Assembly: GCA_964016885.1 (NCBI GenBank) | Contig: OZ024742.1 | Location: 243,226,001-243,290,000 of the forward strand | Length of the DNA stretch: 64,000 nt | Source: Eledone cirrhosa | Taxonomy: Eukaryota | Direction: 5' to 3' | In this document: positions 1 through 64,000 of the stretch, piece after piece | Position numbering within the stretch: position 1 is the stretch's first letter | How the letters are laid out: each line of letters opens with the position of its first letter | Made by a program: the position numbers and the translations under genes | Notes under the pieces: generated by a model | Told to the model about the DNA's origin: nothing | What the model saw: only the letters and a program-made list of their open reading frames with translations | Database searches by the model: none

Positions 1-233
1 CACTGGGATGGATATTCTTGCTATGAGAACATTGGCACAAGTAAAATACGAAGAATTTTAGTCTGATACACAGCTACAGCTGCACCTCTCATATTCATTC
101 GCTGTGTAAAAATCCCAGTAAGAAAACTTCGATGTCGAGCCAAATAACTGTCCCTTGAGCTTAAATGTACCCATTTACAAACATTTGCATACGTATTTCC
201 CGTTTATAAACATGTATCATTCTGGTGTGTTCA

Positions 234-490
234 TGTATGTATGTATGTATGTATGTATGTATGTATGTATGTATGTATGTATGTATGTATGTATGTGTTT
301 GTATGTATCTATCTATCTATGTATGTATGTATGTATGTATGTATGTATGTGTATGTATGTATGCAAATATGTATGTATGTATACATGCATGTATGTGAAT
401 GCATGTATATATGTATGTTTGTAAGTATCTATATATGTATGTATGTATGTATATATGATTGTATGTATGTATGTATATATATCTATGTAT
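234..490. repeat. (TATG)n microsatellite
   Basis: Direct tandem tetranucleotide repeat; explains the MYVC-type ORFs. Confidence 0.95.
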
Positions 491-851
491 GTACGGCATG
501 CAAGAGAGAGAGCACAAGTAGTTTCATTCTTTCACCCCGACCAATTGCTGATACGAATATTATTAGTTCCGGATTCTAAATCCTGAAAAAAAAGTGAGAA
601 ATACGACAGAAAGCGATATAAACAGGAACAAAATACCAACAACGATGACGAGTAAATACTCGCTCTGGGAGGTGTGCTTAACTGATAAAAATCACAGCAC
701 CTCCCTTCTATTATAATCAGATCTATTTACTATTACAAACAGCTTTTCCTCTTCCGCATTTTGGAATTATTTTTTTCGTTTTTCTTTTTCTTTTTTCCTC
801 TCCCTTGTGTCTTTAGCAATTCTATATATCTACGCATTTTTTTTGTCTCTC

Positions 852-918
<67 letters not shown>

Positions 919-931
919 CTTTCCTTGTCTC

Positions 932-969
<38 letters not shown>

Positions 970-978
970 ATATATATA

Positions 979-1073
979 AACATATCTGAGGAACTTGCGA
1001 ATCCAGAGTGAGGTTCGATCCACAAATAGATCGTACCTCGAGCTGAGCGCCGGAGAAACAATTGTAATACGTT
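979..1073 (+). ncRNA. Type I hammerhead ribozyme motif with extended stem II
   Basis: aacatat-CTGAGGA-long stem II-GAAA-caattg (palindromic stem III)-TA-atacgtt; homologous copy at 14581-14676 (-). Confidence 0.7.
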
Positions 1074-1128
1074 AATAAATTGTGTTTCGATGCATCACTT
1101 CTTCTTCGTTTTCCATTTTATATATATA

Positions 1129-1830
1129 CTAGCAGATGTACCTGGCGTTGCTCGGGAAATGAATGACAGCCTGTTTTTCCGTATAAAGAGAGCTAAAGGT
1201 TGAGCAAAGAATTGAAATGTAATTGTAAAAAAGAGTTTAACAAAATGGGTGTACAGTGACATGATTGAGTGAAATAAACGGCAACATAAAAACAATTCAT
1301 GGGGTAGCTTGAGTTAATTGACATGAATGATTTCAGGTCCGGCCTTGCTGTAGTAGGTATGAGTAAGGGGATAAAGATGGAATAGACGCACCGTATATCC
1401 TTCAGTAGACTAAACCCTATGCGTAAGATGGCGCTGCCACTACCACGTTGACCATCCACTGGACATAGAAATATCATTCCTTGAAGGAAATCGGCCTAGT
1501 ACTTCAAAAGTTAAAAGGAGCCTAGTATTTGTACACAGACAGATACACACACAAAATCGATTTTTCGGCCCCAATATCGATTCTTTTTTTTTTTTTCTAT
1601 CCAAAATCTGCTCTGGCATATAAGCAACATGTGTGTCAAATTTGGTTGAAATCGGCCTAGTACTTCAAAAGTTAAAAGGAACCTAGTATTTGTACAAAAA
1701 ATCGATTTTTCGGCCCCAATATCGATTTTTTTTTTTTCAAATTTGTTTTTGTCCCAAACCTGCTCTGGCATATAAGCAATACGTGTGCCAAATTTGGTTA
1801 AAATCGGCCTAGTACTTCAAAAGTACTATG
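1129..1830 (-). mobile_element. Non-autonomous Helitron fragment with internal 150-160 bp tandem repeats
   Basis: Plus strand CTAGcagatgtacctggcgttgctcggg is the reverse complement of a Helitron 3' hairpin plus CTAG, matching the end at 2532; aaatcggcctagtacttcaaaag recurs at about 1488, 1650 and 1801. Confidence 0.65.
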
Positions 1831-2110
1831 TCAGGTCACCAGTTGGTGCTACTGGTAACATGTATCCCAGTACAACCTGTCTCATGGTCGGGTCGTTGGC
1901 GACTAAACTGGCAACCCCACCAAGGTTTCTTGGTGAGGAGGATGACTTTGGACATCCTGCAGGACTAAAAACAAAACCTGTCAAAGGGCAAAGAAGCTCT
2001 TAAGAGTCGATGGCCATACAAAATCACCGGGAGAGATGACCCCTTAGCCTTTGTCAAGGCAGAATTCTAGGAGAAGGAAAACTCTGATATAACACCTGCA
2101 ACCCTGATGG
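1830..2110 (+). mobile_element. Interspersed repeat, probable LINE (RTE-like) 5' UTR; second copy at 18212-18375
   Basis: Shared gtgctactggtaacatg...catggtcgggtcgt.ggcgactaaac..gcaaccccaccaag in both copies. Confidence 0.55.
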
Positions 2111-2434
2111 TATCCAGTGATGTTGACTTGTTCTTTTTGTGGTAAATATCATCTTGGTTAACAGAGTGGGACTGGCTTTGTGCAGTGCCTTTGCTCACTA
2201 TAAAAGCTTCACGGCACAGGCATTGCTTTATATCTGGAGATATCTCTGCACTTGTCATCACATGGTACCATGGGCCCAGCACTATGTGTCAATAATTGTC
2301 ACAAGTGTAGTGTTTGTACCAGAGTTTTCAAGTCGCTGGCTGGACTAAAAAGTCACACTTGTTCAGCGCATCGGTAGGTGTTCTCCTACATGTATATAAA
2401 GTAGTGGCCGTACTCGAAAACGAGTTGGCAGCCA

Positions 2435-2532
<98 letters not shown>

Positions 2533-2843
2533 TACCAGTTTAGCCCGGCGTTGCTCGGGTTTGTTCATTTGCTATGAAAAGTTACATACAGGTAAACGTG
2601 GCTTGAAAGCGAATATGCTTATCAATTAAGTACATAAAGCAGTTGAACCGGTTATTAAAAGTTAGCATTTTGGACAATCAATGATGGGTTAATAATCTTC
2701 CAATAGCGAATTTAGCAGACCAAAGTTGCAAGATGGTGGCCGTGATGCCGCTGGGTGTCAGATCTATCCGCCATGGGTGACCCTACCAGGAAATAGTTTT
2801 CCAGATGGCATAGCTCCAACACCTCCAACACCTGCACCAACAT

Positions 2844-3041
2844 CTATAGCACCTCTTTGTAGACGATATTGCGTGTCATCCCTTGAGGAGTGTAAGCAAA
2901 AATTCCATTCCTGCTCCCTACGCGGGAACAAGCAACATAAAGTTGGCCATGGGAGAAGCATGGCTCTCTCAAATGGATGCCCGCCACCGACAATGTTTGC
3001 CCTTGTGACTTGTCAATGGACATGGCAAAACATGGTCTCAC
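2844..3041 (-). pseudogene. Helitron Pif1-family helicase C-terminal fragment
   Basis: FAMSIDKSQGQTL...FSHGQLYVACSRV matches Pif1 motifs V/VI; ends with the typical NIVYKEVL. Confidence 0.92.
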
Positions 3042-3184
3042 CGGGAATTGGGATCGCCGGAAATCGAACGGGATATCTGACGCCGAATTCGGCAGAATTG
3101 TCAGAAGTACAACACTATGGGTGTTGTCATATTAATATTTAACCAATGAAAGTCGTAAAAAATAAATAATTTAAACATTCCGAT

Positions 3185-4402
3185 TCATATGTCTGACTTT
3201 CTTTGAGGAATACCGAAATGGTATCCGTCTTCCCCACAAACAAAAAGCAGTGGATATGGTAGGCTGTCGTATGACCGATGCGTTTCACAAATCCTCTGCA
3301 GCGTATCGTCACGACTTTTAATGACAATGTCCCTTTTTTTATGCTGATCTTCATGGAGAACAACGGCTACTTCATTGCATGCGAGGGCGTTATAGCGGCG
3401 AGCATGCTCCCCAGATGGCCTTTTGTCAGCATCAATAACGATGTTGAAGTTAGGTACAGGTGTTGATTCCAAGACATATTTGAAGCTCTGGACGAAGCTG
3501 TTGTTTTCATGAAGCATGCGTTGAAGACCGAGTAGTATGTCTTTGTCAACAGATTTACTTTTCTCGCCGTTAGACTTAGGAATAATAGAAATACGCATGT
3601 CAGCCTGTCTAATGTAGTCAGTTATGAAGTAGATTTGGAGAAACGCGGACTTTTCCGTTTCTTGAGGCTGGAGTGATCCAATTAGATGGTATATCTGTCC
3701 CTGAACTTTAAATGTGGGCATCCACCCATCTTCTCGGACAACGCGTGCCCCGAAAGAGGTCATCTGAAAGGCACAATTGTACTTTCTGATGAGTTCAAGA
3801 AAATCTTTTGACCTAGGAGTTGTACCAGTAAGAAGTTCTTTCAAAGGCTGCGGTGGGTCCTCTAAGGGGAGTAAATTAACCTTGCCATTGGAGCAGCACA
3901 TTCCAGGTGGTTCTCCAGCCCACTTATTTGCACTACAGAACTTGCAAGTTAAACTCATATTCCCAATCTGGATGTCAGGCCGCATTGAGAGGTTAAGTGT
4001 TGGATCATAATTAAAAGCTTTTAAAATCCAATATGAATTGTTTGGACTTTTTATGCCCCGGGTAGTTTCTTTACGCCGATTGTTCTTTTCCAGTCTAATA
4101 CTGCGATCGTTGTGTGATTCTTTGGCTCTAGCAGCGACAGTAGCCACAGCATTACGGGAATTACGAAATGATTTTTGCTGTTCATTTTCGGTAGCTCTAG
4201 CAGCGGCAGTAGTCACAGCATTCCGGGAATTACGGATAGAACGGTCTAAATCAATAAGCTTAGCACGCGACGAAGTATAGTAAGATCTATTGCTGACTAG
4301 ACGCTCACTACGCTGGTCGCCGGTTTCAGCAACTCTTCTATTTGCTGAACGTAAAGCACTTTGTGACAATCGCAATTCAGTTTTCTCCTGCGACTCATTC
4401 AA
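3185..4402 (-). pseudogene. Helitron RepHel N-terminal part (zinc-finger region), truncated
   Basis: CKFCSANKWAGEPPGMCCSNGKV, IRKYNCAFQMTSFG, FKVQGQIYHLIGSL and HRSYDSLPYPLLF are characteristic Helitron motifs. Confidence 0.9.
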
Positions 4403-5387
4403 CCGTCTTCTTTTCTATTTAACTTCAGACACCGTTTTACGAGCAAGTGAGCATACTTTTTGGGGGGCATTATATCTGAAAATGTTAAACAAAAACCATA
4501 TGAAATTAGAAACTAAATGGTAAACACAATTGAATGGAAGATGAAATAGCAACGAAAAAAAAGTAAATGAAGATGCAATATTCAAACAAAATTGGGGGTA
4601 GGTATGACTAATTATCTACCAACTGGTAGTATTTGGATGGAAATACTTGACTTTATATGAAAAGAAAAAAAATATTAACTCACACTCACCTAATCAGTGT
4701 ATTCGGCAGAATTGCCAGAACTACAACACTATGGGTGTTGTCATATTAATATTTAACCAATGAAAGTCGTAAAAAATAAATAATTTAAACATTCCGATTC
4801 ATATGTCTGTAGCATTAATCTGTTATATGAAGTGTTATTTTGCGGGTTGTTATTTGCAATAAGCCGATTTAAAATACACCAGATAAGCCGTATGTCAATA
4901 CGGAACGCTCAATAGGGAATGCTCAATAAGGAACGCTCCACTGCAGTGTTGTCATATAGGGAGTGAAGAGCGACAGAGAGAGTAAAGCAGTTAAATTATA
5001 GAGAGGGGGAATGATCCTGATCGATTTTTGCCCTTATTGTTTATGGATTTGAAATTTCTTTGCTTCATGACCTTTTCCTGACCAAAACCAATAATTGTCC
5101 AGTCTTTGAATAGAATCCGTTGGAAATTGTGGACGTGAATCCATTACAAACCTTAACACACACATCCTCATATTTATGTATATAGATATATATATATAAT
5201 ATTATATTATTTATATTATATTATATATGTTCATACACGGAACAAAAGTGGTACCTAAGGTTTCAAGGCCCAATATTGATCATATCTTTAGATTGAACGA
5301 GGGATCAAATTTCAATATAAATTATATATATATATATATATATATACGATATTAATAAATGGAAACTATATTTATAAAACCATATTT

Positions 5388-5450
5388 ATTTCATTATACA
5401 TATTTCAGGGATACCAAATTAAATTATGGTATGCCTTCATCAGACAAAAT
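5388..5450 (-). ncRNA. Type I hammerhead ribozyme motif
   Basis: Minus strand: attttgt-CTGATGA-aggcatacca...tggtatccct-GAAA-tatgta-TA-atgaaat; same family as 36200-36263. Confidence 0.75.
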
Positions 5451-5532
5451 GCAATATATAACAGTTTTACAAATAAGCTTTGACGTACCCTTTTAAAATG
5501 CAACCATTATTTTTGGAAGCCATCAGAACTTT

Positions 5533-5657
<125 letters not shown>

Positions 5658-6199
5658 TCACCTCCATGAGCCTTTAACCTCACTGCTAAATACATTACCA
5701 ATACGCCACTAGTATGACAATTGTGATTCTAGAAGGAGTCGTGAAGGCCTCGGAACAATAATGCACAAACAACAGACTAAGCATAAAATGGGAAATATAA
5801 AAATGCTTTTAAAAAATTGTGAAACTGGAGCACAGTCGTGTTTTCAATACTTGTTAAAGATACATCTGTGCAAAGTGTGCTCGTGTACTCCGAATGCAGA
5901 AGCCGGTGTCTCATCAGCCGGTGAAATAATATATATATATATATATATATATACGAGTAGAAGGTTAGTAAAATCGAAGTTATGGCAGTCGGCCAACACC
6001 ACCGAAGTAACCATTCGGAGTTTGCACGAAGCACTTAATAAGAATGTATCGATAAATCGATAGGTTATACCTTAGAGTAAGAAACATACGCTAAAAAGCG
6101 TGACAAATTGAAAACTGTGGTTAGGGAACATAGTCACAGAAGCCACCACAACTACGAAAATCAATCAGGCTATATATATATATATATATATTTACCTTC

Positions 6200-8490
6200 T
6201 AATAACAGTACAAGAACTCCCCCTCCCCCCCCCCCCCACAGCCCATAAAGGTCGTCAAAACGTACTCAAACTATCATCTACACCTTTCACAACACACACA
6301 CATACACACCCACTCGAAACCCCATCATTTGCCGCTACTCTCTACGCTATAGAATATGTACGGATAGTGGCTGCAAATTCACCCATTTACCTAGGACAAC
6401 ACGGTCTATCCCCACAAACACCCACCACCATAATACATACTCCAATTTAACACCAACACAACCACCAATAACTGAAACAAGGAATCCACAAATCTGCCGC
6501 TTTTCCCAGCGAGACAGATTGTGTTTACACCGGGATTGTCCCTTTACCCTTCTCCCGAGGACTCCGAGGACAAATGAAAATAAAAATAAAAATAAAAGCA
6601 AAAACAAAAACCATAACCTACATAAAAATAACCACTACCACAGTCACCAACAGTCTCTTAAACAGGAAACTTCTTCCTCTTTTTTAGCCATAATGAATCT
6701 GGCAAAAGAACTGGAAAAAAACATTCGAGCTATCACCCAGCACCACCCTCCACTATCACCCCACTGCACAAACTCCCATTGCTGCTATTAACAAACAAAC
6801 AAATTAACAACACACCAAAACAATTAAAACCATCCACTCTCGCCTCAACATTTTTGCTTAACGCCCAAGGCATCAGCCCTTCCACCAATACTCAAAAATG
6901 GAAGATCAAATTCCTGGAGGACTGGGTTGATGTCCATCCAAACCACATCCCTTTCTTCGTCCTCACTGAAACCCATCTCAGTAACCTCCACTTGGAAGCC
7001 GAGGTGAAAATGAAAAATTTCAAAGCCATCCGTGCTGATCGCGCTGGCAGAAGAAAGGGTGGGACTGCCATTTATGTCCATAATTCTTTCTCAACAGAGG
7101 CTATGAACATATTTTCTAATGGATACTGCGAAGCAGTCACTGTATTCAGTCAAACCAACAACCTAATAGTAGTTGGGCTCTATAGGCCACCCCAAACGCC
7201 TCTACCATGTTTCAAGGAATGCCTCAACAGCATAAAGTGTTTCATCCAAGAATGTCACCCTGACAACATCTTAATGATGGGGGACTTCAACCTTCCCGGA
7301 GTTGACTGGTCCACAAACAGCCTGCCACCAGGTTCTTCTCCCTCAACCTCTGACAGGGAAGCAGTGGAATCGCTTCTTGACTTCATGGATGATTTCTTCC
7401 TGTCCCAACTGGTGCTCGAACCAACGAGGTGCCACAAAAACGTCCTAGACTTAATTTTCAGCAATCACACTGACACTATCCACAATATTGTAGTGGAGAA
7501 AACTCTACTCTCTGATCATGACATGGTTCCCTGTGATCTAAGATTCCACCGTCCAATATACAAACCCATTGTCATCTCTCCTGTCCATCCGTTTGACGCT
7601 ATGAATTTCCACAATGCAAACTGGGAAGCGATCAGTCATGATCTTGCACATGTCGACTGGTCCTTCACGCACACTCACACACCCACTAACATCAAAACGT
7701 CCTGGCAGACATTTGTGGACACTGTTACAAACATATGTGCAAAACACACCCCATTAAGAACTATAAACAAATCTAAGAGCAGAATCCCTAGAAATAGAAA
7801 AACGCTCATCAGGAAAATTAAGAGAACTAACAAAAAAAATCAACAAGCTGAAATACTGTCAGCAGCAACACATCAACTTGACTGCCATTTCATCACTAGA
7901 GACTAAAAAACATAACCTCCAAAACAATATGATGTCTATCATCAACAATCAGAGAAGAGCTGAAGAGGCCTGGACCATGGGGGAGATACTGCAGAAACAA
8001 TACTGCTCTGTTTTCAGCAATCCTGATATGGCCGATCTGGGCTGTATCGGCGATGTTACTCCCCATTACACCTTATCGGACATAACGTTTGGTGCCCCTG
8101 ATGTCTTAGCGGCAATAAAGGAAATCAAGCATAATTCAGCAGTAGGTCCCGATAGGTTCCCTGCTTGTGTCTTGAAGGCGTGTCAACACCAACTTGCATC
8201 TCCTCTTGCCAATCTGCGGCGGAACTCACTGGATGCTGGATATGTGCCAGAAAACCTTCTATCCCAGTCTGTTGTCCCAGTTTTCAAAAAAGGAAACATA
8301 TCCCTTGCCGTGAATTACCGTCCAATCTCACTCACCTCTCATATCATTAAGGTATTTGAGAGAGTGGTGAGATCGCGAATGACTCACTTCCTTGAGAGTA
8401 ACAATATGCTGAACTCCAACCAGCATGGATTCCGTAATGGAAGGGATTGCCTGACGCAGCAACTGCATCACTTTGATGACATTTTGCGAC
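6200..8490 (+). mobile_element. CR1/L2-group LINE fragment: ORF1 remnant, APE endonuclease and start of RT, frameshifted and truncated at (TA)n
   Basis: ORF 6779-7906 has LTETHL, RADR..R.GGGTAIYV, LYRPP, MGDFNLP, LDLIFSN and SDHDMV; ORF 7878-8490 has GPDRFP, VVPVFKKG, NYRPISLTSHIIKVFER and QHGFR. Confidence 0.92.
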
Positions 8491-8491
8491 C

Positions 8492-8526
<35 letters not shown>

Positions 8527-8874
8527 TATATATATATATATACATATACACACACACACATATATATAAGTATGTAAAAAACATAGATATAAAAACACAC
8601 ATACACACATACACACATGCACACTTACACGCATACATACAATATACAAATCAGCCGTATGAATAAATGAATACAAATTATACGCAAGTAAACATACATA
8701 AAAGCGGCTGAGGGACAACAGAATATATCTTGAGTTGAAAACGCAAGTGCCATGTGTTATGGGAGGGTCATGCTGCCAATAAAAACACACGCATCATTTG
8801 ATTTTCACTTCAATTTAAATTTATTATAAATTTCCGATTGGTTGGTTCGATAACTGGATGGTTGTTTAGATATT

Positions 8875-8917
8875 GTCAAAACTCTTTCGTCACACATTCT
8901 ATGACCTCCTCAGTGAC
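8875..8917 (-). ncRNA. Degenerate minimal hammerhead motif
   Basis: Minus strand: gtca-CTGAGGA-ggtcat...gtgac-GAAA-gagt-TT-tgac; stem III is weak. Confidence 0.5.
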
Positions 8918-9058
8918 TAGGTTTTAATTTCGTGTCTCTCCTTTGTCTCTCCTTTATTGACAGCATAACCCTCCCAAAGTATAACAATATCTGTTTCGAC
9001 ACACGTTTTCAGTTAAGAAATCTTGCAAAACAAATTTAAAAACGACTATATATATACA

Positions 9059-9129
<71 letters not shown>

Positions 9130-9130
<1 letters not shown>

Positions 9131-9735
9131 ACATCTTGACGGGTGTTCGACAAGGCTGCATCCTTTCGCCTTTTCTTTTCCTCATTGTCATCGATTTCAT
9201 CATGAAGAAGACAATGAGTGACCCTCGTTTTAGCATCAGTTGGGATGGAAGGAGATTAAGCGACCAGGACTTTGCCGATGACATCGCAGTGATAGGCCAT
9301 TCCCGAGAAGACCTGCAAGAGATGACAAACGTTCTAAATGACAATGCAGAGAAAGTTGTCCTGCGCATCAGTTGTGAAAAAACCAAGACCATGTCGACAG
9401 GTGACCCTCCAAATCCTCCCACCATGGTTGGTCAGCGTAACATTGAATGTGTAAACCACTTCCAATACCTTGGCAGCAACATCTCTGACGATGGGGTAGA
9501 TATGCGCACAAGTCTGGGAAAAGCAGCGGCGGTCTTCCAGCGATTCCATCCGGTATGGTCCAGGTGTTCCATCGGCAACGCCGTCAAATTCCGTGTTTAC
9601 ATTTCCATTGTAGTACCAACAGCGATATATGCCTATGAGACATGGAAGAGTATGGAAAGTGTACGTAACAAGCTTGATGTATTCCACCGTCGTTGCATTC
9701 GGACCATATTGAAAATTTCATGGAGAGACCAAGTC
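9130..9735 (+). mobile_element. RTE-type LINE reverse transcriptase fragment
   Basis: GVRQGCILSPFLF, DQDFADDIA, FQYLGSNI and LDVFHRRCIRTILKISW. Confidence 0.92.
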
Positions 9736-10244
9736 ATGAGAAAAATGGAAAACCAAGATCTTGGTTTTCCATTTCTGTTTAGTGGCATAGTCAATTATAT
9801 ACTAGTGATTTGATCAACAATAGTGTGTTGGTGATTACTATGTTGGTTCGTTACTTTTAAGCAGAATATCCATTGTGTAACATTCGGTGTTGAGGCAATA
9901 TTTCATTCCACTTAAGTGAAGCTATTTTTAAATATTATGCCTGTCCTTAACGCCAACAAAGTAAACATAGATACATAGATATGGCTTATGCAATACTTCT
10001 CTGATTTACGGGTTATATTGTTATAGCAACATCTGAGTTTTGTGTGGCTGTTTTGTTTTTGTTGTTGTTTTTTTTCTTTCTCATATATTAATTCCTTGTT
10101 TAGAGATTTAGAAGTGGCACAGTAATGTTTCCAATGATGTCATAATAATTGAGTGTTAATCAGATTGTAAGCAAAGATTTACAAAAAAAAACATCTTAAG
10201 AATCAAATAAATGACGACAATAGAAAGTATATATATATATATAG

Positions 10245-10548
10245 AAAAAATGATGAAATCGAAAATGCAACTGGAGTCTTATTTTAAAAAATATATATAT
10301 ATTTATCTGGTTCCTTTACCGGTTTTTCACATCTGATGTGAGAAAAACCACAGACCCTCCATCTCAACTCTACTTTTGAAAAGCAGAAGAACTGCGAAAC
10401 CGGTAAAGGAACCAAAATAAATATATATATTTTTTTTTTAAATAAGACTCCAGTTGCATTTTCGATTTCATCTTTATTTCTTTATACTTTCACTCGTGTA
10501 GGACACCTCGGTTATTTTTCATTTTGTAAAAAAAACCTCACTTTCTAA
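10245..10548. mobile_element. TA-flanked foldback repeat (family also at 14308-14520 and about 41935-42090)
   Basis: 10252-10325 is the reverse complement of about 10396-10472; homologous sequence elsewhere in the window. Confidence 0.8.
10373..10409 (+). ncRNA. Minimal hammerhead motif, U3:A8 core variant
   Basis: ctt-TTGAAAA-gcag aagaa ctgc-GAAA-ccgg-TA-aag. Confidence 0.65.
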
Positions 10549-10568
10549 TATATATATATATATATATA

Positions 10569-11059
10569 AAGGCCAGTTACAAAAAAGATAGATGCCATGA
10601 CAGGCCTTGACTATTGGGGTCGACTAGAAAAGCTCAACCTTTATTCTCTCCAACGTCACCGTGAGCGCTGCATTATCTGCATGATGTAGAAAATAGTCCA
10701 TCAGCATTGCCCAATGATGTTGTGCCCCGTGCTATCCACCCACCACAAAAATCACACTCGGATCTCATAACAGCAATACGGCACAATTAATTCACCTCAA
10801 TTGGCCCCGCTCTCTTTAACATTACACCAAAACACATTAAAACTGAAACAAACCCCATAAAGTTCAAATAGTCTTCAGACAAATTCCTTCAAGAAATCCT
10901 GGATAAACCTCCTACACCCGGATATGTCTCCGTAAACAATAACTCTCTACTTAAGTGGGCCATGGTGTCCAAATCCTGATGTAAAAGACTTCGCCAGATG
11001 GTACTATAAAGTTAGACATGGCCTGGGCCAATACTGGCCGAAACCTATCAAACCATTCA

Positions 11060-11062
<3 letters not shown>
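10569..11062 (+). mobile_element. CR1-type LINE 3' end fragment
   Basis: Translates to TKKIDAMTGLDYWGRLEKLNLYSLQRHRER, the CR1 ORF2 C-terminal motif, with stops; short repeat tail before (TA)n. Confidence 0.8.
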
Positions 11063-11145
<83 letters not shown>

Positions 11146-11202
11146 GTAAAATAAGAAAATTTAAAAAAAATTTAAAAAATTAACTTACTTACTAAAATTT
11201 TC

Positions 11203-11284
11203 ACTCCAACTAATTAGTTTCTGCAATGGGATATAGACAGTTACGTAATATAACTGTCGAGAATTCATTGCGTCATCAGGGAGT
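11203..11284 (-). ncRNA. Type I hammerhead ribozyme motif (monomer 1)
   Basis: Minus strand: actcc-CTGATGA-cgcaatg...cattgca-GAAA-ctaattag (palindrome)-TT-ggagt. Confidence 0.8.
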
Positions 11285-11742
11285 CTATTCTCAGCTAAGT
11301 CTCCAGGCAATGCGCGGACACTGGGGACTCATATAAAAATAATAATAATTCGGTAGATGGAACAGCTAGCGGGGACTGGATTGCATGCACTGAAAAGCTC
11401 GCTGTCTCTGGTCAAATGGCAGATTCTAAAGAATCAATCACGTGACGCTGAGGCTAGTCGGAAGGAGTGGGATGGTAAGATGACAGAAGCCTACTACCAC
11501 ACCAATAAATTAGTAGTGGTTTGGACAGGTTTGCTCAACAAATAAATAATTTGGAGATAAATATAGACAATTTAGTATATCTACTAACATATGCGTATAG
11601 ATGTACGCTAATGCTAGCAAATACATAAGTTATGTCATAGTACCTAGGTGGTTCAATGCAGGAGGATGCAGAACAATAATATAAAAGACGTAAAATAAGA
11701 AAATTTTTAAAAAATTAAAAAAATTAACTTACTAAAATTTTC

Positions 11743-11824
11743 ACTCCAACTAATTAGTTTCTGCAATGGGATATAGACAGTTACGTAATATAACTGTCGA
11801 GAATTCATTGCGTCATCAGGGAGT
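11743..11824 (-). ncRNA. Type I hammerhead ribozyme motif (monomer 2)
   Basis: Identical motif exactly 540 bp from the first. Confidence 0.8.
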
Positions 11825-12026
11825 CTATTCTCAGCTAAGTCTCCAGGCAATGCGCGGACACTGGGGACTCATATAAAAATAATAATAATTCGGTAGATGG
11901 AACAGCTAGCGGGGACTGGATTCCATGCACTGAAAAGCTCGCTGTCTCTGGTCAAATGGCAGATTCTAAAGAATCAATCACGTGACGCTGAGGCTAGAGA
12001 CTTAGCTGAGACTTAGCTGAGAATAG

Positions 12027-12108
12027 ACTCCCTGATGACGCAATGAATTCTCGACAGTTATATTACGTAACTGTCTATATCCCATTGCAGAAACTAATTA
12101 GTTGGAGT
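12027..12108 (+). ncRNA. Type I hammerhead ribozyme motif (inverted copy)
   Basis: actcc-CTGATGA-cgcaatg...cattgca-GAAA-ctaattag-TT-ggagt. Confidence 0.8.
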
Positions 12109-12306
12109 GAAAATTTTAGTAAGTAAGTTAATTTTTTTAATTTTTTTTTAATTTTCTTATTTTACGTCTTTTATATTATTGTTCTGCATCCTCCTGCATT
12201 GAACCACCTAGGTACTATGACATAACTTATGTATTTGCTAGCATTAGCGTACATCTGTACGCATATGTTAGTAGATATACTAAATTCTATATATATATAT
12301 ATATAT

Positions 12307-12900
12307 ATATGAAAAATGGCGTGCTGCGTGGTTGCACATGGGTTACATATGAATAAAATTAGTCCTTCATCAGTGATCTTCCAGCCTTCATTGGTATTTC
12401 TTCGCTTTAAAGATCATATACCTCTGGTTGGTGCGAGCAATAACTAAAGAAAGTTATTGGGACACGTAAAATAGGGTGAAGCGAGCGAGACATGTAAACA
12501 AACAAAGATGGTAATGCAACGGAAAGAGAAGAAACAAGTCCGTGATATCTGTGAACTTAAGTTCTGTGAAATCATAGACGAGGAGAGATACAGACCATCC
12601 GACCTGTGTGAGATGTGAGCGAGAAAAGGATTTCACACAGGTCAAACGGGAGGAAGTGAGAGAGGGGATGAAGCAGAGAGTGAGTGAGTGAAAGTGTGAG
12701 GAAGAGGCCAGCGGAGAGTGACTGGCAGAGGGGGTAAAAAACAGGTGAGAGATACAGAGAAAGGGGAAGCAGTAAGAAAGAAACAGACAGGTCGCAGCGG
12801 AAGAAAAAATATAAATATATGAAAAATGGCGTGTTGCGTGGTTGCATATGGGTTACATATGAATAAAATTAGAAGCGAGCGAGACATGTAAACAAACAAA
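12307..12900. repeat. TA-flanked repeat with a 510-bp-spaced terminal direct duplication; related copy at 58510-58670
   Basis: atgaaaaatggcgtg.tgcgtggttgca.atgggttacatatgaataaaattag at about 12309 and 12819. Confidence 0.75.
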
Positions 12901-12907
12901 GAGTATT

Positions 12908-13042
12908 AAGTATTTTACGAAAATATATGCCTAAGTTACCATATATTAAAATATATTACCCCAATATCAATGTATCGATGGCTCATTCGTTCGTAATTAC
13001 GAATTCATACTCAGGCAACGGAATCCCTGCTCTCTCCCTCTT

Positions 13043-13128
<86 letters not shown>

Positions 13129-13250
13129 AGGTTCCGTTGCCTGAGTATGAATTCGTAATTACGAACGAATTAGCCATCGATACATTGATATTAGGGTAAT
13201 ATATTTTAATATATGGTAACTTAGGCATATATTTTCGTAAAATACTTAAC
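12908..13250. repeat. About 340-bp palindrome centred on (CT)n(TA)n(GA)n
   Basis: 12908-13025 is the reverse complement of 13130-13250. Confidence 0.9.
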
Positions 13251-13755
13251 TGTCATACTATTAAGCTTTCAGTAGCTGTATTCCATTGTTGGCGGCAATT
13301 CACTGGTGTTAGACATATCTCAATTAAACTGAAGATAAAGTTACTCTAACACGAGTGAATTATGTCCAGTAACGGGATTCACCATTGAAAGACTAACACC
13401 GGGAAACTTGAGTATTTCATGAAAATATATGCTTAATTTACCACGTATTAAGATGTATGTATTTATATACATATAGATATATATAGGCTAGCTACCAAAG
13501 TGTATGATAAATTTATATCTGTATAAATACAGAGTATGTAACCGAGAGTGCACCAATGTGTACAAATGTATACACATATCTGATATGCATATAATTAGTC
13601 TGGCTTATACACTCTGTATTTATACAGATAAAATGTTATCATACACTTCGGCAGCTGCTAGCGAACTTCTCACTATATATCTTAATTAATTACCAGCACC
13701 GAGCGTTAGTTATATGCAAATTAGTTGGTCCATTTGAGAATAATACTAGGAGAAA

Positions 13756-13796
<41 letters not shown>

Positions 13797-13823
13797 CCAA
13801 ATACATGTTTTCTTAGGCTTGAG

Positions 13824-13888
13824 TAATGATATACGTCTTCTGATGAAAATCCAATAAGATCCGAAAATCAATTAAAATGCTTATCATT
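13824..13888 (+). ncRNA. Degenerate hammerhead motif
   Basis: CTGATGA-aaatc caataa gatcc-GAAA-atcaat-TA; distal stem I aatgata/tatcatt. Confidence 0.45.
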
Positions 13889-14015
13889 TGTTTCAATTTA
13901 CATCGATATTCGTATTTTCTAGCATATTTACATGCTTCCAAATTAGGTTCACACCCTGAAGATATAACTTTATCATACACTTCAGCTGCTAGCGCCTATC
14001 TCACAATATGTATAT

Positions 14016-14076
<61 letters not shown>

Positions 14077-14077
<1 letters not shown>

Positions 14078-14251
14078 CGAAGGAAATGTGGTAAGGAACC
14101 AGGTGGACCATAACGCACCAAAGTACTCAATACTTGGGGTAGTAGAGTGGGTAATAGGAACCAGTAAGACCCCGACAGCTGAGCTCAAGTCGTTTCGACG
14201 GCTAATTCCCGTCGAAACGACTTGAGCTCAGCTGTCGGGGTCTTACTGGTT

Positions 14252-14255
<4 letters not shown>
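14077..14255. mobile_element. TA-flanked foldback repeat, family A (copies at 40699-41823, 45065-45120, 52691-52873, 57137-57230)
   Basis: Shared acgaaggaa..gtggtaaggaaccag.tggaccat.acgcacca.agtactc; terminal hairpin taggaacc...cgacgg/ccgtcg...ggttccta. Confidence 0.85.
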
Positions 14256-14314
<59 letters not shown>

Positions 14315-14447
14315 GTGAGGTTTTTTTTACAAAATGAAAAATAACCGAGGTGTCCTACACGAGTGAAAGTATAAAGAAAAAGAGATGAAATCGAAAATGC
14401 AACTGGAGTCTTATTTTTTTTTTAAATATATATATATTTATTTGGTT

Positions 14448-14485
14448 CCTTTACCGGTTTCGCAGTTCTTCTGCTTTTCAAAAGG
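14448..14485 (-). ncRNA. Minimal hammerhead motif, U3:A8 core variant
   Basis: Minus strand: cctt-TTGAAAA-gcag aagaa ctgc-GAAA-ccgg-TA-aagg; all stems perfectly paired. Confidence 0.72.
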
Positions 14486-14580
14486 TGAGTTGAGATGGAG
14501 GGTCTGTGGTTTTTCTCACATATATATATATATATCACAGAAAAAAAGAGAATCCGTGTTGCGACGAATGGAATTTATTG

Positions 14581-14676
14581 GACATATTACAATCGTTTCT
14601 CTGGCGACCAGCTCGAGGCACGATCGATGTGATGATCGAACCTGACTCTGAAAATCGCAAGGTCCTCAGATACGTC
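14581..14676 (-). ncRNA. Type I hammerhead motif with extended stem II
   Basis: Minus strand: gacgtat-CTGAGGA...GAAA-cgattg-TA-atatgtc; homolog of 979-1073. Confidence 0.68.
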
Positions 14677-15064
14677 TTGATTCTACGAAGCAGATTTTCC
14701 TATGTTCTTTTACATCGATATACTTCGCCTGTCGGCTTAGATTCTGTTGTCTTTCTATGAGTGGTCAAGAATTGTACACGTCATCGGCATTTCTAGCCAC
14801 TCATGGTTGTCCACTATTTGGTTCTTTTCATTCTCCACCTGTCAATTTCTTAGGTCGGAATTACTACTTTACTCTTTTACTCTTTTAGAGTAATTACGAC
14901 TAGTCAGAATTGCTACTAGTAATTTTTCTGTGATATCATACTCTGCTCTATGAGAGCATTGAGTGCTCATTCGGCCTACCGCATACGGACTCTTTAAGCA
15001 TCCAACACCAATTATATATTTATATATATATATAATTATATATATGTGAAAAGATTCAGAAAAT

Positions 15065-15218
<154 letters not shown>

Positions 15219-16091
15219 TATATATATATTTGAAAAGATTCAGGAGGTAAGACTAGAGTGTTTATGCTTTGTATATAAACATATAGTCAGACATATATAA
15301 GCGTATGTGTGTCTAAGAGAATTGGAGAGAGAGAGAGAGTGACAGAGAGAGGGAGAGAGAGAGAGGGATAGAGAGAGAGAGAGAGACTAATTGGTACAAT
15401 GATAAATTGAGATAGCGATAGATTGTAACATTGCTATTTTCATTGTTGCAACCTGAAACCTATAAATGTTATACAAAACAATGGCAGTGGTGATGAGAAT
15501 AACAGAGAAAACTTGATCACTTTTTATTGTCACATAAATACAAGAGAAGATTTGACGAATTAATACAGTCCCCATTTTCTTTTGTTGCCATTGTCAGAAC
15601 CGAAATAATGAATTGCTTTGTTTTATTTTATATTAATTTTTATGTTTTTGCTGTTATTGTTTTGTTTGTTTGTTTGTTTGTTTTAATGTTGCAGATTTGA
15701 AAGGGTTTTACAAATTGTACGTTTATTCAATGTTAAGTTTTATTCTTGTAACATAATCACAGCTGAGGATTATATTACTGAAGTTCTACCCACACATTCG
15801 CATACAGACACATACAGTGGCCATGACAGGAAACCTATGGCGGCAGATACATGTTAAGTGTATGAAAGTTTGTTTATATATATATATATATATATACTTA
15901 CATACATATATATTTCTGTCACCCACTCTTTTTTCTTTCTTTCTTTCTCTCTCTCCCTCACTCTTGCTGTCTGAAACTCTCTCTTTATATAAAGAAAGTT
16001 AGAGCGGGGGTGAGAGGAAGTGAGTGAGAGAGATGAAGGAAAGATACATATATCTTATCGAGGTATGGGCTCCGGCAAATGTAACTGGCTA

Positions 16092-16168
<77 letters not shown>

Positions 16169-16225
16169 CTTGTGACGCTAAACTACGCCAGTTGCAGACT
16201 GCGAATCAACATGTGATATCTCTCT

Positions 16226-16862
16226 CTACAAACTTCGATCACTAGCAGCAGAGTTCAAAGAGCAAAGATCAAGTCCAGTCCATAAGTTGACATTATCAAG
16301 CCATCGTTTTGGCTGCCAGCCTCTGCTTCTCTTACCAGCCAACCTTCCTTCCAGGCATAACCTACTCAGACCATGAGTTGATCTTTTTATATGGCCGTAC
16401 AGTTTGAGTACTCTTGACTTGACAGTTGATGTAATTGGTCTAAGTTTGGTAATGTTGAGCAGCTCATTGATCGGTCGCTGAGCCGCTTGCCAGTCATAAT
16501 TCTCATGAATGGGTTCTGGAATGTTGAGAGCTTCTGAAGTGACGTTGTTATCCAATTAACACAGTCAAGACCATATAAAAACAACTGGTGGGATGTAAGT
16601 ATCAAAGATCTTAGCCTTCAAATGATAGGAAACTCGTTTTGATGTTAGTACTTCCTAGTTCCTGTTGAAAGCTGCCCAACCTAGAGCAATGCGATATTGC
16701 GCAGCAACTATTCCATTGTTGTTTGATGATAGTTTGTGACCGAGATATACAAACTCTGTAACTTGAGCAATTGTGTGAGTTGGAGATTGGCATTGTTTTT
16801 ATCAGTTGTCATACATTTTGTTTTGGAGATGTTGATATGTAAGCCAGCCTCCAGCGAATGTT
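16226..16862 (-). mobile_element. Decayed RTE-type LINE 3' fragment
   Basis: LKLYGHIKR...LCLEGRLAGKRSRGWQPKRWLDNV is the RTE ORF C-terminal motif; frameshifts upstream. Confidence 0.85.
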
Positions 16863-16900
16863 TGACCAGTCCATATTATATATTATATACGAGATATATA

Positions 16901-16989
<89 letters not shown>

Positions 16990-17606
16990 TATGTCAGGAC
17001 GGTGCCCCTACAACTCCAGCGGTTCAGTACCCATAGGTAGATAAATAGCGGAATATATATGTATGTAAGTCGGGCAGCGATATAATTCTACATATCCCTC
17101 AAATGATGGAATTGTTTCCTGTTGAGATGCCTTTGATTATCGATCGTTAGTAAATACCGCTCATGTTTGCGTTATTTAATTACGGCTTTTTCCGTTCCAA
17201 TTTCAAATCCCGCTTCAAGGGGTCGTAAATTAGTACCAATTAAATGCTGGAATGAATATAATCGACTGTACTCTTCCGAAATATTTGGCCTTGTAAGAAA
17301 TAGTAAATTGACATGTGTACTGTCATCATTTCTATGTCAGACCTGTTTAACCAACGTAGTGTTCATTGCAACATTTACATGTTATATATTAAATTGTGTG
17401 AGTTACATGAAAAGTCGTTTTTAATTTTTAAAATAGGAGCCTCTTTGAAGTAAAATTAGGGACTTCGAATGGATGGCTGCTTATTCTGCAATTTAGTCGG
17501 TTGAATTTTCTAACTTCAGGATCTTTAATTACGGTATATAACTTGTGTGAGAGAGAGTGGTGTTTTTTTTTGTTTTTTTGAGGGGGGGGGGGGGGGGGTG
17601 ATTGTC

Positions 17607-17680
<74 letters not shown>

Positions 17681-18934
17681 TTCCAAATTTATTTCACCTC
17701 TTCTTTCAAGCCGGTTTGCTAACAAAGTGACATGTTTCTTTGTCTGGTTTGAATCAATGCTGTTTGTATTTGTGAATTTATCAGCGCGAGTTAATATGTG
17801 CGTATATGTATGCTTGTATATATATATATATGTGTATGTAGGAAGGTAAGTAAGTATGTATGTATTATGTATGTATATATGGGAGTGAAAGGCCTCCATT
17901 TGTTGTCATAACGCCTTTCTAGGAGAGGGGAAACTCTGAAAAAAGACCTGCGGCTTCGGAAGCATCCTATGATGTTGACCAGTTCTCCTTTTCGGATAGT
18001 GTTTTCGATGCTCAGAGAGTGGGATTGGTCGAGTGCAAGGCCTTTCCCCACTTAAAAAACATTCAAAGCATAGGCATTGCTTGTTCAGGACATGTTACAG
18101 GTTTGTGTAGCAGGCCGTAGCCTAAAAGTGCACCATTTTCTGTAATCTGACAAGCGATTGCAGTACTCTCAGTAGAGTTTGCAGCCACCATGTATGTATG
18201 TATGTATGTATGTCGGGTCACTCTTGTGTGCTACTGGTAACATGCAACCCAGTACAACCTATCGCATGGTCGGGTCGTCGGCGACTAAACCAGCAACCCC
18301 ACCAAGCTTGGACACCCTGTGGGATGAAAAACAAAACTCGTCAAAGGGTGGAGGAACTCAGCAGAGTCAACAGCCAACCAATAAAGTATTTTTATTCTTT
18401 TTATGTGGCATGAGAGATTTCGAGTCTTCATTAAAACATCTCTCTGGGAGCAGGTCACTCTCATATAAAACCTACGACTTCGTTTGCATCCAATGATGTA
18501 TAGCAGTTCTCCTTTTTGAGTAAATGAATTCGATGTTCAGAGAGTAGGATTGGCCCCGTGCAAAGCTTTTCCTCGGCTTCAAGCACAGGCATCGCTTGAT
18601 ATGTGACATTTTTTCGATGCATGGTATTGCTGGCCATAGGCAAGTCCCTAGCAGGACTAAAAAGCTACGTACGTGATGCTCATGCTTAAGTATCAAGCAA
18701 TGGCGTTACTTGAAATCGATTTGCAGCCTTCATATATGTATGCATTTAGATCTTTTGTATATATATTTTGCTTTTGTGACAAATGCAGAAATTGCTAAAA
18801 CTGAGATGCTAAAGAAACTTTTTAATATTTAATATTTAAAACTTCACGTTCTGATTTCAAATCAAGCTTAGGTCGACTTTATTTTTCCTGTGGGTTGGTA
18901 AGGTTTATTCTTATTGTATATAAATATGAAGACA

Positions 18935-19395
18935 CAAAGCTAGCTTTGTTTAGAAACAGCTAGCGAATTTGAAAATTAGGCAGTAACATGTGCTTACGCC
19001 GTATTTGACTACACAGAATTAGTCTGTTAGTTGGGGTTTTAAAAAAAGCCTCTAAATGGAAAAAAGGTGAGTATTGACATACATGGGACACGAACCCACA
19101 TCTTTGGTTTGCCGGACCAATGTGTACCATTACACCAACACACCACCCATGCCTCCTTCCATTCAATTAGAAGCTATATAACCATAGCAGGTGTATATAT
19201 ATATATGTTCCATATGTTGGTGTAATGGTAACACATTGGTCCGACAAACCAAAGATGTGGGTTCGTGTCCCATATAAGTCAATACTCATCCTTTTTCCAT
19301 CCAGAGGTGTTTTTTTTTAATCCCAACTAACAGACTAATTAAATTTAGTCAAATACGGCGTAAGCACATGTTACTGCCTAATTTTTATTCTTATT
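18935..19395. mobile_element. Foldback element with tRNA-like head (related copy at 54010-54190)
   Basis: About 18975-19141 is the reverse complement of 19214-19385; tggtgtaatggt...gggttcgtgtccc resembles A/B boxes. Confidence 0.75.
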
Positions 19396-19752
19396 ATATG
19401 AAATCATTATCAGTGAAATCAATTTAGTTATTGACATTAAATATCACTTTAAAAATGAAATAAAAGAAAATTCACTGAGTACAATTCATTAATGTTGATG
19501 TCCCTGCTTTCCTGTCAGACCATTTCGTAATATTTATGCAACAAGCTTATGTTTGTATTATATAAATGTCAAAATCCTTTGTTAGTAAGGATTATCTTAC
19601 TCCATAATAAAAAAAAAAAGAATCATTGACCGAACTCACTTTTACAGCTCTTCCACACCAGAAGAGCTTGCATAAGATTTGAATATAACTATTCTTCTCA
19701 TATCAAGTGATTAATGAAGAGATTACCATTTCATATTATATATTTGTCATTG

Positions 19753-19940
19753 GTGGATTTGCAGTATCAGTAGAATGTCAGCCACCATGCTTTGCCGCAT
19801 CGAGTTATGCTCCTTTACGGTTTTAGTTCAAATCCAGCCGACGTTAACTTTACCTTTCATCTTTACGGGGTCGATAAAATAAAGTACCAGTAATGCACTA
19901 AGATAATTGCTGGTCTTGTGCCAAAAGTAGAAACAATTAT
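19753..19940 (+). mobile_element. tRNA-derived SINE
   Basis: A-box-like head, gttcaaatcc B-box, conserved core ctttcatc.ttacggggtcgataaaataaagtaccag, tail ccaaaagtagaaacaattat. Confidence 0.85.
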
Positions 19941-20887
19941 ATATTTGGAATTGACTTAATCTGTTGTTGAACATGTTTGTATGAATTTAAATACTAAATA
20001 TGCAAAAAGACACGATCTTGTTCTTCACGGACTCGATTGGTGTCTAAATATCGCTGACTTATGGAGCTATTACAGCCGAGTCTATCGTACATTGCTCCGC
20101 CGTCTTTATTTGGCAAACAGACTTTTTATATTTGGTGGTTACACCGTAATGTTGTGTCGTAGAGAAAATAAAGATAACTGAAGTTGAGAATCAAGACATC
20201 ATCGGTTTTTTAAGTACCACAAATAGAGGAAAGTAATTGGGCTGCCGTCCTCTCGTATATTTACTTAAATGTAACAAGAGTGGCGAACATAGCCTGATAG
20301 AATAGAGCTACTCTCAGTATAAAACTGTAGGCCATGATGGGAAACTGATAAAAATCATCTTTGGCAATCGAGACAATCTGGGATTGCCTGGGATTCTCTT
20401 TTTGATCCATAGGCGGCTGTTTACCCACAGAAACAGAAAACAAACACTATTCATAAAAATGATTTTTTTTCTGTTGTTTTCTTTTACATCATGTAACTCT
20501 CTTCCTTTGAGCATTCATCATGTGGGATCCCTTATATGCTGCAATGTGATGGTAAGGCTTCGGGCAAAATAAATTGCAATATTCAGTTACGTCTCTTTTA
20601 TGCTCTGGCTGCATATCCAGCAAAGATACAAGAGGTAACAGCCAACTACTAGTTTCGACTTCACCGATTCTACCTTACTCCCAAAATACTGTGGATGGCC
20701 AGTAAAATAGTTTTCAGTGCCCGAGAGCAATGTCAATCTGTCACTTTAATTATAAGGAAAGTTAGACCAGAGGTAAATTTCTATTCCCTTGCACCCGCGA
20801 CTGCCCTTCCTCTTCGTTTCTCTCTTGCTACGCCTTTGTGGATTGCTAAATCAGTAGAGCGCCGATCTAAATTCTATGAAAATATAT

Positions 20888-21070
20888 ATAATTGTTTATA
20901 CTTTTAGCACAAGGCCAGCAATTACACAGTGTATTACTGGTACTTTATTTTATCGACCCCGTAAGGATGAAAGGCAAAGTTAACCTCGGCGGGATTTGAA
21001 CTCAGAATGGAAAGGGCCGTAACTCTTTGCGTCAAAGCATGGCGCCCGACCCTCTACCGATACTGCCAAT
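20888..21070 (-). mobile_element. tRNA-derived SINE
   Basis: Full reverse-complement copy of the same family. Confidence 0.9.
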
Positions 21071-21077
21071 TATAATA

Positions 21078-21270
21078 GTGGTGGATTGGCAGTATCGGTA
21101 GAGGGTCGGACGCCATACTTTGCAGCATAGAGTTACGGCCCTTTATGATCTTTACGTTCAAATCCCGCCGAGGTTAACGCTGCCTTTCATCCTTACGGAG
21201 TCGATAAAATAAAGTACCAGTAATACACTGGGGTAATGTTGGCCTTGTGCCAAAAGTAGAAACAACTATT
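21078..21270 (+). mobile_element. tRNA-derived SINE (head-to-head with the previous copy)
   Basis: gtggattggcagtatcggtagaggg...aaaagtagaaacaac. Confidence 0.9.
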
Positions 21271-21973
21271 TACAATATGGTTGAAAGAAAATGGCTCACG
21301 GAAGGGTTTTGCATACGAAATATATATATGGTAGGGTCTCACATATATAATATAGTGTGTTGAAAAACTCACTATATTGTAAATGTGAAACCTACCGTGT
21401 TGGATTTTCTTTTCTCAACTCCCTCCAATTCTCTATACTTCTCTCTTCTACCTCTTTATATCTCTCTCGCCTTTTTCTTTGTCCTCTTTATACATTTTCT
21501 TGTCTATCTCTCCCCTCTTTCTATCACTCCCCTCTATACATTATGCTTTCTAATTTTCTCATCTCTATCCCTCTTTTCTCTATCACTCTTCTCTCTTTCC
21601 TTTCTCTATACCGTCTCCTCTCTGTCCCTCTTTTCGTTCTATATCTCTCTCATTCTATTATCTCTCCCCCTCTCACTTTCTCTCTGTTTCTTCTCTATCT
21701 CTTTCTATATTCTATTCTTTACATTTTTTAGCTTGACCCCTCCTCCTTGTTCATTTGTCCTACGTCAACTAAAACTGCACCTACATTTCCAGATCAATTG
21801 TCACGTTAGTTTTATTTAAATATCTATTTATTTATTCATTCATTCATTTTTATCCGTTGCCCTTCTACACTCTAAAATTACTATACTTTTTATCTATGGT
21901 TCACCCTATCTCTTCTTTTTCTCTCGTCTTACTCTATTTCCATCAGTACTATTTCTGTTTTTCTTAATCCTAG

Positions 21974-22240
21974 TTTATCAACTATATTATACATCGTTCC
22001 CATTTATTACTGATAAGCTGCGAATTGGCTAAGTTTTTAAGGTGCCTGATTAAATGTTTCGTTGTTTCTTTCGTTGCTTTTCTTCCTTTTGGGATCGATA
22101 AACAAAATATCCACACAGAGTGTGGTGGTTTGGTAGAATTGTTAAATTCAAGATGCCTTGTAATATCCGTTCCGGCTGAGTGCGTTCTAAGTACAAATCC
22201 GACCTCTTGTAGCCGGTAAAACGGTGACGCATCAGCAATG
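21974..22240 (+). other. Candidate exon, possibly 5' UTR ending in ATG
   Basis: Long polypyrimidine tract and cttaatcctAG acceptor (21973); gcaATG|GTAAGA donor (22241); unique sequence. Confidence 0.4.
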
Positions 22241-23108
22241 GTAAGACTAATGAACACAGTTTTCTTGGTTCAATTTGAAGATCAGCTCTTTTCTGTTATT
22301 AAAATCAAATCATTCGAATCGGCTGGGATGTTTTTGACCATAGGCTTCCTAGATCAGGAATGGTTTAATGTTAAACAAAAATAAATACTACGTCAATCCA
22401 ATGAAGCCAAAGAGTAAGCTTCAACGCAGTCGTTCGACCTGTTAGAGACAGCAGCCAAATCTCCATCAAATACCACTTTGTTATCTTTGATATTTGAGAT
22501 ATACTACCCCGAGGGAAGTGGGAATCAACTGGTCATGGTTGTTAAACTTTTGATCGTAGGTTCTATCAGCATTGACCCGAGACTAAACAACAAAACAACA
22601 GAAGCAACTATTATTTCAATCGTGCCAACAACGAGAGGACATATGCGAGATCGCTCCACCTACTAGAAATAGCTGACAAATGTCCTTCAAATTACACCCT
22701 TAAATAAAAACAAGTTACACTGGACAATGTAGTCTTTAATATATAAAAAGAAAAACAGGATTGTCACGAATGGAACACCTTTTAGCTTAGATCCGTTTCA
22801 TCTACGTTTGCCTGGGCGCCTTATTTTTGTTGTCCATTGAAATTCAAGGATGGAGTCCACTTCTTTAAAGATGTGGTCTTTGTTGGCATAACTTCTATCC
22901 TGGACCCATAAGCACTAGTCGGACATGTATAGGCGGTGGTAGTGGTTTGAGGGTTATTGTTATAATGAGTGGTGATAATGGTGGTAACGATGGTTGCTTG
23001 CACCCCCCCCCCCTACTGGCTCACTTCGTCTGTCTTCTAGTTGTCATTTCCATCTCCAGCACACATGGACCCCATCACCACACACAGCTGCCGTCAGGTG
23101 ACATGAAC

Positions 23109-23141
<33 letters not shown>

Positions 23142-23629
23142 ACAACAATGCCAACTATTATATTAACTAGCCGACTTCTCTAACAACAACAGCAACCCCC
23201 CTTCATCCAGAATCCTCCTACCAACGACACTCTTTCACACCTCTCTAGGCGATAATTACCATGAAAATATAAAGAAAGGAACAAAAAGAAATGATTTTAA
23301 AAAAAAAGGTTGCACTCAAGTTATATGGCCCTCACGCATGTGTGTGCAAAGAGAAGTTAGATCTTTCATCACATAGGTAAGGTAATTATGTAAGACACAG
23401 CATACCTGACGACAGCAAAGGTATGTTTTCTTTGTATATTTGTTATCATCATTATTTTTTTTATTTTTGTTTCGTTGTTTTTGTTTTTGTTTTTGTTTTT
23501 GTTTTTGTTGTTTTTTTATTGTGTAGATTTTATTTTTGTTCTTTTTTGTAAAATGACTGCAACAACATAATTGACTGTTTGTCAAAAGAGTTGACTTTTT
23601 TAGTGGACAATAATGGAGAGAGGTGACAG

Positions 23630-24471
23630 AGGGATTGAGTGAATGAGTGGATGGGTGAGTGGGTGGGTGAGTGAGTGGATGAGTGAGTGGGTGAGTGAGT
23701 GAATGGTTGATTGAGTGAATGAGTGAGTGGGTGAGTGAGTGAATGGTTGATTGAGTGAATGTGGGAATGTGAGTGAGTGAATGGTTGATTGAGTGAATGT
23801 GGGAATGTGTGAGTGAGTGAATGGTTGATTGAGTGAATGTGGGAATGTGTGAGTGGGTGAATGGTTGATTGAGTGAATGTGGGAATGTGTGAGTGAGTGA
23901 ATGGTTGATTGAGTGAATGTGGTAATGTGTGAGTGAGTGAGTGGTTGATTGAGTGAATGTGTGAATGTGTGAGTGATTGAGTGAGTGGGTGAGTGAATGG
24001 ATGAATGATTGATTGAGTGAATGACTGAATGAGTGAATAAATGAGTGAGGGAATGAATGGGTGAGTAAGTGAGTGAGTGAGTGAGTTAATGAGTGAGTGA
24101 GTGAGAGAGTGAATGAGTGAGTGAGTGAATAGGTGAGTTAGTGAATGAGAGAGTGAATGAGTGAGTGAGTGAATAGGTGAGTGAGTGAATGAGAGAGTGA
24201 ATGAATAAGTGAAGCGGGTGGGTGGGTGAGTGAGAGAGTGAATGAGAGAGTGAGTGAGTGAATGAGAGAACTAATGAGTGAATGAGTGAATGAGAAAGTG
24301 AATAGGTGAGTGAGTGGGTGGATGAGAGAGTGAGTGAGTGAATGAGAGAATGAATGAGTGAGTGAGAGAGTGAGTGAGAGAGTGAATGGGTGAATGAATG
24401 AACGAATGAGTGAATGAGAGAATTGGTGAGTGAGTGAGTTAGTGAATAGAGGAGAGAGAGAGAGAGTAGAG

Positions 24472-24521
<50 letters not shown>

Positions 24522-24646
24522 GTGAGTGAGTGAGTGAGTGAGTGAGTGAGTGAGTGAGTTAGTGAGTAGAGGAGAGAGAGAGAGAGGGGGTGGGGAGTAG
24601 AGGAGAGAGGGGGGAGTAGAGGAGAGAGAGAGAGAGAGTGAGTGAG

Positions 24647-24697
<51 letters not shown>

Positions 24698-24742
24698 GTG
24701 AGTAGAGGAGAGAGAGAGAGAGTGAGTGAGTGAGTGAGTGAG

Positions 24743-24799
<57 letters not shown>

Positions 24800-24860
24800 G
24801 TAGAGGAGAGAGAGAGAGAGAGAGAGAGAGTGAGTGAGTGAGTGAGTGAGTGAGTGAGTG

Positions 24861-24898
<38 letters not shown>

Positions 24899-24907
24899 GA
24901 GAGAGAG

Positions 24908-24951
<44 letters not shown>

Positions 24952-25136
24952 GTGAGTAGAGGAGAGAGAGAGAGAGAGTGAGTGAGTGAGTGAGTAGAGG
25001 AGAGAGAGAGAGAGAGAGAGTGAGTGAGTGAGTGAGTAGAGGAGAGAGAGAGAGAGAGAGAGAGAGTAGAGGAGAGAGAGAGGGAGAGAGAGAGAGAGAG
25101 AGTGAGTGAGTGAGTGAGTGAGTAGAGGAGAGAGAG

Positions 25137-25195
<59 letters not shown>
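23630..25195. repeat. Compound (GAGT)n/(GA)n/(GT)n low-complexity tract
   Basis: Direct inspection. Confidence 0.95.
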
Positions 25196-25197
<2 letters not shown>

Positions 25198-25455
25198 AAG
25201 GAGAGTAGGAAGAGAAACTGAACTAAAGAAATGCGAACAAAAGAGACAAGACAAAAGAGAAAGAACAAAATATAGAAACAGAAAAGTTGTAAATGGACTG
25301 GAAGTGAGCTAGAGAGGGGAAGGGGGGAGAGGGGGTTATGTGAGAGGGGGGGTGAAAGAGTGAAAGAGAGTGAGAGAAGGAGGTGGAGTAGAAAGAGGGG
25401 GGGGAGAAAGAGAGAGAGAGAAGAACTAATGGCGGGTGAGGGTGAAGGAGAAGCA

Positions 25456-25487
<32 letters not shown>

Positions 25488-25711
25488 GGGAGAGGGGAGA
25501 GCCTTGTTGTAATGAGTTGTAAAAGCGGAAGTTAGAAGAGAAGAGATGGTAAGGCAGGTGCAGCAAATGTTATGGTAATGAAGTGATGTTTACATTTGAG
25601 GAGGTATTGAACAAGGGATCTTACAATAGAGAGCGGGGCTGTGTGAGGCGGCGAATACCATTCAATAAATGTGTGAGCCCCGTTTACCAATGGCCATGTA
25701 AACATATCACC

Positions 25712-26693
<982 letters not shown>

Positions 26694-26825
26694 CTGTGAG
26701 GGGGGGGGGGGGGGGGGCCATCGCGTATCATTTCATATTTAAGTATAGTCAATGAAGAATATGTGCCAATAGGCGGTTGGATTAGTAGTTGGATTTCAGG
26801 TACTTTTGCATGTCGCTTATATATA

Positions 26826-27308
26826 CTAGCAGAAAAACCACCGTTCGGGTGTTTTTCTGCTAGCAGGTGTAGTGTCTATATTGATATTATACGCAAGTAT
26901 ATATACATGTAGATATGATACATCAAATAAAATCGCAATTGACAATATACACAGAAATTGAATGAAGACTGTGTTACACTGTCTTATGTAATCAGTAACG
27001 TAATCCATGATACATTAAAAAAGACGATATTATATACAAACTGCATTAGGAGAAGATTAGTGACAGAAACATATGAATAATTATTTAAACGATCGCTAAC
27101 CGGAAGTGTTGACATTTAAAAAATGTTTAAGAAGTGAATCTTTGAATAAGTAATAAAATATATTTAATGAACAGCTACAAAATTTAGTAGATAAATTATG
27201 TAATATTCATTCATTATTTATTCAAAGAAATCCAACTTATTTTACTAAGGGGATAAAAAATTATAAACCGTACGCAGTCCCGCGCTTCTTACTCTATTAT
27301 AGTTTAGA
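26826..27308 (-). mobile_element. Non-autonomous Helitron
   Basis: CTAG end with subterminal hairpin at 26826; TC start at 27308 (TCTAAACTATAATAG) in an A|T context. Confidence 0.6.
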
Positions 27309-27549
27309 TATAGCTGCTTTTCTTCAGTCATTGTATATGTTTATATCACATATATATACACATATATACATACGCACTATTTTGTCTATGATACCCATAT
27401 AGTCAACCAATGTCAGTGGGTGGCTTGGTGAGATGACGGAAAATTATTTCAGTTGGTTTGAGATCGTATTTTATGTTTTTTAAAGTGTCTGCATTCGTTT
27501 TGTGTGTTTGTCTTACTATTGGGTTTATTGAAATATCTTTGATATTGTC

Positions 27550-27737
27550 ATTGTTATTGTTGTTGTTGTTGTTGTTGTTATTGCTGTTAGCGTTGTTGTT
27601 CTTGTTGTCATTATTGCTGTTATTGCTGTTACTATTGTCGTCGTCGTCGTTGTTGTTGTTTTTGTTGTTGTTGTTGTTGTTGTTATTGCTGTTATTGTCG
27701 TCGTCGTTGTTGTTATTGTTGTTGTCGTTGTTGTTGC

Positions 27738-27791
<54 letters not shown>

Positions 27792-27940
27792 CATCGTCGT
27801 TGTTTCCCTTGTTGTTATTCTTGATGTCGTCGTCGTCGTCGTCGTCGTTGTTGTTGTTGTTGTTGTTGTCATCGTCGTTGTTTCCCTTGTTGTTATTGTT
27901 GATGTCGTCGTCGTCGTCGTTGTTTTTGTTGTTGTTGATG
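27550..27940. repeat. (GTT/GTC)n trinucleotide tract
   Basis: Direct inspection. Confidence 0.95.
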
Positions 27941-28312
27941 ATGGCTTCTATTATAGAAGTGTGTATGTAGAAGTGTTTGTGGTGGGAGCAGTGAATGAGT
28001 GTGATAAAAAAAAACGATTTGCAATGAAATGAAGGGTGTTGAAAATAATATTATTATAAAGATAGAAGAAGAAGAAGAAGAAGAAGAAGAAGAAGAAGAA
28101 GAAGAAGAAGAAGAAGAAGAAGAAACAGTTAACTGTTACGTAAAATACTGAGTTTTGACTTCATTACTCAAGCTTTTAACAAAGCAGAAATAATTGGTGT
28201 TTCATAAATCTCTGGAGAATAGCAATGAGTCAGTTCTCAGTTGCAACATATCTCACATATGAACCACTTTAAAAGTACATATAAAACCAGTGACATCGAT
28301 TGTTGCTGTTCA

Positions 28313-28728
28313 TTGGATTGGCAGTATCGGTAGAGGGTCGGGCGCCATTTTTTGAAGCATAGAGTTACCTCCCTTTGTGATCTGAGCTCAAATCCCGCCG
28401 AGGTTAACTTTGCCTTTCATCCTTACGGGGTCGATAAAATAAAGTACCAGTAATGCACTGGGATAATTGCTGGCCTTGTGCCAAAAGTAGAAACAATTAT
28501 TTTATTTTATTTTTCATTATAAGCTGTAAGAAATCCTTATTAGTGGATTGGCAGTATCGGTAGAGGGTGGAACGCCATGCTTTGCAGCCAACAGTTACGG
28601 CCCTTTATGGTCTGAGTTCTAATCCCGCCGCTGGTAGTTTTGCTTTCATCCTTACGGGGTCGATAAAGTAAAGTACCAGTAATACACTGGGATAATTGCT
28701 GGCCTTGTGCCAAAAGTAGCAACAATTA
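28313..28728 (+). mobile_element. Two tandem tRNA-derived SINEs (28313-28500, 28543-28728)
   Basis: Two complete family copies. Confidence 0.9.
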
Positions 28729-28818
28729 ATTAAGTCTATCTTACAAAGAAAAACTTTTTTTTTCTTTGTAGTAAAAAAAACAGTATTCGATTAAAGCGGC
28801 CTGAGTATATTATATTAG

Positions 28819-30298
28819 AAGGTAGATTGGCATAATCGGTAGAGCGTCTACATACAAGGTAGATTGGCATAATCGGTAGAGCGTCTACATACAAGGTAGA
28901 TTGGCATAATCGGTAGAGCGTCTACATACAAGGTAGATTGGCATAATCGGTAGAGCGCCTACATACAAGGTAGATTGGCATAATCGGTAGAGCATCTACA
29001 TACAAGGTAGATTGGCATAATCGGTAGAGCGTCTACATACAAGGTAGATTGGCATAATCGGTAGAGCGCCTACATACAAGGTAGATTGGCATAATCGGTA
29101 GAGCGTCTACATACAAGGTAGATTGGCATAATCGGTAGAGCGCCTACATACAAGGTAGATTGGCATAATCGGTAGAGCGTCTACATACAAGGTAGATTAG
29201 CATAATTGGTAGAGCGTTTACATACAAGGTAGATTGGCATAATCGGTAGAACGTCTACATACAAGGTAGATTGGCATAATCGGTAGAACGTCTACATACA
29301 AGGTAGATTGGCATAATCGGTAGAACGTCTACATACAAGGTAGATTGGCATAATCGGTAGAGCGCCTACATACAAGGTAGATTGGCATAATCGGTAGAGC
29401 GTCTACATACAAGGTAGATTAGCATAATTGGTAGAGCGTTTACATACAAGGTAGATTGGCATAATCGGTAGAGCGTCTACATACAAGGTAGATTGGCATA
29501 ATCGGTAGAGCGTCTACATACAAGGTAGATTGGCATAATCGGTAGAGCGTCTACATACAAGGTAGATTGGCATAATCGGTAGAGCGTCTACATACAAGGT
29601 AGATTGGCATAATCGGTAGAGCGTCTACATACAAGGTAGATTGGCATAATCGGTAGAGCATCTACATACAAGGTAGATTGGCATAATCGGTGAAGCGTCT
29701 ACATACAAGGTAGATTGGCATAATCGGTAGAGCGTCTACATACAAGGTAGATTGGCATAATCGGTAGAGTGTCTACATACAAGGTAGATTGGCATAATCG
29801 GTAGAGCGTCTATATACAAGGTAGATTGGCATAATCGGTAGAGCGTCTATATACAAGGTAGATTGGCATAATCGGTAGAGCGTCTACATACAAGGTAGAT
29901 TGGCATAATCGGTAGAGCGTCTACATACAAGGTAGATTGGCATAATCGGTAGAGCGTCTATATACAAGGTAGATTGGCATAATCGGTAGAGCGTCTATAT
30001 ACAAGGTAGATTGGCATAATCGGTAGAGCGTCTACATACAAGGTAGATTGGCATAATCGGTAGAGCGTCTACATACAAGGTAGATTGGCATAATCGGTAG
30101 AGCGTCTATATACAAGGTAGATTGGCATAATCGGTAGAGTGTCTATATACAAGGTAGATTGGCATAATCGGTAGAGCGTCTACATACAAGGTAGATTGGC
30201 ATAATCGGTAGAGCGTCTACATACAAGGTAGATTGGCATAATCGGTAGAGCGTCTATATACAAGGTAGATTGGCATAATTGGTAGAGCGTCTACCTAC
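28819..30298 (+). repeat. 37-bp minisatellite x40 derived from a SINE 5' head
   Basis: Unit aaggtagattggcataatcggtagagcgtctacatac; first unit at 28819, last at 30262; runs directly into a SINE body (30299-30470). Confidence 0.95.
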
Positions 30299-30706
30299 AT
30301 GCTTAGACGCATACAGTTACGGCCCTTTATGTTCTGAGTACAAATCCTGTTAACTTTGCCTTTCATTCTTACGGAGTCGATAAAATAAAGTACCTGTAAT
30401 GCACTGGGTTGATTTAATCGACTTTTCCCACCCCCAAAATTGCTGGCCTTGTGCCTAAATAAGAAATCATTATAAGCTGTAAGAAATTCTTATTAATTAC
30501 GTCGATCTTAGAGAGCCGTTGATTGGCTTTGTAGCATAGAGTTACGGCCCTTTATGATCTGAGTTCAAATCCTGCCGAGGTTAACTTTGCCTTTCATCCT
30601 TACGAGGTCGATAAAATAAAGTACCAGTCACGCACTGGATTCGATTTAATCGACTTTCACCTCCCCTAAAATTGTTGGCCCTTGTCCCTAAATAAGAAAC
30701 CATTAT
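30299..30706 (+). mobile_element. SINE body plus a following 5'-truncated SINE
   Basis: Family core and tail seen twice. Confidence 0.85.
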
Positions 30707-30737
30707 ATTAGATGGTAGATTAGCTGAATCGTTAGAG

Positions 30738-31016
30738 CAGTCATGGGCAACCTGCGGCCCACGAAGCTTTCTGAATGACTTGCCTATGGCACCGAAGTGA
30801 AATCTTTCTGATTTTTTTACTCCAAATTTTCAGTCGTAATTTATCTTTCTGTCATTTTTACGATCGAGGAAAACAACGTGTACGAATTCTGAAGAAACAA
30901 ATAAAAACAACCTGAGTTATCACCCTTTTTTTAATGTGGGCACGAATGTAAATTAGCGCTGTGCGGCTCGCCTGATAATGAACCATCCGCTTCTCGAAAA
31001 AGGTTGCCCATGCCCG
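30738..31016. mobile_element. hAT-superfamily MITE inserted in a SINE head
   Basis: TIRs cagtcatgggcaacct / aggttgcccatgcccg; 8-bp TSD cgttagag at 30730-30737 and 31017-31024. Confidence 0.9.
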
Positions 31017-31527
31017 CGTTAGAGCTTTGGGGGAAATGCTTTACGGTATTTAGATACGTTACAACACCGTTTGCGTTCTGAACACAAATAAAGTACCAGT
31101 CAAGCACTAGTATCGATATAAGCACTTGTACGCCTTGTGCATACATTAGAAATCGATATTTTGTTGGACAAAACGCCTTATGGTATTTAGTTACATTCCT
31201 TAACGTTCAGAATTGAAATGTCATGCTTATCAAATTGTAGCTGGGAATTCTGGTTTTATGCAAAGTATTTCTCCACTAAGTTTACTAAATCCTTCTGTCC
31301 ACTACTAGATAGATCCATAGATGATACGTCCGTATATAAAACAACCACTTCTGCTGTTTTCTCTCCATAACTGACAACAAAATTCCCGCCAAACATTCCT
31401 TCACTATTCCACTGGAAACAACGTGGAACTGAAGGTGACTGTATATAGGCTCATTCTAAATATCAACAAATCAAATAAATATTTTCCAAATGTCTGTTAG
31501 AAATGAAGGGGCCTCGTACGTACACTA

Positions 31528-32893
31528 TAACTGGAAGATGAGACCAAATTTTCAAGTCTGGGATAACTGGAAGGTGAGACTAAATTTTCACGTCTGGGAT
31601 AACTGGAAGGTGAGACTAAATTTTCCCGTCTGGGATAACTGGAAGGTGAGACTAAATTTTCCCGTCTGGGATAACTGGAAGGTGAGACTAAATTTTCCCG
31701 TCTGGGATAACTGGAAGGTGAGACTAAATTTTCACGGCTTGGATAACTGGAAGGTGAGACTAAATTTTCACGTCTGGGATAACTGGAAGGTGAGACTAAA
31801 TTTTCACGTCTGGGATAACTGGAAGGTGAGACTAAATTTTCACGTCTGGGATAACTGGAAGGTGAGACTAAATTTTCACGTCTGGGATAACTGGAAGGTG
31901 AGACTAAATTTTCACGTCTGGGATAACTGGAAGGTGAGACTAAATTTTCACGTCTGGGATAACTGGAAGGTGAGACTAAATTTTCCCGTCTGGGATAACT
32001 GGAAGGTGAGACTAAATTTTCCCGTCTGGGATAACTGGAAGGTGAGACTAAATTTTCACGTCTGGGATAACTGGAAGGTGAGACTAAATTTTCACGTCTG
32101 GGATAACTGGAAGGTGAGACTAAATTTTCCCGTCTGGGATAACTGGAAGGTGAGACTAAATTTTCACGGCTTGGATAACTGGAAGGTGAGACTAAATTTT
32201 CACGTCTGGGATAACTGGAAGGTGAGACTAAATTTTCACGTCTGGGATAACTGGAAGGTGAGACTAAATTTTCACGTCTGGGATAACTGGAAGGTGAGAC
32301 TAAATTTTCACGTCTGGGATAACTGGAAGGTGAGACTAAATTTTCACGTCTGGGATAACTGGAAGGTGAGACTAAATTTTCACGTCTGGGATAACTGGAA
32401 GGTGAGACTAAATTTTCCCGTCTGGGATAACTGGAAGGTGAGACTAAATTTTCCCGTCTGGGATAACTGGAAGGTGAGACTAAATTTTCACGTCTGGGAT
32501 AACTGGAAGGTGAGACTAAATTTTCACGTCTGGGATAACTGGAAGGTGAGACTAAATTTTCCCGTCTGGGATAACTGGAAGGTGAGACTAAATTTTCCCG
32601 TCTGGGATAACTGGAAGGTGAGACTAAATTTTCACGTCTGGGATAACTGGAAGGTGAGACTAAATTTTCACGTCTGGGATAACTGGAAGGTGAGACTAAA
32701 TTTTCCCGTCTGGGATAACTGGAAGGTGAGACTAAATTTTCCCGTCTGGGATAACTGGAAGGTGAGACTAAATTTTCACGTCTGGGATAACTGGAAGGTG
32801 AGACTAAATTTTCACGTCTGGGATAACTGGAAGGTGAGACTAAATTTTCACGTCTGGGATAACTGGAAGGTGAGACTAAATTTTCACGTCTGG
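31528..32893. repeat. 36-bp minisatellite, about 38 copies
   Basis: Unit ggataactggaaggtgagactaaattttc(a/c)cgtctg. Confidence 0.97.
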
Positions 32894-33155
32894 AAGTCAT
32901 TTGATCATAGAACTGGTCAGCCATGAATGATCTAGAACAAGACACTTTATTTCACATTGGTCTAGTCCACTCAGCTGGAAAAAATGAGTTGTGCCTATAT
33001 ATGAAAGGGCCAGCCCTGTCACACACATTATCACGCTAAATATCCCAGAGAATTATGTTATCTGATAATATACAAGTCAGGCCGATCAGTCACTGTATAT
33101 TCCAGAAAATATCATATATATTTACTAGCTCTGACAGTTGGCAGGTAAACAGTGT

Positions 33156-33202
33156 ACGGTACTGAAGAAGGGTAATTACCCAGAAACATTAGTGTCTGCT
33201 GT
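33156..33202 (+). ncRNA. Type I hammerhead ribozyme motif (GUC site)
   Basis: acggta-CTGAAGA-agggta at taccca-GAAA-cattagtg-TC-tgctgt; family copy at 36475-36524. Confidence 0.8.
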
Positions 33203-33372
33203 TCTGTTTATATGCCAACACAAGAGCAAGAATGGCGAGGTTGTTCTACTCACATGGCTTAAGAGGCTGTTTGCATAATTGCACACGGATCGAATATTAT
33301 TATTAATATTCAGAAAACTCACATTTACATTTCTTGTATTCAGACATGTAGAGCGATAAAACAATTTGTTAG

Positions 33373-33412
<40 letters not shown>

Positions 33413-33651
33413 TCATTCATGGAGCAAAACTCGTAACTGATGGACACCCTTATATGTATGTCTATGTATATGTATATATGTATATATATATTTTGCTCTA
33501 TATTCCCTTTCGGTCGAGTAAAAAATTAGGCTGAAATGGACTGCTTTTTCTAGTAATCCTGTTACTCGTCAATCGCCCATCTTTTGCTACCTTTCTAACT
33601 GACCACCTACCACGTGATCATTTTCCCCTTCGATATTTTGTCTTGTATTGG

Positions 33652-33714
33652 GAATGTTTCCTGATGAGCTATGATATCTCACAGCGAAGGATATCCTAAA
33701 TTATTGGAATATTC
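33652..33714 (+). ncRNA. Degenerate hammerhead motif
   Basis: gaatgtttc-CTGATGA-gctatga tatc tcacagc-GAAG...ggaatattc; GAAA and stem III are mutated. Confidence 0.4.
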
Positions 33715-34381
33715 AAGCTGCTTCTTACACAGTGAAACTGGGGAAATACGGACACTCACTCAGTATCTGTTCTGCAGTGTAACCTGGCGAGCCACATAGG
33801 TCAGCTGGAAATGGCTGCAGCCAGCAATGGTGCATGACTGCATTAAATCAGCCGACACCTGTGCGCAGCGAATTCAGAGACACCCACTTCCCCTGGAAGA
33901 TGTTAGCGTGGAAGGACTGTATAGGGGTAGAAATTCAATTGGGCCGGTCGAGATGTGGTGAACTAGCGCATGTTCAAATCTGAGTTTCGCAGGAAACGAT
34001 CACTGTATATACAGTCTCACACACACTTACGTCTCTGTGTGTGTACGTAAGTATAAATTCATGTATACGCATAAAGTTTTTGCGGTGAGTGTGTCCTTGT
34101 GAGTGTGTATGTGTGTGTTTGTTCATGCGCGTATGTGCGTTTAGATCTGTGTATGAATTCATATAAACGCTTTACCTATTTCTATGCGAATCTAAATTTG
34201 TGTAATGGCGGCAAATTGGGAGAGTCGTAAGAACGTCGGATAGAATGGTTTGCTTTATTCATTCCAGCTCTCTTCCCTCCGAGTTCAAATCCTACAGAGG
34301 TCAACTTAGCTTTTCATCCTTTCGACCTCAATAAAAATAACTAGTTCATTACTTAGGTCGATTCTACCTCTCTCTCTCACA

Positions 34382-34427
<46 letters not shown>

Positions 34428-34429
34428 TT

Positions 34430-34489
<60 letters not shown>

Positions 34490-34635
34490 CCCTGGAAGAA
34501 ATGATCTCTGTCCAGTCCTAGAGAGGGATATGTAGGATGTCACTGCGGCGCCCCTGTGACACCATCAGGAGGTCCAGGTCCATAAACACATGTTTATATA
34601 CACATGTTTATATAAATTCATGCATATGCATTAAA

Positions 34636-34925
34636 AAGTCTAAAGTCTAAAGTCTGTCTTAAGGCAGAAGGCTCATTTGGCCAGTGCTTATCCTGGTTTC
34701 ATGGCGTGAAGCGACTGAGAGTACAAGACTCCCCCTGGACAGGACGCCAGTCCATCGCAGGGTTAAACCTCCAGCTATTGTTGGTACTCATTTTCAGCTG
34801 AGTATACTGGAGCAACGTGAAATGAAGTGTTTTGCTCAAGAACACAACACGCAACCCAGGAATCGAACCAACGACATTATGGTCGTAAGTCCAACACCCT
34901 TACCACTAGGCCACGTGCCTCCACT
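34636..34925 (-). mobile_element. tRNA-derived SINE of a second family (V-domain-like)
   Basis: Minus strand: gtggcctagtggtaag A-box, ggttcgattcc B-box, cctgcgatggactggcgtcctgtccagggg, (tttagac)n tail. Confidence 0.8.
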
Positions 34926-35024
34926 GTATGCATCATATAATTGCATATCTTTATTTGTGGCAGTATGTGCATCTGCGAGCATGAAAGATGTGTATAAATC
35001 TGTCTTTGTGCTTGCGTTAGTATA

Positions 35025-35790
35025 TGTGTGTGTGCATGTGTGTGTGTGTTTGTACGAGTGTGTGCGTATGTGTGGGTGTGTGTATTTGTACGTGTGTGTG
35101 CGTATGTGTGAGTGTGTGTATGTCTGCGTGTGTATGTTTGTGTCTGTATGTGTATGTCCGTGTGTGTGTGTGTGTGTGTGTGTCTGTGTGTTTCTATGTG
35201 AGAGTGTAACTATGTGTATGTGTCTGTGTATGTGTGTCTCAGGGTGGGCTGCTGTGTGTGTGTGTGTGCGCGCACATGTGAGAATGCATGTGATGTGCAT
35301 GTTTGTGTATGTATGTGTATGTATGTGTGTGTTTGTGTGTGTGAGTGTATGTGTGTGTATGTATGTGTGTATGTGTGGATGTATATGTGTATGTGTATGC
35401 GTGTGTATGTGTATGTATGTGTGTGTGAGTGGGTGTGTATGTGTGTGTGTATGTGTGATGTATGTGCGTGTATGCGTCTGTATCTCTGTGTGCGTATGTA
35501 TGTGTATGCGTGTGTGTGGGCGTATGTATGTATGTCTGTATGTGTGTGTGAGTGTATGCATGTGTCTATGTATATGTGTGTATGTGTGATGTATGTGTGT
35601 ATGTGCGTGTATGCGTGTGTATGTATGTGTGTGTGTGAATGTATGTATGTATGTATGTATGTGTGTGTATGCGTGTGTGTGTATATGTATGTATGTATGT
35701 GCGTATGTGTGTATGTGTGTGTGTGAGTGTATACGTGTGCGTATGTATATGTGTGTATGTGTGAGAGTGCGTGTGTATGTATGTATGTGT
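35025..35790. repeat. Degenerate (TG)n/(TATG)n tract
   Basis: Direct inspection. Confidence 0.95.
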
Positions 35791-36016
35791 GTAAATACTT
35801 CAGCGTAAACAAGAGAGGGATAAGAGAGTACTCAGCCTAGAATGTTATCTACTTTATGTTTTATTAGAAACTGATATTTCACTCATCCTTATAAGTTTCT
35901 TGGTTCCAATCTTCGGACAATAAACTTTATTGTCGGAGACTATTTTCCTATCAATGTATATGTGTATGTATGTCTTCATCAATTGCCTATACGTATACAT
36001 ATAAATATATGAATAT

Positions 36017-36048
<32 letters not shown>

Positions 36049-36199
36049 AAATATATATATATATATATGGAAAGTTATATTTAAATTGTTGGGTTAACAA
36101 CGAGTAAATATTTATAACTGATATAAAAGCACTCAATAAGTATTTGGAGTATATTTATGATATTAAATAAATGGAAACTATATTTATAAAACCATATTT

Positions 36200-36263
36200 A
36201 TTTCGTTATATATATTTCAGGGATATCATATTAACAATATGTTATGCCTTCTTCAGACAAAAT
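36200..36263 (-). ncRNA. Type I hammerhead ribozyme motif
   Basis: Minus strand: attttgt-CTGAAGA-aggcata...tatccct-GAAA-tatata-TA-acgaaat. Confidence 0.75.
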
Positions 36264-36474
36264 ACAATATAAACAGTCTTATAAATAAATAGATACGACA
36301 TACCTTTCAATCACCTTGCATTTGGGAAATTGCCAAATCAACCTCCCAAAGTTAACGGCAAAGTTAACCTCGGCGGGATTCGATTCGTTTGCAATTATAT
36401 AAACACGCCTCAATGTTATAACCATGTCAGTAGAATCAATACTTCATTCTTGCTCTTATATTGGCATGCGAACA

Positions 36475-36524
36475 GAACTGCAAACACTAATGTTTCTGGG
36501 TATCACCCTTCATCAGTACAGCTC
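36475..36524 (-). ncRNA. Type I hammerhead ribozyme motif
   Basis: Minus strand: gagctgta-CTGATGA-agggt gat accca-GAAA-cattagtg-TT-tgcagttc. Confidence 0.78.
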
Positions 36525-36840
36525 ACTGTTCATCTGTCAAACTGTCAGAGCTAGTGAAAATATATGCTATTTTCAAAAATACACAGTGACTGATCGGCCT
36601 GATTTGCATATTAGCAGATCCACTGATCAGCCAGATTTGCATATCAGCAGACTGGCCAGTCAGTTTCCTGTATACGAGCGATAAATGGCCTGCTTTGCCA
36701 AATTCAAATAAAACTGAGGCTTGTTTGCATAATTGCAAACGAATCGAATGTTATTATTAATATTCGAAAAACTCAAAATCAAATAAAAAAAAGAAAATTT
36801 CGCTCTACATGGCTGAATACAATAAATGTAATCTGAGTAG

Positions 36841-37417
36841 TACTCTTAGTACGGCTGTTACTTAAATATAAGTATGTACACGTATATACATATATGTATA
36901 CAGACGTACAGTAGTATGTATATATATATACATACATGCACATATATATATATGTACGTATGGATTCACCAAACATTTATTATAATGCTCGGTGTGTTTG
37001 TAAACAAACATCCCGTATTTAGCCGTAGTGTCTAGCAACCATCGTTGCTCGTTTGTTCAACACTGACAAAGGAACGCTGTACTAGTTTCAAGCTTATTAG
37101 CTATCGTCAGCAACGTATACCTTCCTGCCAGATGATTGAACGTCTGAAAGTATATACTTACCTTATGCATATTAACGGCTGAGCAGCCTAATTTGCATAT
37201 CGAGTGAGTTAGTCGGCCGGGCGCGCCGAAAACGATAAACGGAAAAAATGAAACGAAATTTCATTCCCCACTCTTAGTACGGCTGATACTTAAATATAAG
37301 TATGTATACGTACATACATATATGTATACAGACGTACAGTAGTATGTATATATATATACATACATGCACACATATATATTTATGTACGTATGGATTCACC
37401 GAACATAATGCTCGGTG
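36841..37417 (-). mobile_element. HHR-containing repeat, about 1.3 tandem 430-bp monomers (family also at 60020-60977)
   Basis: actcttagtacggctg.tacttaaatataag at about 36842 and 37270. Confidence 0.85.
37074..37116 (-). ncRNA. Minimal type I hammerhead ribozyme motif
   Basis: Minus strand: acgttg-CTGACGA-tagct aata agctt-GAAA-ctag-TA-cagcgt. Confidence 0.82.
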
Positions 37418-37464
37418 TATATTATGAAATACTGTTGGCTTCATGCTCACAATAATTTCTATAC

Positions 37465-37538
<74 letters not shown>

Positions 37539-37814
37539 AATAAAATTAAGTGTGTGTGTGCGTGCGTGTGTGCGTATATGCTTGTGTGTGTGTGTATGTG
37601 ATAAGTTCTAAATTAGTTCATTGTTTTACGATCGTTTCAGAGGTTTTATTGATCATGATAAATCGATATATTGACTAATAGAGATTTGGTTATGCCTCCA
37701 CCCATTACTAGTCTCGATATCCTAGATCCATCACCTCGTCTTCCTCAGAAACAAATTCTGCATGGAGTTCTAACAACGTTATTGGCACTACCATAATCAT
37801 ATGGATACTAGTAT

Positions 37815-37921
<107 letters not shown>

Positions 37922-38139
37922 AGCAAAGAGATATTTAATTTGTTGGTTATTCAACAAATTTATTTATAGCAGATTCGAAGCACTCTACAAGTTCTTCTGG
38001 GGTATAATATCAATGATATTAATAAATGAAAACTATTTTTATAAAACCATATTTATTTTATCATATCTATCCAAACTGAACTTAAAACGATAAGTTCTTA
38101 TTTTTTGGATATGTCAATACTTATAAAACAACTTTTGTA

Positions 38140-38196
38140 TTTTATCTGATGAGAGCGTACCAAAATGTTGGTACGCTTGAAATATATATAATAAAA
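38140..38196 (+). ncRNA. Type I hammerhead ribozyme motif
   Basis: ttttat-CTGATGA-gagcgtacca aaatgt tggtacgctt-GAAA-tatata-TA-ataaaa; fully paired. Confidence 0.85.
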
Positions 38197-38239
38197 CAAA
38201 TATGGTTTTATAAAGATAGTTTCCATTTATTAATATCAT

Positions 38240-38838
<599 letters not shown>

Positions 38839-38916
38839 TTAACTGCTCGGAAATGCCCCTTTCCTGGAGCTTAATTATTGTAAAGGACTGAGAGCTTATT
38901 CTCAAAATATTATATA

Positions 38917-39015
<99 letters not shown>

Positions 39016-39031
39016 CATATATCTATATATC

Positions 39032-39125
<94 letters not shown>

Positions 39126-39126
39126 C

Positions 39127-39180
<54 letters not shown>

Positions 39181-39217
39181 GTATATGTATATATATTATT
39201 ATTATTATCATATATAA

Positions 39218-39372
39218 GGTGGTGGTTTGGTAGAGTTGCGTCCCTTTATGATCTGAGTTCAAATCCCACCGAGGTTAACTTTGCCTTTCATCCTTACGGG
39301 GTCGATAAAATAAAGTACCAGTAATGCACTGGGATAATTGCTGGCCTTGTGCCAAAAGTAGAAACAATTATA
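39218..39372 (+). mobile_element. tRNA-derived SINE (internally deleted head)
   Basis: Family core and tail. Confidence 0.85.
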
Positions 39373-39762
39373 TATAAATTAATAAAAACAATGAATAAAA
39401 ACAAAGAAACAGTTCCTTATATTAAAAAATTCATCATTTTACGATCGTTCCTAGGATATATATGTGTGTGTTGGTATGTATATCATATAGATCTATGTAA
39501 ACATTTTACAAACTATCAGAGGAAATATACATACCTGCACATATATATACTGTCCTCGGAAATAATTTGTTAATATAAGGAACTGTTTCTTTGTTTTTAT
39601 TCAGTGTTTTTATTCATTGTTTTTATTAATTTATCTTGACTCTGTTTTCCTGTGATTTTCATCGAAAAAATTTTGAATACATCTTCTCTTTTCATGATAT
39701 TTGGATTACATTGAGTTCTTCATACGGATTGGACACTACCGTATATTTTGGTAGATTTATCT

Positions 39763-39841
<79 letters not shown>

Positions 39842-39867
39842 AATAATAATAATATATATACATATAA

Positions 39868-39977
<110 letters not shown>

Positions 39978-40038
39978 TGCCACTATAGGAATTGAAGATT
40001 CAAGACCTTAGGGGTATGTCGTATAGCCAATCTCATAT

Positions 40039-40099
40039 ATTTTATCTGATGAAAACGTACTGAAACACCATTGTACCTTTGAAATATGTATAATAAAAT
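40039..40099 (+). ncRNA. Type I hammerhead ribozyme motif
   Basis: attttat-CTGATGA-aaacgtac...gtaccttt-GAAA-tatgta-TA-ataaaat. Confidence 0.75.
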
Positions 40100-40196
40100 A
40101 TATACTTTGGTTATGATAATATTTCTCATTTATTAATATTTTGAATAATAGTATATATATATATATATAATCATATAAATATACATATATATATAC

Positions 40197-40278
<82 letters not shown>

Positions 40279-40526
40279 GTATAAAATTTAATCGATCATA
40301 TCGACAGTAGTATTTAGTTTTTGCTGTCTAGTAGTTATTTAATCGATCAGTTTTTTACGAACTACTAAGTTATTAGACATGAGATAACACCCAATGTCGA
40401 ATGTAGCGCCCTGTGACTGATCCCTAAATCACACCTTAGCTACGCAGCCTTAACTGCGCCTATATATGTGTAACTCTGTCTGTGTATGTGCGTGTGCTGA
40501 TATAAATGCATATATGTATGTGTGTG

Positions 40527-40595
<69 letters not shown>

Positions 40596-40793
40596 ATATA
40601 TATGTTTGTGTGTGTGTGTGTGTGTATTGTGTTCGTGTGAATACACACATGCACGTGCACACACACATACGTATATATGTATATATATTTATATATATAA
40701 CGAAGGAAGTGTGGTAAGGAACCAGGTGGACCATGACGCACCAGAGTACTCAATACTTTGGGTAGTAGAGTGGGTAATAGGAAAATGTTCAAG

Positions 40794-40887
40794 ACCCCGG
40801 CGGCAGAGCTCAAGCCGTTTCGACGGCTATTTCTGGACTAAATTAGATTTTTAGCGTGGTAGTAAATAGCCGAACTTTTCAAGGGGT
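40794..40887 (-). ncRNA. Hammerhead motif, U3:A8 core variant (cleavage triplet mutated to GCC)
   Basis: Minus strand: acccc-TTGAAAA-gttcggctattt...aaatagccgtc-GAAA-cggcttgagctctgccg-CC-ggggt. Confidence 0.55.
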
Positions 40888-41378
40888 AATTCCTTATATG
40901 GGCGTGCGATAATGATGCATTTCTGAAGATTGTAGTTGTCAAAAGGATTGGTCAAAATTTCTTGTAAACACAATTAAATCTTTCCTGGTGGTGGATGGGG
41001 GGTGGGGTTGGCTGAACTAGCCTGTAGAATAATGAGGGAGTGGGTTAAGCCGGTCAAGCAAATTCTAAGGAGTGTGGAGGGATTAGGCTAGGCTAGAAAT
41101 CAGGCGAAAAAAGAATTCTGGAGGAATCTGTTTAGTTATAAAATTAACAAATTTTAGTTTTTATTATTTTTTATTTTTTTTTTTAATATTATTATTTTTT
41201 TTTTTTTTTTTCATTTTAATTTATTAACTTTTTAATTTGTTAATTTTATAACTTCCCACTCTCAGATTCCTCTAGAATTCTTTTTTCGCCTGCTTTCTAG
41301 CCTAGCCTAATCCCTCCACACTCCTTAGAATTTGCTTGACCGGCTTAACCCATTCCCTCATTATTCTATAGGCAAGTT

Positions 41379-41567
41379 GGATTGGGCGGTGGATTGGCAG
41401 TATCGGTAGAGGGTCGGACGCCATGCTTTCCAGCATAGTTACGTCCCTTTACCATCTGAGTTCAAATCCCGCCGAGGTTGACTTTGCCTTTCATCCTTAC
41501 GGGGTCGATAAAATAAAGTACCAGTAATGCACTGGTAATTGCTGGCCTTGTGCCTAAAGTAGAAACA
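41379..41567 (+). mobile_element. tRNA-derived SINE with 19-bp TSD
   Basis: TSD attattctataggcaagtt at 41360-41378 and 41568-41586. Confidence 0.93.
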
Positions 41568-41713
41568 ATTATTCTATAGGCAAGTTCAGCCAACCCCACC
41601 CCCCACCCACAGCCAGGAAAGATTTAATTGTGTTTACAAGAAATTTTGACCAATCCTTTTGACAACTACAATCTTCAGAAATGCATCATTATCGCACGCC
41701 CATATAAGGAATT

Positions 41714-41807
41714 ACCCCTTGAAAAGTTCGGCTATTTACTACCACGCTAAAAATCTAATTTAGTCCAGAAATAGCCGTCGAAACGGCTTGAGCTCTGCTG
41801 TCGGGGT
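41714..41807 (+). ncRNA. Hammerhead motif, U3:A8 core variant (GUC site)
   Basis: acccc-TTGAAAA-gttcggctattt...aaatagccgtc-GAAA-cggcttgagctctgctg-TC-ggggt. Confidence 0.68.
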
Positions 41808-41819
41808 CTTGAACATTTT

Positions 41820-41867
<48 letters not shown>

Positions 41868-41900
41868 AGAACGAGGAATCAGTTCAGTGTTGCATCATAT

Positions 41901-41934
<34 letters not shown>

Positions 41935-42021
41935 AAAGGTTTGTTACATTAAATGTCTCACGCGAGTAAAAATATAGAAGAATTTGAAAATGCAATTGGA
42001 GTCTTTTAAGAATATTTATTT

Positions 42022-42059
42022 GCTTTACCGGTTTCACAGTTCTTATGATTATCAAAAGT
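42022..42059 (-). ncRNA. Diverged minimal hammerhead motif, U3:A8 core
   Basis: Minus strand: actt-TTGATAA-tcat aagaa ctgt-GAAA-ccgg-TA-aagc. Confidence 0.5.
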
Positions 42060-42216
42060 AAAATTGAGATGTAGGGATTGTGTTTCTAAATATATCTACC
42101 ATTTATATTCGGGGGTGGTTTGCCGTTACAATAACACCGAGTTGGTAAGCAATCCCCGAACCAAATCTATCATCTATTTTCCATTCTCTGTTTGTATTCG
42201 CCGTAATCCTGTAACC

Positions 42217-42290
42217 AACACCTGATGAAATCGTCTAAGTCTTGCATCAGGATCGGAATGGAACTGGGTCATTGAAATATGTATAGTGAT
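42217..42290 (+). ncRNA. Type I hammerhead motif
   Basis: cac-CTGATGA-aat...att-GAAA-tatgta-TA-gtg; second copy at 43873-43940 lacks the 3' stem I strand. Confidence 0.6.
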
Positions 42291-43130
42291 TTTGTGGAAT
42301 TAAAATTTTAAAACAAGTTTCCAGTCCGGCCTTCTATTGTTTTAATGAATATTTAACTTCATTCCTGCACCACCCACGAGATACCATATCTACGATGGAT
42401 GATCTGCATAAGCGTCGAGTGCTTTAATTTATTACATCATCGTTTACTAACCGGAATCACCAGTTCTACCCATTGGTAAACTGCATGACATAAATGGAAT
42501 ACAGCTCCTGTTACTGTCGAACACTTTATGATGTAATGAAGAACCGAGGCCCCGACCCCAATATAAAGGGAACTACCACCACAGACCTGCTGAAACTGAG
42601 TCTTCCACGAAATATGGACCTGATCGTACACAGCTATTTACTTCCTAATGGACAAACGAGATTGTCGGTTATGTGATACTATTTAACTTGGAATATTTTA
42701 TATTGAGTTATTTATTTTTAGTGATGCATTCCATAACTTACATTAAATTTCATTCAATTCTATTTGATTCTGACTTTATATTATATGCCTTGTATAGGTA
42801 GAGTACACCTTACTTTATAGTTTAATGGTTATGATATAGGTCATGGGTGATATATACAATTCTGATACCACATGTCTCAGTATGGTCTCCATACCAATAT
42901 CTAATGATTCACTTTATTCAACTATATATTGTTTCTCGCTACCTCCCTTACTTCCTTGCTAAATTAATTTTTCATTATACAGCCCCATAATTATTTAACG
43001 CTTAACCTTCGTTATAGTTCATTTAAACTAGAACCTTACTTCTATAGATTTATTTTATATTTAAATATTTTTCATATTTTCATATTTCATCTTATAGCAA
43101 ATAATTAACTATATCATATTACATACCATG

Positions 43131-43313
43131 GATTGGCAGTATCGGTAGAGGGTCTGACGCCATGCTTTGCAGCAAAGAGTTATGGCCCTTTATGGTCTGA
43201 GTTCAAATCCTGCCGAGGTTAACTTTGCCTTTCATCCTTACGCGGTCGATAAAATAAAGTACCAGTAATACACTGCGATAATTGTTGGCCTTGTGCCAAA
43301 AGTAGAAACAATT
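43131..43313 (+). mobile_element. tRNA-derived SINE with 15-bp TSD
   Basis: TSD atattacataccatg at 43116-43130 and 43314-43328. Confidence 0.93.
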
Positions 43314-44042
43314 ATATTACATACCATGATTTACTCTATCTGTAATATAACTGTTTTTACTTTTGGCACAAGGCCAGCAATTATCCCAGTGTATTACTGG
43401 TTCTTTATTTTATCGACCCCGTAAGGATCCTTTATTCAATAATAGCTACGGTTTTAATTAATTTCAGTTTTACCTTCAACTATCTACATGATTTTCTACC
43501 TAAGTATAGCTATATCTAATTAGTTACATCTACCACTTAATTTACCGTGCCATGGAGAAAAATAAGAATATGTAATATGTTATCTATCATCATATCATTC
43601 TCGTTGGTATTGTTGGCATTTTCTGGTGTGCATTAAGCCATCGACTGATGGACAGTAGAATTTCTGGTGCCACCTAATAACCTCAAAACCCCTCCATCAC
43701 ACCTACCAACCCATAATGCGTAGCATGATGACTTTGTGACATTCAGGGATGGTTTGCCGTTACAATAACACCGAATTGGTAAGCCCTCCCCGAACTAAAT
43801 CTATCTTCTATTCTCTATTCTCTATTTGTGTTCGCCGTAGCCCTGTTGTTTTATATAGCTAATTCTGCAATCAACACCTGATGAAATCGTCTGCTTTGTA
43901 TCATGATCGGAATGAAATTAGACCATTGAAATATGTATTACGGAATTAAATTTTGATATAGAAATGGCTTCTACAGGACTAGAACTGAAACAGGTCTAGT
44001 TCTGTAGAAGCCATTTGTTTATTAAACTTGATATATATGTAG

Positions 44043-44184
<142 letters not shown>

Positions 44185-44335
44185 ACACGGGTGTGTATGA
44201 TTGTGTATAGAAGATTATATTAATAAGAGGAATTCCAACTTTGTCTGATTTACTCGTTTTATTTACAATCCTTTAAAATATATAATGGTATTAGAATGAA
44301 ATAGTATGATAGAATATTAAATTCTAAGTGTTAAT

Positions 44336-44374
44336 TGAACAAGTACTTTCATGCTTTCGCAATCTTCAGGTTCA
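44336..44374 (-). ncRNA. Minimal type I hammerhead ribozyme motif
   Basis: Minus strand: tgaac-CTGAAGA-ttgc gaaa gcat-GAAA-gtac-TT-gttca. Confidence 0.78.
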
Positions 44375-44755
44375 TAATATGTGGTGACAGTCAAGTTTGC
44401 AATTTTCAACTATATATATATAGAGAGAGAGAGGGGGGGGATAACAGCCAAACGCCCTTAGAGCATGCTGAATGATGTGTTCCATAGTTTTGTTGGGTTT
44501 TGCTATATATATACATGAGAAAGTTGGTGTGGTTTCGACTAGAATCCTTTTCATCGTAGTTCTATTCCATCAAGACTGCAACACTGACCTTGGGCTAAGT
44601 CACAACATATTATTACATATACGTATTTGTATGTGATTGCCTGTGTGCGCGCGAGCTTGTGTCTGTGTCTGTGTCTGTGTGTGAATATTGGCATACAAAT
44701 ACTTAGTCTCACATTCACACGTACATATATGTACATATGAATATGATATATGTAA

Positions 44756-44786
<31 letters not shown>

Positions 44787-44821
44787 TACACACATCTATA
44801 TATATATTCTGTTAGATTAAG

Positions 44822-44879
<58 letters not shown>

Positions 44880-44882
<3 letters not shown>

Positions 44883-45028
44883 TTTGAAGCATATAGGTAC
44901 CACCCTTTATGATCTGAGTTCAAATCCCGCCGAGGTTCACTTTGCCTTTCATCCTTACAGGGTCGATAAAATAAAGTACCAGTAATACACTGGGAAAATT
45001 GCTGGCCTTGTGACAAAAGTAGAAATAG

Positions 45029-45067
<39 letters not shown>

Positions 45068-45327
45068 AACAAGTAAGACCCCGACGGCTGAGCTCAAGCC
45101 GTTTCGACGGCTAATTCGTTATATATATATATATATATTAATTGTTTCTACTTTAGGCACAAGGCCAGCAATTACCCAGTGCATTACTGGTACTTTATTT
45201 TATCGACCCCGTAAGGATGAAAGGCAAAGTCAACCTCGGCGGGATTTGAACTCAGATCGTAAAGGGACGTAACTATGCTGAAAAGCATGGCGTCCGACCC
45301 TCTACCGATACTGCCAATCCACCGCCC
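44880..45327. mobile_element. Two tail-to-tail SINEs (44880-45030 +, 45138-45327 -) flanking a family A fragment
   Basis: Family core on both strands. Confidence 0.85.
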
Positions 45328-45392
45328 TATATATATATATATTAATATTGACGAAACATAAGTCAATTGCATGAACTCATAATCCTTTATTT

Positions 45393-45448
45393 ACTGCTAT
45401 ATATATTTCGATGATAGCCATTGAATAGCTATGACCTCATCAGGCAGT
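45393..45448 (-). ncRNA. Type I hammerhead ribozyme motif
   Basis: Minus strand: actgc-CTGATGA-ggtcatagcta ttcaa tggctatcatc-GAAA-tatata-TA-gcagt. Confidence 0.8.
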
Positions 45449-45710
45449 TAGTCAGTTCTTAGATATGCCAGCTCTGTGTGTATAGCGTTGATGTGTGTAT
45501 GTGTTCTTTCTGTGTGTGTGTGTATATGTCTGTTTGTGTGTGGATCTATATGAGTCGGTGTGTCTATTGGTGGGTGGGTGCCTGTCTGTATATGCGCGCG
45601 TGTGTTTGTGTGTGTGTGTGCGTGTGTGTGTATGCGCGCGTGTGTATGAGTGTGTGTGTGTGTGCGTGCGTCTGTGTATGCGTATGTGTGTGTGTCAAAC
45701 ATGTAATTTA

Positions 45711-45750
<40 letters not shown>

Positions 45751-45865
45751 GGAAAAAATGAAACGAAATTTCATTTCCCACTTTTAGTAACGTACATATA
45801 TATATATACATATATATATACATATATATATACATATATATATATACATCTTCTCCCCATTTTTT

Positions 45866-45916
<51 letters not shown>

Positions 45917-46463
45917 ATACTAAATAAGTATTTACTATATATATACACACACATACATACATACATACATACATACTTACATACCAATATGTGTGTGCCC
46001 CTATGCCACTACGTGTGTGTTAAGATATATATGGAACCAACTTAATAGAAAGAACGTCTGACGATACTTTTTCCAACTTTCTCCACTCCGAGTTCAAATT
46101 TCACCGAACTCAATTTTGACTTTAATTTCTTTGGGAAGTTGATAAAATACCAATCCAAGTTGACGGGATTAGTAGAGCGTGGGACGGGGTGCTTTACAGT
46201 ATTTCTTTCAGCCCGTTACAACCGGATGTTGTACTCTAGTTTACTAGGGTACAACATCCGGTTTATCATCACTACCGGGTCCATGGGTGCCTTTAGCGGG
46301 GTAAACTCTGTTGGAATCTCTCAGGCTAAATTTCCCGTTTCAGTATAATTCTTACCCTCCCTTTAATGAGTTTCGGAGGACCGGAAAAAGTTATGGGTTA
46401 AGGGGCTACCTCGCCTCAGCTCCGACTAACCGGCAAAAAAATGTATGTGCCCTCACATATATG

Positions 46464-46794
46464 CAGCGTTTCTCAACCGGTGTTCCCCGGAACCCTAGGA
46501 TTCCGCAAGAGGTCGCTAGGGGTTCCGCGAGAACCAGTGATAAATAAACTATTATGTTTTAAAAAGTAATTTTTGTTTAAATTTATATTCGTAATTTTAC
46601 TATACATTTACGACATATTGTTGGAAACTCCTTGTTTATTTTAAGAAAGACTTCAACTTCTTATATTATTTTAAACTAGGTCAATATAAGAGATAGATAT
46701 TAATAATGGTATATAATAATTTTTATGTAGGGGTTCCCTGAGATATGAACCTATTTCAAGGGTTCCACAAGGGTAAAAAGGTTGAGAAACGCTG
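46464..46794. mobile_element. hAT (Charlie-like) MITE
   Basis: Perfect TIR cagcgtttctcaacc / ggttgagaaacgctg; 8-bp TSD catatatg at 46456-46463 and 46795-46802. Confidence 0.95.
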
Positions 46795-47170
46795 CATATA
46801 TGTGTGTTTCTGTGTGCCTGCGTCTATATCTGTGTTTCTAGGTGTGTATGTGTATCTCTGTTCTTGGGCGTGTATTTGTGTGTGCATGTGCCTGGTTTTG
46901 TGTGTGTATGTCTATATGTGTGTGTGTCTAAGTACGTGTGTATTTGTCTATGTGTGTGTGTGCATGTGTCTGTGTTTGTATATGTATGTCTGTGTGTGTA
47001 TGTATGTGTATGTCTGTGTCTCTGAGTGCGTGTGTGTCCAAGTACGCGTGTCTTTCTCTGTGTGTGTGTATGTGTTCTTTCTGTGTGTGTGTGTATATGT
47101 CTGTTTGTGTGTGGATCTATATGAGTCGGTGTGTCTATTGGTGGGTGGCTGCCTGTCTGTATATGCGCGC

Positions 47171-47271
<101 letters not shown>

Positions 47272-47684
47272 TGTGTCTCTGTCTGTGTATGCGCGCGTGT
47301 GTATGAGTGTGTGTGTGTGTGCGTGAGTCTGTGTATGCGTATGTGTGTGTGTGCGTGTGTGTGTAAAACATGTAATTTATAAATATATACATAAAGGTGG
47401 GTCGCATTACCGGTAAAGTAGCTGATAAAATACCTTGCGGTGTTTGGTTACGTCATTTTATGTCTTTAAGTTCAACTACAGCCCAGGTTCATGCTGGCTT
47501 TAAATCTTTAGAGATCGATAAAATATTTACCGGGGTCGTAGTAATCGATAGTAGAGTAAGAAGGCGGTTCCCAAGTATGGCCACAGTCCAACGACAGAAA
47601 CCAATAAAAGAATATAGATATGGATGTATAAACACATACATACATATACATACATACATACATACATACATACATACATACACA

Positions 47685-48302
47685 TTAAAGGCCGGGCCGG
47701 GCATGTTAAAACTGCATACATACATACATACATACATACATACATACATACATACATACATACATACATACGTACATACTTTCTTATATACATAGATACA
47801 CATTAAAAGCCGGGCATGTTAAAACTGCATATAAACTACATACATACACACACACATACACACATATACACACACATACATACATACACATGAAAAGACC
47901 GGGCATGTTAAAGTTGCATACATACATACATACATGCATACATACATACATACATACATACATACATACATACATACACACACATACACACTAAAGGCCG
48001 GCCATGTTAAAGCTGCATATAAACTTCATACATACACACCCACATCCACATATACACACATACATATGCAAAGGCCGGGCATGTTAAAATTGCATACGTA
48101 CATACGTCCATACATACATACATACATACATACATACATACATACATACATACATACATACATACATACACACACATATTCATACACTCATGCATACACA
48201 TACATATACACGCATACATATATACTCGCATACACATACACATACAGACATCCACGCATACACACATACACATGTAAAGGCCGGGCATGTTAAACCTGCA
48301 TA
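47685..48302. repeat. Degenerate tandem repeat: aaaggccgggcatgttaaa.ctgcata x6 separated by (TACA)n
   Basis: Motif at about 47699, 47812, 47901, 48000, 48077 and 48283. Confidence 0.85.
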
Positions 48303-48314
48303 CAATACAATGTA

Positions 48315-48380
48315 CGCGCGTGCGCAGCCTCAAACATAAATATATAAATGTTAAACGCACCACACTCTCGTCACTCTCGG
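48315..48380 (+). promoter_or_regulatory. Candidate Pol II core promoter
   Basis: NRF1-type site (reverse complement TGCGCACGCGCG, 48315-48326), TATATAAA at 48341-48348, Inr-like TCACTC at 48371, CpG-rich patch, 1.25 kb upstream of the FABP-like ATG. Confidence 0.45.
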
Positions 48381-49245
48381 CGCGGCTTTTTGCCTTGTAC
48401 GTACTTTGCTGTCACTTAAACTGTTTTTCAACTTAAGCAGCCACATCAGTATAAAAGTATTATTAATATATATGAATTAGCACATATATATATAGAGAGA
48501 CAAATAGATATTGTATATAATATATAGACTATTATATATACTAAAAAGAAAAGAAACGCTGTATTCATAAACGGATTTAAAGAAAACCAAATAAAATATA
48601 AATAAAAGTTAAGAATACATATATACATATATATATACATATATATATATATTTATATATATATATATATAGATAGATATATATATATATATATGCATAT
48701 ATAAACATATATATGTATTTATGTATATGTATATATATATACAATCATATATAAATAATTACTAAATATTATATAAGTGAGTGTATATAAACACACCGAC
48801 ATACATATATACACGTGTGTTTGTGTATGGGTGTATATATATATAGTATAATATATATTTATTTATATATTCATATATTTATATACATACATATGCCGGT
48901 TGATAAATAAGCAAGGGGTAAAGGAAGTTAGTCCTCCACTAATCTTTGACAGCAGGAGCAGCAACAGCAGCAGCAGTAACAACAACAATATTAACTACAA
49001 CAGCAGCGAGTGGCGGCGAGTAACTAATAGTTTTAACAACAGCAACAGCAACAACGACAACGACAACAACAACAACAACAGCTGAGGCAGCAGTAACATT
49101 AAGCAAGTAGTAACAGAGACAGTATTTAGAAAGAAAGAAAAAGAGTTTAACAGTAGTAATAACAGCAACAACAACAGCAACAACAACAGCAACAACAACA
49201 GCAACAGCAACAGTGTTAACCAACAGTAAATATAATCATTTAGGT

Positions 49246-49278
<33 letters not shown>

Positions 49279-49618
49279 GCAGCAGCAGAAGAAGAAGAAG
49301 AAGAAGAAGAAGAAGAAGAAGAAGAAGAAGAAGAAGAAGAAGAAGAAGAAGAAGAAGAAGAAGAAAGCTAAGCAGCAGTTTTTACGGCGTTGGCGGAGTG
49401 AGAGAGAGAGAGGAACAATAGCGAGTTCATTTGTTATCTTTTATTATTATTATTATTACTATTATTATTATTTTTGTTGTTGTTTTGTTTTTCTGTTGTC
49501 AAACGACGAGAAACTCAAGAAACTCAGTCGGTCTAAAGGTTTTATCCCTGCTGCCGGGACGCGCCTGATAAAAAAATATTAACAAAACAACACAGCTTTT
49601 CACCAACTAGAAACGACC

Positions 49619-49694
49619 ATGTCCCTTAACGGTTTCATTGGTAAATGGCAGGAGCAGACTAAGGAAGGGTTTGATAGCCTCATCTCAGCCATAG
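49619..49694 (+). CDS. First coding exon of a fatty-acid-binding-protein (FABP/iLBP) family gene
   Basis: gaccATG Kozak context; MSLNGFIGKWQEQTKEGFDSLISAI-G fits the FABP N-terminus F.G.W.....e.FD.....lG; phase-1 donor G|GTGAGT at the conserved first-intron position. Confidence 0.8.
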
Positions 49695-50014
49695 GTGAGT
49701 CAAAAATCATGTTAAAATATTTCATTCTTTGAATTTTTTTCGTTGTTTTGTGGGAATTTTTTTTTTCTTTTGAGTGTTTTTGATGTGTGTGTGGGTTCTT
49801 TTTTTTTTTTCAATATATTTTGTGTCGTGGTGTTCTTACTGATGATGATGGTGATGATGATGAGGATGATGATAATGATGATGGTGATGGGTGTATTCTT
49901 TCTTTTATTTACATTTTTTTTTGCTTTCCCGTTTCTTTATAGAATTTCTTTTACTTATTCATTCTCTCCCTCTCTATCTTTATCTTCTTCCATCACACAC
50001 TCTCTTTCTCTTCT

Positions 50015-50074
<60 letters not shown>

Positions 50075-50267
50075 ATCTATCTATCTATCTATCTATCTAT
50101 CGATCTATCTCTCTGTATATACATATCTGTATCTGTATAATGTGGATGGAGCACTCAATACATGTTATAAAGTATATGATATATTTAAACCAAATTTCTT
50201 TTCTCGTTGCACGAATGTCATGCCACTACGATTATATATATATATAATCTTAGCTACCATTATACAC

Positions 50268-50377
<110 letters not shown>

Positions 50378-50400
50378 TTATATATTATATATATATATTA

Positions 50401-50580
50401 GTAAAAAGGAAAAGAAAATGCTGACAAATTTTTCCCAGTGAAAAATAGTTTAATTAGGAATAAGTATAAATTAGTAATAAGTATTAGTTAGTGTTAGTAA
50501 TAAGTATTAGTTAGTATTCAGTTTTAGTTTTAAGTTTTTACCGGTTGCGCATTTCTTATGCTTTTCAAAAATAATTTTGA
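50401..50580. repeat. TA-flanked repeat; inverted copy at 61039-61170
   Basis: Reverse-complement identity over about 130 bp; contains a U3:A8-type HHR-like motif (50535-50572, -) with GCAA for GAAA. Confidence 0.8.
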
Positions 50581-50644
50581 GATAGAGTGCTCGTGATTTT
50601 TGCTCTAATCTGTACATATATATATATATAGAATATGCATGTAC

Positions 50645-50684
<40 letters not shown>

Positions 50685-50702
50685 CTAGCTATGCGTGTGT
50701 AT

Positions 50703-50737
<35 letters not shown>

Positions 50738-50845
50738 GTATACATTCCATACATAATACATATACACACATATGTGCATACATGCGTGTAGGTGTGTAGA
50801 GTCGTATACTGTTATCATTTTAGTTGGTTTAGATTATTTTGTGGT

Positions 50846-50933
50846 ATGTATGTATGTATGTATGTATGTATGTATGTATGTATGTATGTATGTATGTATA
50901 TATGTATGTATGAATATATGTATGTATGTATAA

Positions 50934-50966
<33 letters not shown>

Positions 50967-52430
50967 TGTATGTATGTATGAATATATGTACGTATATGTG
51001 TATGCATGTATGTATATATGAATGTATGTGTGTATGTATGTGTGTATGTATGATTGTATGTCTGTATAAATATATGCATGTATGTATGAATATATGTATG
51101 GATGTATGTACGTATGTATGTATGCATGCATGTATGTATATATGTATGTGTGTATGTATGTAAGTATGTATGTATGTATGTATGTGTGTGTGTATGTATG
51201 TATGTATATATGTCTGTATGAATGTATGTATGTATGTATGTATGTATGTATGTATGTATGAATATACGTATGTGTGTATGTATGTAAGTATGTATGTATC
51301 CATGTGTGTATGTATGTAGTATGTGTGCATGTATGTATGTATGTATGTGTATTTGCGTATGTATGTAACCATGATAATATCTGTATATATTTATACATGC
51401 TTGTGTACATATGTATACATATTTGCATGTATGTATGTCTATTTGGTTATTACTATTTTTTTTAATTCATACGCTTATGCCTGTACACACACACACACAA
51501 CTGCACTCACATATGCACACGCACACTCGCGCGTATACACTCATACGTACACATACACACGCACACACATATATATGTATGTGTGTGTGTCTATAAACCT
51601 TTATGTAAAAGTTACTTTCAACACTGACATATACATACATATATTCATACATACATATACATACATATATAAATCCATACATGCGTACATACATACACAC
51701 ATACATACATCTATTCATGCATACATACACACATACATACATACATCTATTCATGCATACATACATACATACATACATACATACATACATACATACATGC
51801 ATACATACATACACACATGCATACATACATACACACATACATACATACACACATACACACATACATACATGCATACATACATACACATATGCATATCATC
51901 ATCATCATCATCATCATCATCATCGTTTAACGTCCATCTTCCACGCTAGCATGGGGCTGGAATATATACATACATACACACATACATGCTGACATACATA
52001 CATACTTACATGCATACATATTTACATACACACATACATACTTACATACATACATACTTACATACATACATATTTACATACATACATACATATACACATG
52101 CATACATACACACATACATACATACATACATACATACATACATACATACATACATACATACACACACACATACATACATACACACATGCATACATACATA
52201 CTTACATACATACATATTTACATACATACTTACACATATGCATACATGAACACATGGATACATATATACATGCATACACACATACATACACACATGGATA
52301 ACCACATACATACATACTCACATACATTCATACATACACACATGGATAACCACATACATACATACTCACATACATTCATACGTACACACATGGATAACCA
52401 CATACATACATACATACACATGCGACAGAC
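50846..52430. repeat. (TATG)n followed by (CATA)n tracts
   Basis: Direct inspection. Confidence 0.95.
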
Positions 52431-52871
52431 AGACAGATAGATGTATGTGATAGTGGGTGTGTGGGGTGGGGGGTGCATATGACCATATAAGTTTGTGTGT
52501 GTGTGGCCGGAGAATGTTCTTCGCCCACCAATTATTCGGCTTTTTATAGATTAAAAGTCAATATAAATTTTGCCTAAGAAATATATATCCATACTGATAT
52601 ATATATATATATATTTATATATTATTCTATTCTTTTACCTGTTCTCGCCATCGGACTGAGGCCATGCTGGGGCACCGTTATATATATATATAGGAACGAG
52701 TAGGACCGCGACGGCTGAGCTCAAGCCGTTTCGACAGCTAATTCTGGACGTCGAAACGGCTTGAGCTCAGCCGTCGGGGTCCTACTCGTTCCTATTACCC
52801 ACTCTACTACCCTAAGTATTGAGTACTTTGGTGCGTTATGGTCCATCTGGTTCCTTACCACATTTCCTTCG

Positions 52872-52993
<122 letters not shown>

Positions 52994-53097
52994 TAGGGTG
53001 TGGTAAAATACCAGGTGGACCATAATCCACCAGAGTACTCGATACTTGGGGTTGTCTACTACTGAATATTTTCATATATATATAATCAATGGTAATA

Positions 53098-53203
<106 letters not shown>

Positions 53204-53306
53204 ATATGCATATATATATATATATATACCTATATGCATATATATATATTCCGTCATTAAGGGTTTTCTCCCTATTTTTTATGAGCCATTTTATAGCATC
53301 CCCACG

Positions 53307-53421
<115 letters not shown>

Positions 53422-54339
53422 CTGTGTGTCTGTGTTTGTGTATGTTCTTATATATGTGTGTACGTATAAGTTTTTTATTTCATACACAGCTCTTCAGATT
53501 CATATGCACACCTCTTAAATTTGTGATTGCGTGTACAAACATATAATTGTAAAATAGTTGGTGTTTAGCCCTTTGTCAGCACTCATGATCAAACTTCTTC
53601 TAAACTTCACCTTCTTTTAATTTATGCTCAGTCATTTCTAATGGAGTCTTGCTTTTAATATTTTTATAATTTGTAAGTGGAATTAGGTCCATGGAAATTG
53701 TTAGAGCCTGTCGGAATTATGTATATATATACATACATATATATTTGTGTCTGTGCGTATCTGAGAGTCTACGAATGTATGCATATATATATAAATATGT
53801 ATATATGAAGACAGCATATATATGTGAAGGTATGTATATTTCCTCTGATAGTTTGTAATATTTTTACATAGATCTATATGATATACATACCAACACACAT
53901 ATATATCCTAGAAACGATCGTAAAATGATGATTTTTTTAATATCAGGAACTTGTTCTTTGTTTTTATTCATTGTTTTTATTAATTCATATATATATATAT
54001 ATATATATAGGCAGGCTTTGTTTACAAACAGCTAGCGAATTTGAAAATTAGGTAGTAACATGAGCTTACGCCGTATTTGACTACATAGAAGTAGTCTGTT
54101 AGTTGGGATTTAAAAAAAAAACTCTGAATGGTAAAAAGGATGAGTATTGGCTTACATTGGACACGAACCTACATCTTTGGTTTGCAGGGCTAATATATAT
54201 ATATAAACGCAAATTAATGTCCTGGCGAGGGTTTAGTAATGTGTTTGAATATTGAAGTAGAAACGGGTGTAGACATTAATAAAATGATTTGATGCACCGT
54301 TTTCGTTGTCAATTGATTTTAAAAGAATCATATATGTAT

Positions 54340-54382
<43 letters not shown>

Positions 54383-54479
54383 TGGAAGTAAGACTTTCGC
54401 CGGCTGTCTACAAGCCGCAAGCATAATCAATAAGATGCCAATTGTTTGTTTTTTTGTATTTTGGTTTTTTTAATCTAGT

Positions 54480-55010
54480 CTGGATCTATAAGGACTTGTG
54501 TTTGTTCTTCTGTTGGGAGATGGTGTTGGCAATGGTGAGGTCATGCTCCACACGTAGAGAAAAAAGTCTTATACAATTGCTTTCAGTTTTCCAAAATCAA
54601 GGTTTTTCTATTCCCTAATCCAGAATTAAAATCACGTATTTGTCGTGCTTAGATATTTAATCAGTGTCTTGTTTAATATCCTATAGAAGTGGTGTTTATA
54701 CTGGCTACAAAATAGCTGGCGGTGTGAATAGGTACTCAGTAACGTAACATTGTAGCTATTTGCAAAATGAACACCAAGTGACATTAGTCGTCCACAAATG
54801 CCAATCAGCTTCTCAGCCATAGAAAAGTCAAAGCAAAGAGGGTGATGTCCACTCTCAGGGTAACCCTTCCAGAAAATTGTGTAATCCTCACCAACGTCGT
54901 TAAAAAGACCTTCTCCTTTTAGCCTGGTCTCACTGAGTGCAACAGTAACTACACCGTAGTGCCTCAACTCACTAGCTATGATATCATGTTTGTGTCGGCT
55001 TGTCAAGTGG
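54480..55010 (-). mobile_element. Decayed RTE-type LINE endonuclease fragment
   Basis: IIASELRHYGVVTVALSETRLKGEG...YTIFWKG matches the RTE APE N-terminus. Confidence 0.8.
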
Positions 55011-55825
55011 TTGACATGAAACTATGTCTTATATTTCACATGACAAGCCTGGGTGGTATATTTCGTTTAATCTTTTTTAATTCCTATGTAGAGTGTCTTC
55101 ACAAATCTGAGCTGAGATGAGCAATATAGTCCTTTTGTAGTGATACTCAGTTGCACGGAGTCTCCCAGGATCAGTGCCCATTCAACCCCAGCTGCCAGCG
55201 ACTGTGTTTGCGTTGTGCTGCATACATGTAGAATTCTGACAAAGGAAATTGATCTGGCAATTGATCTAGCGGCAAGAGTAACCCAAAACGACAAATCTAT
55301 CATCTCAGCTGCACTTTAGAGTTGACCGCCGCAGTTCTCTTTACTCTCGCGGTGTACTTGTATCGCCTATGTCTTCCGTGATACTGGTCAGCTAGGCAGT
55401 GATTGATAAGTGTCAAAACATATTCACTAGGATCAGTTGTACACGCTTTATCTCTGGGGTCCGCAGCTGCTCTAACAATCCCTGTAACATTAGCCAGGAG
55501 CTTCAAAGTACCTAGTTACTGTATGTAGCTATGGCGAGGCCTGGCAAGAGTTTTGGTGGGGGTGGGGTGAGAAGAAAGACACACACCTAGTTGGTTCTTG
55601 GTTCAATATTTGGGCTAACCAACGACAAAACTATAATCGAATGTGTTCCAATCATACCCATCTTATTTCAGACATAATGTATCTACAACCATTTTATCCA
55701 AAACCTCCTTGCTATTTTTTTTAAATGATCGAATGTGATTTGTGATAGATTTTGTTGCTGTTCTAGCAAATCAAATCCACAGATAGAGGTTTCCTCGTTG
55801 ATTGATAGGACTTTGTTAGCTGGGA

Positions 55826-56005
55826 TGGGACAGAAAAAACAGGCATGGTTTGAATTGAATAGGATGAAACTAAACTATTATGTATGTTAACTCAACCAAT
55901 GATATATACCAATATTCATACATATATATCATTGGTTCACATAACATACGTAATAGTTTAGTTTCATCCTATTCAATTCAAACCATGCCTGTTTTTTTCT
56001 GTCCC
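55826..56005. repeat. Foldback repeat with about 65-bp arms
   Basis: tgggacagaaaaaacaggcatgg...tatgtta versus taacata...tttctgtccca. Confidence 0.85.
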
Positions 56006-56049
56006 ATACACACACATATACATATATATGTATACACATATACCAATAT

Positions 56050-56127
56050 TTATACATATATGCATGTGTATACATATATATGTATATGTGTGTGTGGTGC
56101 ATGTACATATATAGCATGCGTGTATGT

Positions 56128-56161
<34 letters not shown>

Positions 56162-56239
56162 TCATACATATATGCATGTGTATACATATATATGTATATG
56201 TGTGTGTGGTGCATGTACATATATAGCATGCGTGTATGT

Positions 56240-56273
<34 letters not shown>

Positions 56274-56345
56274 TCATACATATATGCATGTGTATACATA
56301 TATATGTATATGTGTGTGTGGTGCATGTACATATATAGCATGCAT
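56050..56345. repeat. 112-bp tandem repeat, about 2.6 copies
   Basis: tgtgtgtggtgcatgtacatatatagcatgc recurs at 112-bp spacing. Confidence 0.85.
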
Positions 56346-56347
56346 GA

Positions 56348-56412
<65 letters not shown>

Positions 56413-56848
56413 AAAACAACAAGGAAGACTAAAACAGGAAAACGATACCATACAATGATAATGTATTAATATAACACTTGATACAGTAGGAAAAGAATTA
56501 AGACATTTTGGACGTTACTCCTTCTTCGGAGAGAGAAAGAAAACAGGATGTTTGTAGGAGAGAAGAAATAGGAAGACAGGCGGTGATAAGAAAAGAAAGA
56601 TAATGGGAAAAGTTAAACAAGAGAGAAAGCACGTGTTGTAGTTCAGTCAGCCAGAGAATGTGTATATTTGTGAGTGTGGTATGCTTATAAGTATGTAGTA
56701 ATCTCTGGCACTTCTGTCTGGGGTCACTCGCAGAAACTGCTTCCTTTCCAAATACTTGTTTGGAAAGACGGGAACGATGCAAATTTTTATTTCCTTTTCA
56801 CTAAAACTTGTCTTCAAAATAGTTTATGTATGTAAACATTAATGTACT

Positions 56849-56894
<46 letters not shown>

Positions 56895-56911
56895 TCTCTC
56901 TCTCTGTCTCT

Positions 56912-56942
<31 letters not shown>

Positions 56943-56999
56943 CCTCTCTCTCTCTGTCTTTTTCTCTTTCTCTCTCTCTCTCTCTCGCTCTCTCTCTCG

Positions 57000-57031
<32 letters not shown>

Positions 57032-57042
57032 TTCTTTCTCTT

Positions 57043-57132
<90 letters not shown>

Positions 57133-57237
57133 AAAAGAGTCAGGACCTGCTGAGCTCCGGCCGTTTCTACAGCTATTCGAGTACTCTGGTGCGTTATGGT
57201 CCACCTGGTTCCTTACTACAATTCCTTCGTTATTTCG

Positions 57238-57338
<101 letters not shown>

Positions 57339-57826
57339 CATCTAACTATCTATTTCACACTCTCTTTCTCTCTCCCTCACACTCTCTCTTTCTTTCTCTT
57401 GCTCTCTTTCTGTGCGTGTGTGTACATACACATGTTTATATGTAGAGGTGCATATGGGTGTATGTATATACATATATATATACATACATATAAACGCACA
57501 CACATACATACATACATACATAAATACATACATACAAACATACATACATGCAGTCTTCCATACATACATATAAACATACATACGTACTGTGGGCACACAT
57601 AAACCGGACCACGTTAAGCCTTAAAGCGTGTATAGGACAGATGAGACGAATTCTAAGGGAGTGACTGCCAATGTTGACTTCCACCGCTATTTTTTGATGC
57701 TCCAGCTGGGTGCTGGATACCTACAAAATATGATATATCCATAATGGGAAACTCATTCTTCTGTCCCTTACATGTCCGAGACATTGAGTTTTAATAGTCG
57801 AAAACTGTACAGGAGATCATCGTATG

Positions 57827-57865
<39 letters not shown>

Positions 57866-57961
57866 TAAAATAACAGATTTGCTATACGATTCTTATATAT
57901 TTGATATATATTTATCCTTATCGAGCCCTCTTTGGATTTTAGTCTTCAAATTTATTATTAT

Positions 57962-58111
<150 letters not shown>

Positions 58112-58280
58112 TTTGAAACAGTGAGCAGGTTTGAAATTAGAAAATAGAATAACTTTCACCGTATTTTTTTTTACTAAAGAAATTTTAGTCTGATAATGGG
58201 GTTTAGAACCCTCAGATAAATGGAAAAAGATGAGTATTGATGTACATATATATATATTATATATATATATATATATTATC

Positions 58281-58337
<57 letters not shown>

Positions 58338-58430
58338 TTATCAAAGCAGTACTCGATACATGGTAAGATGCCGAGTAGAGATATTAGAAAAGGTAACTAG
58401 CTGAAACCGCCATGTTTGCGTTAGATATGT

Positions 58431-58491
<61 letters not shown>

Positions 58492-58671
58492 GAGAAGAAA
58501 GAAGAATACTGCGTGGTTGCATAGTCCTTCGTCAGTGATTTTCCAACCATCATCGGTATTTCATCGCATTAAAAATCATATACCTCAGGTTGGTGCGAGC
58601 AATAACTAAAAAAAGTTATTGGGACCAGTAAATCGTGTAAAGCGAGGGGGACAAGTAAACAACATAGAAGG

Positions 58672-58829
<158 letters not shown>

Positions 58830-58891
58830 CATATACATACATATATATATACTATATATATATATGTATGTATATATATATATATATATAT

Positions 58892-58961
<70 letters not shown>

Positions 58962-59050
58962 TATTTTCCGTTGTGTTGTAATATAAATATTACACACAGT
59001 AGATTATCAGCTCACGTAGAGTTTGCTCGACGGTTCCAGTTATATGTATG

Positions 59051-59223
<173 letters not shown>

Positions 59224-59458
59224 GGATGACCGGTAAATCAATGCGTCGATTAAAAAGTATCGAGTGGTATTCACTTGGCCATGTTACGTCCCTTATTTGG
59301 ACCTAACTATTCGATTAATAGAAATCGATGAAATAACTAACGCAGAAATTAAGCGAGTCAATAATATCGACTAAATCCCTTGAATGATTCTACTAAAAGA
59401 ATTGGTTGAGCGCCTGACTTGTGGCATTTAATTATGATATATATGTATGGGTGTGTGT

Positions 59459-59498
<40 letters not shown>

Positions 59499-59678
59499 CT
59501 CTTGCTGCATACAAAAACAAACAAGGGAAGAGAATCCATCCTGATCGGCTCATATCCAGAAGTCAATCAGGAGAGATAAAACTGACGTCTATATATACAC
59601 CCGGTTATAACTAGACATAAAACAATTATATTTGCATGTATTTCTAAGCATATATATATATATATATATACGTATGTG

Positions 59679-59736
<58 letters not shown>

Positions 59737-59973
59737 GTATGTGTTAATATATATATATATGTGTGTGTGTGTTTGTGTATATATATATATATGTATATAT
59801 ATTTGTATATATATATGTATATATATATAGAAGTGGATGGATACTTCAACAGGTACAATGTACTTGTAGAAATATTCAAGTTGTTTATAATACATGTCGT
59901 TCAATTATATGTATATATATGTATATGTGTATATATTTATGTATATCAGCCATGTAGAGTGAAATTTTCTTTT

Positions 59974-60024
<51 letters not shown>

Positions 60025-60228
60025 TATGTATACGTACATTACATATATGTATACAGACGTACAGTAGTATGTATATATATACATGCACATATATATATAT
60101 ATATATGTACGTATGGATTCACCGAACATTTATTTAAATGCTCGGTGTGTTTGTAAACAAACATCCCGAATTAAGCCGTACAGTGTCTAGCAACCATCGT
60201 TGCTCATTTCTTCAACTCTGACAAAGGA

Positions 60229-60271
60229 ACGCTGTACTAGTTTCAAGCTTATTAGCTATCGTCAGCAACGT
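60229..60271 (-). ncRNA. Minimal type I hammerhead ribozyme motif
   Basis: Minus strand: acgttg-CTGACGA-tagctaataagctt-GAAA-ctag-TA-cagcgt. Confidence 0.82.
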
Positions 60272-60665
60272 ATACCTTCCTGCCAGATGGTTGAACGTCT
60301 GAATGTATATACTTTCCTTATGCATATTAACGGCTGAGCAGCCTAATTTGCATATCGAATAAGTTAATCGGCCGGGCGCACCGAAAACGTACATACGTAC
60401 ATATATATATGTGTGCATGTATGTATATATATATACATACTACTGTACGTCTGTATACATATATGTATGTATGTATACATAATTATATTTAAGTATCAGC
60501 CGTACTAAGAGTGAGAAATGAAATTTCGTTTCATTTTTTCCGTTTATCGTTTTCGGTGCGCCCGGCCGATTAACTCACTCGATACGCAAATTAAGTTGCT
60601 CAGCCGTTAATATGCATAAGGAAAGTATATACTTTCAGACGTTCAATCATCTCACAGGAAGATAT

Positions 60666-60708
60666 ACATTGCTGACGATAGCTAATAAGCTTGAAACTAG
60701 TACAGCGT
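60666..60708 (+). ncRNA. Minimal type I hammerhead ribozyme motif
   Basis: acattg-CTGACGA-tagctaataagctt-GAAA-ctag-TA-cagcgt. Confidence 0.8.
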
Positions 60709-61167
60709 TCCTTTGTCAGTGTTGAACAAATGAGCAACGATGGTTGCTAGACACTGTACGGCTTAATTCGGGATGTTTGTTTACAAACACACCGAGCATT
60801 ATAATAAATTTTCGGTGAATCCATATGTACATATATATATGTGTGCATGTATGTATATATATATATACATACTACTGTACGTCTGTATACATATATGTAT
60901 GTACGTATACATACTTATATTTAAGTAACAGCCGTACTAAGAGTGAGAAATGAAATTTCGTTTCATTTTTTCCGTTTATATATTTATGTGTGTGTATATA
61001 TATATATATATATATTTGTATAAAAAAATAGAGGTGTGAATGCGCAACCGGTAAAAACTTAAAACTAAAACTGAATACTAACTAATACTTATTACTAATT
61101 TATACTTATTCCTAATTAAACTATTTTTCACTGGGAAAAATTTGCCACCATTTTCTTTTCCTTTTTA

Positions 61168-61218
<51 letters not shown>

Positions 61219-61398
61219 TATATGTGTGTGTGTAATTAAATTTGTGTGTGTAAGGTCACATCATATGCATATCTTTACATGCATATCGATTGAGAAATGG
61301 TTATTATAAACCACCGCAGCTCAATTAATGAGGTGACGTTTAATAGAGAACAGACCGGCTTTTGTCGATTATGAGTAGTAAGATGGAGTATTGTCAGC

Positions 61399-61665
61399 GG
61401 TTGCAGACGACCCATTGTTTGTCACACAACTTTAGTAACGTGTGTATTTGTTACGTGGTCTCTAAGGTTGCAGACGATCCATTGTTTGTCACATAACTTT
61501 AGTAACGTGTGTATTTGTTACGTGGTCTCTAAGGTTGCAGACGACCCATTGTTTGTCACATAACTTTAGTAACGTGTGTATCTGTTACGTGGTCTCTAAG
61601 GTTGCAGACGACCCATTGTTTGTCACATAACTTTAGTAACGTGTGTATCTGTTACGTGGTCTCTA
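61399..61665. repeat. 67-bp tandem repeat x4
   Basis: ggttgcagacga at 61399, 61466, 61533 and 61600. Confidence 0.95.
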
Positions 61666-61849
61666 CGTAACCATATAATAGTGTTTAATATCTAATAACA
61701 TCGCTGCTTACTTGCTTATCTCTAGCTCTAGCTGTCTACCTAAGTTATATATATATATCGCATGTCGCATGTAATAAGCGTAACTGGAAATGATACCATT
61801 TTTATATATCAATGATTGAGTATTGATTGGCTGGTAGATGGAGGGAGGG

Positions 61850-62900
61850 AGGAAGGAATGGGTGGATGGATGAATGAATGGATGGATTAGTGAAACATGA
61901 ATGGGTGGATGGGTAGATGGATGGATGGGTGAATTAATTGCTAGATTGGTAGGTTAGTTGGTTGAGTGATTCATCGAGTGATTGTTTTCGTTAGTTATTT
62001 AATTGATTAACTGATTGGTTTATTAAGTGGTTGGTTGATCTGTTTGTTTTGTTGGTTGGCAGGTTAGTTCATTGATTGGCCGGTTGGTTGGTTGGTTGGT
62101 TGGTTGGTTGGTTGGTTGACTGGTTGGTTGCCTGGTTGGAGGATTTATTGGCTGGTTGGTTTATTGGCTGCTTGGTTGATTGATTGGTAGATTGGTTGGT
62201 TGGTTAGTTGATTGGTTGGTAGATTGGTTGGTTGGTTAGTTGATTGGTTGGTTGGTTGGTTGGTTGGTTGGTTGGTTGGTTGGTTGGTTGGTTGGTTGGC
62301 TGGTTGGTTAGTTGGTTAGTTGGTTGGTTGGTTAGTTGGTCGGTTGGTAGATTGGTTGGTTGGTTGGTTGGCTGGTTGGTTGGTTAGTTGGTTGGTTGTC
62401 TGGTTGGTTGGCTGGTTGGTTGGTTGGTTAGCTGGTTGGTTGGTTGGTTGGTTGGTTGGTTGGTTGGTTGGTTGGTTGGTTGGTTGGTTGGTTGGTTGGT
62501 TGGTTGGCTGGTTGGTTGGTAGATTGGTTGGTTAGTTGGTTAGTTGATTGGTTGGTAGATTGGTTGGTTGGTTGGTTCGAAGCTGGTCGGTTGGTTGGTA
62601 GATTCGTTGGTTTGCTACTTGTTTGTTAGGTTGGCTGGCTGGTTGGGTGGCTGGTTGATGGGAACTTGGTAATTAGTTGGCTAATTCGGTTAGCTGATTC
62701 GGTGGTTGACTGACTGTTATTGATTGGTTGGCTGGATGGATGGTTGATTGCTTGCTAGCTGGGATGATTTGCTAGTTGGTTGATTGGCTGGTTGGCTGGG
62801 TGGTTGGTTTGTTGATTGCTTGCTTGGAATGTTGGGTAATTGGTGGGTTTCCTGATTGCTTAATAAATTATTTATTTGGTTGGCTAATTAATTGAATATT
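61850..62900. repeat. (GGTT)n-like low-complexity tract
   Basis: Direct inspection. Confidence 0.92.
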
Positions 62901-63204
62901 TAATTAACTAATTGGTTAGTTTATTGGTATGTTGTTTGTTGTATTAGTTCATTGATTGTTATAATCCTTGCTTGGTTGTTTCGTGGAGATATTCTTTGAC
63001 TGGTTTGTTGCTAGCTTGTTGATTGATCAGTTGGTAGAGTGGGAGTTCGATTTATTGATCTATTGAGTGATTGTTTGATTTGTTGGCTGGTTGATTGACT
63101 GCTAAACTGATTAACTGATTAACTGATCGAATTATAGTTTAATTGTTCAGACCAGGTTTCCGGTTTAAGGACTTTTCCCGGACTAAGCAATGAATTTTTA
63201 TGCC

Positions 63205-63435
63205 ATTTTTTTTTGTAATTCAATTTTTTTTGTAATTCAATTTTTTTTTGTAATTCAATTTTTTTTTTGTAATTCAATTTTTTTTGTTTTTTTAATTCAA
63301 TTTTTCTTTTTTTGTAATTCAATTTTTTTTGTTTTTGTAATTCAATTTTTCTTTTTTTGTAATTCAATTTTTTTTGTTTTTGTAATTCAATTTTTCCTTT
63401 TTTTGTAATTCAATTTTTTTTTTTTTTTGTAATTA
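63205..63435. repeat. (Tn-GTAATTCAA)n tandem repeat
   Basis: Direct inspection. Confidence 0.9.
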
Positions 63436-63589
63436 AAAAAAAATATTGTGAGATTCGGATCTTCGGTTACAGACCGTAGCATCTCAAGAGTCTTTTATCG
63501 TTGCTTTGACTTGACAAAAGATTTGTCAGTGATATTGGATAGGCGGAAACTGTGTGAATGACCAGTGAGTGGGCTGTACCTGTACTTCA

Positions 63590-63940
63590 AAAGGCGAGGT
63601 CGTGTTATATAGCGTCACACTAATTCCGTTAGAGGATTACATAAGGCGTTGAAGTGTCTGTAGAATACTCAACCACTTACATGATATAAGCCTACAAGAG
63701 CTGACATTGATAAAGGCCTAACGCGGGAATAGGCAAAAACCAAGCATATATGTTATATGATATATACTAAAGGCAAGGTCGTGTTATATAGCGTTACACT
63801 AATTCCATTGGAGGATTACATTAAGCGTTGAAGTATCTGTAGAATACTCAACTACTTCTAAGTTGACATTGATATAAGAGTTGACATTGATAAAGGCCTA
63901 ACACGGGAATAGGCAAATACCAAGCATATATGTTATGTGA
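63590..63940. repeat. About 179-bp tandem duplication
   Basis: aaggc.aggtcgtgttatatagcgt.acactaattcc at 63591 and 63770. Confidence 0.9.
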
Positions 63941-64000
63941 TAAATAACTATTTATCACATATGTATGAAATTTGTAGAAATTTGTTGCTTTTTTCTACAA

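What the first reader, a model, noticed from the sequence alone, without database searches (positions are those of the whole stretch)
11140..12288. 540-nt HHR-delimited monomer in tandem plus an inverted tail: retrozyme or pLTR-like, candidate circRNA
Seen in sequence: two near-identical HHRs exactly 540 bp apart on the minus strand, with predicted cuts at 11748/11747 and 11208/11207. An inversion follows, with a short stutter (agacttagctg twice) at the junction and a third HHR on the plus strand. (TA)n flanks both sides. Inference: transcription would release a 540-nt unit able to circularise, and the two adjacent HHRs could pair through the CTAATTAG palindrome. Tandem plus inverted ends match Penelope-type integration.
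Basis: partly seen in the sequence, partly recalled or inferred. Interest (0 to 1): 0.72.

Follow-up and report, generated by a model that had tools for sequence, protein, structure and literature searches.

The report
Hammerhead retrozyme with Penelope two-site footprint
This is one young copy of a 540-base, protein-free jumping repeat with a predicted self-cutting RNA motif and thousands of copies in TA microsatellites; its back-to-back arms end one at each of two fixed sites, which likely records how a Penelope-type retrotransposon enzyme copies it, while its cutting and its circular RNA are untested.

Summary
Observation confirmed: three identical type I hammerhead (HHR) cores, two of them 540 nt apart on the minus strand and one on the plus strand, an 11-nt junction stutter and TA flanks. 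It is one young insertion of a non-coding family with at least about 9,400 HHR copies, i.e. a metazoan non-LTR retrozyme (known kind). Stem II covaries; the C·A pair at its base and the GUU triplet are atypical.

The insertion footprint is Penelope-type. 3' ends fall at two fixed sites about 114 nt apart, and 42 of 46 back-to-back insertions have one arm at each site, none with two alike. A co-resident Neptune family and a second retrozyme show nearly the same rule. Site B carries (CT)n expansions up to 30 units. 5' ends pile up just after the predicted cut (29 of 116), but one exact-junction test showed no enrichment.

No parent element, RNA evidence or cleavage assay was obtained. This locus is more likely a product than a circRNA source: read-through RNA is predicted to bury the second HHR in a hairpin. 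The scan has noted similar retrozymes before, in this and other genomes.

The parts
11063..11139 (.). Left (TA)n tract: the target. It is also the 3' tail of a LINE-like remnant at about 10560-11062.
   Evidence: 38.5 copies. The LINE-like reading rests on a C-terminal motif recalled from memory and seen in the translation; the same flank recurs in L058.
11135..11997 (-). Minus arm, 1.6 units: unit positions 291-540, 1-540 and 1-69 overlapping as a partial tandem. Its 3' end is at fixed site A (unit position about 69), joined to TA by ATAT microhomology.
11203..11284 (-). HHR copy 1 (type I): stem I 5 bp, CUGAUGA, 50-nt stem II, GAAA, palindromic stem III, GUU; predicted cut 11208/11207.
11208..11747 (-). 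Cut-to-cut monomer, 540 nt, 36.7% GC, no long ORF.
   Evidence: circular fold -126.8 kcal/mol, z -5.95 against 40 shuffles; longest ATG ORF 62 aa
11574..11623 (-). Long hairpin between priming sites A and B; candidate binding element for the reverse transcriptase (inferred).
11743..11824 (-). HHR copy 2; predicted cut 11748/11747.
11997..12022 (.). Head-to-head junction with an 11-nt templated duplication of the plus arm's start.
12008..12288 (+). Plus arm: unit positions 445-540 then 1-183 plus CT. Its 3' end is at fixed site B (the 'tail' end).
12027..12108 (+). HHR copy 3; predicted cut 12103/12104.
12288..12310 (.). Right (TA)n tract.

Best explanation
This is a young copy of a high-copy, non-coding hammerhead repeat (a non-LTR retrozyme) whose two back-to-back arms were likely each copied from the repeat's RNA by a Neptune-type Penelope enzyme, one from each strand of a cut TA microsatellite and each from a different fixed internal start site. 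Shown directly: the unit, the HHR motif with a covarying stem II, the copy number, TA flanks, two fixed 3' ends and the one-arm-per-site rule. Inferred steps: (1) multimeric transcripts self-cleave, probably helped by HHR pairing through the 12-nt stem III palindrome; (2) monomers are probably circularised, as shown for other animal retrozymes; (3) a Neptune RT/GIY-YIG protein, probably a dimer, nicks both strands of (TA)n; each 3'-OH anneals to an internal AUAU at site A (about 69 nt after the cut) or site B (about 190 nt after it), and at B the enzyme often stutters on the adjacent CUCU; (4) copying runs through HHR junctions without a scar, giving more than one unit, and stops at structure or at a cleaved 5' end; (5) the two cDNA ends are joined by microhomology with small templated insertions such as the 11-nt stutter. 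This locus is more likely an end product than a circRNA source.
For: Family size and youth: 1962 candidates, 39 scored, full-unit matches 92-100%; at least 9,366 cut-spanning motifs; window arms differ at 2 of 578 compared positions. RNA selection: 94.4% of cells paired, 7 pairs with two-sided changes, 0 of 500 shuffles as high on cells paired. Two fixed ends: 42 mixed, 0 alike, 4 other among 46 head-to-head insertions, curated by hand. Same rule in co-resident Neptune family A ends (14 mixed, 1 alike, 1 other) and a second 459-nt retrozyme (10 mixed, 1 alike), both read. Neptune ORFs with RT, GIY-YIG and a CxxxxCxxC linker end in (AT)n and are 97.8-98.7% identical to each other. A purified Penelope RT starts at two internal sites that define the tail, extends both strands and is modelled as a dimer (PMC11167929). 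Internal starts suit a template without a 3' end. Units inside one insertion share alleles: 62 concordant against 10 discordant cases at common variants, plus 22 shared private variants. 97 of 101 cut junctions have no indel. 5' ends at the cut to +21: 13 of 36 in the sample chosen without regard to 5' ends, against 2 in the 22 nt upstream and 2 downstream. Inversion junctions on the 8-nt palindrome just 3' of the cut occur at 84 loci, against 7 on the longer palindrome just 5' of it.
Against: No RNA or cleavage data. The HHR is atypical: C·A at the base of stem II (72 of 75), GUU triplet (79 of 81), stem III probability about 0.1. 8 of 9 Xenopus dimers tested in the 2026 preprint did not cleave. 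TA directly abutting the cut occurs 3 times against 2 for a control position, so no enrichment. Sample C (2 of 31, biased to intact cuts) and the second family show no pile-up at the cut. 5' ends also cluster near the stem II edge and apex. About 30 Neptune A arms start 211-218 nt before their end, away from their putative HHR, so pile-ups can have other causes. No autonomous element sharing sequence with the unit was found in 40 of 150 listed GIY-YIG loci. In PMC11167929 priming was not homologous to the target and HHR cleavage was dispensable; here both sites have AUAU microhomology. 10 discordant variants show that some templates were heterogeneous or switched.
Confidence: 0.72

Rival explanations
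1. Same element and same Penelope machinery, but the template is linear uncleaved multimer RNA from tandem loci. The HHR is weak or dispensable, no circle is needed, and the 5' pile-up reflects the enzyme stalling at the folded HHR.
For: Uncleaved RNA was the dominant substrate in vitro in PMC11167929. The HHR is atypical. The exact-cut test was negative. A 70-unit array exists as a possible multimer source. Fixed start sites do not by themselves prove a circle.
Against: Neighbouring units in the array differ by about 5%, whereas dispersed multi-unit insertions are homogeneous: L082 with 7 units 1.46%, L027 0.29%. 5' truncation would shorten copies each round unless length is regenerated. The core and cut site stay conserved across subfamilies at 74-100% identity. 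7 of 116 5' ends sit exactly at the cut.
Confidence: 0.2
2. The unit is the detached terminal repeat (pLTR) of a still unidentified autonomous Penelope element rather than an independent retrozyme lineage.
For: The order HHR, site A, site B has Penelope-like spacing, also seen in Neptune families A-D here. Xenopus retrozymes are related to pLTRs (2026 preprint).
Against: Units follow each other head to tail with no ORF between them. Penelope coding hits near only 3 insertions in 115 loci lie about 500-830 nt beyond the element's TA-joined end. No similarity to five Neptune 3' regions. Distant descent from a pLTR remains likely and is compatible with the best explanation.
Confidence: 0.06
3. 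A DNA-level tandem or satellite repeat spread by recombination or repair, with an incidental ribozyme-like motif.
For: One 37.4-kb array of 70 units with a partial 3-unit higher-order period shows DNA-level expansion.
Against: Fixed 3' ends with variable 5' ends, head-to-head arms, TA targets and stem II covariation. The array itself is bounded by site B at one end and by an inversion plus site A at the other.
Confidence: 0.02

Closest known systems
Metazoan non-LTR retrozymes (Cervera & de la Pena 2020, PMC7229834; Li, Clavereau & Pollet 2026, 10.64898/2026.07.22.740005)
   Same: Tandem non-coding units with a type I HHR, a short palindromic stem III, GC below 50%, thousands of copies, and co-resident Penelope elements.
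   Different: 540 nt is above the 150-450 bp of the 2020 paper but inside the 51-972 bp of the 2026 preprint. Stem II is 50 nt, with a C·A pair at its base and a GUU triplet. In the parts I read, neither paper describes TA targeting, two fixed 3' ends, one-arm-per-site inversions or (CT)n stutter. Expression and cleavage are shown there for some elements and not here.
Penelope-like elements, Neptune and Poseidon clades (Craig et al. 2021, PMC8557442; Arkhipova et al. 2013, PMC3846280; Frangieh et al. 2024, PMC11167929)
   Same: Partial tandem plus 5'-adjacent inverted copy, a tail on one end only, palindromic or microhomology junctions, microsatellite targets, and two internal RT start sites downstream of the HHR.
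   Different: No ORF. The tail is about 114-120 nt rather than 30-40. Both start sites carry AUAU matching the target, whereas the Anolis Poseidon started without homology.
Penelope-associated HHR variants (Cervera & de la Pena 2014, PMC4209133) and pseudoknotted HHRs (Perreault et al. 2011, PMC3088659)
   Same: Short helix I, long helix II, an extra nucleotide after A9, and a palindromic stem III suited to dimers; a possible stem I-stem II pseudoknot.
   Different: A further A before G12, so the first opposition is C·A and G-C comes second. The pseudoknot is invariant here (5 of 6 pairs never vary) and therefore unproven.

Membership tests
Metazoan non-LTR retrozyme | Type I HHR with conserved core in each unit | tested here: met
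   (CTGATGA in 65 of 75 parsed). Atypical C·A at the base of stem II.
Metazoan non-LTR retrozyme | [quoted passage not shown] | tested here: met
   Two HHRs 540 nt apart here; 7 units in L082; 70 in one array.
Metazoan non-LTR retrozyme | Non-coding, GC below 50%, unit of a few hundred nt | tested here: met
   36.7% GC; longest ATG ORF 62 aa; size within 51-972 bp.
Metazoan non-LTR retrozyme | Co-existing autonomous Penelope elements | tested here: met
   10,596 GIY-YIG candidates, 150 scored; RT plus GIY-YIG ORFs.
Metazoan non-LTR retrozyme | Target-site duplication longer than 4 bp when present | tested here: inconclusive
   Flanks are (TA)n; no duplication was visible by eye in 7 loci with non-TA or partly TA 5' flanks.
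Metazoan non-LTR retrozyme | Self-cleavage | not testable with these tools
   Only indirect genomic signs, and they are mixed.
Metazoan non-LTR retrozyme | Expressed as linear and circular monomer RNA | not testable with these tools
   No RNA data were obtained.
Autonomous Penelope-like element (pLTR of) | RT plus GIY-YIG ORF between the repeats | tested here: not met
Autonomous Penelope-like element (pLTR of) | Sequence shared with a pLTR of an autonomous family | tested here: inconclusive
   None in 40 of 150 listed GIY-YIG loci; the two matches are neighbouring insertions. The genome was not screened exhaustively.
Penelope-type integration | Partial tandem, inverted 5' copy, tail on one end, microsatellite target | tested here: met
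Plant LTR retrozyme | Type III HHR in LTRs with PBS and PPT | tested here: not met
   The HHR is type I and the units are tandem; PBS and PPT were not searched.

The most novel reading that the evidence does not exclude
A Penelope RT dimer loads asymmetrically on a small ribozyme RNA circle. One subunit always starts at site A and the other at site B, each primed by one strand of a cut TA tract. They roll round the circle and stutter telomerase-style on CUCU at initiation, so the element writes (AT)n(AG)n compound microsatellites into the genome. The insertion ends are then an in vivo record of both HHR cleavage and circle-templated retrotransposition.
Probability: 0.3. Interest if true: 0.72.

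Novelty: new member of a known kind. Interest (0 to 1): 0.45.

Why it matters
How animal retrozymes move is open. The 2020 paper proposed Penelope elements as helpers, and the 2026 preprint supports this by phylogeny while calling for mechanism. This family supplies a young, abundant footprint that ties retrozymes to the two-start-site chemistry shown in vitro for one Penelope protein. It adds a sharp, testable rule (one arm per site) and a stutter signature. A 540-nt RNA, a young Neptune ORF from the same genome and a TA target make a compact in vitro system for asking whether a circle is the template. The element itself is a known kind, and the scan has met similar ones repeatedly.

Tried and rejected
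Rfam gathering scan: no HHR family hit. Run search: no RNA holder listed, which is no evidence either way; no read-level data were obtained. Search for an autonomous parent: BLAST of the element against 40 GIY-YIG loci gave two matches, L058 and L048, both neighbouring insertions across TA tracts; tblastn of 6 Penelope ORFs against 115 retrozyme loci and blastn against five Neptune 3' regions and the second retrozyme found no continuity or similarity. My early idea that site B loses a GT and gains non-templated CT was wrong: most internal copies read CTCT (53 of 70) and the window's GTCT is a variant, so (CT)n is an expansion of templated CUCU. The idea that (CT)n belongs to the target was rejected because opposite flanks are mostly (TA)n. 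The exact TA-to-cut junction count showed no enrichment. The 70-unit array as one rolling-circle product was rejected: neighbouring units differ by about 5%, with a partial lag-3 period. The constrained energies were mis-indexed and are replaced; its pair probabilities are unaffected. One search timed out and was redone. The look-up of earlier findings by sequence returned nothing. Literature search was uninformative.

Full report
Observation. Three HHR copies with identical cores lie at 11279(-), 11819(-) and 12032(+); the minus-strand pair is 540 nt apart. Numbering the unit from the first base after the predicted cut (u1 = 11747), the minus arm runs from u291 through one whole unit to u69 and merges with (TA)n at 11135. 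The plus arm runs from u445 through the cut to u183, then CT and (TA)n. The arms are head to head, joined by an 11-nt duplication. There is no other copy in the window and no ATG ORF over 62 aa. Rfam misses the motif.

The ribozyme. It is type I: stem I 5 bp, CUGAUGA, a 50-nt stem II (6 bp, a 7x7 internal loop, 8 bp), GAAA, a short stem III inside a 12-nt palindrome, and GUU. Among 81 distinct HHR sequences the triplet is GTT in 79; of 75 parsed, the core is CTGATGA in 65 and the base of stem II is C·A in 72. On 18 diverse copies (one of 19 was dropped for a deletion; two rows are misaligned by a column) 94.4% of cells pair and 7 pairs change on both sides, all in stem II. No shuffle of 500 reached the paired fraction, and slid controls gave 35-44%. 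Stems I and III hardly vary. An invariant GAGAA/UUCUC match could be a stem I-stem II pseudoknot but shows no covariation. Locally, stems I and II have probability at least 0.95 and stem III about 0.1. The double hammerhead costs 4.0-5.6 kcal/mol over the free fold and two single HHRs cost 6.3-8.5, so pairing of neighbours is plausible and not shown. The circular monomer folds at z -5.95.

The family. The own genome (3.0 Gb, host not identified) gave 1962 candidates with 39 scored. A 20-mer across the cut occurs 5000+4366 times, control 0. Subfamilies range from 74 to 100% identity, with HHR spacings of about 520-570 nt. The window insertion is very young: 2 differences in 578 positions between its own copies, against a mean 2.9% to other young loci. 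Most copies hold 0.3-2.5 units, one holds 7, and one 37.4-kb array holds 70 units with a partial 3-unit period.

The footprint. 3' ends fall at two fixed sites: A at about u69 and B at u183-191, each ending on an internal ATAT that merges with (AT)n. Of 46 head-to-head insertions curated by hand have one A arm and one B arm, none has two alike and 4 have another end. Left out of this count: duplicate views of a locus, complex L137 and the three control loci L158-L160; six of the 46 were picked through a junction pattern. In 30 loci of a Neptune family A 3' end, 14 pairs are mixed, 1 alike and 1 other; in 30 loci (27 distinct) of a second, 459-nt HHR repeat, 10 are mixed and 1 alike (read by hand). 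At site B the internal CTCT (53 of 70 internal copies, none expanded) appears as 0-30 CT units; 35 of 59 terminal rows have 3 or more (12 of 71 rows were internal or false and were set aside). I read this as slippage at initiation. Similar 3' repeat slippage in LINEs is recalled, not from a call.

Helper. GIY-YIG candidates number 10,596 with 150 scored. Long ORFs carry RT plus C-terminal GIY-YIG and a CxxxxCxxC linker, which matches the Neptune linker described in PMC8557442 (passages). Family A ORFs are 97.8-98.7% identical and end in (AT)n. No parent sharing sequence with the unit was found, so the helper family is inferred, not identified.

Template. Units within an insertion share alleles (62 concordant, 10 discordant, 22 shared private variants) and cross the cut without indel in 97 of 101 cases. 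This fits a circle or a homogeneous multimer; the heterogeneous array is a poor source. 5' ends from the cut to +21 number 29 of 116 overall, against 8 upstream and 7 downstream in equal windows. Sample A (20 of 61) is biased towards such ends; sample B, chosen on u70-183 only, gives 13 of 36 against 2 and 2; sample C, which required an intact cut, gives 2 of 31. Mirror junctions on the palindrome just after the cut occur at 84 loci, against 7 on the longer one just before it. Against this: TA abutting the cut exactly is 3 against 2 for a control; ends also gather at stem II; the second family shows no such peak; and Neptune A arms pile up away from their putative HHR. I put cleavage as the cause of the peak at about 60%, with stalling at the folded HHR as the rival.

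This locus as a source. Folding the whole insertion on the minus strand pairs the inverted arm with HHR 2 and abolishes its stems. A monomer could come only from a start inside the minus arm upstream of HHR 2. No RNA evidence was obtained.

Comparison with what is known. PMC7229834 (parts 2-4 of 6 read) defines animal non-LTR retrozymes, shows circles in coral, mussel and axolotl, and proposes Penelope helpers. The 2026 preprint (parts 1-3 of 5; its supplements are closed) gives units of 51-972 bp, links them to pLTRs and found 1 of 9 dimers cleaving. PMC11167929 (parts 1-2 of 4 and passages) shows two internal start sites that define the tail, extension of both strands and a modelled dimer; the words circular, retrozyme and slippage do not occur in its main text. 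PMC3846280, PMC8557442, PMC4209133, PMC3088659 and PMC13282606 were seen as passages. Searches listed no paper that appears from its title or abstract to describe this family, the one-arm-per-site rule or CT stutter for Penelope elements. The library lacks most subscription papers, and supplements and Repbase or Dfam entries were not seen. That the host is a cephalopod is recalled from the repeat landscape and suggested by earlier notes; I did not test it.

Verdict. New member of a known kind, with a clean mechanistic footprint. The scan's earlier notes report similar two-armed retrozymes of other unit lengths in this and at least two other genomes. They were read after my analysis and are not independent support. 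Interest 0.45.

Noticed in passing
window 10225-10548 and 14288-14521: 3' ends of the young Neptune family A. 10225-10548 is itself a two-armed remnant with one short-end arm and one long-end arm. The family has a putative minimal HHR variant (UUGAAAA core, CCGG palindrome) about 150 nt before its end, and short copies start sharply at 211-218 nt before the end, cause unexplained.
   Followed up: partly
L052:6503-7424 (G000:C5:100.72 Mb): Second TA-inserted HHR repeat: 459-nt unit, 50-nt stem II with U·U at its base, GUA triplet, 1700 candidates, two fixed ends 109 nt apart. Several copies are close to exactly one or two units long.
   Followed up: partly
G000:C3:88369681-88407125 (L153-L157): 70-unit, 37.4-kb array of this retrozyme, bounded by site B and by an inversion plus site A, with a partial 3-unit higher-order period; 60 of 66 units examined keep the CTGATGA core.
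   Followed up: partly
L061, L056, L060, L063, L068: Further HHR-like motifs of other families near Penelope loci, some with 26-50-nt stem II, tandem (511 nt spacing in L061) or inverted.
   Followed up: no
window 12906-13249: 172-nt arms in tail-to-tail inversion around (CT)n(TA)n(GA)n: another element ending in CT/TA repeats on both sides of one TA tract.
   Followed up: no
window 14160-14253: Near-perfect hairpin element of about 95 nt before a TA tract; similar small hairpins flank L004 and L089. MITE-like, by inference.
   Followed up: no
window 6662-8666 (+): Broken LINE with APE endonuclease and RT matches.
   Followed up: no
window 3185-4414 (-): 408-aa open frame resembling the N-terminal part of a Helitron Rep-helicase (recalled resemblance; Pfam gave only a weak STPR match).
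   Followed up: no
window 19075-19144 (-) and 19211-19281 (+): Two tRNA-like sequences in divergent orientation (Rfam RF00005), possibly tRNA-derived repeats.
   Followed up: no
window 28819-30299 and 31527-32893: Homogeneous minisatellites: 37 nt x 40 and 36 nt x 38. The first resembles the start of the adjacent SINE-like 229-nt repeat.
   Followed up: no
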